Assembly: GCA_963663385.2 (NCBI GenBank)
Contig: CAXXXD010000004.1
Coordinates: 1 to 64,000 of the forward strand
From: Oceanispirochaeta sp.
GTDB taxonomy: Bacteria; Spirochaetota; Spirochaetia; DSM-2461
Length of the DNA stretch: 64,000 bases
Direction: 5' to 3'
Under the pieces are notes generated by a model. That model had not been told where the DNA came from. It did not search any database and saw nothing but the letters and a program-made list of their open reading frames with translations. The translations under genes and the position numbers were made by a program. Positions 1 to 64,000 of this stretch are shown here, in pieces (positions within the stretch are counted from its first letter, which is position 1; every line of letters starts with the position of its first letter).

Positions 1-235
1 ATCTGTCAAAGGCGGTCCGGGTTTTCTCTTCCATCTCATGATGGAGGTTCATATCCAGTGGAAGGATCATCCATCGATCTCTGTCTTTCCAGTTCCGGCA
101 GATCTCTTCCAGTTTTTCCGTATCGCGGGCGGAAAGAATAACTCTCCCTCCGTTTTCATAGACACTCTTTGCCAGGGCCTCTCCAATTCCGGATGAAGCC
201 CCTGTTATCCAATAGACTGAATTTTTATGAAACAT
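1..235 (-). CDS. SDR-family oxidoreductase, N-terminal part (runs off window start)
   Basis: Manual translation from ATG at 235: MFHKNSVYWITGASSGIGEALAK..., the classical TGxxxGIG Rossmann motif. Not in the ORF track because it is truncated. Confidence 0.85.
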   Translation of the reverse strand, partial: MFHKNSVYWITGASSGIGEALAKSVYENGGRVILSARDTEKLEEICRNWKDRDRWMILPLDMNLHHEMEEKTRTAFDR

Positions 236-333
236 GAACGGATTGTATCATATTTCTCTGAAAAAGATATAAATTTACTGATTTTGAAAAAAATCTGTTG
301 GCTCCTTTATGGGAGTGGCCTATACTGTTCTGC

Positions 334-1026
334 ATGAAGTTAAATTCTTATGTAAACATTCCTCTTCCGACCCTGAAAAGGTTTCCCGTATATCTTGGTA
401 TGCTGAAAGACTGTAAAGCTCAGGGGCAGGAGTGGGTATCAGCCAGTTATATAGCCGGAAAACTGGGGCTTAAATCAATCCAGGTCCGGAAGGATCTCTC
501 CTGTACAGGGATCATTGGTAAACCGAAAAAAGGTTTTCTTCTGAATGAATTGATGGATGCCATCTCCTTTTATCTGGGAGAGGGGAATGAGTCGGATATC
601 CTTCTGGTCGGAGTGGGCAATCTTGGTAAAGCCCTTTTGGGAGACAGGCGCCTGACACGCCACGGGTTTAAGATCGTAGCGGCCTTTGATATTGACCCGG
701 ATCTTATCGGAAAAGACGTGGCAGGTCATAAAGTTACTTCCATGGAAAAACTGGATGCTCTGGTTAAACGTATGGGGATAAAAATGGCTATCCTTACAGT
801 CCCTGAAAAAGAAGCACAGGTTATTGCCGACAAACTGGTAAATGCCGGAATTCTTGGAATCTGGAACTTTTCCAGTCTGTTTCTGGAGCTGCCCGGGAAT
901 GTCGCTGTAATTAATGAGGATCTGGGGTCCCGTCTGGCTCTGCTGGCCGGGCAGGTTACTCACCAGAGCGGCCGGGAAAGCTCTCCCTCCCCCTCCCGTC
1001 TGGGGAGTGTTCCTTTTAAGAAATAG
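334..1026 (+). CDS. rex: Redox-sensing transcriptional repressor Rex
   Basis: IPLPTLKRFPVY, QVRKDLS..G..GKPKKGF winged HTH, GVGNLG NAD(H) motif, GIWNFS. ATG at 334 preferred over TTG 298. Confidence 0.93.
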   Translation: MKLNSYVNIPLPTLKRFPVYLGMLKDCKAQGQEWVSASYIAGKLGLKSIQVRKDLSCTGIIGKPKKGFLLNELMDAISFYLGEGNESDILLVGVGNLGKALLGDRRLTRHGFKIVAAFDIDPDLIGKDVAGHKVTSMEKLDALVKRMGIKMAILTVPEKEAQVIADKLVNAGILGIWNFSSLFLELPGNVAVINEDLGSRLALLAGQVTHQSGRESSPSPSRLGSVPFKK

Positions 1027-1036
1027 GCAGTATCCC

Positions 1037-1270
1037 CTATTTAACCAGTTTTAAGGAAGGACCCTTCGGTGCCGGTCGGTCCAGAGCGAAGACGATTGTT
1101 TTACTGTCCTCTTCGTGCTGGCTTATCCGGATGGTCCCGCCGCCTTCATCGGATTCCACATGAACCAGCATCCTCTCCTGTTCGTCTTTGGTAATGGTCA
1201 GAATCAAATCGGCTCCATGCACTTCGATTATCTCTGTTTTATCAATATCAAGGGATCGTCCCATTTTCAA
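1037..1270 (-). CDS. Small hypothetical protein (77 aa) ending PKGPSLKLVK
   Basis: ORF fills the gap between rex and flavodoxin; protein-like composition. Confidence 0.6.
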   Translation of the reverse strand: MKMGRSLDIDKTEIIEVHGADLILTITKDEQERMLVHVESDEGGGTIRISQHEEDSKTIVFALDRPAPKGPSLKLVK

Positions 1271-1321
1271 CCTTCCGTTTTCTTTTAATTCTTCTGATTA
1301 TTTCAGAGCAGCCCTTTCAGG

Positions 1322-1771
1322 TCAATCAATCAGCCTGATTTCTCCGGCTAAAACCTCTGCCCAGGCACGGCTTTCCTCTTCCAAATCTCCTGCCATCTCA
1401 TTGACTTTAAGGGAAGGCAGCATCATCCTGCCGCCAAGACTCCTCAGTTTTGCTTCCAGAATATTTACGGCTTCACAAAAGAACCGGAACCGGGTGCTGC
1501 CCGGACCGAATACGGCACAGAAGCGGCCTTTTAGATCAAGATGATCCATCCCTCTTTCAAAGTCGATAAAATCTGCCGCAAGATCCCCGTCACTCCAGGT
1601 GGAGCATCCCAGGATAATATATTTATAACTATTCAATTCATCGGGTCTTGCTTCAAAAACATCTTTCAAAACAACCTGGATTTCGTGCTTTTCAAGTTCT
1701 TCTGCTATTAAAGAAGCCATGGACGCAGTCCTGCCGCGTTTACTGCCGTATATGATAATAGCCTGCTTCAT
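1322..1771 (-). CDS. Flavodoxin (short-chain)
   Basis: IIYGSKRGRT FMN-phosphate loop, LGCSTWSDG, AVFGPGS..F..FCEAV. Confidence 0.92.
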   Translation of the reverse strand: MKQAIIIYGSKRGRTASMASLIAEELEKHEIQVVLKDVFEARPDELNSYKYIILGCSTWSDGDLAADFIDFERGMDHLDLKGRFCAVFGPGSTRFRFFCEAVNILEAKLRSLGGRMMLPSLKVNEMAGDLEEESRAWAEVLAGEIRLID

Positions 1772-1816
1772 ACAATTAATGTGATAAAAATAAAGGAAGA
1801 TATCAAGATAAAACGG

Positions 1817-1847
1817 ACTGGTTCGATTCGAGAGAAACCGAACCAGT
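1817..1847 (-). terminator. Hairpin after thioesterase gene
   Basis: ACTGGTTCG ... CGAACCAGT 9-bp inverted repeat just past the stop at 1855, followed by a T-rich tract on the - strand. Confidence 0.5.
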
Positions 1848-1854
1848 TCGAAGA

Positions 1855-2253
1855 TTACATAATCGTCTTGAGAGCGGCGGCCCTTTTGTTTGCCAGATTC
1901 CTCAAGTTAATCTTGTCGACAATCAGGCGTTCATTCAGTCCATGGGCAATAACTCCCGTTTCGTCAACGGCTTTCAGGGAGATCAGAATTCTGTTCTCTT
2001 CCACCTTATTGACAGTTGCTTCCACAGTAACTGTTTCTCCGGCTACTGTTGGTTCTTCATGATTCACCTGAATCATGCTGGCTACACTGGTAACACCTTC
2101 ATGCAGTTCATCCGCCAGGAGTTTCCATGCCGTATCCAGCATCAGTTTTGTCAGCGCTGCTGTAGACAGTAGCCCGTCATAGCTGTCTTTTACCGTAACA
2201 TCTTTCTGTAATCGCAAAGATTTTCCCGTCAATTCATTAAAACTGGTTTTCAT
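1855..2253 (-). CDS. Hotdog-fold thioesterase, FlK (fluoroacetyl-CoA thioesterase)-like
   Basis: LLSTAAL, GVTSV...VNHEEPT..GETV.VEATV, G.IA.G..ERLIVD pattern. Confidence 0.8.
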   Translation of the reverse strand: MKTSFNELTGKSLRLQKDVTVKDSYDGLLSTAALTKLMLDTAWKLLADELHEGVTSVASMIQVNHEEPTVAGETVTVEATVNKVEENRILISLKAVDETGVIAHGLNERLIVDKINLRNLANKRAAALKTIM

Positions 2254-2346
2254 CGCAGCCCTCCTGTAGTAAATTCTAGGGCGTCGAAAGCGGATTGTCC
2301 AAAATTAATCCTCAATTTTTCGTAATCCCTGTTTCTGGAATGGCGC

Positions 2347-3027
2347 ATGATAAAGGTTCTGTCAGAAGAAAAAGACTTTCTCGTTGTTAAAAAACCTCCC
2401 GGGCTGGACTTCCATACAGATCAGGGGGTTCCCGGTTTTTTCAGACGGGTTGAAGAGATGTACCGTCAGGAGAAACTCTACCCGGTACACCGCCTGGATA
2501 AAATGACATCCGGCCTGATCCTTGTTGCCAGGTCTTCCGCTGCGGCAGCAGAACTGGGCGGGATTTTTACAGAGAAGGGAATGGAAAAATACTACCTGGC
2601 TCTGAGCGATAAAAAACCCCGCAAAAAGCAGGGCCTGGTAGAAGGGGATATGGTCCGGGGGCGGAGAGGAAGCTGGAAACTGACCAGATCCGTATCTGAT
2701 CCGGGCTTAACCTATTTTTATTCTACATCCCTTTCGCCGGGTGTCCGGCTGTTCCTTTTAAGAATCTATACCGGAAAGACCCATCAGATCAGGGTTGCCA
2801 TGAAAAGCCTTGGCGCTCCCGTTCTGGGCGATCCCCTCTATTACAGGAGCGGTCCGGTAATGGATAGAGGTTACCTTCATGCCTGGTGCATACGATTTAC
2901 CTGGAAAGGTCAGCTCCTCGAATTCCGCTGTAATCCGGAATCGGGTCGCCTGTTTCTGCCTGAAGAAGGTTTTGATCTGCCTCCCCTCTGGGAGCGTCCG
3001 GAAGATCTGGCCTGGCCGGATTTCTGA
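2347..3027 (+). CDS. RluA-family RNA pseudouridine synthase
   Basis: VKKPPG, HRLDKMTSG (catalytic Asp), TGKTHQIRV, PVLGDPLY, YLHAW. Confidence 0.93.
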   Translation: MIKVLSEEKDFLVVKKPPGLDFHTDQGVPGFFRRVEEMYRQEKLYPVHRLDKMTSGLILVARSSAAAAELGGIFTEKGMEKYYLALSDKKPRKKQGLVEGDMVRGRRGSWKLTRSVSDPGLTYFYSTSLSPGVRLFLLRIYTGKTHQIRVAMKSLGAPVLGDPLYYRSGPVMDRGYLHAWCIRFTWKGQLLEFRCNPESGRLFLPEEGFDLPPLWERPEDLAWPDF

Positions 3028-3968
3028 AGCATTATGCTCCAGCAGCGATGGGCTCCTTTTCCGGAAAAGTCCTCACCTCTGGTCTGACCGCTTATTTCGT
3101 CCCATTTGAACCTTTTTCTAAGCTCTGCCGTGTCTATCTGGAACTGCCTGTAATTCGTGGAGAACAGGATTTTCCCATCCTTTGCCAGAACCTGAGAGCA
3201 CAGTTCTATCATTTCCGCGTGATTTTTCTGAATATCCCAGACTTTTTCCATTTTTCTGCTATTGGAAAATGTAGGAGGATCAAGGATGATAAGATCCCAC
3301 TTTCTTTTTGATCTGGCTGATTCCTCCAGAAAGGGGGTAATATCGCTTTGTACAAATTCAAACATTCCGGGAAGAAAATCGTTTACCGCAAAATTATCCC
3401 TGGCCCATTGCAGATAGGTCGCCGACAGATCGACTGTTGTAACAGTCTCTGCTCCTCCTGATGCCGCATAGACCGAAAAGGATCCGGTATAGGCAAAGAG
3501 GTTCAATACTTTTTTACCGTAACAATTCTCTCTAACCATCTGTCTGGTTCTTCTATGATCCGGGAAAAGTCCTGTATCTATATAATCATATAAGTTCACC
3601 AGGAAGGTCAGTCCGTTTTCCTTAACCTCCATCAGGTTCTTCTTACGGTCGAGAACAGAATACTGCCGGTGCTCCTGAAGTTTCTCTCTTGATTTCAAGA
3701 TTATATTTTCCGGACACACATATAGGGCGCCGGCAATCTTTTCGATTTCTTCCAGAGTGAAAAGATCCGATTCTGAATCTTTTGGAGTACTTAGTGAAAT
3801 ATGAAGGTAGTCTCCGTACCGGTCGATCTGAACTGCAGTATTTTCAATTGTTCCGCTGAATACTCTGTAGCAGCTGGTATCCTGGCTGCTGAACAGGGGG
3901 CGCAGCTGATTCTGTTTCTTTTTTAACTGTATCAGCAGTGATTCAATTCTATTGTTAGGGGTACTCAT
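2910..3968 (-). CDS. RlmK/RlmI-like 23S rRNA SAM-dependent methyltransferase
   Basis: IDRYGD, DTGLFPDHR, VLNLFAYTGSFSVYAA.GGA, VDLS..YL.WA, IILDPPTFSNS. Start 3968 (MSTPNN) preferred. Confidence 0.9.
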   Translation of the reverse strand: MSTPNNRIESLLIQLKKKQNQLRPLFSSQDTSCYRVFSGTIENTAVQIDRYGDYLHISLSTPKDSESDLFTLEEIEKIAGALYVCPENIILKSREKLQEHRQYSVLDRKKNLMEVKENGLTFLVNLYDYIDTGLFPDHRRTRQMVRENCYGKKVLNLFAYTGSFSVYAASGGAETVTTVDLSATYLQWARDNFAVNDFLPGMFEFVQSDITPFLEESARSKRKWDLIILDPPTFSNSRKMEKVWDIQKNHAEMIELCSQVLAKDGKILFSTNYRQFQIDTAELRKRFKWDEISGQTRGEDFSGKGAHRCWSIMLQKSGQARSSGRSQRGGRSKPSSGRNRRPDSGLQRNSRS

Positions 3969-4070
3969 GCCCGTTAGCATAGCCAATCCCGCCTTAAACT
4001 CCCATACCTCAAAGGGAAAAAAACGCTCTTTTTAATGTCCAGGTGACGGGATAGGCTGTTTTGTATGGCA

Positions 4071-4505
4071 TTAACCGTTAATCCTGATGTTTAAGGGTGC
4101 GGTTTTTTCCTGCCTGGGCAGTTTTAATGAAAGCAGACCGTTTTTAAGTTCTGCTTCAATTCTGCTTGAATCAATATCTTTCGGGAGAATAAAGCTTCTT
4201 TCAAAACTGATTTTCCGTCTTTCTTCTCTTACCATCACTTTCTTCTTTTCTTTTTTTGCTTCCTTATGGGCTGCCTTGATAGACAACAGATTCTCTTCAA
4301 CCTTAACGTCCAGTTCTTTTGTACTGAAACCGGGCAGTTCCACTGTCATCTCAAGACCATTCTCGTTTTCACTTACATTTGTTACAGGTGTTCTTACATC
4401 TCTTTCAAAAGACTCAGAGTGAAAAAACGAGTCAAACATTCTGTCAAAATCATTCCAGAAATCCAGATTTCCGTTTCTGTTGTTCTGTACAGTCATATAG
4501 TTCAT
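4071..4505 (-). CDS. Small heat-shock protein (Hsp20/alpha-crystallin)
   Basis: VELPGF..KEL.VKVE, FERSFILP..ID...IEAELKNGLL.LKLP; RBS GGAGGT before ATG 4505. Confidence 0.93.
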   Translation of the reverse strand: MNYMTVQNNRNGNLDFWNDFDRMFDSFFHSESFERDVRTPVTNVSENENGLEMTVELPGFSTKELDVKVEENLLSIKAAHKEAKKEKKKVMVREERRKISFERSFILPKDIDSSRIEAELKNGLLSLKLPRQEKTAPLNIRING

Positions 4506-4548
4506 ATCATACCTCCAGGGTCTATTAATCATTTTCTATTCTTGATAC

Positions 4549-4564
4549 TGCATCAACCGTGCCA
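4549..4564 (-). promoter_or_regulatory. Sigma54 (-24/-12) promoter of hsp20
   Basis: Minus strand reads TGGCACGGTTGATGCA, versus the TGGCAC-N5-TTGC(A/T) consensus (one mismatch), about 45 nt upstream of the start codon. Confidence 0.7.
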
Positions 4565-4804
4565 ATTTTGTTAAGTGTTATGTAAAGCTTTTCATGGTAT
4601 GTAAATATCAGATTTGGCCATATGGTTCGACTAATTGAATCAGATGATGTGGCGGGGGGGGTGTGAGTCAATAAATCCAACGCGTATCATAATGGAATAA
4701 TGGTGTGTCAAAAAGAGACATTCTGATTTTTCTTTTTTTTCAGTTGTTTCGTAACGGGAAAATAAACCACTATTTGCTCAAATTGCGATACTCTATTATA
4801 TTTA

Positions 4805-6388
4805 ATGGGTAATCCCAGTGCTTTGCCAAAGGATATATCAGTGCCTGCTGAAAAGAAACAGATGATTTTTTCATCCCCCAAAAAATCAGGTTCTCCTGCT
4901 TCTCAGGTAAGTAGTCCTCCCTGGAAAGTACTTATCGTCGATGATGAACCAATTATCCATTCTGTTACTGAGCTTGTATTACGGGACTTTAAATTTGAGA
5001 ACAGAAGTTTGAAACTTCTTTCTGCTTACAGCGGAAGAGAGGCTAAAAGAATCCTTGAGGATGAGGATGATCTGGCAGTGGCACTGGTTGATGTGGTGAT
5101 GGAAGAGGACGATTCCGGGCTGAAGCTGATACAATGGATCCGTGAGGTTCTCAATAACCACTCAATCAGACTTATTCTGCGAACTGGACAGCCTGGTGTC
5201 GCCCCCGAGAAAGATATCATTCACAGATACGAAATCAATGACTATAAAGAGAAAACCGAATTAACGGATATTAAACTCCTTACCTCATTAACGGTAGCCA
5301 TAAGAGGCTACCGTGATCTTCTTGATATACAGAGGAATCAGTCAGGATTTGTCCGTATTCTGGAAGGGGCTGGAAAATTCTGGCAGTACAATAATGAGTG
5401 TCTTCTTCTGGATGAAATACTCAGGCAGTTCAGCCGTCTTTTTACAAAGAAGGGAACCGGTGAAGGCAGATGTGACTGCTGTGCTCTTATTTATAAAACC
5501 GGAGAACTCCTTGTTAACAGCGGTACCGGGACATATGAAGAGGCAAAAGGGAAACGCCTGAGCGAACTGGATGAGGGCGAGGTTTCAAGAATCATAGAAC
5601 AGTATAATCATCGGGAAGCTTTTTTTTATAAAAAGCCCTATCTGGTCTGTTCCCTGGAAACCAGACAGGAAAGCAATATGTATCTGTTTATGAGGAGTGA
5701 TATTCAACTGGATAAAACCAATCAGAATATACTCGGAGCTTTTCTGGTAAACTCATCTCTGGCTATGGATTACTGGCTTGTTACTGCTCACAAGACCCGA
5801 TCCCAGAAGAATATGCTGATTTTTTTGAGTGAAGTGATAGAACATCACTTTATGGAGAATGGAAACCATGTAAAACGTGTTTCTGAAATGATGTATCTGA
5901 TCAGTACCAGAATGGGGATTCCCCGGGAAAAAGCGGAACTTTGGAAAATGGCTTCCATCCTGCATGATATGGGAAAAATCGGGATACCCGATCATATTTT
6001 GAAAAAACCGGGAAAACTGAGCAGTGAGGAATTTGAAATCATGAAAACCCATGCAGTGATCGGTTATAAGCTGCTCAGTACAAATAAGGATGAGTTTTTT
6101 CCGGATGCAGCTGATATTGCCCTGTCTCATCATGAAAAATGGAATGGAAATGGTTACCCCAATGGTGTTGCCGGAGAGGCTATTCCTCTTCCGGCCCGAA
6201 TCCTTTCTGTTATAGATGTTTTTGATGCACTGACTCATAAGCGAGTCTATAAAGACGCCTGGTCTGTTGAAAAAGCTGTGAACTATATCAGAGAGAACAG
6301 GGCCGTGGATTTCGATCCTCAAGTTGTGGATTCCTTTCTGGATATTCTTCCTGAACTTCAAAGGATGGTGAATGAATATCCGGATTGA
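4805..6388 (+). CDS. Response regulator, REC-DUF3369-like-HD-GYP (c-di-GMP phosphodiesterase)
   Basis: WKVLIVDDE, VDVVME, LRTGQPG; ENGNHVKRV, LHDMGKIGIPD.IL.KPGKL, HHEKWNGNGYP, DVFDAL...RVYK. Start could be GTG 4841. Confidence 0.92.
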   Translation: MGNPSALPKDISVPAEKKQMIFSSPKKSGSPASQVSSPPWKVLIVDDEPIIHSVTELVLRDFKFENRSLKLLSAYSGREAKRILEDEDDLAVALVDVVMEEDDSGLKLIQWIREVLNNHSIRLILRTGQPGVAPEKDIIHRYEINDYKEKTELTDIKLLTSLTVAIRGYRDLLDIQRNQSGFVRILEGAGKFWQYNNECLLLDEILRQFSRLFTKKGTGEGRCDCCALIYKTGELLVNSGTGTYEEAKGKRLSELDEGEVSRIIEQYNHREAFFYKKPYLVCSLETRQESNMYLFMRSDIQLDKTNQNILGAFLVNSSLAMDYWLVTAHKTRSQKNMLIFLSEVIEHHFMENGNHVKRVSEMMYLISTRMGIPREKAELWKMASILHDMGKIGIPDHILKKPGKLSSEEFEIMKTHAVIGYKLLSTNKDEFFPDAADIALSHHEKWNGNGYPNGVAGEAIPLPARILSVIDVFDALTHKRVYKDAWSVEKAVNYIRENRAVDFDPQVVDSFLDILPELQRMVNEYPD

Positions 6389-8375
6389 AAAACTGTTATT
6401 TGTATCGATCGTTTTTCTCTGCTTTCTTTCTGCTGTTTATGCCAATGATCTGCCTGAAATTCATGAGGGATTCAATATCAATCACTATAATGTACAGGTA
6501 TATTATGACAGTAATCCGGATAGTCATGAGATGGATATTCTGAATCTGCCCCGGGAATCCTGGCTTCCTCTCCCGGAATCTTCATCCATACCTCCGGATA
6601 AAAATATCGCCTGGTTGAAGATCTCTCTTCCCGGGGGGACTATCGGGCAGGATCTCTATCTGACAGAACACGAAGGGATGGCCTGCTGGGAGGTCTTTTT
6701 CTTTTCTGAAAATCTGCTTCTGGACAGAGATGTTATTAACTGGAACTCCTATCATACAGAGAACTACGGGCTTCAGGCTCAATACCGGGGTTTCTCCAGC
6801 TTCCAGATTTTCAACAGTAACCATAAGGATGTTGTGCTGCTGATCAGGATGATTCCCGAGGTTTCCGGCTTGTATAAGTTTTACCTGCGGGGGCGTTTGA
6901 ACTTTCAGCAGAGATTTAATGCCTGGATATTTGTTCAGGGGATAGGGATCGGACTGATTGTTGTTGTATTAATGCTCACCGTTATCATGTCGATCCGGTT
7001 GCGGTATAAGATTGACTGGCTGTACATGGTTCTAGTCCTTTTTGCAGGATTGAATATCAGTTATATTACCGGTCTTGGTCCGAAAGTTACAGCCAGGTTT
7101 CTACCTATGGTTGGTTCGACTGTGTGGTCTATGATTCTGGGAATGTTCAATGTTGTTTTTATTTATTACATTGAAGAATTTGCTCATCTGAAGGACTCTC
7201 AGAAGTTAACCCGATACTACTTTTTTATACTGAAGATATTGGCAATTGCGGCTATAGCCATTCTGCCTGTTGTTCCTCAAAACAGAATCTTGCTTATTCT
7301 TAATATATCAACGCTGGTTTATTCTGTTTTGATTCTGGCTGGTCTCATCAGACTGACCGTTTTGAAAAAAACTCAGGCCGGATGGATCCTTTCCGGGTGG
7401 GTTATACTGGTTCTGCTAACTTATTCAGGTTTTTCTATAAAGCATCTTATTCCCGACAGCCAAACTATCTCCGTAATAACCTATATCCTTGGACAGGCCG
7501 TTCTGCTTATTTTTCTGGGTACGGCTCTAATCAAGCAGATGGATGAAAAGCTGATAAAGGAGTCCGACCGTCGTCAGTCTGCCGAGCATATTGCAGAGAG
7601 TGTACTGAAAAGGATGGGGGATCATAAGCGAATGGCTGATCTCGGTTCTATGGTCAGCAGTGTTACACACGAGCTGGGAACTCCTCTCGGAGTAACCGTC
7701 ACTCTTTCTTCAAATATGATAAATACCGGGCAGAATATTAATCGGTTGTTTCAAGAAGGGGATCTGAGCGAGGATGAGTTCGCCTTTTTTCTTAAAGATG
7801 TCCTGGAGTCTTCCGAACTGATAGAGAAAAACATGGAGAATGCCCGGACCCTCATAGAAGGCTTCAAACAGGTTGCGGCGGACCAGGCGGCTCCTGATAT
7901 CAGAACCCTGAATCTGAAATCTTACATTTCACAGGTTGTACGTATACTGAAGACTCAGGTGAAGAAGACACCCTATGATCTTATACAGGATATTCCGGAT
8001 GATCTTTTCCTTACCACTACCCCCGGGATTTTGACACAGGTCCTGACAAATCTTGTGAACAATGCTATTATCCACGGGTTTTCCAACAGAGAGGAAGGTA
8101 AGGTCGTTATCTCTGCCGAAAGAGAACCTGGCAGAAATTCCCTTAATATTAAGGTTGAAGATAACGGAAACGGTATACCCCTGGAGATTCAGAAGAAAAT
8201 ATTCAATATGTATTTTACTACCAGGAGAGGAATAGGCGGTACCGGAATTGGTCTTTCCATTGTAAAATCTCTGGTGGAAGAGAGGTTGTCCGGTAAAATC
8301 ACAATGGAGAGTAAGGAAGGATCGGGAACCGCCTTTACAATAGAACTGCCAATAGACCCTAAGGATATTCTGTGA
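6372..8375 (+). CDS. Membrane sensor histidine kinase (extracellular domain + about 7 TM, 7TM-DISM-like)
   Basis: Signal peptide, hydrophobic helices, VTHELGTPLG H-box, QVLTNLVNNAIIHG, VEDNGNGI, GGTGIGL. Confidence 0.9.
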   Translation: MNIRIEKLLFVSIVFLCFLSAVYANDLPEIHEGFNINHYNVQVYYDSNPDSHEMDILNLPRESWLPLPESSSIPPDKNIAWLKISLPGGTIGQDLYLTEHEGMACWEVFFFSENLLLDRDVINWNSYHTENYGLQAQYRGFSSFQIFNSNHKDVVLLIRMIPEVSGLYKFYLRGRLNFQQRFNAWIFVQGIGIGLIVVVLMLTVIMSIRLRYKIDWLYMVLVLFAGLNISYITGLGPKVTARFLPMVGSTVWSMILGMFNVVFIYYIEEFAHLKDSQKLTRYYFFILKILAIAAIAILPVVPQNRILLILNISTLVYSVLILAGLIRLTVLKKTQAGWILSGWVILVLLTYSGFSIKHLIPDSQTISVITYILGQAVLLIFLGTALIKQMDEKLIKESDRRQSAEHIAESVLKRMGDHKRMADLGSMVSSVTHELGTPLGVTVTLSSNMINTGQNINRLFQEGDLSEDEFAFFLKDVLESSELIEKNMENARTLIEGFKQVAADQAAPDIRTLNLKSYISQVVRILKTQVKKTPYDLIQDIPDDLFLTTTPGILTQVLTNLVNNAIIHGFSNREEGKVVISAEREPGRNSLNIKVEDNGNGIPLEIQKKIFNMYFTTRRGIGGTGIGLSIVKSLVEERLSGKITMESKEGSGTAFTIELPIDPKDIL

Positions 8376-9289
8376 ACCACATTGTTTTCTTTTTTTTTAT
8401 AATAGCTTTTTCCTGTATGTTTTCCGCATTTATTCTGGGAATCCTCTTTCATCTGAAAGAGAAACAGATCTGGAAGTTTAAAAGCCTCCTTTTTTTGGTA
8501 TATATACTCTTTCTGTTTTTCCTGGCAGGGATAGATTATTATTTTACGGCTATTGCGTTCCTGGATTATGCCGGGTTTTATATTGTATTCCGTCTGTTTC
8601 ATGTTATCGGGTACTCTCTTCTTATTTATTACCTGCCTGCAACGATTAATTATATGCTGAACCGGCCCTGGAAGAGAAACAGACTCTTCTGGATTATCTT
8701 TGCTTCGGTCTCCTATTTCTGTGCAGGGGTAGCGCTGATGGTAAATGGAATATCCCCTCTCTGGAATCTGCCTCTGGGAATTTTCTTTTTTACTGCCCTT
8801 GTTTTTGTTCTGCTGGATGGTTTACGGTCTCTTCCCCTTGTACGGGATAACCGGGGGCGTATTACGATTACCCTGTTATACGCCGGAACATTCATATTTC
8901 TGCCTCTCCTACTTATTGTCAGGATGATCGGCGCTCAGTTCTATAAGGATCTTGAAAGCCATATGCTGTACTTTCCTGTTCAGACATTCTACTTTTTCTG
9001 GCTGGCTCTTGTGTTGATCCAGTTTCTGGTTTTCAGAATCCTGGCGTCGGACAATGTTCCGCTTCCTTTAAGTGAAAGGCCTCTTTCGTTTTTTGAAGAA
9101 AAGGGGATTACATCCCGCGAGCGTGAGATCATTCTCTGTCTGGAGAAGGGATTGACCTATAAGGAGATTGGGCAGGAACTTTTTATCTCTTCTCATACAG
9201 TCAGTAATCATGTCGCCAGTATTTATAAAAAAACCGGCGTCCGTTCCAGAGTTGAGATGCTGAATACTCTCCGCAGACCGCAGGAGTAG
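8372..9289 (+). CDS. Membrane-bound LuxR-type one-component regulator
   Basis: About 7 TM helices, then ITSREREI..L.KGLTYKEIG.ELFIS.HTV.NHV.SIY.K. GTGA overlap with the kinase stop. Confidence 0.88.
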   Translation: MNHIVFFFFIIAFSCMFSAFILGILFHLKEKQIWKFKSLLFLVYILFLFFLAGIDYYFTAIAFLDYAGFYIVFRLFHVIGYSLLIYYLPATINYMLNRPWKRNRLFWIIFASVSYFCAGVALMVNGISPLWNLPLGIFFFTALVFVLLDGLRSLPLVRDNRGRITITLLYAGTFIFLPLLLIVRMIGAQFYKDLESHMLYFPVQTFYFFWLALVLIQFLVFRILASDNVPLPLSERPLSFFEEKGITSREREIILCLEKGLTYKEIGQELFISSHTVSNHVASIYKKTGVRSRVEMLNTLRRPQE

Positions 9290-9396
9290 TAAAAACATAC
9301 TAGTTCTGTTTAGGTCTGGTTAAAATTAAACAAACGATTTTTATCTTTGGAATAATCCTCTATAATTTCATGAATCGGGAATTCGGAGGAGAGAAA

Positions 9397-10179
9397 ATGA
9401 ACAGCAGTTCTTCATCAAAGGCCATCTTCAGCAGAGAAATTACCCTTGGCTATAATCATGTCTATCAGGACGGACAGATTTCGGTAACAGCTCTCATGGA
9501 AGAACTCGAGGAAACTGCCAGCGAGCATTGCAGGCTTATCGGACAGGATATTTTTTCACTTCTCCATAATAATACGGCCTGGGTATTGAAAGGCGGTGCC
9601 CTTGAGATGGATTCCTATCCCGGTTATGCCATGACTGTCCGGATTGAAACCTGGATATCCTCAATGGAGCGGTACAGGGGGTATCGGGAGTATAGTATCA
9701 GGGATGAAAACGGCCGGGTGCTGGGATCCTGCTCGACCCTATGGGTTTTTATGGATCTTGTTGAACGAACCCTGATTCCCATTCCGGAAGTGTTTCACAG
9801 GGAGTGGGAATCCGATTCCTACCGGCCAATCGATACACTTTTTTGTAAAAAAGATTACTCTCCTCTGGTGAGTGGACATCTTAATGTTTTTGATTTACGG
9901 CGGAGAGATATCGACTCCAACAGCCATGTTCATAATATCCGATACCTTGAGTGGATATGCGAGTCCATGCCTTCGGAGGTCTATGAGAGCTGTCAGATAA
10001 GTCAGATGGAAGTCCTGTACAGGAAGGAAGCCCGTTACGAAAACAAGGTTCAAATTCGTACTGAAAGGCAGAAGGACGGTTCTTTCCGCCATGATATCAC
10101 TGACAGGGAGAGAGGAACTCTCCTGATGTCTGCCGTATCCAGGTGGGCGGAAAAATCCGTACTGTACAACGCCTGCTGA
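9397..10179 (+). CDS. Acyl-ACP thioesterase (FatA/FatB-like double hotdog)
   Basis: AWVL, IETW, TLWVFMD, RRRDIDSNSHVHNIRYLEW, YRKEA; RBS GGAG before 9397. Confidence 0.9.
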   Translation: MNSSSSSKAIFSREITLGYNHVYQDGQISVTALMEELEETASEHCRLIGQDIFSLLHNNTAWVLKGGALEMDSYPGYAMTVRIETWISSMERYRGYREYSIRDENGRVLGSCSTLWVFMDLVERTLIPIPEVFHREWESDSYRPIDTLFCKKDYSPLVSGHLNVFDLRRRDIDSNSHVHNIRYLEWICESMPSEVYESCQISQMEVLYRKEARYENKVQIRTERQKDGSFRHDITDRERGTLLMSAVSRWAEKSVLYNAC

Positions 10180-10180
10180 A

Positions 10181-12442
10181 TCAGAATCCGGGAAGCTTTA
10201 CCTTGTCCGTTACCTCTTTGGCGGCCTCTTCCGCCGCCTTTTGAGCAGCCGCTTCCACCTCTGCCTGTCTGCGGGCCGCCTCGGCTTCCGCTTCAGCCTG
10301 CAGGCGGGCCGCTTCGGCCTCTGCTTCGGCTTTCAGACGGTCTGCTTCCGCTTTGAGTTTGGCAGCCTCTTCCCGGGCCAGACGTTCCGCTTCGGCTTTC
10401 AGGCGGTCCACTTCAGCCAGAATAGCATCGGCCTGGTTGGTCAGTTCCTTCTTTTTCTCGTCCAGGATCCCCCGCAGACCTTCCATGGAAGTAAGCTGCT
10501 CCAGGGATTCGACCCCAAGGGTTTCCATTACTTTTTGCAGAGCTTCGTTATCTTCCAGATAGGGTTTGAGAAAATCCAGGAGGTATTCCCGCAGTTCCTC
10601 TTCCACTTTATCAGCCAGGTCCTTCAGATAATCACCGATTTTATCGGCCAGGATATTGTCCAGATCTGTCCGGACATCAATTTTTTCTATGCCTTTGCGG
10701 CTGACCAGTACATCCGCTTCCAGTTCAACCCTGTCTATTTCGTTCATAATGCCCATAACCGCTTCGGCAATAAAACCATTGCTGCTCTGTTCAATCTCAA
10801 TGGATGTAAGCAGAATATCCAGTTCTGTCATAAGGGCATCCTGCGACTGTAATGTGTAGCTTTTTCCTGTTATGGCCGCCTTGCTCTTAAGGGTGTCCAC
10901 CTGGAGGGCCGGGATCCCGTCATCCATTTTCAGGGAATTCCCGGGAGAGACAATATTCATTGTGAAAAACTGCTCTGCTCCGCTTTTGCCATCAACCGTG
11001 CCGTCCAGGCTGATGGAGGAGGCCCCCTGCTGCCAGTCTGTCAGGAAGGTCGTTGGATCATCAATCTTATCCGGAGCATCTGTAACAGAACGTACTTCTG
11101 TTTTCAGTATGCCCGTATCATCCGTACCGCCGGACAGGAGAATCTGTTTAACCAGTACTGTAGGAAGATCGGGAGAAGGAAAGGGAATGATCCGCCCTTC
11201 CCGCCGGGGCTCATCCTTCTTTTTCTCTTCTGCCGCATCAGCCATCTCCTGCTGTTTTCCCTTTAGTTTTTCATACACATCCAGGGCCTTCAGTCCTTTT
11301 TCATAGTAATCATTCCAGCGGGTCCGTATGTATCTTTCCGCCGCATTGGATGCCAGTGACCGGATATCCCCGCCTGAGAAATCCACGAGTCCTTTCAGGT
11401 AGTCTATATCGTCTTCCATCATTCCCTGAACCTCATCGTAGAGGCCTGTCAGGTTTTTCTTCTCTGCGTTAAACTGTTTCTGGAGACCCTTCAAACTGTC
11501 GGTTGTTTCTTCAATTCCGGGGTAGAGGGCTTCCACCCGGGCGATGGCCGCCTTCCCGTCTTCAATGGACCGGATATCTTCCAGGCGGATGGACTGGAGA
11601 GATTTTACTTCCTTCGTGAGACTCAGGATCTCTTTTTCCTTTTCGTTATATATCCCTTTCCACCTTTCGGAGAACTCCTCAATCTGTTCATTACCCGAAT
11701 TGATCAGGTTCAGGGACTTCAGGTTCTCCTTCTGGGACTCCAGAAGCGCCCTGTAGTCCATCTCTTCCGGTGTCAGGGCCAGCACATCAAGGACACTGCC
11801 TTTCGATTTATCTCCGTCCTTTTCTCCTGTCTGATCGGGTTGGAACGGTTCCCCGTCTACCATTCTTTCCGTATCCCACCGAACCCCCGTAAGAGACGTT
11901 TCTTCAATATGGATCCTTTTTCTGGTCAGTTCGGGGATGCTTATCCTGAATACGGCCGGTCCGGTTTCAATCAGGTTCTTTGACAGATTTCCCGCATCGG
12001 CTATCTGCAGGGACTCATAGGAAAAAATCCCTTCTACAAGAGAGAGTTTCGGTTTTTCCACCGTGGATTCAGCTTCGAAAACTGTTTCGAGTCCTTTTTC
12101 CAGGAGCTGCTTTATCATCCTGTCCTTAAAAAAGAAATTGAATACGACCCCTGTGCCGATTATAACAATCAGGATGGCCGCCTTCCATCTGGTGACGGCG
12201 CCTTTATTTTTTTTGATGGACTTGGCCAACGGAGCAAGCCTGACGAGAATGTCCCGGGGAATCTCCTGTTTAAGTTCCAGATTTCCCGCCTTTTCGGAGG
12301 GAACGAACAGTTCCCGGACCATCTCTCTGTCTTTCGGGATATGGATCCTTTTCAGGATTTTTTTCTTCAGCTTTTTCTCACTGTATTTCTTTGTGAACAG
12401 TTTCGGTATATTTATCTTTTTTTCTTTCTTCTCTTTTTTCAT
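10181..12442 (-). CDS. TIGR03545-like (AsmA-like) envelope protein with coiled coils
   Basis: Single TM followed by FFFKD..IK..LEKGLETVF.A, REGRII.FP, terminal LPGF; adjacent to a TIGR03546-like gene. Confidence 0.75.
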   Translation of the reverse strand: MKKEKKEKKINIPKLFTKKYSEKKLKKKILKRIHIPKDREMVRELFVPSEKAGNLELKQEIPRDILVRLAPLAKSIKKNKGAVTRWKAAILIVIIGTGVVFNFFFKDRMIKQLLEKGLETVFEAESTVEKPKLSLVEGIFSYESLQIADAGNLSKNLIETGPAVFRISIPELTRKRIHIEETSLTGVRWDTERMVDGEPFQPDQTGEKDGDKSKGSVLDVLALTPEEMDYRALLESQKENLKSLNLINSGNEQIEEFSERWKGIYNEKEKEILSLTKEVKSLQSIRLEDIRSIEDGKAAIARVEALYPGIEETTDSLKGLQKQFNAEKKNLTGLYDEVQGMMEDDIDYLKGLVDFSGGDIRSLASNAAERYIRTRWNDYYEKGLKALDVYEKLKGKQQEMADAAEEKKKDEPRREGRIIPFPSPDLPTVLVKQILLSGGTDDTGILKTEVRSVTDAPDKIDDPTTFLTDWQQGASSISLDGTVDGKSGAEQFFTMNIVSPGNSLKMDDGIPALQVDTLKSKAAITGKSYTLQSQDALMTELDILLTSIEIEQSSNGFIAEAVMGIMNEIDRVELEADVLVSRKGIEKIDVRTDLDNILADKIGDYLKDLADKVEEELREYLLDFLKPYLEDNEALQKVMETLGVESLEQLTSMEGLRGILDEKKKELTNQADAILAEVDRLKAEAERLAREEAAKLKAEADRLKAEAEAEAARLQAEAEAEAARRQAEVEAAAQKAAEEAAKEVTDKVKLPGF

Positions 12443-12459
12443 ACTTATGATTCCTAATA

Positions 12460-12984
12460 TCAGGCGTAGGTTGAGACCTTCTGAACGGCTTTGGTTATTT
12501 TTGATACCAGAGGGACTTTTTTGAGAGTTTTTACAATTTTACTCTCAGCCAGTTTGGGAGCGATCTTCTTTCGGTAGATTTTTACGATCTGAAGGAAAAG
12601 AATAAATACCGGAATCCAGCATATAATTCCGAAGAGGAATCCACCTGTAACAAGGGTATTGTTAAAATTGCTGTATGGCAGGAGCGGGGTGTTGTACAGG
12701 CTGGTAAAGAAATCCTGAAGAGAAGGCATATCCAGAACCCATCCTCCCAGTTTATCAAGGAGAGGATCAAAAAGGGTAATGATTGTCCGGAATAACCCCA
12801 TGCTTAGAATAAGGGCTGCCAGATTATGTTTCAGAAGGAAAGCGATAATAAAAAGGGCGGTCCAGAGGAGGTTTCCTCCCGGGATCAGAGCCAGCCAGAA
12901 TCCGAATGTTATGCCCGAGGCCAGTTCCGACGGGCGGGAATTACTGTTGAGAGCAACGAAAATTTTGGCAAAAATTGAAATCAT
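12460..12984 (-). CDS. TIGR03546/DUF2062-like membrane protein
   Basis: ALNSNSRPSELA.GI.FG, LDKLGGWVL, LYNTP..PYSNFNNTLV.GG; RBS GGAGG before ATG 12984. Confidence 0.85.
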   Translation of the reverse strand: MISIFAKIFVALNSNSRPSELASGITFGFWLALIPGGNLLWTALFIIAFLLKHNLAALILSMGLFRTIITLFDPLLDKLGGWVLDMPSLQDFFTSLYNTPLLPYSNFNNTLVTGGFLFGIICWIPVFILFLQIVKIYRKKIAPKLAESKIVKTLKKVPLVSKITKAVQKVSTYA

Positions 12985-13142
12985 ATTTCCTCCGGGACAG
13001 GTATCTCTTACAGGTGTCGGATATACTGTAAAATCAGGGAAAGGTATATTTTCTGGTAAGTTGACAACCTGCATACTATAATTGGTTTATTCTCAGTTAA
13101 TTATAGTATATTTTTAATAAAATAAACTGCAAGAGGGATATT

Positions 13143-14987
13143 GTGTATAAAAAAAGTGGTCTTATTGTCAGTCTTATGGTATTCGTTATACCTCCGTTAA
13201 TGCTGGATATCATAGCGAGGTACCTGCATATACTTCCACAGTCAATTTATAGAGAGGTAAATGCTTTTCCTGTAACCTGGCTGGTTGTTGTGATCGTACC
13301 GGTCCTTTATTTGTTTCTATTCAGAAAAGGCGTTTCCGGAATCCTTGCCTGGAGAAAGGATTCCGCCTCGGTTGAACTGGACAGGGTGAATAAGGCTGTT
13401 ATCATGATTCCCAAACTGGTACTGATTGGCGGGCTGGTTTATGGAATGGTCCTGCCTCTGCTGCTTTTATCCTTTTTCCCGAAGATATCGATGGAAACAA
13501 GAATCGATCTCAGCCTGCTGGGATTTGCCAGTACCATGTTTGGTGGGATTCCTTTTTATATCCCGTTTATCAGGATGTTTGAGCACTGGAGTAATGATAT
13601 TCCTTTCCGGAAAGAGTTTATGTCCATGAAACTGGCTGTACGGACAAATCTGGTAGTTCTTTTTCTCTTCTCTTCAATCCTGCTTATCCTGCAGATAGGA
13701 ATCAAGTATGAATTAAAGAACGCCATTTTTCTGGAAGAGGTTCAAACATCCCTTCAGCCCAAGCTTCTTCCTCTGGAACTTTTCGGAGTTTTAATGGGTA
13801 TTTTCAGTGTCTATCTGCTGATGAGAGGGATCAGCCAGAGAATTGTTATGTGCCACGAATATACCGAAGTCCTGGCATCCGGAGATTTTACCGGGGAAAA
13901 AAGACCTTGTCCGTCCCGGGATGAACTGGGCGCCCTGTATGAAAGTCTCAATATGGTACTGCTTAATAATGCAGAACTGCTGCGCGGTCTCAGGGAACCC
14001 GTTTCCAAAACATTGAGTTCCAAGGATGCTGTGCTTGCAGTATCCAATGATACATCCTCTTCCATAGAACAGATCTCCCTTAATATAGAGAGTGTGAATT
14101 CCATGATGGAGGAGCTGAACCGGAATGTGAAACTCTCCATGGATTCTACAGTCTCCCTTAATGAAAATATTTCCCATCTGGGAAAGGGGGTCGAAGAGCA
14201 ATCTGGTATGGTAGAGGAGTCTTCAGGCGCTATTGCAGAAATTACCGCTTCCATCGACAGTATCAGCGGGGTGGCTCAGAACAAAATCGAGAGTGCCCGT
14301 TCTCTTGTCAAGGTTTCGGATGAGGGCAGGGAGAAGCTGGATAACACAGTAGAGAAAATCAACAGGATCAACGAGAGTGTTGAAAACATCAGGGCGATTC
14401 TCTCCCTGATTCAGAATATCGCCGCCCGAACTAATCTGCTGGCTATGAATGCCGCAATTGAAGCAGCCCATGCGGGGGACGCCGGAAGGGGATTTGCCGT
14501 TGTTGCTGACGAGATCAGGAAACTGGCAGAAACTTCATCAGCCAACTCACGGGAGATAAATAATAATATCGGAAATATTATTACAGTTATTCAGGAAACA
14601 TCTGATGCCGGTGGAGAAGCTATCAGAAGTTTTGATGAGATAACCATGGAGATCAATGGTATGATACGATCCTTTGATGAGATAAATGCCGGTCTGGCAG
14701 AGCTGAAAATCGGAAGCGGTCAGATCCTGAATTCAATTACCAGCCTGCAGTCCATATCCCGGGATGTAAAGAGTAAAACGGATGAAATGAATGTCGCCAC
14801 ATCTCAGGTGAACGGTTCTCTTGATAAGCTCAATGATATTTCCCGGGAAACCAGCAATGCGGCTATACAGATGCAGAGCAGTTCGGATAAGGTTCGCCTG
14901 GTCGTAGATAAGATGAAAGATCAGAGTCGTGTTCTGGATGATGCGTCCAAGACTATTGAATCAAGACTGGAGAAATTCCGATTTTGA
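13143..14987 (+). CDS. Methyl-accepting chemotaxis protein
   Basis: Multiple TM, HAMP (SRDELGAL), [38 protein letters not shown] signature. Confidence 0.95.
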
Positions 14988-14996
14988 GTAAACCGA

Positions 14997-15617
14997 TCAG
15001 CTTTTGTAAATACCGCTGCTCAGGACAGAGATATAGAAATCCCAGTTTTTAAGATAAATCTCCTGAATCGTCCGGATATCTGTATCCTTTTCCATTTCGA
15101 TCAGAAAATCCTGCCTGGTTTTCAGAAGGAGCCAGCTTAAAAGATCCAGTATCTTCTCTTTGGGGTGATTCAGATTCTGTATGTCAATATCTCCGAATAT
15201 ATCCAGAAACTGTCTGGAAAAGTATTTATGAACCTGGTCCGCCAGTTCCTGATCATTCATCTGATAGGTTTTTGTGATTAATGAAATAAAACGGGGATGA
15301 GCCAGATAAAAATCGATGGCCAGGCCGGATATAAGGCGGAATCTTTCCAGAATATCCGGAGGGAGACTGATCCCTCCGGTTTGTATTCTCATCCGCAGGT
15401 AGTCATACAGTTCTGTATAGGAGTATTCCACAATGAAGAGGAAGAGCTCCTTTTTGCTGGAAATATACTCATACAGACCGCCTTTTGATATGCCGGCTCT
15501 TTTAATGATACGGTCTGTTGAGCACTTTTCATAACCTGCTTCTCCGAACTCTTCGATGCAGGCCTGTATGATTTTATTCCTTTTTTCCTGAGGGATCCTG
15601 GCGAACGCCTTCTTCAT
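14997..15617 (-). CDS. TetR/AcrR-family regulator
   Basis: EFG..GYEKCSTDRII.RAGISKGGLYEYISSKKELF. Confidence 0.92.
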   Translation of the reverse strand: MKKAFARIPQEKRNKIIQACIEEFGEAGYEKCSTDRIIKRAGISKGGLYEYISSKKELFLFIVEYSYTELYDYLRMRIQTGGISLPPDILERFRLISGLAIDFYLAHPRFISLITKTYQMNDQELADQVHKYFSRQFLDIFGDIDIQNLNHPKEKILDLLSWLLLKTRQDFLIEMEKDTDIRTIQEIYLKNWDFYISVLSSGIYKS

Positions 15618-15620
15618 GTA

Positions 15621-17210
15621 TTATGCAATTCCTTTAAAACTTTGCTCCATAGTTTCAGGATTTTCCACTTTTGTGAAGAGGCTTACCACAATTGTAAACA
15701 GGATGGATACGGGCAGGGCCAGAACCATCGGGTCTACCGATGGCCATATACCGCCCAAAATGGTCGTCCGGCCGAACAGGGCCTGGCAGATACCGAAAAC
15801 GGCTGCCTCTTTTCCATGAAGAAAAAGGAAGCCGAATACACAGACTGCCAGGCCGGACAGGATTCCTGCAATAGCTCCTTTTCTGGTTAATCTTTTCCAG
15901 TAGAGGGAGGCGAAATAGGGGGCCAGGAAGCTGGAGGCCATAAAGCCGAAGAATATGGCTGTCGCCCGGGCAATGATTCCGGCTCCCATTTTGATACCGA
16001 GCAGAACCGTCAGGAGAATACTGAACACAATCCCGATTCGGGTTATCAGTATTTCCTTTTGCCGCTTTTCGGGAGTAACCGTACCGGAGGAATAGAAATC
16101 CCTGCCGATTGAAGTTCCGATCGTATGGAACTGGGAACTCAGTGTGGACATCCCGGCTGAAAGGATTACCAGCATAAACAGGTAGCTGAACCAGGAGGGC
16201 ATGGCATCCCGGATAAAAAGGGGAATCAGTTTATCCGAATTGCCCTGAGCGGCCTGTATGGATATGATCCCGGCGGTTTTCATATAGTAGACATTGGAAA
16301 GGGCGCCGACGATAAAGGAGGTTCCTACAGTCATCATGATAAAAACTGCTCCGATAATAACGGCCCTGTTCAGTTCCTTGTCGCTTTTGACTGTCATGTA
16401 GCGGACTACCAGCTGGGGTTGGGCCAGGACTCCTATTCCAACTCCCAGGACAAGAGAGGAGTAAATGATCCACCAGAGATGGCTTCCTCCGGCGGGAGAA
16501 CTGGTCCAGCCCTGATGACCGATTATTCTCAGGCTTTCGGGAACCAGGAATCCCATCTCCGTCAGGGCTTTATGGGCCGGTCCCACACCTCCCAGAGCAG
16601 AGTAGATAAAAATAAGCAGGACAAACATGCCGAAGAACATCAGGCTGCCCTGCAGCGCATCTGTGTACATCACTCCTTTCAGTCCGCCCATAATAACATA
16701 ACAGGCGACCAGAACAGAGAATATAACCACAGAGTACATATAGGGTATTCCCAGGAGGCCTTCCAGTATACGTGAGGAGCCTATCAGGACGGCAGCCGCA
16801 TAGAGAGGCATGAAAATAAAGATAATCAGGCCCATAAACCTCTGGATAAAAGGGGAATTCAGGCGGCGTCCCAGCAGCTCTGGAAAGGTGTGGGCATTCA
16901 GGTTCAATCCCATTTTCCGTGTGCGTCTGCCGAAAAAGATAAAGGCAATCAGGACTCCGACTCCCACATTACAGACCACAAGCCATAGCAGGCTGAGGCC
17001 GAACAGGGCGGCCATCCCGCCGAATCCCACAATGGCGGAGGTGGAAATAAAAGTGGCTCCGTAGGACATGGCCATAACAAAGGGGTGGGTTTTTCTGCCT
17101 CCCAGCATATAATCGGAGGAGTTTTTTGTCTGGGAGAATCCCCTGTAACCGAGATAGGCAATAACGGAAAGGTAGAGAACAATGATTACGACAAGGTAGT
17201 ATAAGTTCAT
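15621..17210 (-). CDS. Sodium:solute symporter (PutP/ActP-like)
   Basis: DYMLGGR, SYGATFISTSAIVGFGG, GGLKGVMYTDALQG, AQPQLVVRYM, SAGMSTLSS; about 13 TM. Confidence 0.93.
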   Translation of the reverse strand: MNLYYLVVIIVLYLSVIAYLGYRGFSQTKNSSDYMLGGRKTHPFVMAMSYGATFISTSAIVGFGGMAALFGLSLLWLVVCNVGVGVLIAFIFFGRRTRKMGLNLNAHTFPELLGRRLNSPFIQRFMGLIIFIFMPLYAAAVLIGSSRILEGLLGIPYMYSVVIFSVLVACYVIMGGLKGVMYTDALQGSLMFFGMFVLLIFIYSALGGVGPAHKALTEMGFLVPESLRIIGHQGWTSSPAGGSHLWWIIYSSLVLGVGIGVLAQPQLVVRYMTVKSDKELNRAVIIGAVFIMMTVGTSFIVGALSNVYYMKTAGIISIQAAQGNSDKLIPLFIRDAMPSWFSYLFMLVILSAGMSTLSSQFHTIGTSIGRDFYSSGTVTPEKRQKEILITRIGIVFSILLTVLLGIKMGAGIIARATAIFFGFMASSFLAPYFASLYWKRLTRKGAIAGILSGLAVCVFGFLFLHGKEAAVFGICQALFGRTTILGGIWPSVDPMVLALPVSILFTIVVSLFTKVENPETMEQSFKGIA

Positions 17211-17401
17211 GACGCGCTGCCTCCGTCAACAGCCTCTTCCAGTTCGATCTCTTCTTTCATCCATTTTTTTTCAATCTGCAGTTCCTCTTCGGAGGCTTCT
17301 CCTTTATTCCAGTTGAGAATGCCGTAAACTGCAGAACCCAGAGTTGTCAGTATAACGAGCAGAAAAGCTGCTGCTACCGAGGGATCGGGTATGCTGAACA
17401 T
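17207..17401 (-). CDS. Symporter small accessory membrane protein
   Basis: MFSIPDP.V..AF......VYGILNWNKG...W..EE; one TM plus acidic tail, ATGA-coupled to the SSS gene; RBS AGGAG. Confidence 0.8.
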   Translation of the reverse strand: MFSIPDPSVAAAFLLVILTTLGSAVYGILNWNKGEASEEELQIEKKWMKEEIELEEAVDGGSAS

Positions 17402-17429
17402 AATGAGCTCCTTTCGTATTTTTCTGATT

Positions 17430-17479
17430 CCGACTATATGGTCGGTTTTAGGGTAAAAGAAAACCGACCGCGTAGTCGG
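17430..17479. promoter_or_regulatory. Twin palindromic operator CCGAC-N6-GTCGG (probable TetR sites)
   Basis: CCGACTATATGGTCGG (17430-17445) and CCGACCGCGTAGTCGG (17464-17479) upstream of the accessory-SSS-TetR operon. Confidence 0.7.
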
Positions 17480-17538
17480 ATTTCTTTCTGTAGAAACAAT
17501 AAAGGGTGAATGGTTTTTCGTCAATTAAAAAACGGATT

Positions 17539-18207
17539 TTATATTCCTGAAGCGTGCTGATAGCTGTAAGTGTGCCTTTCGGAAATGCTCATGTAGTGCG
17601 CAGGGGGTTCGTAATAGGAGCTTCTGGTCATGATCCCTCGTGATATTGTATAGGGGTGAGTGCGCAGAACACGTATAATGAGTTCGTTGGAGAATTTGTT
17701 CAGGTTATACAGACAGATGGATACAATATTTCTGTTGGGAATAAACAGATTCATTTCGGCTTCGTAAGCCATCAGGTCATCGCTGCTAGAAGAGCTGTCT
17801 AAGGTCCAGGTCATCTCTGTGGCTATCCGGAAATTCCTGTGGTGCAAACCGACTTGCCTTTTGTAGACTGTATTGAGAACTTTATCCATGCCTTCCTGGG
17901 AGAATTGTCCGTTCGGATAATACATTTCTTCGGCCGATATGATTCGGATACGTTCGGGATCATCAATGTGAACGCGGAATTCCGGATTATTCCCGAGCAG
18001 CATATCCCGGAATTCCTGCCGGCCCTGTTCCGCCGGACAGTAAAAGAGGAAATCCCCGTCATGAAGTCCCCTGCTCATAAAACCGCTTACAAGGCGGTCC
18101 CTTTCTTCCTCTGATTGATAGAGACAGGCAATATGGGTTCCCCAATGGCATCGTGTGTTCCGGTATCCCAACCTCATGGGTGAGATATCTGATGTATCAA
18201 AACTCAT
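17539..18207 (-). CDS. Stand-alone MEDS-domain protein
   Basis: WGTHIACLYQSEEE, FM..GL..GD, RIATEMTW, LMAYEA.MN, ICLYNLNKF...I..VLRTHP. Confidence 0.85.
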   Translation of the reverse strand: MSFDTSDISPMRLGYRNTRCHWGTHIACLYQSEEERDRLVSGFMSRGLHDGDFLFYCPAEQGRQEFRDMLLGNNPEFRVHIDDPERIRIISAEEMYYPNGQFSQEGMDKVLNTVYKRQVGLHHRNFRIATEMTWTLDSSSSSDDLMAYEAEMNLFIPNRNIVSICLYNLNKFSNELIIRVLRTHPYTISRGIMTRSSYYEPPAHYMSISERHTYSYQHASGI

Positions 18208-18556
18208 ATTAAGCTCCTTCTTGTATTATATAGGCCGGAAATCCGTTTGAGTAAAAAAGACACATACCGGAAGGTTCTGAGAAATGTGTCCACTTGCCGG
18301 CTAAAATCTTTAATCCAGATAAAATACAATAAGAAAGAGATTCTCTGACGATATGCCTCTTTCTTCCTCGATACATGATAAAATATGTTTTATGTGTGAC
18401 TGATAAGGTTAGCGTGCGTTATTAACTATAGTATAGGGGCTGGGAGATTTCCTCTCTATTTGGAGTAAATTTATAAAGAAAATTCCTTGGTAACTGATTA
18501 AATGTTGAGTATTCTATAAAATAGCCGTACCTAAGTAATATATAAAGGAATAAGAC

Positions 18557-19366
18557 TTGATAAAGAACATTGCCTGTTACGGGAAGAGCTGTGATCATCC
18601 GGCTATTCCCGGGACACCTGCTTTAGAAACACACGGATTGAGTTTTAAGTACCCGGGTACTCCGCACCCTGCTGTTGAAAATGTAAGTGTTACTATCCAG
18701 CCGGGAGAAAAGGTTGCTCTGGTCGGTCCGAACGGTGCCGGGAAATCCACCTTTATGAAGCTGATACTGGGGCTGGAGAGTATCCAGACGGGTTCCATCT
18801 CGGTGTATGGCAATAAGGCCCACTCCTGTAAACACAGGGTTGCTATGGTTCCCCAGCGGTCATCGGTAGACTGGACTTTTCCGGTTTCGGTGCGTCAGGT
18901 GGTTATGATGGGGCGTTATGTTCACCTGGGCTGGTTCAGGCGTCCCGGACCGGCAGATTACGAGGCGGTTGAAAGTGCCTTGAAGGTTATGGAGATTGCC
19001 AATCTGGCGGACAGGCAGGTAGGGGATCTGTCGGGAGGGCAGCAGCAGCGGGTTATGCTGGCCAGGACCCTGGCTCACGACGCGGACCTCCTTTTGATGG
19101 ATGAACCCCTGAACCATGTGGATATAGCAACCCAGGAACTGATTTTTCATGTTATTGAAGATATATGCGACAAAGGTAAGAGTGTTCTTGTCAGTACTCA
19201 CGATCTGGGGCTTCTGACGGTGCATTTCAGCCGGGTCCTGTTTCTGGATCATAAGCTGAAAGCAGACGGTCCTGTTAAAGAGGTGCTGACCGCAGAAAAT
19301 ATTGCCAGCGCCTACGGTTTCAGATTTCACAAAACAAAGGAGCTCGGACCATGGTTGAATGGCTGA
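18557..19366 (+). CDS. Mn/Zn ABC transporter ATP-binding protein
   Basis: GPNGAGKST, VPQR..VDW.FPVSV..VV.MGR, LSGGQQQRV, DEP, STHDL. Confidence 0.93.
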   Translation: MIKNIACYGKSCDHPAIPGTPALETHGLSFKYPGTPHPAVENVSVTIQPGEKVALVGPNGAGKSTFMKLILGLESIQTGSISVYGNKAHSCKHRVAMVPQRSSVDWTFPVSVRQVVMMGRYVHLGWFRRPGPADYEAVESALKVMEIANLADRQVGDLSGGQQQRVMLARTLAHDADLLLMDEPLNHVDIATQELIFHVIEDICDKGKSVLVSTHDLGLLTVHFSRVLFLDHKLKADGPVKEVLTAENIASAYGFRFHKTKELGPWLNG

Positions 19367-20181
19367 CAGAACCTCTGGCATACGGATTTTTTCAAAGGGG
19401 CCTGGCCGGGGGGATTCTGGCGGCTGTGGCATGCGGCGTTTTAAGCGGTTTTATTGTCTGGCGGGGGATGGCTTTCATAGGGGACGCCCTTTCCCACTCC
19501 ATTCTGCCCGGTATTGTCCTCTCCTATGCCCTGGGGGTTAACCTTCTGCTGGGGGCGATTGCCGCGTCCCTGGTTGCGGTTGCGGGAATCGGGCTGATCA
19601 GTCAGAGAAACGGTTTAAAGGAGGATTCTGCCATAGGGGTCATTTTTACGGGCCTGTTTGCTCTGGGTATCCTGCTGCTGAGCCGGATTTCCACCTATCA
19701 GGATCTGACTCATATACTATTCGGTAATATTCTGGGGATTTCCAATACGGATCTGATTATAATCGGCGGTATAGTCCTGCTTGTGGTTGTTTCGGTATTC
19801 CTGTTTTATAAGGAACTTCTGGTTACATCCTTCGATTCGGTTCATGCCGTAACCATCGGGCTTTCTCCCCAGCTGGTTCATAACGGGCTTTTACTTGTAA
19901 TTGCTTTGACAACTGTTGTCTCCATACAGTCCATAGGGGTTGTTATGATTCTGGCTCTTCTGGTAACCCCCGCCGCTTCGGCTTCCATGCTGGTTAAGGA
20001 GCTGCCCAGAATCATCGGGCTGGGAACCCTGTTTGCGGTATTTTCCAGTATCAGCGGTTTTTATGCTTCCTACTATATGGATCTGGCATCGGGCCCGGCA
20101 ATTGTTATTATTCTGACAATTATCTTTCTGATCTGTTTTACCTGGAGCCATCTTGCAAGGACCAGGAGGGTTGTCAAGTAG
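19351..20181 (+). CDS. Mn/Zn ABC transporter permease
   Basis: RGMAFIGDALSHSILPG, EDSAIGV.F, DLTHILFGNILG, LLVTPAASA, ASGPAI. Confidence 0.93.
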   Translation: MVEWLTEPLAYGFFQRGLAGGILAAVACGVLSGFIVWRGMAFIGDALSHSILPGIVLSYALGVNLLLGAIAASLVAVAGIGLISQRNGLKEDSAIGVIFTGLFALGILLLSRISTYQDLTHILFGNILGISNTDLIIIGGIVLLVVVSVFLFYKELLVTSFDSVHAVTIGLSPQLVHNGLLLVIALTTVVSIQSIGVVMILALLVTPAASASMLVKELPRIIGLGTLFAVFSSISGFYASYYMDLASGPAIVIILTIIFLICFTWSHLARTRRVVK

Positions 20182-20292
20182 ATCTCTACTGATGGGTGTC
20201 CAGACCCCTCTCTTTCTCCCCACAGGGGGAGATGTTGTTTATTGACTGACGGCTTCTGTGCAAATTGTATGGGTGAGGTGTATAATTATAAT

Positions 20293-20862
20293 ATGAAAGA
20301 GAGAAGATCTGTTTTTATTATCTGTCTTGCTCTTTTACTTTGTATAGGGCCCGTCTGGTCTGATTCTGCCGAAGAGAGCGAGAAAGCAGAGGCCGTGCGT
20401 AAGGGTTCTCTTATAACGGGAGCCGCTCTGGGACTGGGCGCTGTTACGATCTATTCCATCGGTCCCTATACGGGTATGGATTTTAATGATCATCCCGTTG
20501 CCTCCACCTCCATTATTGCTGCCAGTTCCCTTACGGCGGTGGGATCTTCCATTCTGTTCTCCCGCCTGTTTGCCGAAGAAATTATCGAAAGAGAAGCGGG
20601 ACCGGTTGAGTCCGGTCTGGAGGGGATCCTGGCCGGTGCTCTGGCGGGGGGTATGACCAACGGCCTTGCTTTTGCCACCATGTTCGGCATAGGTGTTCCC
20701 AGCGGCGTTATCGAAATGAACGAGCCTTTTGACGAGCATCTGGATACCTGGTATAAGAGCGCTTCTCTGGGGTTTATGGGCGGTTTTATGTACGGTATAT
20801 TTTTCGGCGCTTTAGCGGGAGCGATTGGTGGTCCGGCTATCAGTTTTTCCATGGGATTTTAA
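20293..20862 (+). CDS. Hypothetical Gly-rich membrane protein
   Basis: Signal-like N-terminus and GxxxG-rich helices; TATAAT immediately upstream. Confidence 0.6.
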   Translation: MKERRSVFIICLALLLCIGPVWSDSAEESEKAEAVRKGSLITGAALGLGAVTIYSIGPYTGMDFNDHPVASTSIIAASSLTAVGSSILFSRLFAEEIIEREAGPVESGLEGILAGALAGGMTNGLAFATMFGIGVPSGVIEMNEPFDEHLDTWYKSASLGFMGGFMYGIFFGALAGAIGGPAISFSMGF

Positions 20863-20951
20863 ACCTTATTGACAAGTTGTACCGATTCTTATTATATTAG
20901 CGTTCATCGGGTTGGTCGTGAACATCGTTTTCAACTAAACCAATTCATTTC

Positions 20952-21025
20952 GGGCCTATAGCTCAGTTGGTTAGAGCACCTGACTCATAATCAGGTGGTC
21001 CTAGGTTCAAGTCCTAGTGGGCCCA
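20952..21025 (+). tRNA. tRNA with CAT anticodon, most likely tRNA-Ile2 (lysidine-modified)
   Basis: Cloverleaf GGGCCTA/TGGGCCC-A, D-arm GCTCAGTTGGTTAGAGC, anticodon arm CCTGA-CTCATAA-TCAGG, T-arm GGTTCAAGTCC. C4-G69 and C5-G68 fit Ile2 rather than Met. CCA not encoded. Confidence 0.92.
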
Positions 21026-21027
21026 TG

Positions 21028-21057
21028 AAAGACACTCGTTTCGAGTGTCTTTTTTTT
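21028..21057 (+). terminator. Intrinsic terminator after tRNA
   Basis: AAAGACACTCG-TTT-CGAGTGTCTTT plus T run. Confidence 0.9.
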
Positions 21058-21216
21058 GGTCTAAACCCTTGTTTTACAAGGGTTTAAGCTACTTTTGATA
21101 GAGCAACCGCTTATTTCATTCTGTCTACTGATGCCTTTATTGACGCCTTTTGAAATGTGATTGCTGGGATTCTGACGTCAGGACAGTGGCTGTAATTAGG
21201 AAGAATTTCTGTTTTC

Positions 21217-21492
21217 TGCAAGCCTAAAATCCCCAATTCTGCAATGAAAATTCCCCAGTACCGGGTGGGGAGTTTTGTTACTGCCGGAGAAGGGAATTCT
21301 TCATCCGCCAGCTCTCTCCATCAAAGACCAGCAAATGGCTATGGTGTACCAGCCGGTCGATCATTGCAGTTGTCATCTGCTCATCATAGAAAATGGTTAC
21401 CCATCGACTAAATTCCAGGTTAGTTGTCAGAATGATACTTTGTCTTTCATAGCAGTCTGAAATCAATTGAAATAACAGTCTGGAGCCCGTGC
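21217..21492 (-). pseudogene. istB: IS21-family remnant: 3' end of istB plus right end
   Basis: GSRLLFQLISDCYERQSIILTTNLEFSRW..IF.DE.MT.AMIDRLVHHS is the IstB C-terminus; repeated AAA(A/T)TCCCCA subterminal motifs at about 21226-21260. Confidence 0.88.
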
Positions 21493-21520
21493 CGTAGTTT
21501 TTTTGTATCGGGACAATAAT

Positions 21521-22552
21521 TCAAGCACTGCTCCGGTAATAATGGTGATGAAGGCCGCCTAAAATAGACTTTTTCATGATGTTTCCGGATTCTGAGATAA
21601 ACTGTCCATCTGGAATCGTGCTTATCCCCTGATGAGGACGGTGGAAGTTGTAGTATTCAACGTATTCTTTTATTATCCGCCTGACCTGTTTCTCTGAGAA
21701 TAGCAGGAAGTGATCAAGGGCTTCTCTCCGGATAGAACCAATGACTCTTTCGGTATAAGCATTCATATTCGGAGCAGAAGTGCAGATGTTTACACCATTG
21801 ATTCCAAACCAGCTGAAATCAATGGATGTGAACTGTGAAGCATTGTCATATATCAAGGTCTTTTCATCTGGATAGTCCTCTGAAAAGAGAATCATCCGCT
21901 GCTTCACAAACTCCCGGCAGGGATTCTCTGTTAAATCATATCGAATTATTTTTCTAGATTTCAGCTCAATAATGATAAGAAGATAGAATCTCTTCCCGAG
22001 TAGTGTATCAATTGTCATAAAGTCCATGCCGAATAAGGAGTCCCAGTGGGATTTCAAGAATCTCTTCCAGCTGCCGGTAGGGAGGATTTTTCCCTGTTTT
22101 CTGAAAGTCTGAATCATCTTATTAACAGTGGTGTGGTGGATATCGATATTCAGTTTCTTCAACTCATCTGAAATCCTTCTGCTCCCCCAAAGCGGATTAT
22201 CTCTCTTCATTCCAAGAACCAAAGACCGGACTGATGCTGTAATTGGTTTTCGTCCCCGTTTCTTATGTTTGAAGGACCATCTTTTCTTTATCAGCCTTCT
22301 TTGCCATTCCAAAAAAGTATCCGGTTTTACAACCAAAAGATGGGAAATGGCTTTTTCAGATAGAGATGCAATTATAGAGAAGGTAAAACGCTCGCTGTGA
22401 TTTGAGTTTATCCTTCTTCCGCTTTGATCCAGGTGACGCTTTAGAATCTCATTTTCTTTCTTGAGAAGTAGCAGAGTGAAGATGAGATCTTTCCGTTTAG
22501 TGAAAATGGTTGAGAAAAGAGCATTCAACAGATTGACTGCGAAATTGAACAT
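21521..22552 (-). CDS. rve (DDE) integrase-core transposase; element about 21504-22593 with TGT...ACA ends
   Basis: NPLWGSRRI..EL.KL HTH, GMDF, YDNASQF, P.MNAYTERVIGSIRRE, YYNFHRPHQGI, LGGLHHHY. Confidence 0.88.
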   Translation of the reverse strand: MFNFAVNLLNALFSTIFTKRKDLIFTLLLLKKENEILKRHLDQSGRRINSNHSERFTFSIIASLSEKAISHLLVVKPDTFLEWQRRLIKKRWSFKHKKRGRKPITASVRSLVLGMKRDNPLWGSRRISDELKKLNIDIHHTTVNKMIQTFRKQGKILPTGSWKRFLKSHWDSLFGMDFMTIDTLLGKRFYLLIIIELKSRKIIRYDLTENPCREFVKQRMILFSEDYPDEKTLIYDNASQFTSIDFSWFGINGVNICTSAPNMNAYTERVIGSIRREALDHFLLFSEKQVRRIIKEYVEYYNFHRPHQGISTIPDGQFISESGNIMKKSILGGLHHHYYRSSA

Positions 22553-22671
22553 GATCTGATTATCGGAATGTGGAAAATTTTCGGCATTCAACAAACTAAG
22601 AAGACTTATAGTATTGTTGCTATACTAAAGCTGTAATTGAAATATGGGTGAAAGTATGGTATTATGTATGT

Positions 22672-22941
22672 ATGACCTTTGAATGGGATGAAAACAAGAA
22701 TCAAGAAAATATTGAAAAGCATAATATCTCATTCAATGATGCTCAGTATGCGTTCTTTGATAGTCGCCGTATTATCTTGAAAGATGAAAAGCATAGCCAA
22801 ACAGAAGAGAGGTATTTCTGCATTGGCGAAATTGAGGATGGTATTGTTACTGTTCGATTTACGTTGAGAAAAGACCGAATCAGAATCTTCGGTGCTGGTT
22901 TCTGGAGATCCGGGAGGAAAATGTATGAACAAGAACGTTAA
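22672..22941 (+). CDS. brnT: BrnT-family toxin (ribonuclease)
   Basis: MTFEWDENKN..NIEKH.ISF..A..F.D, HS..EERY..IG, RIRI. Confidence 0.9.
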   Translation: MTFEWDENKNQENIEKHNISFNDAQYAFFDSRRIILKDEKHSQTEERYFCIGEIEDGIVTVRFTLRKDRIRIFGAGFWRSGRKMYEQER

Positions 22942-23179
22942 ATATACAGATGCACCTGATGATATTGAAGATGCATTGATGAATGCCACAGTCATGGAAG
23001 ACTTTCTTCCTCCTCCTGAGCAGCTAATTGCGAAGGAAGAAACCCGCAAGATTACTATTTCACTTTCCAAGCGTAGCGTCGATTTTTTTAAGGGCGCGGC
23101 GGAGAAAAATCACATTCCATACCAGCAGCTTATTCGAAAAGTGCTTGATAATTATACTGAGCATTATGCTGCAAAATAA
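22925..23179 (+). CDS. BrnA/CopG-like antitoxin (RHH)
   Basis: KITISLSKRSVDFFK..A....PYQQLIRKVLD.Y; overlaps brnT. Confidence 0.85.
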   Translation: MNKNVKYTDAPDDIEDALMNATVMEDFLPPPEQLIAKEETRKITISLSKRSVDFFKGAAEKNHIPYQQLIRKVLDNYTEHYAAK

Positions 23180-23327
23180 CTGACGCCGATACCGACGCCC
23201 TTATTATATGACCCCAGAAGCTTTAAATGGAAAACTTACTACATAACAGCTTCTTATGCAGTACGATACAGCACTATATGTACTGCATAAAGATACTGCT
23301 CAAGTTCAAGTCCTAGTGGGCCCACTT

Positions 23328-23357
23328 TAGCTCCTCTTTTTGAGGGGCTATTTTTTT
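23328..23357 (+). terminator. Intrinsic terminator after second att copy
   Basis: TAGCTCCTC-TTTTT-GAGGGGCTA plus T7. Confidence 0.8.
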
Positions 23358-23515
23358 GTCTAAACGCTTATAATACATGGGTTTAGGCTGTTAGAGGGGA
23401 AACGGCCGTCTGCTTCTGAAAGGGGAGTGACGCCAATATCGACGCCAATTGGAAATTCTTCCGGTCCTGGAATGGTGAAGGATTTCGCTTTTATTCCAAA
23501 TGAAAAAAATGTCAA

Positions 23516-23983
23516 TTATTTTCGAATAGATCTTAAATACATAGGCAGCTCACTCACAGCCACTATTTTGTCAATTATCATAACCAGCCAGCTTTCCGGG
23601 TAACGTGGAGGAATCAGGGTCAGTGGAAACATATGCCTTTTGATAATGTCCCGTTCAATACGGTTTAAGTGAAATCTTTCTCTGGCATTGTTCAGGGCTG
23701 TTACCGGATGGGTGAATCCATGCATTTTATGGATCTCATAAAATCTCTTGTGGGGATGAAGGGATTCCCTGTTCCAGTCGTACAGAAAAAAATCATGAAG
23801 GAGGGCTCCTCTGGCAAGGGAGCGGGAATCCAGATGCAGTCTGTTTCCCCATTTCCAGGCCAGCCGGGCGACCTTCATACTGTGATCAAGTATACTGTTG
23901 CCGTGGTGGTTTATACTATCCAGCATCCGGATATCATCATGGCTCAGTATGTCCTGAATTATCCTGTCAAAATCGTTTTCCAA
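23516..23983 (-). CDS. HD-domain phosphohydrolase
   Basis: HH..SILDHS..VA, ARGALLHDFFLYDW, HGFTHP..AL.NA, DII..HMFPLT, DK. Confidence 0.9.
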   Translation of the reverse strand: MENDFDRIIQDILSHDDIRMLDSINHHGNSILDHSMKVARLAWKWGNRLHLDSRSLARGALLHDFFLYDWNRESLHPHKRFYEIHKMHGFTHPVTALNNARERFHLNRIERDIIKRHMFPLTLIPPRYPESWLVMIIDKIVAVSELPMYLRSIRK

Positions 23984-23990
23984 AATCTTT

Positions 23991-24770
23991 TCAGTTCTCT
24001 TTTTTATCCCGGTTCAGACGCTTGTTCAGAACTTTTGTAAAGGGCTTAAGTCTGGATTGGATATTTAATGTGTGACTTCTGAGACTCTCCAGGAACGATG
24101 TTCCCAGTTCTCCTCTGAAGGGGAAGAAAAATCGCGTATGATTCCTGAACCCTTCCCGGACTCTGTCTCTGAGTTCCAGTTTCAGGTTTTCAAAATCAAC
24201 GGGGATTTTCTCTTCTGTTTCATCTACAAATCTCTTGATGCGACCGGCAATGTTGAAAGACTGCCAGAGATCGACGGCAAAGAGTCCTGTGAATAGACCT
24301 ATGAAAAAGGAGAGCTGCAGATAGTTATATAGCTGGTCTATTATGCTGTTCAGCCGGGGGTAGATCATCAGATAGAAAAACAACCCCAGTATGGTCCATA
24401 ACAGGCTATATAACGGGCAGATTAACCCCTGTATATTTCCTTTGTTCCGGGAATAGTCCCAGAGCTTGATTTTGAAGTGGTGAATAAAGATTAGCCCAGC
24501 AATGTATTCCAGCAGGGACAAACTGATCAGAAATGTTAGAGCCAGCAGATAAAGAGGCAGATTCAATGAGCTGATCCGGTACAGGATGATCGTGCCGAAA
24601 CCGTATAGGGGCAGCCAGGGCCCCTGCAGGAATCCCGGGTTGATCCATCTCTTTACCTCTCCGAAATATCGTCTCCAGAACAGTTCAATAAACCATCCGG
24701 CAACCGTTCCCACCGAAAAAAGAAGAAAATACTTCAGTGTGAAATACAGAGCGTCTACAATTATTTTCAT
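23991..24770 (-). CDS. Putative ABC-transporter-type membrane protein (CmpB/DUF1113-like)
   Basis: GWFIE, NPGFLQGPWLPLYGFG, LEY..G, LWDYS..KGNIQGLIC. Start may be 24791. Confidence 0.85.
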   Translation of the reverse strand: MKIIVDALYFTLKYFLLFSVGTVAGWFIELFWRRYFGEVKRWINPGFLQGPWLPLYGFGTIILYRISSLNLPLYLLALTFLISLSLLEYIAGLIFIHHFKIKLWDYSRNKGNIQGLICPLYSLLWTILGLFFYLMIYPRLNSIIDQLYNYLQLSFFIGLFTGLFAVDLWQSFNIAGRIKRFVDETEEKIPVDFENLKLELRDRVREGFRNHTRFFFPFRGELGTSFLESLRSHTLNIQSRLKPFTKVLNKRLNRDKKEN

Positions 24771-24886
24771 TATCCGGGCCTCACTGATCAAAAAATAATA
24801 TCAGTTCAGATGAAAGTCAATTCAGGTGTCTATTCACAAAAATTTTTTGAAAGTGTCAAATGATCGTAAACCGGCTTTCGTCCTCT

Positions 24887-26122
24887 TTAGACTTTTTTTA
24901 TTTTATTCTTCTTTGGCCTTTTAACTTTAAATGGTCTGGTATCCAGTTTTGAGCCAGGAAGGGGCGTCTCCAATTGAAATCCTTCTGTTTCAACCCTGGT
25001 GATAACCTGTTTGGTTAGCCTCTCAATATCCTTCAAACTGTCAAATTCTTCAGGGCTGACGAAGGATAACGCTTCTCCGATCTGGCCGGCGCGTCCCGTT
25101 CTGCCGATTCTATGAATATAGTCTTCTTTCAGGTGGGGAAGATCAAAGTTGATCACCAGGGGCAGCCGTTCAATGTCCAGCCCCCTGGCCGCAAGGTCAG
25201 TGGCTACGAGAATTGAAGCATTGTCCTTTTTAAACTCAGCCAGGGCCTTTGTCCTTGCTCCCTGGCTTTTATCTCCATGTATAGCCTGGGCAATATATCC
25301 TGCATGGATGAGCTTTTTTACAAGTCGTTCCGCCCTGTTTCTGGTCTTTACAAATATGAGGAATTTCAGCCAGCTGTTTTTCTTCATTAGTTCCAAAAGG
25401 AGCTCGGTTTTCTTTTCATGATCCACTGGATACACGTACTGACGCACTGCATCCAGTGTTATTTCTTCAGGAATGACAGACACTTCCAGGGGGGCCTGCA
25501 ATATTTCTTTTGCCAGATGGCTCACTTCCTCAGAAAGGGTGGCTGTAAACATCAGGGTCTGTCTGTCATGGGGAAGTAATTTGAGAATCTCTTTTACTTC
25601 GTCCTGAAAGCCCAGGTTCAGCATCCTGTCGGCTTCGTCAAAAACCAATACTTCCAGCTTTGAGAACTGCACTGCGTTTTTCCGGTACAAATCCAGAAGC
25701 CTGCCGGGTGTCGCAACAAGAATATCTATACCTCTGCTCAAGCGGATCATCTGAGGATTGATTTTGACTCCTCCATAGGCAACGGTGGACCTGATTTTGA
25801 GATAGCGGCTGTAATTGACTGTGCTTTCATAGACCTGAGCCGCCAGTTCCCTTGTGGGGACCAGAATGAGAGCTCTGATCCGATTTGGAGCTGCCTTTCC
25901 ATTTTTGCTGAGGATCTCTAAAACGGGGAGCATAAACGCAGCGGTTTTTCCTGTCCCGGTCTGAGCTGTCCCCAGGATATCCCGTCCTCTCAGGACTGAT
26001 GAAATTGTTTGCTCCTGAATAGGTGTCGGTTCTCTATACCCCTGAGCCTCTAATGCTTTGAGGATCGGTTCCGATAGACCTGTTGAAGCAAAGGCTCTGG
26101 AAATAGTTTCTTTATTTATCAC
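24887..26122 (-). CDS. DEAD-box RNA helicase, RhlE-like
   Basis: PTPIQ, AQTGTGKT, PTRELA, TPGRLLD, DEAD, (T)AT, ARGLD, HRIGRTGRAG. Confidence 0.93.
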   Translation of the reverse strand: MINKETISRAFASTGLSEPILKALEAQGYREPTPIQEQTISSVLRGRDILGTAQTGTGKTAAFMLPVLEILSKNGKAAPNRIRALILVPTRELAAQVYESTVNYSRYLKIRSTVAYGGVKINPQMIRLSRGIDILVATPGRLLDLYRKNAVQFSKLEVLVFDEADRMLNLGFQDEVKEILKLLPHDRQTLMFTATLSEEVSHLAKEILQAPLEVSVIPEEITLDAVRQYVYPVDHEKKTELLLELMKKNSWLKFLIFVKTRNRAERLVKKLIHAGYIAQAIHGDKSQGARTKALAEFKKDNASILVATDLAARGLDIERLPLVINFDLPHLKEDYIHRIGRTGRAGQIGEALSFVSPEEFDSLKDIERLTKQVITRVETEGFQLETPLPGSKLDTRPFKVKRPKKNKIKKV

Positions 26123-26148
26123 TGCTTTATTCTCCGAGATATCGATAT

Positions 26149-27525
26149 CTATGAATGGCGGCGTACTTTAAACTGCCGGCCTTTGATCAGCCCCTTTTCA
26201 AGAAGGTGCAGGGCTCTATCAGCTGATTCGGTTTCTACCGCAACGAAGGTGATATAATCCTGGCGATCGATTTTTCCAATGGCCTCCCCCGAAATGCTGC
26301 CGTCGGCTGTGAGGGCTCCGAGAAGATCTCCCGGGCTGATTTTATTCTTTCGTCCTCCATTGATAGAGAGGGTGACCATGGATGCAGAAGGATAAGGTCT
26401 GTTCCGACAGACATTTTCTGGAATCTCTTCTATGGAAAATTGGCTTTCAAGGAAATTATTGATAAGGTTCAAACGGAACTGCTCCTTTTCTCCCAGAAGG
26501 GAGAAGGCGCAACCGGCCAGACCCGCCCGGCCGGTTCTGCCGATACGGTGGATGTAGTTTTCTGTTTCAAAGGGCATATCGTAATTGATTACAGCTCCCA
26601 ATTCCTTTATGTCCAGGCCTCTGGCTGCGACATCCGTGGCAATGAGGATCCTGACACTTCCGTTTGAAAAACGGGTGAGCACCTCTGTTCGTTCTTTCTG
26701 CTCCAAATCCCCATGCAATGCCAGGCAGGATAATCCGGAACCTTGAAGATCCCGGGAGATTCTTCGGCAGGCCTCTTTTGTATTGCAGAAAATCAAAACC
26801 GATTCCGGTTGATGCATTTGCAGGATATGAAGCACCGCAGAACTCTTCTCGCCTCTGCCTGCTCTGTAGAATGTCTGAGTGACATCTATATCATCTCCCC
26901 GGGATTCTACTTCGATTTCTTTGGGGTTCTCCTGCAGTTCTCTGCTCAATGCTTTGATTTCTTCGGGAAATGTAGCCGAGAAACAAAGAATCTGTGTCTT
27001 TTTCGGTACAAAACTGAAAATATCATGAATTTCATCAATAAAACCCATATCAAGCATCCGGTCGGCTTCATCCAGAACAACAGAAGTTAATTCATCTAAT
27101 ACCAGACTTCCCCTTCTGAGAAGCTTGTGCACCCTTCCGGGAGTTCCTACGACGATATGCGCCTGATGGCTCAGGGAGTGCTCCTGCTTGAAATGAGGCA
27201 TCCCGCCAGTGATGGTCACAATCTTTATATTGTGACGGAACCGGGCGATGCGGCGCATCTCCTTTGAGACTTGATCGGCCAGCTCCCGGGTGGGGCATAG
27301 GATCAGGTTTTGTACCCGGAATCGTTTGATATCCAGGTTTTCCAGAATACCAATGCTGAAGGCGGCAGTCTTTCCGCTGCCGGTCTTTGCAAGGGCCAGG
27401 ATATCTTTCTTTTTAATAATGGGAGGAATACTGACCTCCTGGATGGGAGTCATTCTGTTGTATTCGAGTTTGTTAAGGTTTTCCAGCATTTCTGGAGAGA
27501 GCGACAAGGCGCTGAATGGTTTCAT
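26149..27525 (-). CDS. dbpA: DEAD-box RNA helicase DbpA
   Basis: All DEAD motifs plus C-terminal INGGRKNKISPGDLLGALT...IGKI....FVAV DbpA RNA-binding domain. Confidence 0.92.
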   Translation of the reverse strand: MKPFSALSLSPEMLENLNKLEYNRMTPIQEVSIPPIIKKKDILALAKTGSGKTAAFSIGILENLDIKRFRVQNLILCPTRELADQVSKEMRRIARFRHNIKIVTITGGMPHFKQEHSLSHQAHIVVGTPGRVHKLLRRGSLVLDELTSVVLDEADRMLDMGFIDEIHDIFSFVPKKTQILCFSATFPEEIKALSRELQENPKEIEVESRGDDIDVTQTFYRAGRGEKSSAVLHILQMHQPESVLIFCNTKEACRRISRDLQGSGLSCLALHGDLEQKERTEVLTRFSNGSVRILIATDVAARGLDIKELGAVINYDMPFETENYIHRIGRTGRAGLAGCAFSLLGEKEQFRLNLINNFLESQFSIEEIPENVCRNRPYPSASMVTLSINGGRKNKISPGDLLGALTADGSISGEAIGKIDRQDYITFVAVETESADRALHLLEKGLIKGRQFKVRRHS

Positions 27526-27800
27526 TCCCGGGAAACTATCATGGATGGGTAAAATTTAGCAATGGAAGAAATTACCTTTTTTATGAATAAGAGGGATTTA
27601 GGGGAGAATGCTTCCCATCGTAGAATTGGGACCTACATGACTATATGTCCATAATCATTCTTAAGAAAATTTCTGTGTAAAGTGGAGAAAAAGTATATTC
27701 AGATACAATAACATATTAAAAAACCTCCTTTCCAGTGGCTATTCTTTGCAGAAAAGCGTATTATCAATTGTTTAACTTTATGCAAAGGAGATTTATTATA

Positions 27801-27986
27801 ATGAAAGGTACTGTAAAATGGTTTAATTCAACGAAAGGATTCGGGTTTATCGAGCAGGAAGACGGCGCTGATCTCTTTGTTCACAAGAACGAAGTCAATG
27901 GCTATATCAACGAAGGAGATAAAGTCGAATTTGAAGTAGGCAGCAGTCCGAAAGGTCCTTGTGCGATTCATGTAAGAAAAGTTTAA
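27801..27986 (+). CDS. Cold-shock protein
   Basis: [45 protein letters not shown]. Confidence 0.95.
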
Positions 27987-28302
27987 TCATCGCACTTTTT
28001 CTAAAGCTTTACTGATAGTGACAGGTTTTCCTAAAAAGTCTTCCTGTTTCTTATCTCTGCTTTGTTGCTCCTCAAGATCATTTTCTCGTAACAGTTGTAA
28101 GTTTCTCATAGGGCTGCAAGTTGACAAACCCTGTCAAAGAGCATATATTGGGTATTAAGTTTGATATTTAAATTTGTAGAACCGTAAAGTTGTTTTCAAA
28201 GTAGCCAGAATATTTTGTTTCCTACCTTCAATTCCGTTTTCCGCAGTTCAATAATCATTCAGAAAAAACATTTTACCGGAACATTCCGGAATAGGAGACA
28301 TT

Positions 28303-28572
28303 ATGTCCAAGAAAATTTATGTTGGTAACCTAAGTTGGAATATCACAGAAGACGATCTGGGTGAGCTTTTCGCACAGTATGGAGAGGTTCTCTCTGTTAA
28401 CATCATTATTGACAGAGATACACGCAGATCCAAGGGATTCGGGTTCGTTGAAATGGCAGAGGACGATGCTGCTATCGCGGCTATTTCAACCTTCAATGGA
28501 ACAGAACTTGACGGCCGGAATTTACGGGTCAATGAAGCCGAGGATCGTCGGGGAAATAGCCGAAGGTTTTAA
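28303..28572 (+). CDS. RRM RNA-binding protein
   Basis: KIYVGNL (RNP2), RSKGFGFVEM (RNP1), GRNLRVNEA. Confidence 0.95.
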   Translation: MSKKIYVGNLSWNITEDDLGELFAQYGEVLSVNIIIDRDTRRSKGFGFVEMAEDDAAIAAISTFNGTELDGRNLRVNEAEDRRGNSRRF

Positions 28573-28744
28573 TCTGTTTTCATAGCATTGAATGCTATTT
28601 TGTAACTGGAAAACTGAGTTACTTCGAATCACGGAGGTGTATCCTACTGCGCTTTCGTGATTTTTTTCTAATATATAAGGGGTTTCTTTTATAACTATGA
28701 GATAGCTCCCTGTAAAAGTTATTACCCCGTTGAGGAGGCCGAAA

Positions 28745-28942
28745 TTGGCCAAACATAGGTACTCATCTGAAAAACGTCAGAAAGAAATAAAACGTCAGAA
28801 ACGCCAGGAGGAAAAAAAACTCCGTAGAGAGCGAAAAGGGACTCCTGAAGCTGAAAAGGATGAGCAGGATTTGATAAATGGATACCTTGGAATTGAACCT
28901 GAATCGGATGAGTCAGATGTCGCAGAACCTGGTCAAGAATAG
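28745..28942 (+). CDS. Small basic/acidic hypothetical protein
   Basis: GAGGAGG RBS then TTG; AKHRYSSEKRQKEIKRQKRQEEK Lys/Arg-rich N-half, acidic C-half. Confidence 0.7.
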   Translation: MAKHRYSSEKRQKEIKRQKRQEEKKLRRERKGTPEAEKDEQDLINGYLGIEPESDESDVAEPGQE

Positions 28943-29393
28943 TCGTATGTTACTGATTGGAACACCGTTCCCTTCCGGTTCCGGAAAGGATTTCACGAAT
29001 CTATTTCTTCAATGCACATAGTAAAATTCATAATCAAACATCAGTATATTCTCAAATGAGTCCTTATTACAGATTTCCGTTGATGCTTTCCATCCCGGAT
29101 TCAATGATCTGATAAATCTTCGAGAGGAGCCGGAACTGTTCATCAGACTTGAAGTTTCGGTCTATGAATGAGTATTTCCTCAGGTCGAAGTATATATAGA
29201 AGATTTTACCCATTACTTTTTCTAAACTCCCCTCACAGAAAGTAATGGTTAGTAATAAATGCTGCAAAGGAGCGGAGCTTATGGGCGCCAATTGGATAAT
29301 CTTCCTGTATCGGAATGACTAAAAAATGGTGAATATTCTCTTTACACAGCCTTATTTCCTGCTTATATACATTCTATTGGAGATATAGTTCGA

Positions 29394-30356
29394 ATGAAAG
29401 AGAAAACAGCGTATAACAGGACTTTGAAGATAAAGCAGGATCTGTGGCATGACTCTCCCTGTTCAAAATGTCTTGACACCCCGTGCTGCAGAAATCTTCC
29501 CCTGGCATCGGTTCGGCTGAAAAGCCGGAGTGACTTTATCAATCTCCTGCTGATCTCCTGCTATGACGGTTTATACCCTGCCCTGAAGGAGTCCGGAGAG
29601 TGGACGGTATACCTTGGCAGAGACTGCCGCTTTCTGGATGCTTCGGGAAAGTGTTCGATTCATAAGGAATCTCACCAGAGTCTCATCTGTAAAACCTATG
29701 ATGCCCATAACTGCTGGTATACAGACGCATTCCGAAAAGACCGTTATTCAACAATGATTCCTTTTAACACAGAAGGGTTGATCTGGTTTGAAAAAAAGTA
29801 TGATCTTATTTCAAAGCATTTTGAGGTCGCACCCGCCTGGGACGATATCTGCGCGGAAGCCGCGGTTTCCTTATATAAGCATGATACGAATCCTTCCGGA
29901 AAATCTATCCCCCTGATGGACAGGAGGCTCTCTTTCAAAAAGGGGCGGTCGGAACAATTTCTGTTCTTTCCTCCCTATCAGCTGCCCGAGTCCCGCAATC
30001 ATTTTGAACTGCTCTCCTTCCGTCTCGGCTTTTCCGGAATATCTCTGGCGGTAACCGATACCTGCTGGGCTTTTATGGTGTCTTCAAGGCTGGATCCTGA
30101 ACGGCTGGAGCTGGTCCGGAACGAGTTTTATCCCGCAATCAGTCATAAAGACGGGATCTACAGTTTTGACGGAATTGTCAGGCAGTACAACCCCCATTCC
30201 CGGGCGGGAGAACAGTGGGTCGTACTTCAGCGCTCTGATCTTAAAACACTGGTGGATCTGACCGTATTCGATGCTTCCGGAAGGATAAAAAGAAGGCCGT
30301 CCAGTTCCGAGATCCTTGCGGCTTTACAGTCCAGAACCCCGGACCGGGCCGCTTAA
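29394..30356 (+). CDS. YkgJ-like Cys-cluster (CxxC-x3-CC) protein with C-terminal extension
   Basis: PCSKCLDTPCC ... DCRFLD..GKCSIH....LICKTYDAHNCWY. Confidence 0.75.
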   Translation: MKEKTAYNRTLKIKQDLWHDSPCSKCLDTPCCRNLPLASVRLKSRSDFINLLLISCYDGLYPALKESGEWTVYLGRDCRFLDASGKCSIHKESHQSLICKTYDAHNCWYTDAFRKDRYSTMIPFNTEGLIWFEKKYDLISKHFEVAPAWDDICAEAAVSLYKHDTNPSGKSIPLMDRRLSFKKGRSEQFLFFPPYQLPESRNHFELLSFRLGFSGISLAVTDTCWAFMVSSRLDPERLELVRNEFYPAISHKDGIYSFDGIVRQYNPHSRAGEQWVVLQRSDLKTLVDLTVFDASGRIKRRPSSSEILAALQSRTPDRAA

Positions 30357-30532
30357 AGGGGCCGTGATCCCAGCTTGCATCTTTTGCTGACCTCTGTCTC
30401 ATCCTGTTATAAAACTATAATCACCAGATTGTACGAAACGGTTGGAGCTGCCGGAAAAAAATTATGAAAATGTGTTGGAAGAGTATCCATAAAAAGAATG
30501 TATGACTATTCTATAAGAAGTTAGGAGTTACT

Positions 30533-31060
30533 ATGGAAATTATACTTACAGCTTTTATGATTCTCATTCTCAGAATCGGTCAGGATACTCTGTTTCTTGC
30601 AAAAATCGATGCTTTCAACAGGAATAATAAATACTATTCCATGACAATAAACTTCCTGGAGGCCATGTACGGTATCACCGTTATCAAGATTATCCTGGAT
30701 TTAATGCAGAAAAATCCCTGGTATGTTCTTATATTTGGAGCAGGCTCAATGCTGGGAGGGCTTCTGGTTTCCCATATCAAAGTCAAACTGGACAAACGGC
30801 TTCAGGGGCAGCGGCAGTATTTTGTAAGAATCTCCCTAGATAATGATAAGGACAGAAGCGATCTCATTCAAATCCTGAAGGAGAACGAATATGAATTCAC
30901 CATGGCGAACAGGGAGTATTTGAACGGGCGGACAAAGCTAATAATCGAAGGCTCTCTTGAAAACAGGAAAAGAATGATGGACCTGAAGGGTATCCTTCGG
31001 GGCAGACCCGGCAAACATGTCACCATTTTCCGTGCGGACGAAATATATTTTCTGAAATAG
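30533..31060 (+). CDS. UPF0316/DUF5698-like membrane protein
   Basis: ILRI..DTL...K, FLEA, NPWY...FG.G...G; three TM plus soluble tail. Confidence 0.6.
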   Translation: MEIILTAFMILILRIGQDTLFLAKIDAFNRNNKYYSMTINFLEAMYGITVIKIILDLMQKNPWYVLIFGAGSMLGGLLVSHIKVKLDKRLQGQRQYFVRISLDNDKDRSDLIQILKENEYEFTMANREYLNGRTKLIIEGSLENRKRMMDLKGILRGRPGKHVTIFRADEIYFLK

Positions 31061-31106
31061 ACTATCAGGCTGTCAAACAGGAGTTCCCGATCATCCTATT
31101 ATAAAT

Positions 31107-33338
31107 TCAATCCTCTATTTTCATACTCCGCACCAGTATATTGTAATCCCCGTCCTTATCCTTATCATCCTGCCAGACAATATAGTAATAGCCCTTTTCC
31201 CCCAGAGCTATATTCGGATGTTTCTGCTGGCCCGTCCTGTCCGTATTCACTGTCTGATCTCCCGAAATGGACGCACCGTAGGTATTGTACACGGCGGCTT
31301 TAATCTGATAGTACCTGTTTCTGCCTCTGTCATCCTGCCAGGAGATGATAAAATGGTCCTGCTCATCCGAGTCAATCTCCGGGTGAACCGCTTCCTGTCT
31401 ATGGTTCATCACCTTGATATTCTGAATAGCCACTCCTCCAGGTCCGAAACTTCCGGCCGCTATTTTAGTATCAAATCGGCTGTTCCGCTCCTCCCGGTTA
31501 TCCCATACAACAATAAAAAAGCCTTTGTTATTCATGGCTATTTTGGGTTTCCTTAAATCCGCTGTGCCGGCTCCCTCAAGGAGCTGCGCATCAAAGGCAT
31601 TGGGGCCGTAACCTCTGGCAAAGATTTCATGCCGGTTCTTTTCGACGGCTTCCCATACGATAACTGTCTCTCCCTGGTTGTTGACTGCCGCTTCCGGCCG
31701 GCCCTGATAACCATCGAAGTCCGGATGGACCGGCTCTTCGTCAGAGATGGTGCGGGCATAGAGGTTTCCCCTGCGCTGTTTTACCAGGGAGATTTCCCCG
31801 TCTGGATCATATTCCTGCCAGACGACTGCAAAGTGTCCTCTGTCGCCGAGATCCCCTTCGGGGTATCCGATCTTTCGACCCGCCGGAGCAGAGCTGATGA
31901 GAAATTCCTCCTCCAGAATCTTTCCTTCCCTGTCAAAAGCTTCGCCGTAAATATTCCGGGCTCCGTCGATCTCATCCTGCCAGAGAACGATATAGTCGCC
32001 CCGGGCGTTCATGGCGATGTCGGGATTTCCGGGATTCAGCGATCCCGGACTGTTCAGCTTTACAGGTCCGTAACGCCAGTTCCCCCGGGGAGTGTATCCC
32101 CGAAGAAACAGATTGCCCCGTCCCTCCTTATCAGCCTCCTCTTCCCAGAGAACAACGAAATTCCCATTGGCGTCACAAGCAATTACGGGAGCACCCCTGG
32201 AGGGTCCCATCCCTTCGTTCACCTGGAAATCCATAAAAGGGTGGTCAAAAACAGTTCTGCGATTTTCCTTCCTGTCAGCCAGGTCTTCCACATACATGGT
32301 CGCCACTTCCTCGAAAGGGGGTTCGATAGCACGGAAGCCGAATATACTCTTCTTTGCTTTGGAATCCTCTGGGATGACGCAGATATCTTCTATATCGATT
32401 CGTCCTTCATTAATGTTAAAGTTCAGGCTCCGGAGCCAGCCGTTGCCCAGTTGTCTGCCCCATTTTGTACGGATACTCTGAAAATCCGTCAGAAGAATAT
32501 GGATGAGGTTCCCGTTATTGGTATCTTCCATCAGCTTGTACCGGCTGCCCGAACGGTGTCCGCACAGAAGGAGGAATATATTGCTGTGCTGCTTCAGAAA
32601 CTCATTATCAAAGGCTTCTCCCTCCACTCCCGTCATATTGTACTTTTCCCCCCAGCTTCTTCCCCTGTCGGTGGTGTACTCTCCTTCTGGATCAATATAG
32701 CTATGGGTGACAACGATGACTTTTCTGTCCGGATTGGCTTCCAGGACTCCATTGGCCCAGTCCAGCACGGATTTCCGGGGAAGGAACTCCAGACTGAGGA
32801 CCAGAAATTTCAGATCTCCCTCTTCAAAGGTCATATAGTTATTAATATTCTCCGGGCTGTAGGAACCGCCGTACCAGGGCCTGCCCTCAAAGCGGAAAGC
32901 TCCGAAGTATTCGCCGTAATCCGTATTCCGGGCATACACATTCTTTTTGTAATTTTTGTAATACCCCTCTCTGGAATAGTAGTCGTGATTCCCCGTGGTG
33001 GTGCTGTAGGGGATATTGTGATCATCCAGTATCTGGTGTGCCTTATGGGCAACCTCCCATTCCAGCCCCGGCTCTTCCTGCCCGTTATGTTCGGTTATAT
33101 CCCCCAGGTGGATGACGAATTTAATATTCCTTTCGTCTCTGTTATCCGCAATCCACCGGGTCTGCCTTTCATACAGATTGTACTTCACGGCTCCCTGTTC
33201 CGTATATTTCTGTGTATCCGGAAGGAGGATGACGGAAAAGCTCCCGGAAGGTTCAAGCCCCCGGTTTGCGATTGTATCATCCGCAAAAAGAGTCATGGAA
33301 TAGATGAAACTGATCAGCAGCAGGGCATATCTATACAT
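31107..33338 (-). CDS. Secreted calcineurin-like metallophosphoesterase with C-terminal repeat (propeller-like) domain
   Basis: Signal peptide; LPDTQ, HLGDI, GNHD, VVTH, CGH; about 7 repeats of P.IA....G.F.V.W.(D/E). Confidence 0.85.
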   Translation of the reverse strand: MYRYALLLISFIYSMTLFADDTIANRGLEPSGSFSVILLPDTQKYTEQGAVKYNLYERQTRWIADNRDERNIKFVIHLGDITEHNGQEEPGLEWEVAHKAHQILDDHNIPYSTTTGNHDYYSREGYYKNYKKNVYARNTDYGEYFGAFRFEGRPWYGGSYSPENINNYMTFEEGDLKFLVLSLEFLPRKSVLDWANGVLEANPDRKVIVVTHSYIDPEGEYTTDRGRSWGEKYNMTGVEGEAFDNEFLKQHSNIFLLLCGHRSGSRYKLMEDTNNGNLIHILLTDFQSIRTKWGRQLGNGWLRSLNFNINEGRIDIEDICVIPEDSKAKKSIFGFRAIEPPFEEVATMYVEDLADRKENRRTVFDHPFMDFQVNEGMGPSRGAPVIACDANGNFVVLWEEEADKEGRGNLFLRGYTPRGNWRYGPVKLNSPGSLNPGNPDIAMNARGDYIVLWQDEIDGARNIYGEAFDREGKILEEEFLISSAPAGRKIGYPEGDLGDRGHFAVVWQEYDPDGEISLVKQRRGNLYARTISDEEPVHPDFDGYQGRPEAAVNNQGETVIVWEAVEKNRHEIFARGYGPNAFDAQLLEGAGTADLRKPKIAMNNKGFFIVVWDNREERNSRFDTKIAAGSFGPGGVAIQNIKVMNHRQEAVHPEIDSDEQDHFIISWQDDRGRNRYYQIKAAVYNTYGASISGDQTVNTDRTGQQKHPNIALGEKGYYYIVWQDDKDKDGDYNILVRSMKIED

Positions 33339-33619
33339 AACGGCCTCGTGATATGTGTCTGTTTTTATTATAATATGAAATTGGAAAGCTTATGCAATGA
33401 ATCTAATCTGATCACTTCTATGACAGGTTCAATCATAAAGTTCGCCTTGATACTGCAGATCCGGTTTATACACCTCTACATCCTATAAATGATTGTCTGC
33501 CAGTAGTTGATTAAGACCCCAGAATCCCGTAGCATAGTCCCACATCTCATCTTTTCCTGTTTCTATATCAAACAGGTTTCCGCGAACGGCTGCGGATATC
33601 GAAACAGGAGGAATCTTCT

Positions 33620-34306
33620 ATGAAATCCAAAAGACTCTTTCCCCAGGAGCTTGCCTATCTGCTGGGTATTGTGATGCTGGCGCTAAGTGCCTCGTTAATG
33701 GCCCGGGCGAATCTAGGCGTCTCTATGGTGATTGCTCCGGCTTATCTTATCTATCTTAAATTGTCGGTACTCTATCCGTCTTTTACATTCGGTATGGCCG
33801 AATACGGACTGCAGGGAATCCTGTTGATCGCTATGGTTCTGTTTCTGAGACAATTCAGGATCAGCTACCTCTTTTCGTTTATCACCGCAGTATTCTACGG
33901 ACTGGTTCTCGATTTCTGGATGATAGGCGTAGAGCACTTTGACCATGTCCATGGCCTGCCTCCTCTGCTCTACTTTGTATCAGGTCTATTTCTGGGGGCC
34001 TTTGGTGTTTCCCTGCTGTTTAAAACCTACATATCTCCGGAGGTTTACGAACTCTTTGTAATGGAAGTTTCATCTCGCTTCGGGATCGGGATCAGCCGCT
34101 TTAAAACCGGTTATGACATTACCAGCTGTCTACTGGCGATAGCCCTGTCGTTCCTGTTTTACGGATTTCCACACTTCGAGGGCGTCAAATGGGGGACTGT
34201 AGTCTGCGCCGTTGTTAACGGCCCGCTGATCGGTCTATTCAGCAAATGGATGGAGAACCGCCTGAATTTCATTAGGGTGCTGGAGAGAAAGAAGGTTGCC
34301 GGATAG
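33620..34306 (+). CDS. YczE/DUF6198-like membrane protein
   Basis: ANLGVSMVIAPAY, FTFG, P.VYELFV, FKT.YD, GVKWGTV..A..NGPLI. Confidence 0.8.
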   Translation: MKSKRLFPQELAYLLGIVMLALSASLMARANLGVSMVIAPAYLIYLKLSVLYPSFTFGMAEYGLQGILLIAMVLFLRQFRISYLFSFITAVFYGLVLDFWMIGVEHFDHVHGLPPLLYFVSGLFLGAFGVSLLFKTYISPEVYELFVMEVSSRFGIGISRFKTGYDITSCLLAIALSFLFYGFPHFEGVKWGTVVCAVVNGPLIGLFSKWMENRLNFIRVLERKKVAG

Positions 34307-34599
34307 GTGTAGAATGATTCATTAAGGTAATCAGTACTATTTCGGGCTGTTTCCTGATCATTTTCTGAAAAGGCTCTGTTAATACAGAGTTTCCACTAAC
34401 CTATCGGTCTCTCGCCAATGACTGGGATCCTGTCAAGCATTATCAATGCTGAGAGTGTTGTGATAGACAAAGGTCGGTTAATCAAAAGCAGTTTTGAATA
34501 ATTCGTTTGTGCGGGAAAAAAATAAACAGAAGATTAAATTCTACAAAAAAAAGCAAAGAAAAGCATATATATTTCAGATTGGACTTAATAAACTAATGA

Positions 34600-34798
34600 A
34601 ATATCAGGCGTCCTATAGGACTTAATAGGGAACCGGGTGAGAATCCCGGACACCCCCAGGTACTGTAAGAGAAGAGGGTAGCGATACGGATTGAAAGTGC
34701 AACACTTTCTGATATATCCGGCCACTGCGGCTGTTTACCGGCTGCGGGAAGGCTTTGTTTAACCGTTTAATTCTTGAGTCAGGAGACCTGCCTGAAAA
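34600..34798 (+). ncRNA. Cobalamin (B12) riboswitch
   Basis: AATAGGGAACCGGGTGAGAATCCCGG, CCCC..ACTGTAA, GCCACTG, GGGAAGG and B12 box GAGTCAGGAGACCTGCC in canonical order; P1 TCAGGC/GCCTGA. Confidence 0.93.
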
Positions 34799-34921
34799 AC
34801 CGTTCATAGAACGGGGTCAATAATCACGATCTTCTGGGTTGGAGAGGGTGTACCCGTATTAAACAAAAGAATATTCCGGAATTATTCCCACCAGAAAGAT
34901 CTCCGTTTTGAGGGAGAAAAA

Positions 34922-36277
34922 ATGAAAAAGCTGTCTATCGTTCTAATCAGTCTCTTACTGATCACAGGTATGCTGTTCGCCGGGGGAACCCGGGAACAGT
35001 CCGCTTCCGGCAATGCTTCACCAGCTGTGCAGGAGCAACAAAAAGATTTAGCAACAATAAGTGCGGACAACGCCAGACTCGTTGTCTACGGCAACGCAAA
35101 CAATGATGATTTAATTAATACGCATGATGTTGATATCATTGGTGATATAGCATCAGGAAAAGCTTCCTGGGATAAAACCGCCAATCCGTTTGCAGATGCA
35201 AACGCCGATGGAAAAGTCGATTCGAGTGATGTAGATCTGGTTGAAAAAATAGTAAACAAAGAAAAATGCACAGTGTATTACAGAGACTTTCAGGATGAAG
35301 CAGTTGCTGTAAATTATCCAATTACCGGGACTGTAGGAACAATGTATTATCAGCAGGCTCAGCTCTCCATTCTGCTCGGTCTATGGGACAAAGACGTTAT
35401 TGCCTGTGGGGTTCGAAACCTGAATGATACAATTGCCCCCGGATTCGAACAGAAGATATCTTTCGGGCAGGGCTATAATGTTGATCCGGAACTGGTGGTG
35501 GAATCAGGGGTCGACACGCTTATCTGTTATACTCAGACTGATACGACCGCACCAGATATTAAAAAACTGGTAAGGGCTACCGGTTTGGATCTTAATGTCC
35601 TCTGCATCAACCATGAATCACTTCTTGAATGTGTCGTCACATACGGGTTCCTGTTCGACAGAGAGAATATTTCGCTAAAGTATGCTGAATATGCGGACAA
35701 CTCTGCCAGTATTATAGATGAAAGTCTGAAGAATGTTTCCCGTGAAGAACAGCCGTCGGTAGCCACTGTCATGCTTTATGGTAAAGCGACAACAGATAAA
35801 ATACGTGTCCTGGGGTATAATCCTATGGGCAATACAAACAATCTGCCGAAGCTTGTCCATTCAATACCTAATAACAATTGGATCAGGGCGGATCTGGAAA
35901 ACCCTGCCTATGGAACATACGTTACCTCAGAGTGGTTTATTGAAAATGATCCCGATTATATACTCCTGGCGGTATCCGGGATTGGCACTACGCCTGAAAT
36001 GACGGAATCTGAGGTTTACGACGTGCTTTACACCAAGTGCAGGGAAGTCTTCGAAGAAACCAGCGCCTTTAAAAACGGTCAAATCATCGCGGCAACCCAT
36101 GCGTCGCTGAACGGTTACTCCGGCCCTTTACAGTCGTTGAAGCTGCTCTCATTCGTTTATGATGAAATAGATAAAGCTTACGCCGATGAGGTCTATAATG
36201 CCTGGTATGATGATTATGCAATGTACTCCATAGACGACTACAGCCTTGAAAGAATCTTTTACGTTAATCCGCAGTAG
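34922..36277 (+). CDS. BtuF/FecB-type ABC substrate-binding protein with N-terminal dockerin-like EF-hand pair
   Basis: Leader LFAGGTRE; GNANNDDLINTHD and ADANADGKVDSSD loops; VDPELVV, VTSEWFIENDPDYIL, SAFKNGQI. Confidence 0.8.
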   Translation: MKKLSIVLISLLLITGMLFAGGTREQSASGNASPAVQEQQKDLATISADNARLVVYGNANNDDLINTHDVDIIGDIASGKASWDKTANPFADANADGKVDSSDVDLVEKIVNKEKCTVYYRDFQDEAVAVNYPITGTVGTMYYQQAQLSILLGLWDKDVIACGVRNLNDTIAPGFEQKISFGQGYNVDPELVVESGVDTLICYTQTDTTAPDIKKLVRATGLDLNVLCINHESLLECVVTYGFLFDRENISLKYAEYADNSASIIDESLKNVSREEQPSVATVMLYGKATTDKIRVLGYNPMGNTNNLPKLVHSIPNNNWIRADLENPAYGTYVTSEWFIENDPDYILLAVSGIGTTPEMTESEVYDVLYTKCREVFEETSAFKNGQIIAATHASLNGYSGPLQSLKLLSFVYDEIDKAYADEVYNAWYDDYAMYSIDDYSLERIFYVNPQ

Positions 36278-36290
36278 TCACGGAAAAGAC

Positions 36291-37424
36291 ATGAAACAGG
36301 AAACTGATCGACTTATAGGGGATGTTGTAAGAAAATCCGTTCAGAGCTGGATTACCGGTATTGATGCTGAAGATCCTGAAAAAAAAGCTGTCTCCGAATA
36401 TAGGAGATATGCCGCCAGAAAATGGATTTTTCTGGCAGTTTGCCTTGTTGCTCTGATAGTCATGTGCGGAGTCGCACTGACTATCGGGCAGTATAGTATC
36501 GGATTTAAGGAATCCTATAGAATCCTTTTGCAGCATATATCAGGTGATATAGAGGATAAGCTGAAGGATTACGTTATATGGGACTTGAGGTTGCCGAAAA
36601 TAGTCGTCGGGATTATTGCCGGAGCGGGGCTCTCAATAAGCGGAGTTACGATGCAGAGTATATTGAAGAATCCGCTGGCCGATCCCTATACAACAGGTGT
36701 ATCATCCGGTGCAGGTTTCGGAGCCACACTATCCATTGTTATGGGGGCTAATGTGGTAGCCAATGAATACGCGCTTGTCCTGAACGCCTTCATTTTCGCA
36801 TTGATTCCGACTATAGTAATCCTTCTTGTTTCAAAAATAAAAAACTCCTCACCGACAACCATGATTATGGCGGGGATTGCAATCATGTTCATCTTCAACG
36901 CTCTCACAACGATAATAAAACTCTGGGGGGATCCTAACGCTCTTGGAGCCATCCTTGAGTGGCAGATTGGATCCATTGGAGGAATTGAATGGAAAAACAT
37001 CCCTGTAATGCTGGCAGTTGTCATAACGGGCTATTTGATCATTCATCTGATTTCACGAAAACTGAATATTCTGGCAACTGGAGAGGATAATGCGAAGGCC
37101 CTGGGGGTAGAAGTTGAACGTCTCAGAATTACAGGCATGATCCTGGTAGCGCTGGTTGCTGCCTCGATTGTCTGCTTTACAGGGCTTATCGGTTTTGTCG
37201 GCCTGGTTTCTCCCCATATTGTCAGGATTGCTATTGGAGCGGACAATCGGTACCTGGTCCCGGGCTCTGCGCTGTTCGGAGCCACTCTGCTTATCGGAGC
37301 TGATATAGTTGGAAAAACACTTGTGTCCCCGGCCGTACTGCCCGTGGGGGTCGTTACAGCCTTCCTGGGAGGTCCTCTGTTTTTCTGGTTGATTATAAGA
37401 AAGAGATCCGAGCTGTGGGGATAG
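36291..37424 (+). CDS. BtuC/FecCD-family ABC permease
   Basis: IWDLRLPK, MQSILKNPLADPYTTGVSSGA, GEDNAKALG, GLIGFVGLVSPHI.R, LPVGVVTAFLGGP. Confidence 0.93.
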   Translation: MKQETDRLIGDVVRKSVQSWITGIDAEDPEKKAVSEYRRYAARKWIFLAVCLVALIVMCGVALTIGQYSIGFKESYRILLQHISGDIEDKLKDYVIWDLRLPKIVVGIIAGAGLSISGVTMQSILKNPLADPYTTGVSSGAGFGATLSIVMGANVVANEYALVLNAFIFALIPTIVILLVSKIKNSSPTTMIMAGIAIMFIFNALTTIIKLWGDPNALGAILEWQIGSIGGIEWKNIPVMLAVVITGYLIIHLISRKLNILATGEDNAKALGVEVERLRITGMILVALVAASIVCFTGLIGFVGLVSPHIVRIAIGADNRYLVPGSALFGATLLIGADIVGKTLVSPAVLPVGVVTAFLGGPLFFWLIIRKRSELWG

Positions 37425-37428
37425 CGAA

Positions 37429-38208
37429 GTGGTCATAGAAATAAACAAATTGTCTTTCAATTACTCTCAGGATGTGCAGGTCTTGCATGAAATAAGCCTG
37501 AACCTTGAAAGTCCCGGATTGGTTTGTATTGTGGGACCCAACGGGGTGGGAAAATCTACTCTTATCAAATGCATAAACGGATTGCTCAAGCCCGGTGAAG
37601 GGAGTGTAAGGATAGACGGAAAGGATGCGCAGAGATACAAAAAGAAGGAATTATCGATGAAGATCGGCTACGTTCCGCCTGAAACAAAGGACTTGTTTTC
37701 ATTGCCTGTAATTGATGCAATCATGCTGGGCCGGCACAATCTCCAGGGGTGGAGAAATACGGATAAGGATATTGAAAAGGTCTACGGAATCATGAGGCTG
37801 CTCAATATTGAGGACCTTGCCATGAGATCGTTCAACCGATTGTCGTCCGGTCAGCACCAGAGAGTCGCTTTGGCAAGAGGTCTTGCCCAGGAAACAGAAG
37901 TGCTGCTGCTGGATGAACCTACAGCCAATCTGGATGTCAAACACCAGATCTATGTTACAGAAATGTTGAGAGCTATTTCAAAAGAAAAACGAATGCTGGT
38001 CGTAATGATCAGTCACGATTTGAACACAGCCGCCAAATATTCCGACAATATTGTCGTAATGACCGCCCCGGGCCGGATCCATTCTTTCGGCGCACCCGGA
38101 ACGGTAATAACCCGGGAAACAGTCCGTGACGTGTACGGAATCGATTGTGAAGTAAGCAAAAGGAAGGGCGTTCCCCATGTCGTACCCGGTTCGGTCATTT
38201 CCATTTGA
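37429..38208 (+). CDS. BtuD/FecE-family ABC ATP-binding protein
   Basis: GPNGVGKST, LSSGQHQRV, LLDEPTANLD.KHQ, SHDLN.A. Confidence 0.93.
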   Translation: MVIEINKLSFNYSQDVQVLHEISLNLESPGLVCIVGPNGVGKSTLIKCINGLLKPGEGSVRIDGKDAQRYKKKELSMKIGYVPPETKDLFSLPVIDAIMLGRHNLQGWRNTDKDIEKVYGIMRLLNIEDLAMRSFNRLSSGQHQRVALARGLAQETEVLLLDEPTANLDVKHQIYVTEMLRAISKEKRMLVVMISHDLNTAAKYSDNIVVMTAPGRIHSFGAPGTVITRETVRDVYGIDCEVSKRKGVPHVVPGSVISI

Positions 38209-38301
38209 AAAAAAAGTGATCACCATAGTGCTTCACTCTCCTGCTGCCGCTAATATCGGTCAGGAAACTGAATCTAAACTTAAAGGAATCTGAAACCCAA
38301 T

Positions 38302-39057
38302 ATGAGAAAGATAGCAATATACGGCAAAGGCGGAATCGGTAAATCGACTGTCTGCTCGAACCTTTCGGCAGCTTTTGCGCTGCAGGGATTAACGGTTATG
38401 CAGATCGGCTGCGATCCCAAGGCGGACTCTACTTTGCATCTTACCGACGGAAAGCCCCCGATTCCAGTCATTGAGTATCTCAGGAAAAATACCGTATGCA
38501 ACCATATCGGTGAGATAACGAAAATCGGGTTTAATGATGTAATCTGTATTGAATCAGGAGGGCCTCCTCCGGGTATCGGCTGCGCGGGTCGAGGTATACT
38601 GTCCACATTCGAAGTAATTGAGGATCTGGGCGCTTTTGAAACATACAAGCCCGATATTGTAATGTTTGATGTCCTGGGCGATGTTGTTTGCGGTGGATTT
38701 ACCACCCCGATCAGGGATGGTTGGGCTGAAGAAGTTTATATCGTAACATCTGGCGAGAAGATGTCGCTCTTTGCCGCTAAAAACATAGCAAAAGCTCTTG
38801 ATTCCCTTTCCGGCAGGGGCTATGCCCGGCTTGCCGGAGTTATCGGTAACTGCAGGGGAATCCCCGGCGAAAAGGAGATCATTAAGGATTTTGCCCGTAC
38901 GACAAGGTCTGAAGTTACGGGAATTATTCCGCGCGATAACGAGATCTCATTCTGGGAATCGCAGGACAAGACTGTGCTTGAAGGGAATAGGGATTCTGAA
39001 ATATCCAGGGCCTTTATAGATCTTGCCGGTGCAATCTCGAGAGTAAGAGTAGAATGA
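38302..39057 (+). CDS. NifH/CfbC-like Fe protein (nitrogenase-like reductase component)
   Basis: [48 protein letters not shown] (both 4Fe-4S Cys), VTSGE.M; 251 aa. Confidence 0.93.
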
Positions 39058-40376
39058 AGAGAGAACCATTTGGAATCCCCATAAGCGATCTTTGCGGAAC
39101 AGCAACCCACTGGAGACGCAAGATTATGCCTGACGACGCTCTGCACTTCATGCCTCCTCACGGCGGAGGTTGGGGAATTGTCAGGACCGCGTTGGAGCTT
39201 CCTGATTCCGTTGTGCTTATGGCTGCGCCGTCGGTCTGTGCGAGGAGCACGGGGCTCCGCGAGCTCTATCTTGAATACAGGGACCGGTTCTTTTTTCTCG
39301 ACATCAGTGACCGCAATTTTGCAGACGGAAGTTTTGAAAAACTGATTCTCCAAGCCGTCGATGAAATTATGGAATACCTTAACAACAGCCCTGCGGTCTT
39401 TATGTTCTGTCAAACCTGTATAGACGATGTGATAGGTTCGGATTATGAACATCTGCAGAGAAGGGTTGAAGCAAAATATCGAATCAGGACTGCATCAATT
39501 CACCTGAAGCCGACAACTGCAGAAGGTAAAAGGCCTTCGGGGCTGCTGACTCAGCGTTCTATATTCAATATGATCAGGACGGTAAAATTGAGAGATAAGG
39601 GGATTAATCTGCTCGGTTCCGTGCTGCCTGTGTCATCTGAAAGTGAGTTCCACGACATTGTCCAGGCGGCGGGAATTGGTCCGCTCCGTCATCTGACAGC
39701 CTGTGACTCTATGGAAGATTTTGATATGATGAGCGCCTCATCCTGGAATATTCTGATGAGGCCGTCTGCCCGACTGGTCGTCAATGATATGAGGAAAAAA
39801 TACGGAACACCCCATGTCAATCTTACGGGTGCATTCAGTATAAAAAACGTCGATGCTAACTACCGGCTGCTGGAAGATTTCTTCGGTAGGAATCTTAACA
39901 CAGAAGGTTACAGAGATGAATGTGTTGACTTCATCTCCGGCAATACTCCGGAGTTCAGGGGCATGACGGCAGCGGTAGGATCAAGCGTTTACACGGGAAC
40001 ATTCGAACTGGCACGTGCTCTCGTTGAATACGGATTCGATGTAAAATACATATTTGCTAATATTATAATAGATTTCGACTCTGAGCATTTGCAGTGGCTT
40101 AAGGATAATGCTCCGGGGATTATGCTGTATCCGAGCTCACACACAAGCATGTCTCAATTTCACAGCCTTGGCCAAAAAGTCGATATTGCATTCGGGTTCG
40201 AGGCTGGATATTTTTGCGGCGAAGCGCCGACTGTACCGATGCTGCCGTATTATACTGATTTCGGTTATCAAGGCATCAGGGCTTTGATTAACGAAATTAA
40301 AGAGGTGATTAATAACCCCCGTCCTCATATGGAATCCATGTATGAATCATTTTATAGGCGAGGTAAAAATATATGA
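39054..40376 (+). CDS. Nitrogenase component-1-like subunit (NifD/BchN/CfbD-like)
   Basis: [46 protein letters not shown]-coupled to the nifH-like gene. Confidence 0.85.
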
Positions 40377-41518
40377 GAGGTTTAAATAAGAAACTCCCTC
40401 CCTTTTCTTCGGATATTGCGGGAGCATGCGCCTCTCTTTTCGGTATGGGGGGTGTGGTGGTCGTACACGAACCGGCATGCTGTACAAGCTGCTACACGTC
40501 CTATGACGAACCAAGGTATTACGGCAGCTCAAGTCCGCTATACAGCTCTGAACTGAGGGAAATCCATCTGTCCACCGGAGACGACGAAACAATCCTTAGA
40601 AGGATTGAGGCGGCGGTTAAAATAATCGACTGCCGCTTCATTGCAATCATAGGCAGTCCGATTCCGATGTTTGCCGGAACCGACTACAACGCCCTTGCAC
40701 GGGAGACGGAAAAAAGGACAGGCATTCCTTCCATCGCAGTGGAAACAGGAGGATTCGACCGATACGATAAAGGGGCTTCCAAGGCATTATTACAATTAGC
40801 CCGGAAATTTATTCCGCCTGTGGCAAAGCGTGAATTGGACGATGTAAAAACCGGGGAAATTCGCAAAATTAATATAATCGGAGCTGTGGCGATGGACGGC
40901 ATCAGGATCAGAGGTACAGGAGGGTTGGCTGAATATTATACTCATAAAGGAATCGAAATAAATTCAGTATTTACCGACGGATCTTCAGTGGTCGAGGTTT
41001 TAAAAGCCGGAGCCGCAGATCAGAATGTTGTTATTTCCGTTTCTGGGCTCAGTACTGCCGAATATCTGAAAAACAGCTTCGGAATTCCCTACACTTGTGG
41101 AATCCCGATATATCCACCGGGGTCTTACGAACCTGCGAACGGTTTAAAAATCGGAAAGGGTCTGATCATCGGAGACCAGATAATTTCCAACTCAATTCGC
41201 AACTGCCTCTGCAGAGACTTCGGGATTCCTGATATCCGGGTTGCCTCTTTCTTTTCCATGAATGAACGCATTATGCAACCGGGAGATTGCCGTCTTGATG
41301 GAGAAATCGATCTTGAGAAAATGCTCGCGGATGTTGATTTTGATTTCCTGATTGGAGATCCGGCATTCCTTCGATTTATAGAAGATTATCCTGAAAAACG
41401 TTTTATTTCCCTTCCTCATACTCCGGTTTCAGGGTTTTCCCCCCTTCGAGAGGATCCTGTTCTCGTAGGAGAAGCCGGATTCAGGTTCTTTGAGAGCAGA
41501 CTTGCTGAATGGGGATAA
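40373..41518 (+). CDS. Second nitrogenase component-1-like subunit (NifK/BchB-like)
   Basis: LPPFSSD.AGAC, HEPACCTSCY...DEPR, SSEL.E....GD, GSPIP...GTDY, ETGGF..Y.KG, INIIG; ATGA-coupled. Confidence 0.85.
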   Translation: MRGLNKKLPPFSSDIAGACASLFGMGGVVVVHEPACCTSCYTSYDEPRYYGSSSPLYSSELREIHLSTGDDETILRRIEAAVKIIDCRFIAIIGSPIPMFAGTDYNALARETEKRTGIPSIAVETGGFDRYDKGASKALLQLARKFIPPVAKRELDDVKTGEIRKINIIGAVAMDGIRIRGTGGLAEYYTHKGIEINSVFTDGSSVVEVLKAGAADQNVVISVSGLSTAEYLKNSFGIPYTCGIPIYPPGSYEPANGLKIGKGLIIGDQIISNSIRNCLCRDFGIPDIRVASFFSMNERIMQPGDCRLDGEIDLEKMLADVDFDFLIGDPAFLRFIEDYPEKRFISLPHTPVSGFSPLREDPVLVGEAGFRFFESRLAEWG

Positions 41519-41589
41519 GCGGTGTAATAAATTGGGGTGATTGTAATTGCCAGTGGGAACTGTCATTCTTAGGTATAATATCCCTCTCC

Positions 41590-42351
41590 TCAGTTATAAA
41601 ACCCTTCTGTCTTCAACCATTTCAGATAATGCTGAATCTTCAGATCCCAGTATTCCCATGTATGTTCGTATCCCGCATCCTCTTCATAGGTGAATGAAGC
41701 TGACAGATGACCCAGGTAATTATTAAATGATATATTGGAATCATATAAAAAATCTTTCGTTCCGCAGCATTGATACAAAGCGGGCAGTTTCCGGCCTTTT
41801 TCCATATTCTGCTTTAAAAGCCATTTCAGATCATTTTCCGTATCTGTGATAACAGGATTTTCGCCGAAAATGGCTTTCCAGTCCCTGTCATCTACCGCCT
41901 GTTCTAGACCGGAAGGCAGATCAAGGGCCCCTGAAAAGCTCCCTGCCGAACAATATCTCTCCGGATACGAAAAAGCCAGCTTAAAGGCTCCATACCCTCC
42001 CATGGATAGCCCCGCAATGGAATTCTCTTCCCGTTTAGTGGATAAGGGAAAATAGCTTTGTGCAATATCCGGAAGTTCTTCACTGATAAAAGTCCAGTAG
42101 GGCATGCCGTAAACCATATCAGTATAAAAACTCTTATTTCCATCGGGCATAACTACGGCAATTCCCGTATCTGATACATACCGCTCGATGGCAGTATTCC
42201 GGTGCCAGGAGGTATTGTCTCCATTGTACCCGTGGAGGAGCCAAAGGGTTTTATACTTTTCCCGCCTGTTTGCTGTGGGGGGGAGGATAACTGTCATAGA
42301 GGTTTCTATCTGTAATGACTCAGAAAAAAAATCGCAGTTGATTAATGCCAC
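41590..42351 (-). CDS. Alpha/beta-hydrolase esterase (tributyrin/acetyl esterase-like)
   Basis: LWLLHG, VVMPDG..SFYTD, AGLSMGGYGA, CGT.DFL, HTWEYWD. Confidence 0.92.
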   Translation of the reverse strand: MALINCDFFSESLQIETSMTVILPPTANRREKYKTLWLLHGYNGDNTSWHRNTAIERYVSDTGIAVVMPDGNKSFYTDMVYGMPYWTFISEELPDIAQSYFPLSTKREENSIAGLSMGGYGAFKLAFSYPERYCSAGSFSGALDLPSGLEQAVDDRDWKAIFGENPVITDTENDLKWLLKQNMEKGRKLPALYQCCGTKDFLYDSNISFNNYLGHLSASFTYEEDAGYEHTWEYWDLKIQHYLKWLKTEGFYN

Positions 42352-42436
42352 AATCTCTCCTTAATTTTTTTCAAATACAATTCTTACCGGATTCTCCATC
42401 CCCTGATGGTACTGTACAACAGGGGACAGAATCGAC

Positions 42437-43270
42437 TTAACCTTTTACAGCCCCCGCCGTCAGGCCTTTAATGAACTGTTTGGACATCAGCAGATAGAGG
42501 ACCATTACAGGAACAGCTGATAGAGTCAGGACCGCCAGGATTTTGGACCAGTCGGTCTGATACTGGCCGAATAACCGGGTTACTCCCAGTATCAGGGTTT
42601 TCTGGGACTCTTCATTAATGAATATAAGAGGAAACCATAGATCGTTCCAGATCGGGACAAGGTTGAATATGGCAACACTGCCCAGAGCCGGCCGCATAAC
42701 CGGCAGTATGATGGAACGGTAGATGCGCATGTGCCCCGCCCCGTCCATCAGGGCCGCTTCTGATAATTCATCTGGTATCTCCCGGATAAACTCGGTCAGA
42801 ACAAAGGTGGCTATGGGCATCCCCATAGCGATGTATACGGGGAAAAGGCTGGCTGTGGAGTTAAGCAGTCCCAGATTCTTGATGATCTGCAGCAGATTGA
42901 TACTGCCGATACGGATGGGAACCATCATTCCTGCAATAAAAAACAGATAGATCCCCCGTGATATTTTTGAGTGCCAGTTGGCTATTGCATAGGCAGCCAG
43001 AGATCCGATAAACAATATTATAAAGATGGACCCTATTGTTACAATCGTACTGTTCTTGAAGTAGATAAAGAAATCACTGTCATTAAGAACAGAAATATAA
43101 CTCTTGAAGTTCCATTGAGGGGGAAGCCCGAAGGGATCCTTGTAAATATCCAGTTTTTTCTTGAATGAGTTGATGATCATGGTCCAGATCGGGAATATAA
43201 CCATTCCGGTCCATATCAAGAGTATTGTATGGTGAATCATATGCCTTTTCGGCTGTTTTTTTACTATCAT
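42437..43270 (-). CDS. Carbohydrate ABC permease (MalG-like)
   Basis: IPDELSEAALMDGA, WNDLWFPL, GLTAGAVKG. Confidence 0.93.
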   Translation of the reverse strand: MIVKKQPKRHMIHHTILLIWTGMVIFPIWTMIINSFKKKLDIYKDPFGLPPQWNFKSYISVLNDSDFFIYFKNSTIVTIGSIFIILFIGSLAAYAIANWHSKISRGIYLFFIAGMMVPIRIGSINLLQIIKNLGLLNSTASLFPVYIAMGMPIATFVLTEFIREIPDELSEAALMDGAGHMRIYRSIILPVMRPALGSVAIFNLVPIWNDLWFPLIFINEESQKTLILGVTRLFGQYQTDWSKILAVLTLSAVPVMVLYLLMSKQFIKGLTAGAVKG

Positions 43271-43282
43271 GTCAGTCTCCTG

Positions 43283-44221
43283 TCAGTCCACCCGGTTTCG
43301 AGTCAGTTTTAAAATGAATCCCACACCGAGGGCCAGAATGAGGAAGGTCAGAGTTGCTACGGCGGCTCCCAGGCCTCTATCGGGAATCCCTACAGGATGC
43401 TGTCCGGCAATCCCGACCCGGTAGAAGAATGTTCCCATAATATCTGTGGAAAATTGAGGAGAACCATTTACATTGGCCATTGAAAAGACCACATCGAAGG
43501 CATTGAAGTTGTTGACAAAGGTCAGTATTGAGACAATTCCGATAATAGGCATAAGAAGGGGCACCTTTATATTCCAGAATACCTGCCAGCCCGAGGCGCC
43601 GGCAATCTGTGCCGCTTCATAGTAATCTTCCGGAATATTCTGAAGACCGGCCATGAACATCATTGTGGGCATGCCCACCCATTGCCAGCTGGAAACCAGT
43701 GAGATTATCGGCAGAGCCATAGCAGGATCGCCCAACCAGGCTATATTATGATTGGCAAAGCCTATATTTTTCAGAATCAGGTTGATTGCTCCCCATTGGG
43801 GATTCAGTATCAGTTTCCACAGGTATCCTGTTACCAGGATCGAAAGGGTTGCCGGAACGAAAATAATGGTCCGGTAGAAGGAGGCTGCTTTGAGCCGGGG
43901 AGATGTCAACAGGTTGGCAAATAGAATCCCCAGGATGTTCTGCACCAGCATATGGATGGCAAAGAATATCCAGGTGTGTCCAAAGGCTCCCCAGTAACGG
44001 GCGGCCATTTCTTTATTTGCAAAGAGCCTTATATAGTTGTCAAAACCGACAAAGCGATCAAGGTCATAAGCTGAACCGGTAAAGAAACTCAGTCTCATGG
44101 AATTAAACAGGGGAAAGGCCATGAAGACAATGTAAATGAGCAGTGCCGGCAGTATATAAAGGAACCAGATAATTGATCGTTTCATTTCCTTGCGGTTATT
44201 TAAATCTGTTCTGTTTTTCAT
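43283..44221 (-). CDS. Carbohydrate ABC permease (MalF-like)
   Basis: FVGFDNY, AGLQNIP..YYEAA.I.GAS.WQ.FW.I..PLL. Confidence 0.93.
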   Translation of the reverse strand: MKNRTDLNNRKEMKRSIIWFLYILPALLIYIVFMAFPLFNSMRLSFFTGSAYDLDRFVGFDNYIRLFANKEMAARYWGAFGHTWIFFAIHMLVQNILGILFANLLTSPRLKAASFYRTIIFVPATLSILVTGYLWKLILNPQWGAINLILKNIGFANHNIAWLGDPAMALPIISLVSSWQWVGMPTMMFMAGLQNIPEDYYEAAQIAGASGWQVFWNIKVPLLMPIIGIVSILTFVNNFNAFDVVFSMANVNGSPQFSTDIMGTFFYRVGIAGQHPVGIPDRGLGAAVATLTFLILALGVGFILKLTRNRVD

Positions 44222-44349
44222 TTTTTCTCTCTAGGGGATTCCGGGCGGCAGCCCGGTGTATAAAGTCCTGAAACGAAGGATTCTCCGTTTCAGGGCAGAT
44301 AACCAGCCGGGAATCATAACTCCGACCGGTCATTAAGAGGAGGCTCTTA

Positions 44350-45633
44350 TTAATCCTGTGCAGGTGCGTACCACTGAGCAAGACCATTCTTGAGATCGTC
44401 AGCCGCCTGTCGGGGTGTTATGTTTCCGGAGATGACATTGATGGAGCCGTTCATAACCAGATCATATCCACTGGGAGACCCGGCCAGCAGTTTGGGCCAT
44501 ACCCAACGGACATCTGTTTCCCGGTCATTTTTGAGGGCCAGAAAGGAGTTCGCATGGGCATTCTCAATTGTAACGGAGTTCTCGGACATGGGAAACATTC
44601 CGCTAGGCAGGACATTTGCCAGAATCTGAGCCCCTTCCTTGCTTCCAAGCCAGGTTAGAAAAGTTTTAACCTGTTCCGGATATTTTGTTGCGGGATTCAT
44701 TCCAACACCGGCATCGGGATGAAAACAGATGTAGTTTTCTGTATTGGCGGCAGGAGCCGGGGGAGCCATGACATCCCATTCAAAATCTACATCATTAAAG
44801 GTTCCCAGAGACCAGGATCCATCAAAGTACATGGCCGCCTGACCGGTGGCAAACAGAGCATTGCTGTCGTTATAGGTAAGCGCTTCAAATCCCTGAGGCA
44901 TATAGGGTGCCAGTGACTGCATAGCGGTAAAAAGTTCTACAACATGTTCATCGTTGTACTGTCTCTCTCCCGTATCATAGGCTAAGCGGCCCTCCCGTCC
45001 ACCAAGAAAATTGGGAGCGATACTCATAAGTACCACTTCGGCAATATCCCATTCATCTCCCAGAGCATTGGCTACGGGAATAATTCCGGCCTTTTTAATG
45101 ACTTCACAAACGTTCAGAAAATTTTCCCAGGTTTCGGGAACAGAGATTCCCAAGTCATAGAATATGTCTTTGTTGTAATAAATACCGTGTGAGACAGCAA
45201 TGAAAGGTACTGCGAATGACTGACCGTTTTCATTGGTCCAGGGAGCTCTACTTCCATCCGAATAGTTGGTTTTTAATCCCTCCAGGTCGCTTAGGTCAGC
45301 AAAATAGCCATCTTTGAAAAGCTGCTGCCCTGTTGTATAGGATCGGGCGTACATAAGATCGGGGCCTGTCCCGCTTTCCAGCTGAAGACGGAGAGTCGCA
45401 TTGTAATCCGGGGGATTCGTAGGCTGGAATTTAATAGTAATTTCCGGATGGGATTTATTGAACATTTTCAGCAGGGTGTTTATCTGCTCCACGTCATCGG
45501 TTCTCCAGGAACCCATAATCAGTTCAACTTTTTCAACTTCAGTTTCGGCCGTTTCCTGAGTTCCTTCTGCGAACAGGGGAATGAAAGCTGTCAGAACAAG
45601 AAGAATCAAAGATAAGAAAGTACTTTGTTTCAT
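44350..45633 (-). CDS. Carbohydrate ABC substrate-binding protein
   Basis: Leader LFAEGTQE, GPDL, YYNKDIF, PETWE, FATGQAAMYFDGSW; RBS AAGGAG before ATG 45633. Confidence 0.92.
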   Translation of the reverse strand: MKQSTFLSLILLVLTAFIPLFAEGTQETAETEVEKVELIMGSWRTDDVEQINTLLKMFNKSHPEITIKFQPTNPPDYNATLRLQLESGTGPDLMYARSYTTGQQLFKDGYFADLSDLEGLKTNYSDGSRAPWTNENGQSFAVPFIAVSHGIYYNKDIFYDLGISVPETWENFLNVCEVIKKAGIIPVANALGDEWDIAEVVLMSIAPNFLGGREGRLAYDTGERQYNDEHVVELFTAMQSLAPYMPQGFEALTYNDSNALFATGQAAMYFDGSWSLGTFNDVDFEWDVMAPPAPAANTENYICFHPDAGVGMNPATKYPEQVKTFLTWLGSKEGAQILANVLPSGMFPMSENSVTIENAHANSFLALKNDRETDVRWVWPKLLAGSPSGYDLVMNGSINVISGNITPRQAADDLKNGLAQWYAPAQD

Positions 45634-45744
45634 AAAATAACTCCTTTTGTAGAATACTGTTGAAATGATATTTCCCAATTTCGGATCCGGCTAGTTACAA
45701 ATGTAATCGGTTCTGTACTTTCTATGTCCTTATTCTTTAAAATA

Positions 45745-46437
45745 TTAATGAAAAAAGTATGAAGCAAGGGTCCGGGCCTTCCGTATGGCTGAAAGCCGGT
45801 CTACCACATCCATTTTGGAGTAGATACTACTCATGTAGTTTCGGGTTGTCTGGTCTCCCAGATGAACTTCCCGGGCAATCTCCTTATTGGTCATTCCCTG
45901 GATCAGATATTTCAGTATGGCCTTTTCCCGGGGACTGAGGGATATATACCAATCCGGTATCTCTTCTTTTTCAGAAGACTGCGGAGCTGAGGGATTCGCT
46001 GCGGCTGCTGTTTCTGACTGAGAAGAATCGTCCACCAGAGATAAAGCAATATCCGGCGATATGAGTACCGCACCGGAGTGAACCGCCCGGAGCGCATTGA
46101 TCAGCATCAGAGGATCTATATTCTTCAGCATATATCCGGCAGCACCACAGTGGAGGGCCGCTTTGACAAATTCATCATCTTCAAAAGTTGTCAGCATTAT
46201 GATATGAATTTCCGGCTGCTCTTTCCGGATGATCCGGGCGGCGGCCACACCGTCCATCTCGGGCATTCGTACATCCATCAGGATCAGATCGGGTTTCAAT
46301 TCAGCCGCTTTTTCTACGGCCTCTCTGCCATCATGGGCTGTTCCTATAACCTGAATATCATCTGCCTGGTTTTCCAGTACTATTTTCAGGCTTTCGAGAA
46401 AAAGGATCTGGTCATCGACCAGCATCGTTCTTATCAT
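45745..46437 (-). CDS. NarL/LuxR-family response regulator
   Basis: LVDDQ, LMDVRMP.MDG, LTTF, LSPREK..L..L.QG.TNKEIA. Confidence 0.93.
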   Translation of the reverse strand: MIRTMLVDDQILFLESLKIVLENQADDIQVIGTAHDGREAVEKAAELKPDLILMDVRMPEMDGVAAARIIRKEQPEIHIIMLTTFEDDEFVKAALHCGAAGYMLKNIDPLMLINALRAVHSGAVLISPDIALSLVDDSSQSETAAAANPSAPQSSEKEEIPDWYISLSPREKAILKYLIQGMTNKEIAREVHLGDQTTRNYMSSIYSKMDVVDRLSAIRKARTLASYFFH

Positions 46438-47690
46438 TCATCACTCTCCTTTTTTACGGAAGGGATAATCTTTTTCTGTACAGGAAGCCAGGCAGTCAGG
46501 GTGAACCCTCCCGGATGCCCTTCTGCCCGAATATCCCCTCCCAGGCCGGCAAAGCGTTCTTTCATTCCCCTGATTCCCAACCCTTCTTTAATAGTGCCCC
46601 CTCCGATACCGTTGTCCCAGACGGAAACCTGAATACTGTCAGACTCTTTCCAGAATATGATTTTAATCTCCGTTGCCTTGCCATGGCGGAAGGCATTGGT
46701 CATTCCCTCCTGAATAAACCGATACAGAACATCATCCAGACGGTCGCCCAATGTATTGGGGATATTTGCCAGTTCCAGAATAACTCTTACACCTGTGATT
46801 TTTTCAAATGTTCTTACCAGCTTGACGATCAGATTCATTCCCCTGTCCTTTGAATCTTCCGACCCATGCAACTGTCGCAGGGCGGTCCGTGCCTCCTCCA
46901 TCCCTTCATTCAGTTGTTTCTGTGCCTGATGGAGGAGTGTGTCCAGCTGAGGATTGTGCCAATCCTTGAGACTCATGACAGCCTGAATAATCATGAGTTG
47001 ATTGGTCAGGGTGTAACCGATGATGTCATGCAGCTCCCTGGCAATCCTTTTCCTCTCCTGTTCTACTGATTCACGCTCCACAGTAATCGCATAACTCTGA
47101 AAATCCAGATTTACACGATTCAATTCCCTGAGAGCTCCGTCAAGGCGTTTCACTTGGTGGATCCTTTCCCAGTGTTCCTGTAAAAGTTTTTTTATGGTAC
47201 TGCTCAAAAGGATTATTACCAGACCGAAAAAGATCAGGTAGATCCTCCCGCTTGTATCCATTCTGATTGTCGAATCATCCCAGATCAGGACCTGACCATG
47301 AGCCAGTGTGACCAGGAATAAACAGAATAGGGAACCTGGAATCCCCATCGGCAGAGGACAATATGCAATTATATCCAGGAAAAGAGCTGTAATAAGGATG
47401 GATACAACTCCAAGATTATCGTTTAAGGGATAGCTGATGATCAGGAGGGCAATAAACTTCAATCCCAGAAATAGAGCCCGATAGGGGGAGCCCTTCTGAT
47501 ACAGGAGAGTCAGGGATAGAACGCTTGTAAAAATCAACAGAGCGTAAAACTGTCGGTGCCAGTGCTCTGGTACCGACAGAGTCTCTATCTGGATCCGATA
47601 AAGAAAAAAGGCGGCGGTATGGCATAGGAGGTCAATGAACAGTATGTAGATACTCAAACGTTTTTGATTCTCGAAAACTTGGCTGACCAC
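46434..47690 (-). CDS. HisKA_3 membrane sensor histidine kinase
   Basis: ERKRIARELHDIIG, YRFIQEGMTNAFRHG, DNGIG, GLGIRGMKER. Confidence 0.93.
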   Translation of the reverse strand: MVSQVFENQKRLSIYILFIDLLCHTAAFFLYRIQIETLSVPEHWHRQFYALLIFTSVLSLTLLYQKGSPYRALFLGLKFIALLIISYPLNDNLGVVSILITALFLDIIAYCPLPMGIPGSLFCLFLVTLAHGQVLIWDDSTIRMDTSGRIYLIFFGLVIILLSSTIKKLLQEHWERIHQVKRLDGALRELNRVNLDFQSYAITVERESVEQERKRIARELHDIIGYTLTNQLMIIQAVMSLKDWHNPQLDTLLHQAQKQLNEGMEEARTALRQLHGSEDSKDRGMNLIVKLVRTFEKITGVRVILELANIPNTLGDRLDDVLYRFIQEGMTNAFRHGKATEIKIIFWKESDSIQVSVWDNGIGGGTIKEGLGIRGMKERFAGLGGDIRAEGHPGGFTLTAWLPVQKKIIPSVKKESDE

Positions 47691-47942
47691 GCAGGGGGCT
47701 CCTTATCAGGCTACATCTTCATAAGAAAATGGAGGCCTGTCAATCATTTTTGTCTGAAGAGGATTTTCCCTCGAAACCGTAAAAATATAAAATTCCAATC
47801 CAATCACTCTCAGAGGATATGCTATCTCTTACACCTACCCATGAAAAGAATACAAAAAAAGGTGTTTTGTTTATTGGTTTACAGGCCCCCTTCAATTATC
47901 CTGTTTACAACTGATAGCGGAAACTTCCGGCTCTAGGAGGAT

Positions 47943-49028
47943 ATGATGGAAAGCGTATCTAATGTCTATTACCAGAGGATTGATGCTCACACATCAACCG
48001 AAGAGATTCAGATTATCACCAGGAACCTGTTGAATACACTGATCGAAAAGGAGAAGGTCGAACTCGAGCAAACCATCCCGTTGAAGGTCCATTTCGGAGA
48101 GAGCGGGAATGTCACTTTTCTGAAATCGGAAAACTACCGGGGAGTGATCGATTTTCTTAAAGAAAAGGAGATAGACAGTTCCTATATCGAGACGAGTGTT
48201 CTTTATGGCGGAACGCGTTTTAAAAAGGAGCTTCATGAACAGACGGCAAAGAAACACGGCTTTACGGAGCTTCCCATCATTTTTGCCGACGGGGATCACG
48301 GAGAGAACTTTGCCGAGGTGGAGATCAATAAGAAACATTTTAAAACGTTCAAGGTGGGGAAGGCTTTCCTCGATTACAAACAGCTGATTGTTCTGGCTCA
48401 TTTCAAGGGGCACCGGATGGCGGGATTCGGCGGAGCGATGAAACAGCTCTCAATGGGATGTGCCGCCAAGGGCGGTAAAATGGCTATGCATATGGGAGAG
48501 AAACCCCATATTATCAGCCGGAAGTGCAAACAGTGCAATCTCTGTAAGTCCCGGTGTAACGAAGACGCCCTCCATATCGGAGAAATAAAAGAGGGGAGAG
48601 GATCAACGAAGCGGTCATGGATAGATAAAGACAAATGCGTCGGCTGCGGAGCCTGTGTGGCGATCTGTCCTCACGGGGCCGTCTCTATTATCTCTCTGAA
48701 AAGCGTGATGAAGTTTTTGGGTATCGGGAATCCCTTTCTCGAAAAAGTGGTCGAGGGAGCCTTCGCCGCACAGAAGGGCAAAAAGAATATTTATATTAAC
48801 TTTGCGATGAATATTACGCCGGGATGTGACTGTGAGGGGAAAAAGATGAAAATTCTGATGGATGATTTCGGCATCTTTATTTCGACAGATCCCGTGGCTA
48901 TTGACCGGGCCTGTTACGATATGACCAAAGAGCGGGGCCGGACATTCAAGGGATTTAAACAGTTTGCCTACGCGGAAAAGATCGGACTGGGATCAACTGA
49001 ATACAGGCTGATTGAGATAGGGGCTTAA
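47943..49028 (+). CDS. DUF362-family Fe-S protein with 2x[4Fe-4S] ferredoxin insert
   Basis: KVHFGE.GN, HFKGH.MAGFGGAMKQL.MG, CKQCNLCKSRC, CVGCGACVAICP, CDC, STDPVAID. Confidence 0.88.
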   Translation: MMESVSNVYYQRIDAHTSTEEIQIITRNLLNTLIEKEKVELEQTIPLKVHFGESGNVTFLKSENYRGVIDFLKEKEIDSSYIETSVLYGGTRFKKELHEQTAKKHGFTELPIIFADGDHGENFAEVEINKKHFKTFKVGKAFLDYKQLIVLAHFKGHRMAGFGGAMKQLSMGCAAKGGKMAMHMGEKPHIISRKCKQCNLCKSRCNEDALHIGEIKEGRGSTKRSWIDKDKCVGCGACVAICPHGAVSIISLKSVMKFLGIGNPFLEKVVEGAFAAQKGKKNIYINFAMNITPGCDCEGKKMKILMDDFGIFISTDPVAIDRACYDMTKERGRTFKGFKQFAYAEKIGLGSTEYRLIEIGA

Positions 49029-49034
49029 TCCGGT

Positions 49035-49952
49035 ATGAGTGATATTCTCCGAATAGGTACGATTTCTCAGGTTCATGAGGCATTACAGCTGCCCAAACCG
49101 AATCATCCCCAGGTGTCGGTTTTTCTCCATGACGATATTATCAGGAGAGAGGAATATCGCAATATCCCGATTATTCTGGACCTTTATCAGATCACCTTTA
49201 AGATGTGCTCCGAGGGCGCGATTCAATACGGGAGAAATTCCTACGACTTCCAGGAAGGGACATTGATATTTACCCGCCCGGGTCAGGTGCTATCCTTCCG
49301 GGATGTGAGAGAGGATGACGGGCATGGAGGAGGATGGACTCTATTATTTCATCCCGACCTGATCCGAAAGTCCGATCTCGGCTGTAATATCGAACGTTAT
49401 CGATTCTTTTCCTATGATGTGAATGAAGCACTCCATCTCTCCGATGGCGAAAAAAAGACTCTTCTCGATATAATCGATAAGATCATCGATGAGTACAAAG
49501 CCAATCTCGATCGTCACAGTCAGAAGCTTATCATCTCAAATATAGAGCTCCTTCTCGACTATTGCATACGGTTCTACGATCGTCAGTTTTATACCCGTAC
49601 AAATCTCAATTCCGATCTTGTTTCCAGGTTTGAACGGTGGCTTTCCGAATACATGGAGAGAGAGGATCTCAAAGAATACGGACTCCCTTCGGTCAGCATT
49701 TGTGCTGAGCACTTCAATCTCTCCCCCAATTATCTGAGTGATCTGTTGAAAAAGGAAACAGGGAAAACGACACAGGAGCATATTCACTACTATATTATTG
49801 AGCGGGCCAAAACAATTCTTCTGAATTCTCAATTGTCAGTAGGAGAAATTGCCTACGAATTGGGGTTTGAATACCCGCAGTATTTCAGCAAACTCTTCAA
49901 ATCGAAAACCGGGTTTGCTCCGGGAGCTTTCAGGGATTTCAATGAAGAATAA
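49035..49952 (+). CDS. AraC-family regulator
   Basis: YGRNSYDFQEG, FHPDL, FFSY..NEALHLS, LSPNYLSDLLKKETG, LGFEYPQYFS.LFK. Confidence 0.93.
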   Translation: MSDILRIGTISQVHEALQLPKPNHPQVSVFLHDDIIRREEYRNIPIILDLYQITFKMCSEGAIQYGRNSYDFQEGTLIFTRPGQVLSFRDVREDDGHGGGWTLLFHPDLIRKSDLGCNIERYRFFSYDVNEALHLSDGEKKTLLDIIDKIIDEYKANLDRHSQKLIISNIELLLDYCIRFYDRQFYTRTNLNSDLVSRFERWLSEYMEREDLKEYGLPSVSICAEHFNLSPNYLSDLLKKETGKTTQEHIHYYIIERAKTILLNSQLSVGEIAYELGFEYPQYFSKLFKSKTGFAPGAFRDFNEE

Positions 49953-50420
49953 TCTGGTTGCTTTCCCATCAGGCCGAACTTTGTTTATCATACTTCAAAT
50001 GATATTCATACTGAATTATTGCACACTCGCCATCTGAGGATCTCTATCCCTCATAGACTGTTCGATTCTTACAAGACTCAACATTGATAATGCTCGTAAT
50101 GTTACAGAGGATTTATTAACTGATAACAGTGAGATCGGTTTAGTTTTCTAAGTATATCCTACCTGGGAATACATTACGAATCACCGAGGATATGGAAGTA
50201 ACCCCTAAACTGAAAATAAGGAGACCTATGGCAATCAGGGAATAGCCATGAGCTGCTCCCTTAATACCGCTAAAATAGCTAAAAGGATCTTTAAATCCTT
50301 CCCACATAGCCCAGATCCCAAGGGAAAAAAGAGAAAGAGAGCAATTGCTACTCTACTGGCGATAGCAGACGCCTTCAGCCTTAATAGGTTTTTCGTTTTT
50401 TCCTTACTCTGACTAATAAA

Positions 50421-50672
50421 GAAATCGGAGATACATACACCTGCACTTATGGCTGCCCCGTCAAAAAGGATGGAGAGGGGATTTGTTCTAAAGTAATGAT
50501 GATAATGTTTCCAATCATGGAGGCAGTAAGAAGCGGCGGAGATTTGGAAAACATCGGTGGGAATTGCAAATATTGCAAGGATGTCGTAAGTCCGGACGGA
50601 TGCGTTATGTTTAGGATGACTGCAAATAAACTTGGTAATGAGAATTTCTTTAAGAAGAGTTTTTCTAATTAG
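50421..50672 (+). pseudogene. 5'-truncated TIGR04076-like Cys-rich protein
   Basis: Manual translation EIGDTYTCTYGCPVKKDGEGICSKVMMIMFPIMEAVRSGGDLENIGG...VSPDGCVMFRMTA...*; in-frame TAG at 50385 and no start codon before the conserved part. Confidence 0.65.
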
Positions 50673-50765
50673 TCTCTATCGTTTTATATTCCCTTGAAAT
50701 AAACAGACGATTAGTTATGGAGCGGGTTTTTTCTGTATAGAATCATGAAAGGAGTACAGGATTCG

Positions 50766-52814
50766 TCAATGTGCAGCAGGAAGGTCTATGAAAAAAGTCG
50801 TACCCTCTCCAGGCTTTGTTTTCAGATCAATTCTCCCTCTGTGTTGTTCTATGATGTTTTTTACCATCATCAATCCCAGACCGGAACCCTGATCGTGCTT
50901 CTTTGTTGTAAAAAAAGGTTTAAATAAGTTGTCCTGATGCTCCGGAGCGATTCCGATCCCCGTATCAGCGACAGAAATCCTCCAGAAATCACCGGAATCG
51001 GTTTTATTTTTATTTACTGCGATTGTCAAAATGCCGCCGGATTCCCCCCCGGATCTCATGATTGTCATGGCGTGTGACGCGTTTATACAGAGATTCAGGA
51101 GCACCTGTTCCAGCTGAGTCGCATTGCCTTTGACGAGCAGCGGTGATTCAGGGAGGATTTCCCTTATTTTAATTGATCGGTTGAATGAGTTCCGGCAAAT
51201 ATTCAGCACTTCTTCCACGACATCTGTGAGATCGACGGTTTCAATGGAAAACTGTGTATTTCGGGAAAATGACAGCAGCTGGCGAATCAGTTCATTGATT
51301 CTTTTAAGGGTTTGTTCCATGATTTCGAGGTTTTCTTCCAGCTCGGCAGTTGGGATTATACGTTCCTTTTTAATCTTTAACTTTAAGAGTGAAACGACGG
51401 AAGCAATCCCGCCAATCAAATTGTTAAAATCATGAGCCAGTCCACTCGACAAGGCTCCGATAATCTCCATCTTTTGTGCCTGCCTTAACATCTGCTCCTT
51501 TTCCTCAATTTCTGTTATATCTCTTATGATTGATTCGATACACGGCTCACCGTTGTAATCTATTATCGCAAAAGAACTTATAGTCTTCAGCTCGTGAAAC
51601 TGAGCATCCCGGAAATTAACGGGAAGATTTTTTATCTCACCTTTTTTATTCAATTCTCTTAAAAGAAGGCTTCTGTCTTCTTCCGGATTGACATATAAAT
51701 CTCTTGTATTGATGCTCCTGGCAGAATCAGCTGAAAATTTGAAAAGTTTATTGAATTCTTCATTATAAGACAGGAGATCGCCGTTCATCCTGGAAATACA
51801 GATCCCTTCCGGTGCCAACCTGAAAAGTGTCTGATGATTCTTACGGCTTTTCCTCAAATCCCTTTCTGTTTTTTTCCTGACCTGAATATTCCAATACAGA
51901 TAGAATATCACTATAAGCTGAAGTAATATGAACAGGAAAACTATTATAATTTGCTTTTTATTGACAATAAATGTCTGGCGATTCTCCTGCAGAACAATTA
52001 GCTCCCAGGATGGATCAAGAAAAGACTCTCTATGAATCCTCATCGGTGTATCGAGAAATTTAATGCTTTTTCGGTCAAAGAAAACGGGCATGGGTTCGAG
52101 ATTGCTGTCTCCGAACTGTCTGCTTTCCCTTATCGTGTTGATTTCATCTTCTTTTTTGGGATAACAGAAGTGAAAAAGATAGTCCGGGTAATTTGTTGCA
52201 ATAACAACTTTGTTGGGAGACAGAAGAAAAACAGGATCTTTATAGCTTTTGATAAGTTCATCAATTTTTTCCAGTCCGATTTTCACAATAATTATCCCGA
52301 TTATTTCTCCGGAAAGGTCTTTTTTTACAGGATTGCTGAAGTAGAGTCCTCTTTCATCTGTTGTTACCCCCAAAGCAGGATAGACGGTTGATTCTCCTCT
52401 GAGAGCTGACTGGATATAAGGACGGAAGCTGTAATTGTTTCCGGTCAGTGTTTTCCCGCCATCAAAGGGGGTGCAGGCTGTAACGGTGCCGTCTTTATCG
52501 GTTATATAGACCAAAGAAGAATCAAAAAGTCTTCTGACCGTATCGAGGGTGTTGAGGATCTCTTCATTGTCACATTCTGCAGTCCCCGAGAGCAATCGGG
52601 TGACGCTTGGCGATCCGGTCAGAGATTCAATTCCTGACTGCATGGATGTAAATACGGCATTTTTCAGTTGTCGGGTTATATCAAAGTCATTTTTATAATC
52701 CGGTTCTGATCTGGTCGTCAGTACCTGCAGGAGGATAGCAAGTGATGCAAGGGAGAATAAAACAACCAATACAGTCAATAGCAGTTTGTAATTCACAGAA
52801 CCAGTACTTTTCAT
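50766..52814 (-). CDS. Cache-PAS sensor histidine kinase (no adjacent response regulator)
   Basis: TM, GNNYSFRPY..AL...GLYFS.P (DctB-like Cache), TM, PAS, QAQKME.IG.L..GLAHDFNN, LEQVLLNLCINA, DTGIGI, GSGLGL. Confidence 0.9.
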   Translation of the reverse strand: MKSTGSVNYKLLLTVLVVLFSLASLAILLQVLTTRSEPDYKNDFDITRQLKNAVFTSMQSGIESLTGSPSVTRLLSGTAECDNEEILNTLDTVRRLFDSSLVYITDKDGTVTACTPFDGGKTLTGNNYSFRPYIQSALRGESTVYPALGVTTDERGLYFSNPVKKDLSGEIIGIIIVKIGLEKIDELIKSYKDPVFLLSPNKVVIATNYPDYLFHFCYPKKEDEINTIRESRQFGDSNLEPMPVFFDRKSIKFLDTPMRIHRESFLDPSWELIVLQENRQTFIVNKKQIIIVFLFILLQLIVIFYLYWNIQVRKKTERDLRKSRKNHQTLFRLAPEGICISRMNGDLLSYNEEFNKLFKFSADSARSINTRDLYVNPEEDRSLLLRELNKKGEIKNLPVNFRDAQFHELKTISSFAIIDYNGEPCIESIIRDITEIEEKEQMLRQAQKMEIIGALSSGLAHDFNNLIGGIASVVSLLKLKIKKERIIPTAELEENLEIMEQTLKRINELIRQLLSFSRNTQFSIETVDLTDVVEEVLNICRNSFNRSIKIREILPESPLLVKGNATQLEQVLLNLCINASHAMTIMRSGGESGGILTIAVNKNKTDSGDFWRISVADTGIGIAPEHQDNLFKPFFTTKKHDQGSGLGLMMVKNIIEQHRGRIDLKTKPGEGTTFFIDLPAAH

Positions 52815-53077
52815 AGATACTTAATTATAATACAAAACCCATAGGGATGAAAATTTACCCTGGTTTGAACGGTAGGGTTAGTTGTCTGTCCAATAGAAAC
52901 ATCGAACCGAAAATTAATGAACAGCAGATTCCGACTCTGCCCGGATACCGAAGGCAGGCGAAGCCTTAAGCCAGCTTCGGGGCGACCGGCCTGTGAACCT
53001 TTTAAACACGGTTGCGAAATACTGACTGGAGGAGAATCCCAGGGTGAAAGCAACATCGGTAACGCTCTGTCCGGCAG

Positions 53078-53735
53078 GGAGAGTTTCATAAGGTCGGAAC
53101 CTACGTTGATGAGTGGGGCTGCCGTTTTGAAAATATACATGAGGGGATCATCGGAGAGGTGAAGGAGCCTCTGATCCGTGAGTGGGAGGATCTGGACAAA
53201 CTCAGGCCTCCCCGGGAGCTTCTGACATTCGACAGGGAGAAGGTTAACGCCTTTTGCCGATCCACCGACCGGTTTGTAATTGCCGCCGGACTGGCCCGTC
53301 CCTTCGAGCGGATGCAGTGGCTTCGGACAACGGAACAGCTCTTTATGGATCTGGCTCTGGCGCCGGATGAGGGATATCATTCATTCCTTCTATATGGAGG
53401 AGATAGCGCTCTGGTGTGATACAGAGGTGGATGAGGTCTGGTTTATGGACGACTGGGGTTCGCAGAACTCCCTTCTGATCTCCCCGGATATGTGGCGTGA
53501 GTTTTTTGCACCCTGCTACCGGGACTACATCAATCTGGCTCACTCCAGGGGGGAACTGGACCGGCAGCATCTGCTGCCTGAGGGAACACCCGAACAGATC
53601 GATGAGGCCGCCAGGCTTTTGAAAGAGTCCTTCTACAGAGACGGCGGATTCATCGTTCAGTGTGAGTTCGGTCCCGCCGCCCGGCCGGATAACATCCTCC
53701 GCTATTTTGCCGGGTTCTGCGTACAGCGCGGTTAA
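53078..53735 (+). pseudogene. URO-D/MtaA-CmuA-family pseudogene
   Basis: VGTYVDEWGC...GEVKEPL, PFERMQWLR..E.L.MDL, then a frameshift to DDWGSQ.SLLISP.MWRE.F.P.Y, ELDRQHLLP.GTPE, QCEFGP. No start, and the H.DG segment is missing. Confidence 0.8.
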
Positions 53736-53975
53736 GGCTTCTCTGTTCCGCTCCCGGAGAGGATAGAAGAACTGTAAGCCTGAAACGGACAAATCAGAGC
53801 ATAAAATGACAGGATATTATTTTCTCTACGCCCTAGAATGACTCCGGAAATGAAGTAAGGAGTGAATAGATGGAAACGAGAAAAGTCCGGTATCTGAATT
53901 TTGAAGGAAATCGTCCCGCTGGATGTGTCGGGTCCAGTCTGAAAGGGGGATCGGTTCGGTGCTTTTACTGGAATC

Positions 53976-55013
53976 TCAATCCCCTGTGAATTCATTGACC
54001 GATTGCCTTTCGATTATTTCGCCCTGAATGTGGACTTTCCGGCAAGTCGCGGGATCTTTGATCCTTTCCAGCAATAGGTCGGCAGCGCTCTGTCCCGCTT
54101 CTTCGATTTTTATTTCAAGAGTCGAAAGGGGAGGATCGGCCAGTTCCGAAAAGAGGGAGTTGTTTCGTCCGATGATTGAGATATCTCCCGGCACCGTCAA
54201 CCCCCTGGCTTTAACAGCAGCCAGAGCGCTTGAAGCCATAAGATCGGACAGGGCGCATATGGCTGAAATATCCCGATGAACTTCAAGAAATCTGCTGACT
54301 TTCAAATGGGTATCTGTATGCGAATAATTGCCGTATAGGATTAATTGGTTGTTAAACGGAATTCCCCACAGTTTCAGGATCCTTCTGTATTCTTTCAATA
54401 TCAACTGCATATGTACACTGTTGGATCGTCCGAGAATAAGGAGAATCTTTCTATGTCCCTCTTCCAGAAGGTATTCCAGCCCTTTCAGGGTGACCAGATC
54501 ATCGATTATTACCTGGTTAACATTATTCGGAACACCGGGGATGTTTAACGTGACAAAAGGTTTGCCCGTATTCTCAAGTTCCCGGATATTCCATAGAATA
54601 TGTTCCATTGTACAGAAACCCGTGCTGAATAGAATGTACCCGTCACAGCCGGCGGTGTTCTGCAGCTGCTCCTTTACATTGTCTTCGGAAGAACTGGCTG
54701 AGGACGGGAAAAAAAGCAGACTGTAGCCTTTAAGGGCCAGATGACTCTGTATCCCCGACAGTAAAGTATTCGTGTATCCGTTCTGGAATAGGGGTATATT
54801 GGAAGGGATAAGAATTCCGATTACTTTTGATTCGCTTTTCGATAAACTTTTGGCAAAAAAGTTTTTTCTATAATTCAGATCCTTTACAGCAATATCAATT
54901 TTTTTCTTCATTGCTGAACTGACCCGCTTTGTATCCGGGTTATTGAGATAAATGGATACGGAGGCAGAAGAAGTCCCCACTCTCTCTGCTATTTCCTTAA
55001 GACTTGATCCCAT
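53976..55013 (-). CDS. LacI-family regulator
   Basis: SLKEIAERVGTS.ASVS.YLN, LNY..N..AKSL, GHRKI, SD.MA, VPGDISIIG, PPLSTL. Confidence 0.93.
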   Translation of the reverse strand: MGSSLKEIAERVGTSSASVSIYLNNPDTKRVSSAMKKKIDIAVKDLNYRKNFFAKSLSKSESKVIGILIPSNIPLFQNGYTNTLLSGIQSHLALKGYSLLFFPSSASSSEDNVKEQLQNTAGCDGYILFSTGFCTMEHILWNIRELENTGKPFVTLNIPGVPNNVNQVIIDDLVTLKGLEYLLEEGHRKILLILGRSNSVHMQLILKEYRRILKLWGIPFNNQLILYGNYSHTDTHLKVSRFLEVHRDISAICALSDLMASSALAAVKARGLTVPGDISIIGRNNSLFSELADPPLSTLEIKIEEAGQSAADLLLERIKDPATCRKVHIQGEIIERQSVNEFTGD

Positions 55014-55023
55014 AATGCTCCTA

Positions 55024-55212
55024 TTAACCGTTTAACATATTGTATTTAACACAAAGGAATTTACCTGTCAAGTTTCAGATAGGATGATCCTCCGGGGTTA
55101 CAGATTAGTCAGGATATCAAAGGTCTAAACCTTTTTCAATCCAATTTTAATTATAATCATTGACAACAGAGCTTATACAATTATACTATCCTAAATTAGA
55201 TTAAGCGCTTAA
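55024..55212. promoter_or_regulatory. Two LacI-type operators TTAAnCGnTTAA and a sigma70 promoter
   Basis: TTAACCGTTTAA (55024-55035), perfect TTAAGCGCTTAA (55201-55212); TTGACA 55160 / TATACT 55182. Confidence 0.75.
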
Positions 55213-55271
55213 CCTGGCTGAAATCTGAAATCAAATTAACGGATTATATTTAGTTTGGAAGAGGAGAAGAT

Positions 55272-56273
55272 ATGAAAAAGGTTATAATTTCGCTATTACT
55301 GGCATTTCTGTTTCTACCTGTATACGCAAGCGGCTCACAGGAAAAAACTGATGAACCCAGAGTCTTGGTCGTATCCACATGGGATTATGACATCGAAGCT
55401 TTGCAGGAGTTTCTATTTACTCCTTTTGAAGAAGCGAACAATGTTAAAATAGAACTGGATCTGGGGCGGGACGGAGACAGATACACAAAACTGGCTAATG
55501 AGATTGATATTACAGAAATCGATGTGTTTCTAGCCACCCAGGCGACAGCCCAGAAAGGGATCAAAGACGGCCTTTTTGAAAAAATGAACAAATCGGAACT
55601 GGAAAATTTCGGAAACCTTTACGAATTGGCGAAAAACCCGAATGGGGCGGATTACGGTATGTTTTATACGGTTAACAGATTAAGAGTCGCCGGCAATTCA
55701 GATAGCATTCCGGGTACCTGGGATGAAATCTTTGCAGACAGCAGCAGTAAAGTCGCCATCCCCCATATGACTTCAACTTTCGGACCGATGGTTCTGTATG
55801 GAGCCGGGGATGTTTCGGGCAGCGCTTCGGCGAACATGGCTAAAATTGAAAACTGGGTTGCCAACGGAAATGTTGACGCCTATGTAAGCACTTTCAGCGC
55901 CAGAAAAGCCGTTATCAACGGAGAATACGATTACGCCCTGATGGCGGATTTCGGCTATACTCCCGATCTGAAATGGGGCGACCTGGATAAAGTATTATTG
56001 AACGGTAATACCGTAAACATTGTTAAGGGCACCGAAAACAAAGATCTGGCAATGAAATTTATCGATTTCCTGCTTTCAGAAGCAGTACAGAAAGAGTCTC
56101 TGGACCGGGGAATTGATTCTCCTGTTAATATGAACGTTGCCTTTGAAGCAGATCAGGAAGATTCCAAGACGAATCTCGCGTCCTTCCCGAATGCGGTCAT
56201 TACCGATATTGATCTGGTAAATGAGAACAGAGCAGCCTGGGTAGCCAAGTGGAATGAGTTGTTCACCGAGTAA
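55272..56273 (+). CDS. PotD/AfuA-like ABC substrate-binding protein
   Basis: Leader YASGSQE, LVVSTW, PFEEANNVKI, IVKGTENKDLA.KFIDFLLS..VQ, W..KWNE. Confidence 0.88.
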   Translation: MKKVIISLLLAFLFLPVYASGSQEKTDEPRVLVVSTWDYDIEALQEFLFTPFEEANNVKIELDLGRDGDRYTKLANEIDITEIDVFLATQATAQKGIKDGLFEKMNKSELENFGNLYELAKNPNGADYGMFYTVNRLRVAGNSDSIPGTWDEIFADSSSKVAIPHMTSTFGPMVLYGAGDVSGSASANMAKIENWVANGNVDAYVSTFSARKAVINGEYDYALMADFGYTPDLKWGDLDKVLLNGNTVNIVKGTENKDLAMKFIDFLLSEAVQKESLDRGIDSPVNMNVAFEADQEDSKTNLASFPNAVITDIDLVNENRAAWVAKWNELFTE

Positions 56274-57598
56274 TGAAAACTTTAATCAGGAATATTACTG
56301 TCATTACAATGAACGATACTCTTGAAATCCTGGAAAATGCGAATGTCTTGATTAAAAATGATGAGATTTCCCGCATTTACCAGGGGAAGGGATCTGAGGA
56401 ATATGATTCGATAATTGACGGTACCGGGAAGCTTCTGCTTCCCGGTTTTATAAATACCCATACCCATGTGCCCATGACCGTCTTCAGGGGGCTTGGCGAT
56501 GATATGAAGGATCGTCTCACCAGGCTCCTTTTTCCCCTGGAAAATAGATGCCTGAATGGCGATATCGTGTACGGATCTTCTCTGCTGAGTCTTTCGGAGA
56601 TGCTTCTCAGCGGCACCACATGTTATGCGGATATGTACACATTCATCAATTCCACGGCGAGAGCCTCCGGGGAACTGGGAATAAGGTCCTATATCGGACA
56701 GGGGATTACAGACGAGAGATCGGGCGAGCAGATAGACAGCGACCATGGTTTTGAGCTTTTCGGTAAATTTATGGATGAGCACAAGGATAACCCTCTGATA
56801 AACGGGGCTCTGGCTCCCCATTCGGTCTATATGACATCGGCGCCTTTATTGAAGAAATGCCGGGAGCTCTCAGATAAATATGAAGTCCCTTTTTTAATTC
56901 ACCTGGCCGAACAGGTGTGGGAAGCGGATCCCTATTTAGAGAAACACGGTTCGGTGGTTAAATATCTGCGGAATATTGATGTGCTCAGTAATCGTTTTAT
57001 CGGCGCCCACGGGAACCTGGTGGACATAGAGGATATGGAGATTCTCGCCAGGTACGGAGCGTCCATAGCCCATTGTCCTGCGGGGAACAGCAAAAGCGGC
57101 AGAACCATTGCTCCAATTTACGATTACCTGCAAAAAGGGGTAAATGTCAGTATCGCAACGGATGGTCCGATGAGCGGTAATCACATGGATATGATGAGCG
57201 TTATGAATTTCACCCCGAAGATGCAGAAAGTGAAATATCTGAACAGAAGCATATGCCCTGCAAAAGAGATTGTAAAAATGGCAACCATATACGGGGCGAA
57301 AGCATTGAATATCGATCATCTGGTGGGCAGTGTCGAAGTCGGGAAAAAAGCCGACCTGATTATTATAAACCCCAATACGATCAATATGCTGCCTCTCTAT
57401 GATTATTACGCTGCCATTGTCTATTCCATGCTCCCGAATAACATTGAACATGTGCTTGTGAACGGGAAATCTGTTGTAAGAGATTCTAAACTGGTAAATG
57501 TTAGAGAGAGCGAAGTGATCGGGAAGTTTATGGGTGCTTATGACATAGTCAAAGCGGAGAGTCTGGAACTGATGGAAAAGGTTGTAGAGTGTGAATAG
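56273..57598 (+). CDS. Metal-dependent amidohydrolase/deaminase (MtaD/Atz/Trz-like)
   Basis: LPGFINTHTH, APHS.Y, IHLAE, AHG, HCP.GN.K, ATDG, GS.EVGK.ADL. Confidence 0.9.
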   Translation: MKTLIRNITVITMNDTLEILENANVLIKNDEISRIYQGKGSEEYDSIIDGTGKLLLPGFINTHTHVPMTVFRGLGDDMKDRLTRLLFPLENRCLNGDIVYGSSLLSLSEMLLSGTTCYADMYTFINSTARASGELGIRSYIGQGITDERSGEQIDSDHGFELFGKFMDEHKDNPLINGALAPHSVYMTSAPLLKKCRELSDKYEVPFLIHLAEQVWEADPYLEKHGSVVKYLRNIDVLSNRFIGAHGNLVDIEDMEILARYGASIAHCPAGNSKSGRTIAPIYDYLQKGVNVSIATDGPMSGNHMDMMSVMNFTPKMQKVKYLNRSICPAKEIVKMATIYGAKALNIDHLVGSVEVGKKADLIIINPNTINMLPLYDYYAAIVYSMLPNNIEHVLVNGKSVVRDSKLVNVRESEVIGKFMGAYDIVKAESLELMEKVVECE

Positions 57599-58421
57599 GG
57601 AAAAAGCGATCATATTTTTACCAAGCTTATGTCTTATTGCGATACTGGTTTTTATTCCATTGATAATGCTGGCCAGTAAATCATTATCTGTTGGCGACTC
57701 CATAGGCATTGCCAATTACCTGGAACTCTTCAGAGATTCGACTTTTCATAAAGCCCTGAAAAACACCTTCTCCATCTCGTTTTTTGTAGTAGCGGCCACC
57801 CTGCTTTTAGGGTTGCCTACTGCCTACTTTATTTCCAGAACAAGCGGCAGATTGAAGAATGTTTTTTTACTATTAACCCTGTTCCCTCTTTTGACTAATG
57901 CCGTAGTCAGAAGTATTTCCTGGATGATCATATTGGGATATGACGGGATCCTGAGTCGGTTATTGAATAATCTGGGGCTGTTGATTGAACCGGTCAGTTT
58001 TATGTATTCCAAATTTGCCGTTATAGTCGGGTCGACTTATATATTTCTGCCGTTGATGATTGTTTCATTAATCGGTGTAATGGATAACATCCCGGAAGAG
58101 GTGGAAGATGCATCAATCAGCCTGGGGGCGTCGCGGTTCAAAACCTTCTTCACCATTATAATCCCGAACTCTATAAGCGGGATTATCGTTGGGCTGGTTC
58201 TGGTCTTTACAGCGACATTAACCGCCTATACAACTCCGAATATTCTTGGAGGTACGCGAACTGTTGTGCTTGCGACATTGGTTCAGCAATACGGAACGAC
58301 CCTGGGGCGATGGGAACTGGTTTCATCAATTTCTATTTTTCTGTTTGTCTTAACTGTTGTTGTCATCACTCTGATTAATAAAAGTGCCGAAGCGGTGGAG
58401 GGACGCAGTGAAAAAAAGTAA
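57591..58421 (+). CDS. PotB-like ABC permease
   Basis: P.AY.I, VVR...W..IL...G, EDASISLGAS, P.ILGG. Confidence 0.9.
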   Translation: MNREKAIIFLPSLCLIAILVFIPLIMLASKSLSVGDSIGIANYLELFRDSTFHKALKNTFSISFFVVAATLLLGLPTAYFISRTSGRLKNVFLLLTLFPLLTNAVVRSISWMIILGYDGILSRLLNNLGLLIEPVSFMYSKFAVIVGSTYIFLPLMIVSLIGVMDNIPEEVEDASISLGASRFKTFFTIIIPNSISGIIVGLVLVFTATLTAYTTPNILGGTRTVVLATLVQQYGTTLGRWELVSSISIFLFVLTVVVITLINKSAEAVEGRSEKK

Positions 58422-59202
58422 AATCCTGACAATTTTTGTCTGTCTGGTCTTCTTTTATCTGATTTATCCGCTGTTTATTACAGTTGTCGCCTCTTTTAAC
58501 AGCAAGGATATATTGACCTTTCCCATAGAGGGGTTTTCGTTGAAATGGTATAAAAGCGCCTTCAGCAGCAGTTATATTTCCGGGTTTGCCATCAGTTTCA
58601 AAGTGGGAATTCTCGCGACTCTGATATCTCTTGTTTTCGGAGTTCCCGTTGCTTACGGTCTGGCTAAATATAAGGATAAATTTACCACCCTGATTAAGAA
58701 TATATTCTTTTCTCCTGTATTGATTCCGGGAATCGTTCTGAGCTATTCCCTGTTTTTATGCTGGGTCTTTATTGCAAAAGAGTACGATATGAAACTTCCG
58801 AAGCTGCTGGTGCTTATGTTGGCCCATATTATAATTCTGTTTCCCTACACAATCCGGGTTGTAGGCGGCGCTTTCGATAAGTTTGACTTTGTTATAGAAG
58901 ATGCTGCAACAAGCCTGGGGGCATCGAAGAAAGATTTCATTTTGCACATTCTGCTGCCCAGTATTACGCCGGCAATTGTATCCGCATCGGTGCTTTCGTT
59001 TATTACTTCTTTCAACAATATTCCCATTTCCATTTTTCTGTATGGAAGAGGTGCAACGCCGCTTCCTATTATTATGATGCAGGATGTTGAAAAATACGGA
59101 AATCCTTCTGTCGCAGCGGTATCGGTTGTTCTTTTATTCGTAACAATCGGTATCACATTTTTAATAGAAAAGACTTTGGGTCTGAACAATTACGGTAGGT
59201 AG
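58408..59202 (+). CDS. PotC-like ABC permease
   Basis: SFN, FP..GFSLKWY, IEDAA.SLGA, SF.N, PLPI; GTG at 58408 preferred. Confidence 0.9.
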   Translation: MKKSKILTIFVCLVFFYLIYPLFITVVASFNSKDILTFPIEGFSLKWYKSAFSSSYISGFAISFKVGILATLISLVFGVPVAYGLAKYKDKFTTLIKNIFFSPVLIPGIVLSYSLFLCWVFIAKEYDMKLPKLLVLMLAHIIILFPYTIRVVGGAFDKFDFVIEDAATSLGASKKDFILHILLPSITPAIVSASVLSFITSFNNIPISIFLYGRGATPLPIIMMQDVEKYGNPSVAAVSVVLLFVTIGITFLIEKTLGLNNYGR

Positions 59203-59209
59203 AATAAAC

Positions 59210-60238
59210 ATGTCACGGTTACAACTTAACGACTTGAAAGTCTCTTATGACGGAAAAGTGAATATTCTGGAAGATTATAATTTAGAGATAGAAAACGGAA
59301 CGCTGGTGTCCATACTGGGGCCTTCGGGCTGCGGAAAAACAACAACGCTTAAAGCAGTGGCGGGATTTCTGAATGCCAGGGAAGGAGAAATCCTCATTGA
59401 CGGGGAAGATTATTCCAAAGTCCCGATTAATAAACGGAATTTTGGCATTGTATTTCAATCCTATGCTCTGTTTCCCAATATGACCGTATATGAGAATGTA
59501 GCTTACGGGTTGAAACTGAGGAAAATTCCCGCAGAACAAAGGCAAAAGCAGGTTCTGGATATATTGGAAACGGTGGGGCTGACGGCTCTGAAAGACAGAA
59601 AACCTGAAAATTTAAGCGGTGGACAGAGGCAGCGAGTCGCTCTTGCCAGAGCGCTGGTTATCTCTCCGAAACTGCTTCTTTTAGATGAACCTCTCTCCAA
59701 TCTCGATGCGAAATTGAGATTAGAGATGAGATCGCAGATTAAAAAGATGCAGCAGAAGTATAAAATCACAACGGTACTGATTACGCATGATCAGGAGGAG
59801 TGCTTTTCCATATCCGACAAAGTTGCCATTATGAACAACGGAAAAATCGAGCAGTACGATTCACCTGAAAATATCTACAGCAATCCCAGTTCCATTTTTG
59901 TTGCAGACTTTGTCGGTTTTAAGAATCTTCTGGATGTCACCAAAGTCGGCAAGGGGTTGTATAAGCTGAGCAACGGCAGGGAGATCAAGGCCAGGGATGT
60001 GGATAACGCAAAAAAGATTGCCATCAGACCCCGGAATATTGCCGTTGAGCAAAAGGGTGATTCTCTGCTTGAGGGGCGTATTAAAGTCAGAACGTACCTG
60101 GGAGACAGCTATCAATATGAAGTCGACTCGGAATTGGGAGATATTGTCGTAACCGCTAACGAAAATATTGCTCTTAATCCGGGAGATACGATTAAGCTGA
60201 ATTTCCCCGAGAGCGAAATCTGTGTTTTTGCTGATTAG
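59210..60238 (+). CDS. PotA-like ABC ATP-binding protein
   Basis: GPSGCGKTT, VFQSYALFP, LSGGQRQRVALARAL, DEPLSNLDAKLR, THDQEE, TOBE tail. Confidence 0.93.
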   Translation: MSRLQLNDLKVSYDGKVNILEDYNLEIENGTLVSILGPSGCGKTTTLKAVAGFLNAREGEILIDGEDYSKVPINKRNFGIVFQSYALFPNMTVYENVAYGLKLRKIPAEQRQKQVLDILETVGLTALKDRKPENLSGGQRQRVALARALVISPKLLLLDEPLSNLDAKLRLEMRSQIKKMQQKYKITTVLITHDQEECFSISDKVAIMNNGKIEQYDSPENIYSNPSSIFVADFVGFKNLLDVTKVGKGLYKLSNGREIKARDVDNAKKIAIRPRNIAVEQKGDSLLEGRIKVRTYLGDSYQYEVDSELGDIVVTANENIALNPGDTIKLNFPESEICVFAD

Positions 60239-60369
60239 GGTTAAAAAATGCTTGGAGCTTTCTATGGGAAACTTTCTGTAGAATAGTGCTTCAGGACCGG
60301 ACTGACAGACGATCCGGTCGTATCCCTCTTCCAGCAGTTCCATGGCCTCGGGTGATTACCGCATTGGCA

Positions 60370-60645
60370 GGCGGCTTTCCGGTCCCCAAAGAGAATATCC
60401 GCGTGGTGGGCAGTATTGAGGCTATCAACCGCAGTGTCATTGAGAACAAGGGCGCAGCAGTGATCTCCCGTCTGGCTATCGAATCGGAGTTGAAGTACAA
60501 CCTTATCCGGCAGGAGGAATTCGCCGAACATCTGGATCTGAACCGTAAAATCTTTTCCATTATCAGAAGGAACACTCCTCTTTCAATGGCCGACGAGATC
60601 TTTCTGGATTTTACACGGGATTCTCTGAAAATGAGCTCATGGTAA
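60370..60645 (+). pseudogene. C-terminal fragment of a LysR substrate-binding domain
   Basis: VGSIEAINRSV..NKGAAVISRLAIESEL...LNRKIF.I.R...PLS....FLDF; no HTH upstream. Confidence 0.65.
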
Positions 60646-60895
60646 AAAATGGGAAAGAACTCTTCCCCCGGCTCTTTCCGTGCGTTGGATAACGGGGATT
60701 TTATTCCCCATCCTGCATCGAATTGAGTAAAAATATCTCGTTTTCCGCCTGGCGGATTTTCTGCAATGGAACGGAAAAATAAAAAAAGCAGATATACTCT
60801 CCCCTTTCATACAAGGATAAAGTTTTTAATTGTAGAGAAATAGTGAGATAGGGCTATACTTTTTTATCCGATAGGGAATAAATCTCTTTAAAAGA

Positions 60896-60911
60896 TGGCA
60901 CAGGCTTTGCA
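60896..60911 (+). promoter_or_regulatory. Sigma54 (-24/-12) promoter
   Basis: TGGCACAGGCTTTGCA, an exact TGGCAC-N5-TTGCA match 30 nt before the RbsB-like gene. Confidence 0.88.
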
Positions 60912-60941
60912 ATAGTATCCGGAAAACAAGGAGGACGTTTT

Positions 60942-61904
60942 ATGAAACGACTTGCAATTTTATTTTCAGTTATTTTTCTTTTAGCTTCTCTTCTGCCCCT
61001 CAGCGCTGCGGGACAGAGCGATGGCGGCAGTGATCAGAAAACTCTGGCGGTCTGCTTGCCGGGAAGTGTTGAGTTCTTTTCCGTTCAGAAAAAAGGAATG
61101 GATAAAGCGGCGGCCGAATTCGGTCTGAAACTGATCTATTCGGATGCAGAATGGGATGCCGCCAAACAGCTCAGTCAGGTTGAAAACTTTGTCGCAAGAC
61201 GTGTAGACGCTGTACTGCTCTGTGCCGCTGATAACCAGGCTCTTCTTCCGGCTGTAAAGCTTTGTAATGAGGCCTCTATCCCCCTCTTTACCTTTACCAA
61301 TACCCTGGGGGCCGATCCCAATGGTCAGGTGGACGGAATTGAAACCTTTATCGGAATCAATGAAATCTCTCTGGGACATATGATGGGAGAAATGGCCGAA
61401 GTTCTTCTGGGTGAGAACGAAGCCAATATCGTACTGATCGAAGGAAACCCCGGTACGGCTCCTCAGAGGATGAGAACAGAGGGCTTTATGGAATATGTGA
61501 ATAAACACAGCAACTGGAATATCGTATATCAGCAGGCCATCCCCGGCTGGACCAAGGAAGGGGCTCTCTCCGCTGTCGAAGCCGTACTTCAGTCCGGAGA
61601 GAAAATCGATCTGATCAGCTGTCAGTGGTACAACGGCGCTGCCGCCGCGGCCATGGCTCTCGAAGAATCCGGAAACTCGGATGATGTATACATTACAGGT
61701 CTCGAATTCTCAAAGGAACTGATCCCCCTGATTCAGAACGGTAAAGTGGATATGACCTCCAACTACTCCATCGAGGGGTCCGGTTACACCGTTATTGAGA
61801 CGGCAAACAGGTACTTCAGCGGTGAAAAGATTCCATCCTTTATTCCTCTGGATGCCTATATCGTAGATGGAAAAAATGTTGATTCGGTAACACCCGAACT
61901 GTAG
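60942..61904 (+). CDS. RbsB-like monosaccharide ABC substrate-binding protein
   Basis: FF...KGM..AA, DA.WD..KQ..QVENF, IEG.PG....R..GF; RBS GGAGG. Confidence 0.9.
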   Translation: MKRLAILFSVIFLLASLLPLSAAGQSDGGSDQKTLAVCLPGSVEFFSVQKKGMDKAAAEFGLKLIYSDAEWDAAKQLSQVENFVARRVDAVLLCAADNQALLPAVKLCNEASIPLFTFTNTLGADPNGQVDGIETFIGINEISLGHMMGEMAEVLLGENEANIVLIEGNPGTAPQRMRTEGFMEYVNKHSNWNIVYQQAIPGWTKEGALSAVEAVLQSGEKIDLISCQWYNGAAAAAMALEESGNSDDVYITGLEFSKELIPLIQNGKVDMTSNYSIEGSGYTVIETANRYFSGEKIPSFIPLDAYIVDGKNVDSVTPEL

Positions 61905-61973
61905 GAATAATGGAATCCTGAGGATTATAACTATCGGGGCTGCTGAGCAGCCCCGGATAAGGATGGAGACGCT

Positions 61974-63170
61974 ATGACTTGGGGAACTCAGCTCTTTCTG
62001 AGCGCTGATGAAAAAAAGAGGTACAGCCTCGAAGATCTTGAAACAGAATTGAAAAGGGTCGTCCACAGGCCGGGAATAAACCGCCTTATGTTCTGGAACA
62101 CCCGGGATGATGAATATACCGAGGCGGTGCTGCGGATCTGCAGGGAGAGTTCGACAGAGTGCTGGCTCTGGTTTCCCGTGCTGGCGGACTCTCTCGTCTC
62201 TTCGGAAAATGCGCGGCCTTCGGTTAATCACAGGGGCGGGAGCGGCCTCTGCTCCCCCGGTGCCATGACGCTGGAAGGCGATGGAGAAGAGGAGTTCTCC
62301 TTCCTATGCCCCTCAGACAGAGCCTTTGAAGAACAGACCGAGGCGCATCTGGCCGAACTGCTGGACAGGTATGATTTTGACGGTGTCTTTCTGGATCGGA
62401 TCCGCTTCCCGTCATTTGCAAACGGCCTGCCCCTTCTGTACTCCTGTGTCTGTCCCGAGTGCTGCCGCAGGATGAATATCGACAGGGAGCAGATTACCCG
62501 TGAGTTCGAATCTCTGAAGGGCGATGCGTTTCTTTCTCTGTTCTGCGGGATCGGCGATGCGGCGGAAGTGCGGAAGAACTACAGGCATATTCAAAAATTC
62601 ATTGAAGAAAGAATGAAGCTTATTACGGATAAAGTGGAAAGACTGAACAGGATTATCCGCAGCAGAGACAGGGCTATGGCCCTGGATCTTTTCACGCCCG
62701 GACTCGCCCGGGCTGTGGGGCAGGACTACTCCGCCCTGAGCCGTTTAGCCGACTGGGTAAAGACCATGACATACGCCATGGCCTGGGGACCCGCCGGAAT
62801 ACCGCTCGAACTGGACTGTCTCTATAGAGGCATACGCGAAACTTTCCCCGATCTGGGGGAGGACGATATTACCAATGCATTGGGATACATGATGGGCTGC
62901 GATCTGAAGCCCTATTGGGAGAACAGAAGCAGCGAAGGCTTTCCGTCTTCTCTGGCTTATTCCGAATGGAAACGAACGGAAGCATTTTCTGAGAACTGCC
63001 GCTTTCTTCCGGGGATAGAGCTTGTTCACAGCGAGCTCTTCAAAACCAAAGTTCCTGAATCAAGGGCTGCGGAAGCAGTTGAACTCTTCGGGGAAAAGAC
63101 CGAAATCATCGCCTGCTGGAACTGTCTGGAAATTCCCGATAGATATTTCACAATGCTGGATAGAGGATGA
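61974..63170 (+). CDS. Putative glycoside-hydrolase-like TIM-barrel protein (GHL10/DUF187-like)
   Basis: FLCPS, LLDRYDFDGVFLDRIRFP, CVCPECC, GQDY..L...D....MTY. Confidence 0.55.
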   Translation: MTWGTQLFLSADEKKRYSLEDLETELKRVVHRPGINRLMFWNTRDDEYTEAVLRICRESSTECWLWFPVLADSLVSSENARPSVNHRGGSGLCSPGAMTLEGDGEEEFSFLCPSDRAFEEQTEAHLAELLDRYDFDGVFLDRIRFPSFANGLPLLYSCVCPECCRRMNIDREQITREFESLKGDAFLSLFCGIGDAAEVRKNYRHIQKFIEERMKLITDKVERLNRIIRSRDRAMALDLFTPGLARAVGQDYSALSRLADWVKTMTYAMAWGPAGIPLELDCLYRGIRETFPDLGEDDITNALGYMMGCDLKPYWENRSSEGFPSSLAYSEWKRTEAFSENCRFLPGIELVHSELFKTKVPESRAAEAVELFGEKTEIIACWNCLEIPDRYFTMLDRG

Positions 63171-63175
63171 TAATA

Positions 63176-64000
63176 ATGCCGGAAAAATTACTCTCTCTGG
63201 ATAACATAAATAAAAAATTTTCTGGCGTGAGCGTTCTGCAGAATATCTGCTGGGATGTTCACAAAGGGAAGGTACACGCTCTTCTGGGAGAAAACGGCGC
63301 CGGGAAATCTACCCTGATTAAGATAATTTCCGGCGTCTATTCGCTGACATCGGGAAAGGTCAGCCTTGAAGGGGATGCCATTCATTTCAGTTCTCCCCAG
63401 GACGCTGTAAAAGCCGGAATCAATGTGATCTATCAGGAAACGAGTCTGGTGCCCACCCTGACTGTGCTTGAAAATGTGTTTCTGGGGATCGAACCGATTC
63501 AGAACGGTCTGATTGACGAGAAGGACATGGAGCTCCGCTACACTTCCCTGGTGGAAAAAGTCGGAGTGGATATAGACAGGACCCGGAAGGTTTCAAGTCT
63601 GGGAGTGGCCGAGAAGAAAATCGTCGAGATCATGAAAGCTCTTGCCAGAGAAAGCCGCCTGATCATTATGGATGAACCTACGGACTCTCTGTCGGCTAAG
63701 GAAGTGGACCTGCTTTTCAATGTCATCAGGGATCTGAAGAGCAGGGGAATCACCCTGATCTATATTACCCATTTCCTGGATGAAGTCTTTCGTATCTCCG
63801 ACAGGATCACCATACTGAAGGATGGTCTGCTGGTCTGTGACAGGCCGGCTGAAGAGATGACGGTTGAATCCATCGTGTCCCATATGGTCGGCGACATTCT
63901 GGAACTCGACGGGACGGCCGAACTGAGTCCGGAAGCCTATGCCGCTCCCCGTCTTGAAGTTCGGAATCTAAGGGCCGATGATATCGTGAAGCCCAGCAGT
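63176..64000 (+). CDS. RbsA/MglA-like sugar ABC ATP-binding protein (runs off window end)
   Basis: Manual translation MPEKLLSLDNINKKFSGV...VHALLGENGAGKSTLIK...IYQE...IMDEPT...YITHFLDEVF.ISDRI.ILKDG. Confidence 0.92.
   Translation, partial: MPEKLLSLDNINKKFSGVSVLQNICWDVHKGKVHALLGENGAGKSTLIKIISGVYSLTSGKVSLEGDAIHFSSPQDAVKAGINVIYQETSLVPTLTVLENVFLGIEPIQNGLIDEKDMELRYTSLVEKVGVDIDRTRKVSSLGVAEKKIVEIMKALARESRLIIMDEPTDSLSAKEVDLLFNVIRDLKSRGITLIYITHFLDEVFRISDRITILKDGLLVCDRPAEEMTVESIVSHMVGDILELDGTAELSPEAYAAPRLEVRNLRADDIVKPSS

Follow-up and report, generated by a model that had tools for sequence, protein, structure and literature searches.

The nitrogenase-like tetrapyrrole reductases DPOR (BchL/ChlL with BchNB), COR (BchX with BchYZ) and CfbCD work with simple [4Fe-4S] clusters, and B12 riboswitches commonly control cob/cbi genes and also act on B12-independent isoenzymes such as MetE. 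MarBHDK and IsrBHDK (NFL groups IV-C and IV-F) combine an H/D/K layout with an import-linked logic of nutrient salvage, and both depend on complex clusters and on a maturase resembling NifB; the genes for ISR are expressed together with those of sulfonate ABC transporters, according to the available text of PMC13474568. Nitrogenase-like gene sets have been described beside ABC transporters in Clostridium cellulovorans, Methanocorpusculum labreanum and C. botulinum A2 Kyoto-F (Dos Santos et al. 2012, BMC Genomics 13:162, PMC3464626), where the available part of the paper gives no function, regulatory link or riboswitch for them, and for NFL Group VI of the Elusimicrobia a tetrapyrrole substrate has been proposed (Meheust et al. 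2020, available excerpts). The locus analysed here lies in a 64,000-nucleotide stretch of Oceanispirochaeta sp. DNA (the window) and pairs such genes (HDK) with an importer in the manner described by Dos Santos et al., with the following features:

34589..34809, + strand: cobalamin riboswitch aptamer (RF00174, full model 1-189)
34810..34921, + strand: expression platform, with a 5-bp hairpin (34900-34917) that covers the GGGAGA ribosome-binding site
34922..36277, + strand: substrate-binding protein, 451 aa, with signal peptide, dockerin-like module and class III (metal-chelate type) binding domain
36291..37424, + strand: FecCD-family permease of a type II ABC importer (PF01032, 307.9 bits)
37429..38208, + strand: ABC importer ATPase, GTG start (PF00005, ABC_tran, 106.4 bits)
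38209..38301, + strand: 93-bp spacer that separates the reductase genes from the importer genes
38302..39057, + strand: NifH-like ATP-dependent [4Fe-4S] reductase subunit (PF00142, Fer4_NifH, 265.8 bits)
39054..40376, + strand: D-like (alpha-type) component-1 subunit, 440 aa (PF00148, Oxidored_nitro, 77 bits)
40373..41518, + strand: K-like (beta-type) component-1 subunit, 381 aa (PF00148, 85.4 bits, residues 15-245)

The initial annotation had described this layout, and RF00174, Pfam and a reading of the junctions from the sequence confirmed it: the riboswitch is followed by six co-oriented genes, separated by gaps of 13, 4 and 93 bp and then joined by two 4-bp ATGA overlaps. It had also reported short component-1 subunits and the absence of nearby nifB/E/N, bch and cfb genes; the D and K lengths bear out the first, and a scan of 12 ORFs at 31-46 kb found none of these genes.

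As in DPOR, COR and CfbCD, an ATP-dependent NifH-like reductase is combined with partners of component-1 fold. The H protein keeps every ATPase and cluster motif, VVCGGF among them, matches the solved NifH 6nzj with 227 bits, and scores closer to CfbC (NCBIfam 293.6 bits, cut-off 402) and NifH (285.8, cut-off 394) than to BchL (186.8, cut-off 345) or BchX. The D protein has a component-1 fold in its AF2 model (pLDDT 91.1; TM 0.68/0.73 against BchN), its best NCBIfam model is nifE (38.4 bits, cut-off 505), the BchN and CfbD models did not match it, and it reaches 35.8 bits with MarD; the best solved match of K is MarK (9d9u_C, 28.8 bits). Residues C62 and C122 of D, invariant across 52 family members, align with P-cluster positions of the NifE/NifD type, and C37 of K is almost always kept among the 12 sequences compared; the window's K has C36, C37 and C40. 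The catalytic-cluster cysteine is absent from D (Arg/Leu where VnfD and MarD have Cys), and NifB was not found in the genome, where its model reaches only 20 bits; PF00148 matches in the whole genome are confined to this locus and one paralogous locus. Since its cysteines are of simple Fe-S type, without a catalytic-cluster cysteine, and NifB is lacking, the enzyme most resembles DPOR, COR and CfbCD, with which it shares independence from NifB and a small number of cysteines where the cluster lies between the subunits; unlike them, its proteins fall far below all curated cut-offs, D and K are short, and the genes accompany an importer and a B12 riboswitch rather than a pigment or F430 pathway. 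It shares its H/D/K layout and import-linked salvage logic with MarBHDK and IsrBHDK, but matches MarD and MarK weakly, comes with a different class of importer, and has neither a NifB-like maturase nor complex clusters. Group VI, as described, is similar in that its D/K diverge strongly, have no more than four cysteines for the cluster and come without NifB, but it lies among radical SAM genes instead of importers, and its NifH is reported as the sister of group V. Judged by these scores, none of the curated Nif, Bch and Cfb models includes the D/K pair, which is also remote from the solved MAR enzyme, in line with the annotation of an uncharacterised enzyme.

The annotation of the importer as Btu-type was upheld in part. 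It suits the permease and the ATPase only loosely, since neither reaches the equivalog cut-off for BtuC or BtuD: the permease (377 aa counted from the ATG, as in the database entry) has BtuC as best NCBIfam model (232.7 bits, cut-off 334), and the ATPase scores best with haem (206.3) and corrinoid (201) ABC ATPase models, both below their cut-offs. It does not suit the binding protein, which has its dockerin-like module at residues 59-111 (35096-35254; Dockerin_1 at 23.7 bits in the genome scan) and no Pfam match to Peripla_BP_2, PF01497 and PF00404 being present in some of its homologues. The AF2 model (pLDDT 87.4) shows a class III binding-protein fold, which matches YiuA first (9if3_D, VIA Z 26.0, rmsd 2.9, 317 residues aligned) and then FepB-like, CeuE and FeuA proteins, with BtuF absent among the 50 structural matches listed and among the sequence matches; on this model the protein appears YiuA-like, not BtuF-like, with iron-chelate binders as its nearest solved structures. 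The arrangement nevertheless recalls riboswitch-controlled BtuFCD-type corrinoid importers, as a cobalamin riboswitch (92.4 bits, gathering threshold 31.5, E 1.2e-21) precedes the genes for binding protein, FecCD permease and ATPase, although here three reductase genes come next. Seven cobalamin riboswitches were found in the genome scan, this one included, and five of the other six lie in front of uptake genes (SBP-FecCD-ATPase or TonB-receptor), in some cases together with CbiK or CbiZ. The window's permease groups with the other riboswitch-controlled permeases of the genome (support 91/86 and 92/92), away from the HDK-linked permeases that belong to the other clade of related loci, and therefore HDK was joined to two importer lineages. 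Its named homologues of 64-71% identity are from the Methanomassiliicoccales, which are corrinoid-dependent methanogens.

The combination of a riboswitch, an importer and a rare nitrogenase relative suggests that the enzyme reduces a cobalt-bearing compound which is imported when B12 is scarce. We tentatively read the locus, with slightly less than even confidence, as a module that is repressed by B12 and that imports and reduces a corrinoid or a chelate of cobalt. Under corrinoid shortage the riboswitch would open and the first gene be translated, and the type II ABC importer formed by the binding protein, the permease and the ATPase would take up a bulky compound that carries cobalt; the likeliest candidate is a corrinoid or another cobalt-containing tetrapyrrole, failing which a chelate of cobalt. 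The NifH-like protein, using ATP, would then drive low-potential electrons through a simple [4Fe-4S] cluster lying between D and K to the cargo held in the D/K cavity, as for the tetrapyrroles of DPOR, COR and CfbCD, and the reduced product would enter B12 metabolism or release its metal. Whereas the riboswitch, the order and spacing of the genes, the importer pairing kept in the family, the cysteine pattern of a simple cluster and the missing NifB are observed, the cargo, the reaction and the co-transcription of HDK with the importer are inferred, and gene order suggests that the riboswitch may control HDK. The riboswitch with its tight gene order, the family-wide pairing with importers, the contigs apparently shared in the window's own clade, the permease grouping, the uptake genes behind most of the genome's other riboswitches, the methanogen permease homologues, the simple-cluster cysteines and the lack of NifB count for this reading; the riboswitch-free relatives, an apparently translational platform, a binding protein like those for iron, importers without HDK, iron-gene neighbours and the genome's own B12 synthesis count against it. 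Our literature search found no paper linking nitrogenase-like enzymes to B12 riboswitches, and none describing a characterised enzyme of this kind in such a role, as the initial annotation had supposed.

The alternative that survives best, although we consider it unlikely, is that the riboswitch governs the importer only and HDK has its own B12-independent start in the 93-bp spacer, the enzyme acting like the rest of its family and probably processing haem or an iron chelate taken up when iron is limiting. The spacer is the sole loose junction, and by eye it contains a hexamer, TAATAT, that resembles a -10 element but has no -35 to match; however, no + strand promoter-like or terminator-like site was predicted at 38209-38301, and its fold is not unusual (z -1.08). 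Across the whole region, promoter-like sites (11 vs 14.3 +/- 3.7) and terminator-like sites (12 vs 8.1 +/- 3.2) were no commoner than in shuffled sequence. In the platform, the minimum free energy fold pairs UCUCC with the GGGAG immediately 5' of the first gene's ATG, albeit no better than in shuffles (z 0.14), and no intrinsic terminator or terminator-like + strand site was found within 34810-34921, in agreement with the initial annotation, in which no terminator was noticed. As the first gene has its ribosome-binding site inside the hairpin, the mechanism looks translational, which also favours the importer-only alternative, since an effect on genes 3.4 kb downstream is then not assured.

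Comparison with related loci bears on both explanations. A co-oriented FecCD permease and ATPase adjoin H-D-K in 11 of the 14 other spirochaete loci, which are kin and not independent, with one further locus cut by a contig end and two without an importer; all five importer-HDK loci scanned have Peripla_BP_2 binding proteins, and in the genome's own paralogous HDK locus the importer is paired convergently. None of the 16 related HDK loci scanned has a cobalamin riboswitch, all 16 belonging to a different clade from the window's, so the B12 link is seen in the window's genome only. The conserved linkage sought in the initial annotation was borne out among these loci for FecCD-type importers and not for the riboswitch. 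Neighbours in the other clade include FeoB and flavodoxin (L048) and SufBD (L050), which point to iron rather than cobalt and, like the binding-protein fold, favour the importer-only explanation. Against it, a genome of the same genus has the order SBP-permease-ATPase-H-D-K around a 28%-identical D-like gene with the ATPase and H ORFs only 12 bp apart, and the window's permease is closer to the riboswitch-controlled than to the HDK-linked permeases. The window's own clade is rare, and the Atlas clusters nearest to its D are from Bacillota. Permease homologues (94% and 90% identity) are on contigs of 9735 and 186921 bp and D-like homologues (76% and 73%) on contigs of matching size from the same source, with a binding-protein homologue (80%) also recorded at the larger size, so that two further metagenome contigs seem to carry both a permease and a D-like homologue, again arguing against separate control. 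At least ten contigs, some of 24-268 kb, apparently have binding-protein and permease homologues without a D-like match, and therefore the importer works without HDK in most hosts.

It is improbable, in our view, that HDK is instead a biosynthetic B12 enzyme, a nitrogenase relative that takes the place of the cobalt-precorrin-6A reductase CbiJ and reduces a ring double bond in a pathway intermediate while the importer supplies cobalt or a precursor. The genome has most anaerobic B12 synthesis genes (CbiA, CbiC, CbiD, CbiG, three further tetrapyrrole methylases, two copies of CbiK, CbiB and CobS), so salvage is not obviously needed, and neither PF02571 nor TIGR00715 detected a CbiJ in this genome, which is 98% complete. 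The CbiJ reaction reduces a C=C bond of the macrocycle, as DPOR and COR do, and the frequent control of cob/cbi genes by B12 riboswitches would also fit. However, the CbiJ models match only two of 14 control genomes, against six for CbiC and CbiG, and therefore a "missing" CbiJ is common and mostly unrelated to the HDK enzyme; HDK lies outside the cbi cluster, which has no riboswitch nearby, and the stand-in would leave the family-wide importer pairing unexplained.

Slightly less probable again is a scaffold role of D/K, possibly for a hydrogenase cofactor. NifE is the best curated model, weakly, for 46 of the 52 family members, and a coupling of metal transport to cofactor assembly was proposed in the available part of Dos Santos et al. 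2012 (PMC3464626), but the genome lacks NifB, the cofactor-binding position has no cysteine, the 12 neighbouring ORFs include no hydrogenase or maturation genes, and a B12 riboswitch would have no obvious logic. A B12-independent bypass switched on when B12 is lacking, for example yielding a methionine precursor like MAR, is very improbable: isoenzymes such as MetE are under B12 riboswitches (PMC11260477, available text) and MAR supplies methionine synthesis (PMC13474568, available text), but this alternative from the initial annotation has little support, given the weak MarD and MarK matches (35.8 and 28.8 bits), the lack of NifB/MarB and of a catalytic-cluster cysteine, and the absence of sulfur-metabolism genes among the 12 ORFs scanned, and type II importers carry bulky chelates rather than small sulfur compounds.

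The initial annotation described a cobalamin riboswitch followed by six co-oriented genes for an importer and a nitrogenase-like reductase, and this arrangement is correct as judged from the covariance model, the ORFs and their junctions, the Pfam matches and consensus scans. The features, in order, are:

34589-34809, + strand, cobalamin riboswitch (RF00174, 92.4 bits vs a gathering threshold of 31.5, E 1.2e-21, model positions 1-189 of 189)
34922-36277, + strand, gene 1, binding protein (ORF with signal peptide)
36291-37424, + strand, gene 2, permease (Pfam FecCD PF01032, 307.9 bits)
37429-38208, + strand, gene 3, ATPase (Pfam ABC_tran, 106.4 bits)
38302-39057, + strand, gene 4, H-like reductase (Pfam Fer4_NifH PF00142, 265.8 bits)
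39054-40376, + strand, gene 5, D-like subunit (Pfam Oxidored_nitro, 77 bits)
40373-41518, + strand, gene 6, K-like subunit (Pfam Oxidored_nitro, 85.4 bits)

The RF00174 match thus spans the full aptamer above the gathering threshold, and the junctions read from the sequence are gaps of 13, 4 and 93 bp followed by two 4-bp overlaps. Consensus scans of the 93-bp spacer gave no promoter-like or terminator-like site on the + strand, and across the region such sites were no more frequent than in shuffled sequences. The stretch 34300-41522 is also covered by a 16,013-bp contig with 11 letters different, further contigs matching as fragments only. We infer that the H-, D- and K-like (HDK) genes are likely co-transcribed with the importer genes. 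Since there is no terminator in the platform downstream of the riboswitch and a 5-bp hairpin masks the ribosome-binding site of gene 1, riboswitch control is probably translational, so that its effect on HDK would hinge on coupling and polarity; the predicted folds of the platform and of the spacer were no better than those of shuffles. A terminator-like hairpin (9-bp stem with a T-rich tail) is located at 36414-36436, approximately 120 nt into the permease gene, and may be either a chance occurrence or an internal attenuation point.

The feature is real, and the enzyme is an uncharacterised nitrogenase-like variant with an informative regulatory clue. The H-like protein has the features of a NifH-type Fe protein, as the P-loop, switch I, switch II and both [4Fe-4S] cysteines are kept; the motifs were read in the translation (21 protein letters not shown, with Cys94, and VVCGGF, with Cys130). 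In the two component-1 subunits the cysteines are few: C62 and C122 are the only invariant cysteines in 52 D sequences and align with NifE/NifD-type P-cluster positions in HMM alignments, and in the K-like protein C37 is nearly invariant, with the window's protein carrying C36, C37 and C40. At the position of the catalytic-cluster cysteine (NifD Cys275) the D profile has Arg or Leu, compared to 'NCARS' in VnfD and 'FCYT' in MarD. Judged from these alignments, such a cysteine pattern belongs to enzymes whose subunits share a simple [4Fe-4S] cluster at their interface and enclose a cavity for the substrate. According to a 2026 review, which also served for the H-like motif names, the simple-cluster enzymes DPOR, COR and CfbCD all reduce tetrapyrroles (PMC13474568).

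It had been left open that the subunits might fall inside a characterised clade, and a comparison with curated HMMs and the sequences of solved structures places them in none of the Nif, DPOR/COR, CfbCD or MAR (methylthio-alkane reductase) groups. For the CfbCD enzymes (Group IV-B), the score of the H-like protein with CfbC (293.6) is below the cut-off of 402, as was that with nifH (285.8 vs 394). The CfbD model TIGR03282 matched 1 of the 52 D-family members (3.7e-6) and did not match the D-like protein of the window, and whereas CfbCD has a homomeric D without K, the operon has a separate K-like gene. For DPOR and COR (Group V), the H-like protein was far under the cut-offs for BchL (186.8 vs 345) and BchX (169.2 vs 331), the D-like protein gave no match to the curated BchN or BchY models, and the K-like protein scored 34.2 with BchB (cut-off 490), with none of the BchN, BchB, BchY and BchZ cut-offs reached. 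MAR (Group IV-C; entries 9D9U and 9FMG according to the same review, PMC13474568) is represented by matches of only 35.8 bits to MarD (9d9u_A/9fmg_A), where the best match of the D-like protein to any solved structure was 43 bits, and 28.8 bits of the K-like protein to MarK (9d9u_C), and a gene for a NifB-like maturase is missing. Nitrogenase proper (Nif/Vnf/Anf) is dismissed because the scores fall short of the NifD and NifK models, the cofactor cysteine is replaced and the genome has no NifB, the best match of that model reaching 20 bits with stops inside.

The remaining curated scores are similarly low. The best model for the D-like protein was nifE (38.4, cut-off 505), followed by the alternative alpha model (27.4, cut-off 513), while the K-like protein scored 53.4 with nifE (cut-off 505) and 21 with nifD (cut-off 654); nifE also gave the best curated match among the 52 D-family members, at E 8.7e-21. 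The AF2 model of the D-like protein (pLDDT 91.1) has the component-1 fold, and its about equal similarity to NifK, AnfK, MarD, NifD and BchN (TM 0.6-0.73) is non-discriminating. Groups IV-D, IV-E and VI are listed as uncharacterised in the 2026 review (PMC13474568), and the labels IV-D and IV-E were not found in PMC11423573. Group VI sits among radical SAM genes according to Meheust et al. 2020, which differs from the window's locus, where none of the 12 neighbouring ORFs is of this type.

Close homologues of the D-like protein number only 8 (47-76% identity) in a set of 5.8 billion clustered proteins. A D profile run against 1.84 billion representatives matched 977 of them at E <= 0.001, of which 284 remained with the limit set to E <= 1e-30, some of the wider family being D-K fusions. 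We defined an HDK-plus-type-II-importer family by a match to the profile of alignment A2 at E <= 1e-30 together with an adjoining FecCD-type importer; the window's locus belongs to this family, with its D-like protein, itself a member of A2, scoring 538.7 bits and the importer adjoining. The window's clade, with 9 sequences, branches off on its own in a tree built from 120 members of the family (support 1.0, stem 0.605). The family was found in 14 of 400 other genomes of the phylum (11 of these 14 in one taxonomic family), and a co-oriented FecCD permease and ATPase are located beside H-D-K in 11/14 fetched loci, a count which overstates independence as the loci are kin; one further locus is cut by a contig end and two are without such an importer. 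All five importer-bearing loci scanned with Pfam contain Peripla_BP_2 binding-protein genes, one to three each, and a genome of the same genus has the order SBP-permease-ATPase-H-D-K as in the window, the ORFs of ATPase and H being separated by 12 bp. With regard to linkage beyond this genome, which the initial annotation had asked about, the pairing of importer and HDK therefore recurs; a cobalamin riboswitch was absent from all 16 related HDK loci.

Several of the other loci have additional neighbours. The only other PF00148 genes of the window's own genome are in a paralogous H-D-K set (27-52% identical) at G000:C2:1218370-1224690 (L011 9370-15690). There the SBP-FecCD-ATPase importer is oriented convergently, a gene for an IS200-type transposase is located just upstream, and no riboswitch is present. 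Another family locus contains three tandem binding-protein genes (L047 4447-8016), Suf genes adjoin some related HDK loci in the Pfam scan, and at L048 3346-8106 genes for FeoB, flavodoxin and an additional binding protein are located upstream of H-D-K, which hints at iron-linked cargo in that other clade. Scans of genome_contigs and metagenome_contigs, two each, gave no relative. The sole plasmid match with tblastn was a Treponema record (Treponema saccharophilum plasmid), with no rhizobial NifD, and it identifies the phylum as Spirochaetota.

Within the window's clade, matching contig sizes suggest that importer and D genes are linked: contigs of 9735 and 186,921 bp carry permease homologues (94% and 90% identity, respectively), the same lengths are recorded for D homologues of 76% and 73% from the same source, and a binding-protein homologue (80%) from this source is also on a contig of 186,921 bp. 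At least 10 further contigs appear to carry binding-protein and permease homologues without a D match, and the importer is thus more widespread than the enzyme. The cassette looks acquired, since no relative of the binding protein was found at E <= 1e-15 among the phylum's 400 other genomes, the D clusters nearest to the window in the Atlas are from Bacillota, named permease homologues (P0216, P0242, P0246) are from Methanomassiliicoccales, and a 'fused nifH/nifE' gene is listed for one Methanomassiliicoccales archaeon by Borrel et al. 2014 (PMC4153887). The 64-71% identity of these archaeal permeases suggests that the importer may have been transferred between domains. Composition was uninformative about a horizontal origin, as the GC content over the operon (0.44-0.49) is much like that of the flanks.

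The importer had been called Btu-type, and this holds loosely for its class, as the PF01032 match places the permease and ATPase in the FecCD/type II importers, but not for the equivalog level, with the permease at 232.7 bits with BtuC (cut-off 334) and the ATPase at 133.2 with BtuD (cut-off 281); FhuB, FecCD, haem and F420-0 models score roughly level with the Btu models. Pfam gave no Peripla_BP_2 match for gene 1, and its AF2 model (30 homologues, pLDDT 87.4) has the class III binding-protein fold, closest to YiuA (Z 26.0, rmsd 2.9, 317 aligned), then to a FepB-like protein (23.8) and a Eubacterium iron binding protein (23.2), with CeuE, FeuA and haem binders lower (Z 18-20). BtuF was absent both from the 50 structure entries listed and from the matches by sequence (44 at E <= 1), and the fold class leaves the ligand unfixed. 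The residues conserved among the homologues are chiefly Tyr, Asp and Glu and none of them is basic, a pattern that one would not usually expect of a catecholate binder. Residues 59-111 (window 35096-35254) form a dockerin-like module (23.7 bits), with no other dockerin match and no cohesin in the genome; this calcium-binding module is also present in many homologues, some of which add a Big_2 domain.

In the permease tree the window's permease clusters with riboswitch-controlled paralogues of the same genome (91/86, 92/92), and those linked to HDK in the other clade are grouped apart (90/91, 99/99). The enzyme family is thus joined to importers of two lineages, an argument for a functional coupling. 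Among the paralogues, the one nearest to the window's permease (37% identity) is in an operon with the order SBP - SAM methyltransferase - FecCD - ATPase - FmdE-domain zinc-finger protein at G000:C2:492300-496650 (L060 4325-8653), with no riboswitch listed nearby.

The genome contains 7 cobalamin riboswitches in total, and 5 of the other 6 head uptake genes, namely four SBP-FecCD-ATPase sets (two with CbiK, one with CbiZ) and one TonB-dependent receptor. Two of these are divergent and back to back (G000:C1:92633-93110), facing SBP-FecCD-ATPase-CbiZ with homocysteine-synthesis genes on one side, and two uncharacterised proteins, the TonB-dependent receptor and one more uncharacterised protein on the other. 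The sixth (G000:C3:249870-250049, - strand, L024) precedes a B12-binding-domain protein (PF02310, PF02607), which an OFF switch would not usually control, and then an aldose epimerase. The genome encodes CbiA, CbiC, CbiD, CbiG, more tetrapyrrole methylases, CbiB and CobS. At G000:C2:196-209 kb (L058) there is a haem/B12 early-pathway cluster with a HemC-CobA-HemD fusion, CbiA, CbiC, CbiD, CbiG and three methylases; it has no riboswitch close by. Two models for CbiJ gave no match in the genome, but this gap is weak evidence because these models match just 2 of 14 control genomes, compared to 6 of 14 for CbiC and CbiG.

The reading that we prefer, quite possible if somewhat short of probable, is that the operon encodes a B12-repressed import-and-reduce module for cobalt-bearing cargo. 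The type II importer, repressed by B12, would take up the cargo, the D/K cavity would hold it, and the H-like protein would supply ATP-gated electrons to D/K; as cargo, a corrinoid or cobalt tetrapyrrole seems to us somewhat more likely than a cobalt chelate of another kind. More narrowly, and rather unlikely, the reductase would be dedicated to corrinoid or cobalt-tetrapyrrole salvage, where an imported corrinoid or oxidised B12 precursor, unusable as such, is reduced at the macrocycle or the cobalt in an ATP-driven reaction and passed to the B12 pathway. The reaction might then include the ring reduction of the precorrin-6 type, a step left without a CbiJ match. If true, B12 metabolism would gain its first enzyme of the nitrogenase superfamily, and for the first time such an enzyme would act on a tetrapyrrole that is taken up and not made by the cell.

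The 2026 review names uncharacterised nitrogenase-like clades as the main challenge of the field, with gene context of little help (PMC13474568). The context is unusually informative here: the RNA sensor has B12 as its ligand, the importer is of a class that transports bulky chelates of metals, and the enzyme is of the simple-cluster kind known from DPOR and CfbCD. Taken together, these three reduce the candidate substrates to a short list that is amenable to bench work. Should the reading be confirmed, B12 or cobalt salvage would join the functions of the nitrogenase superfamily, and the much larger importer-linked family would be suggested to handle other metal chelates likewise in anaerobes. 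The literature search, covering papers outside subscription, gave no relevant paper joining nitrogenase or nitrogenase-like enzymes with B12 riboswitches among the matches listed, and nothing usable on a link with iron, Fur or haem or with C. difficile. Nitrogenase-like genes beside ABC transporters were noted by Dos Santos et al. 2012, whose guess was metal-cofactor assembly (PMC3464626), and in a published table the locus tag of a C. difficile NifH is two positions off that of an iron ABC permease.
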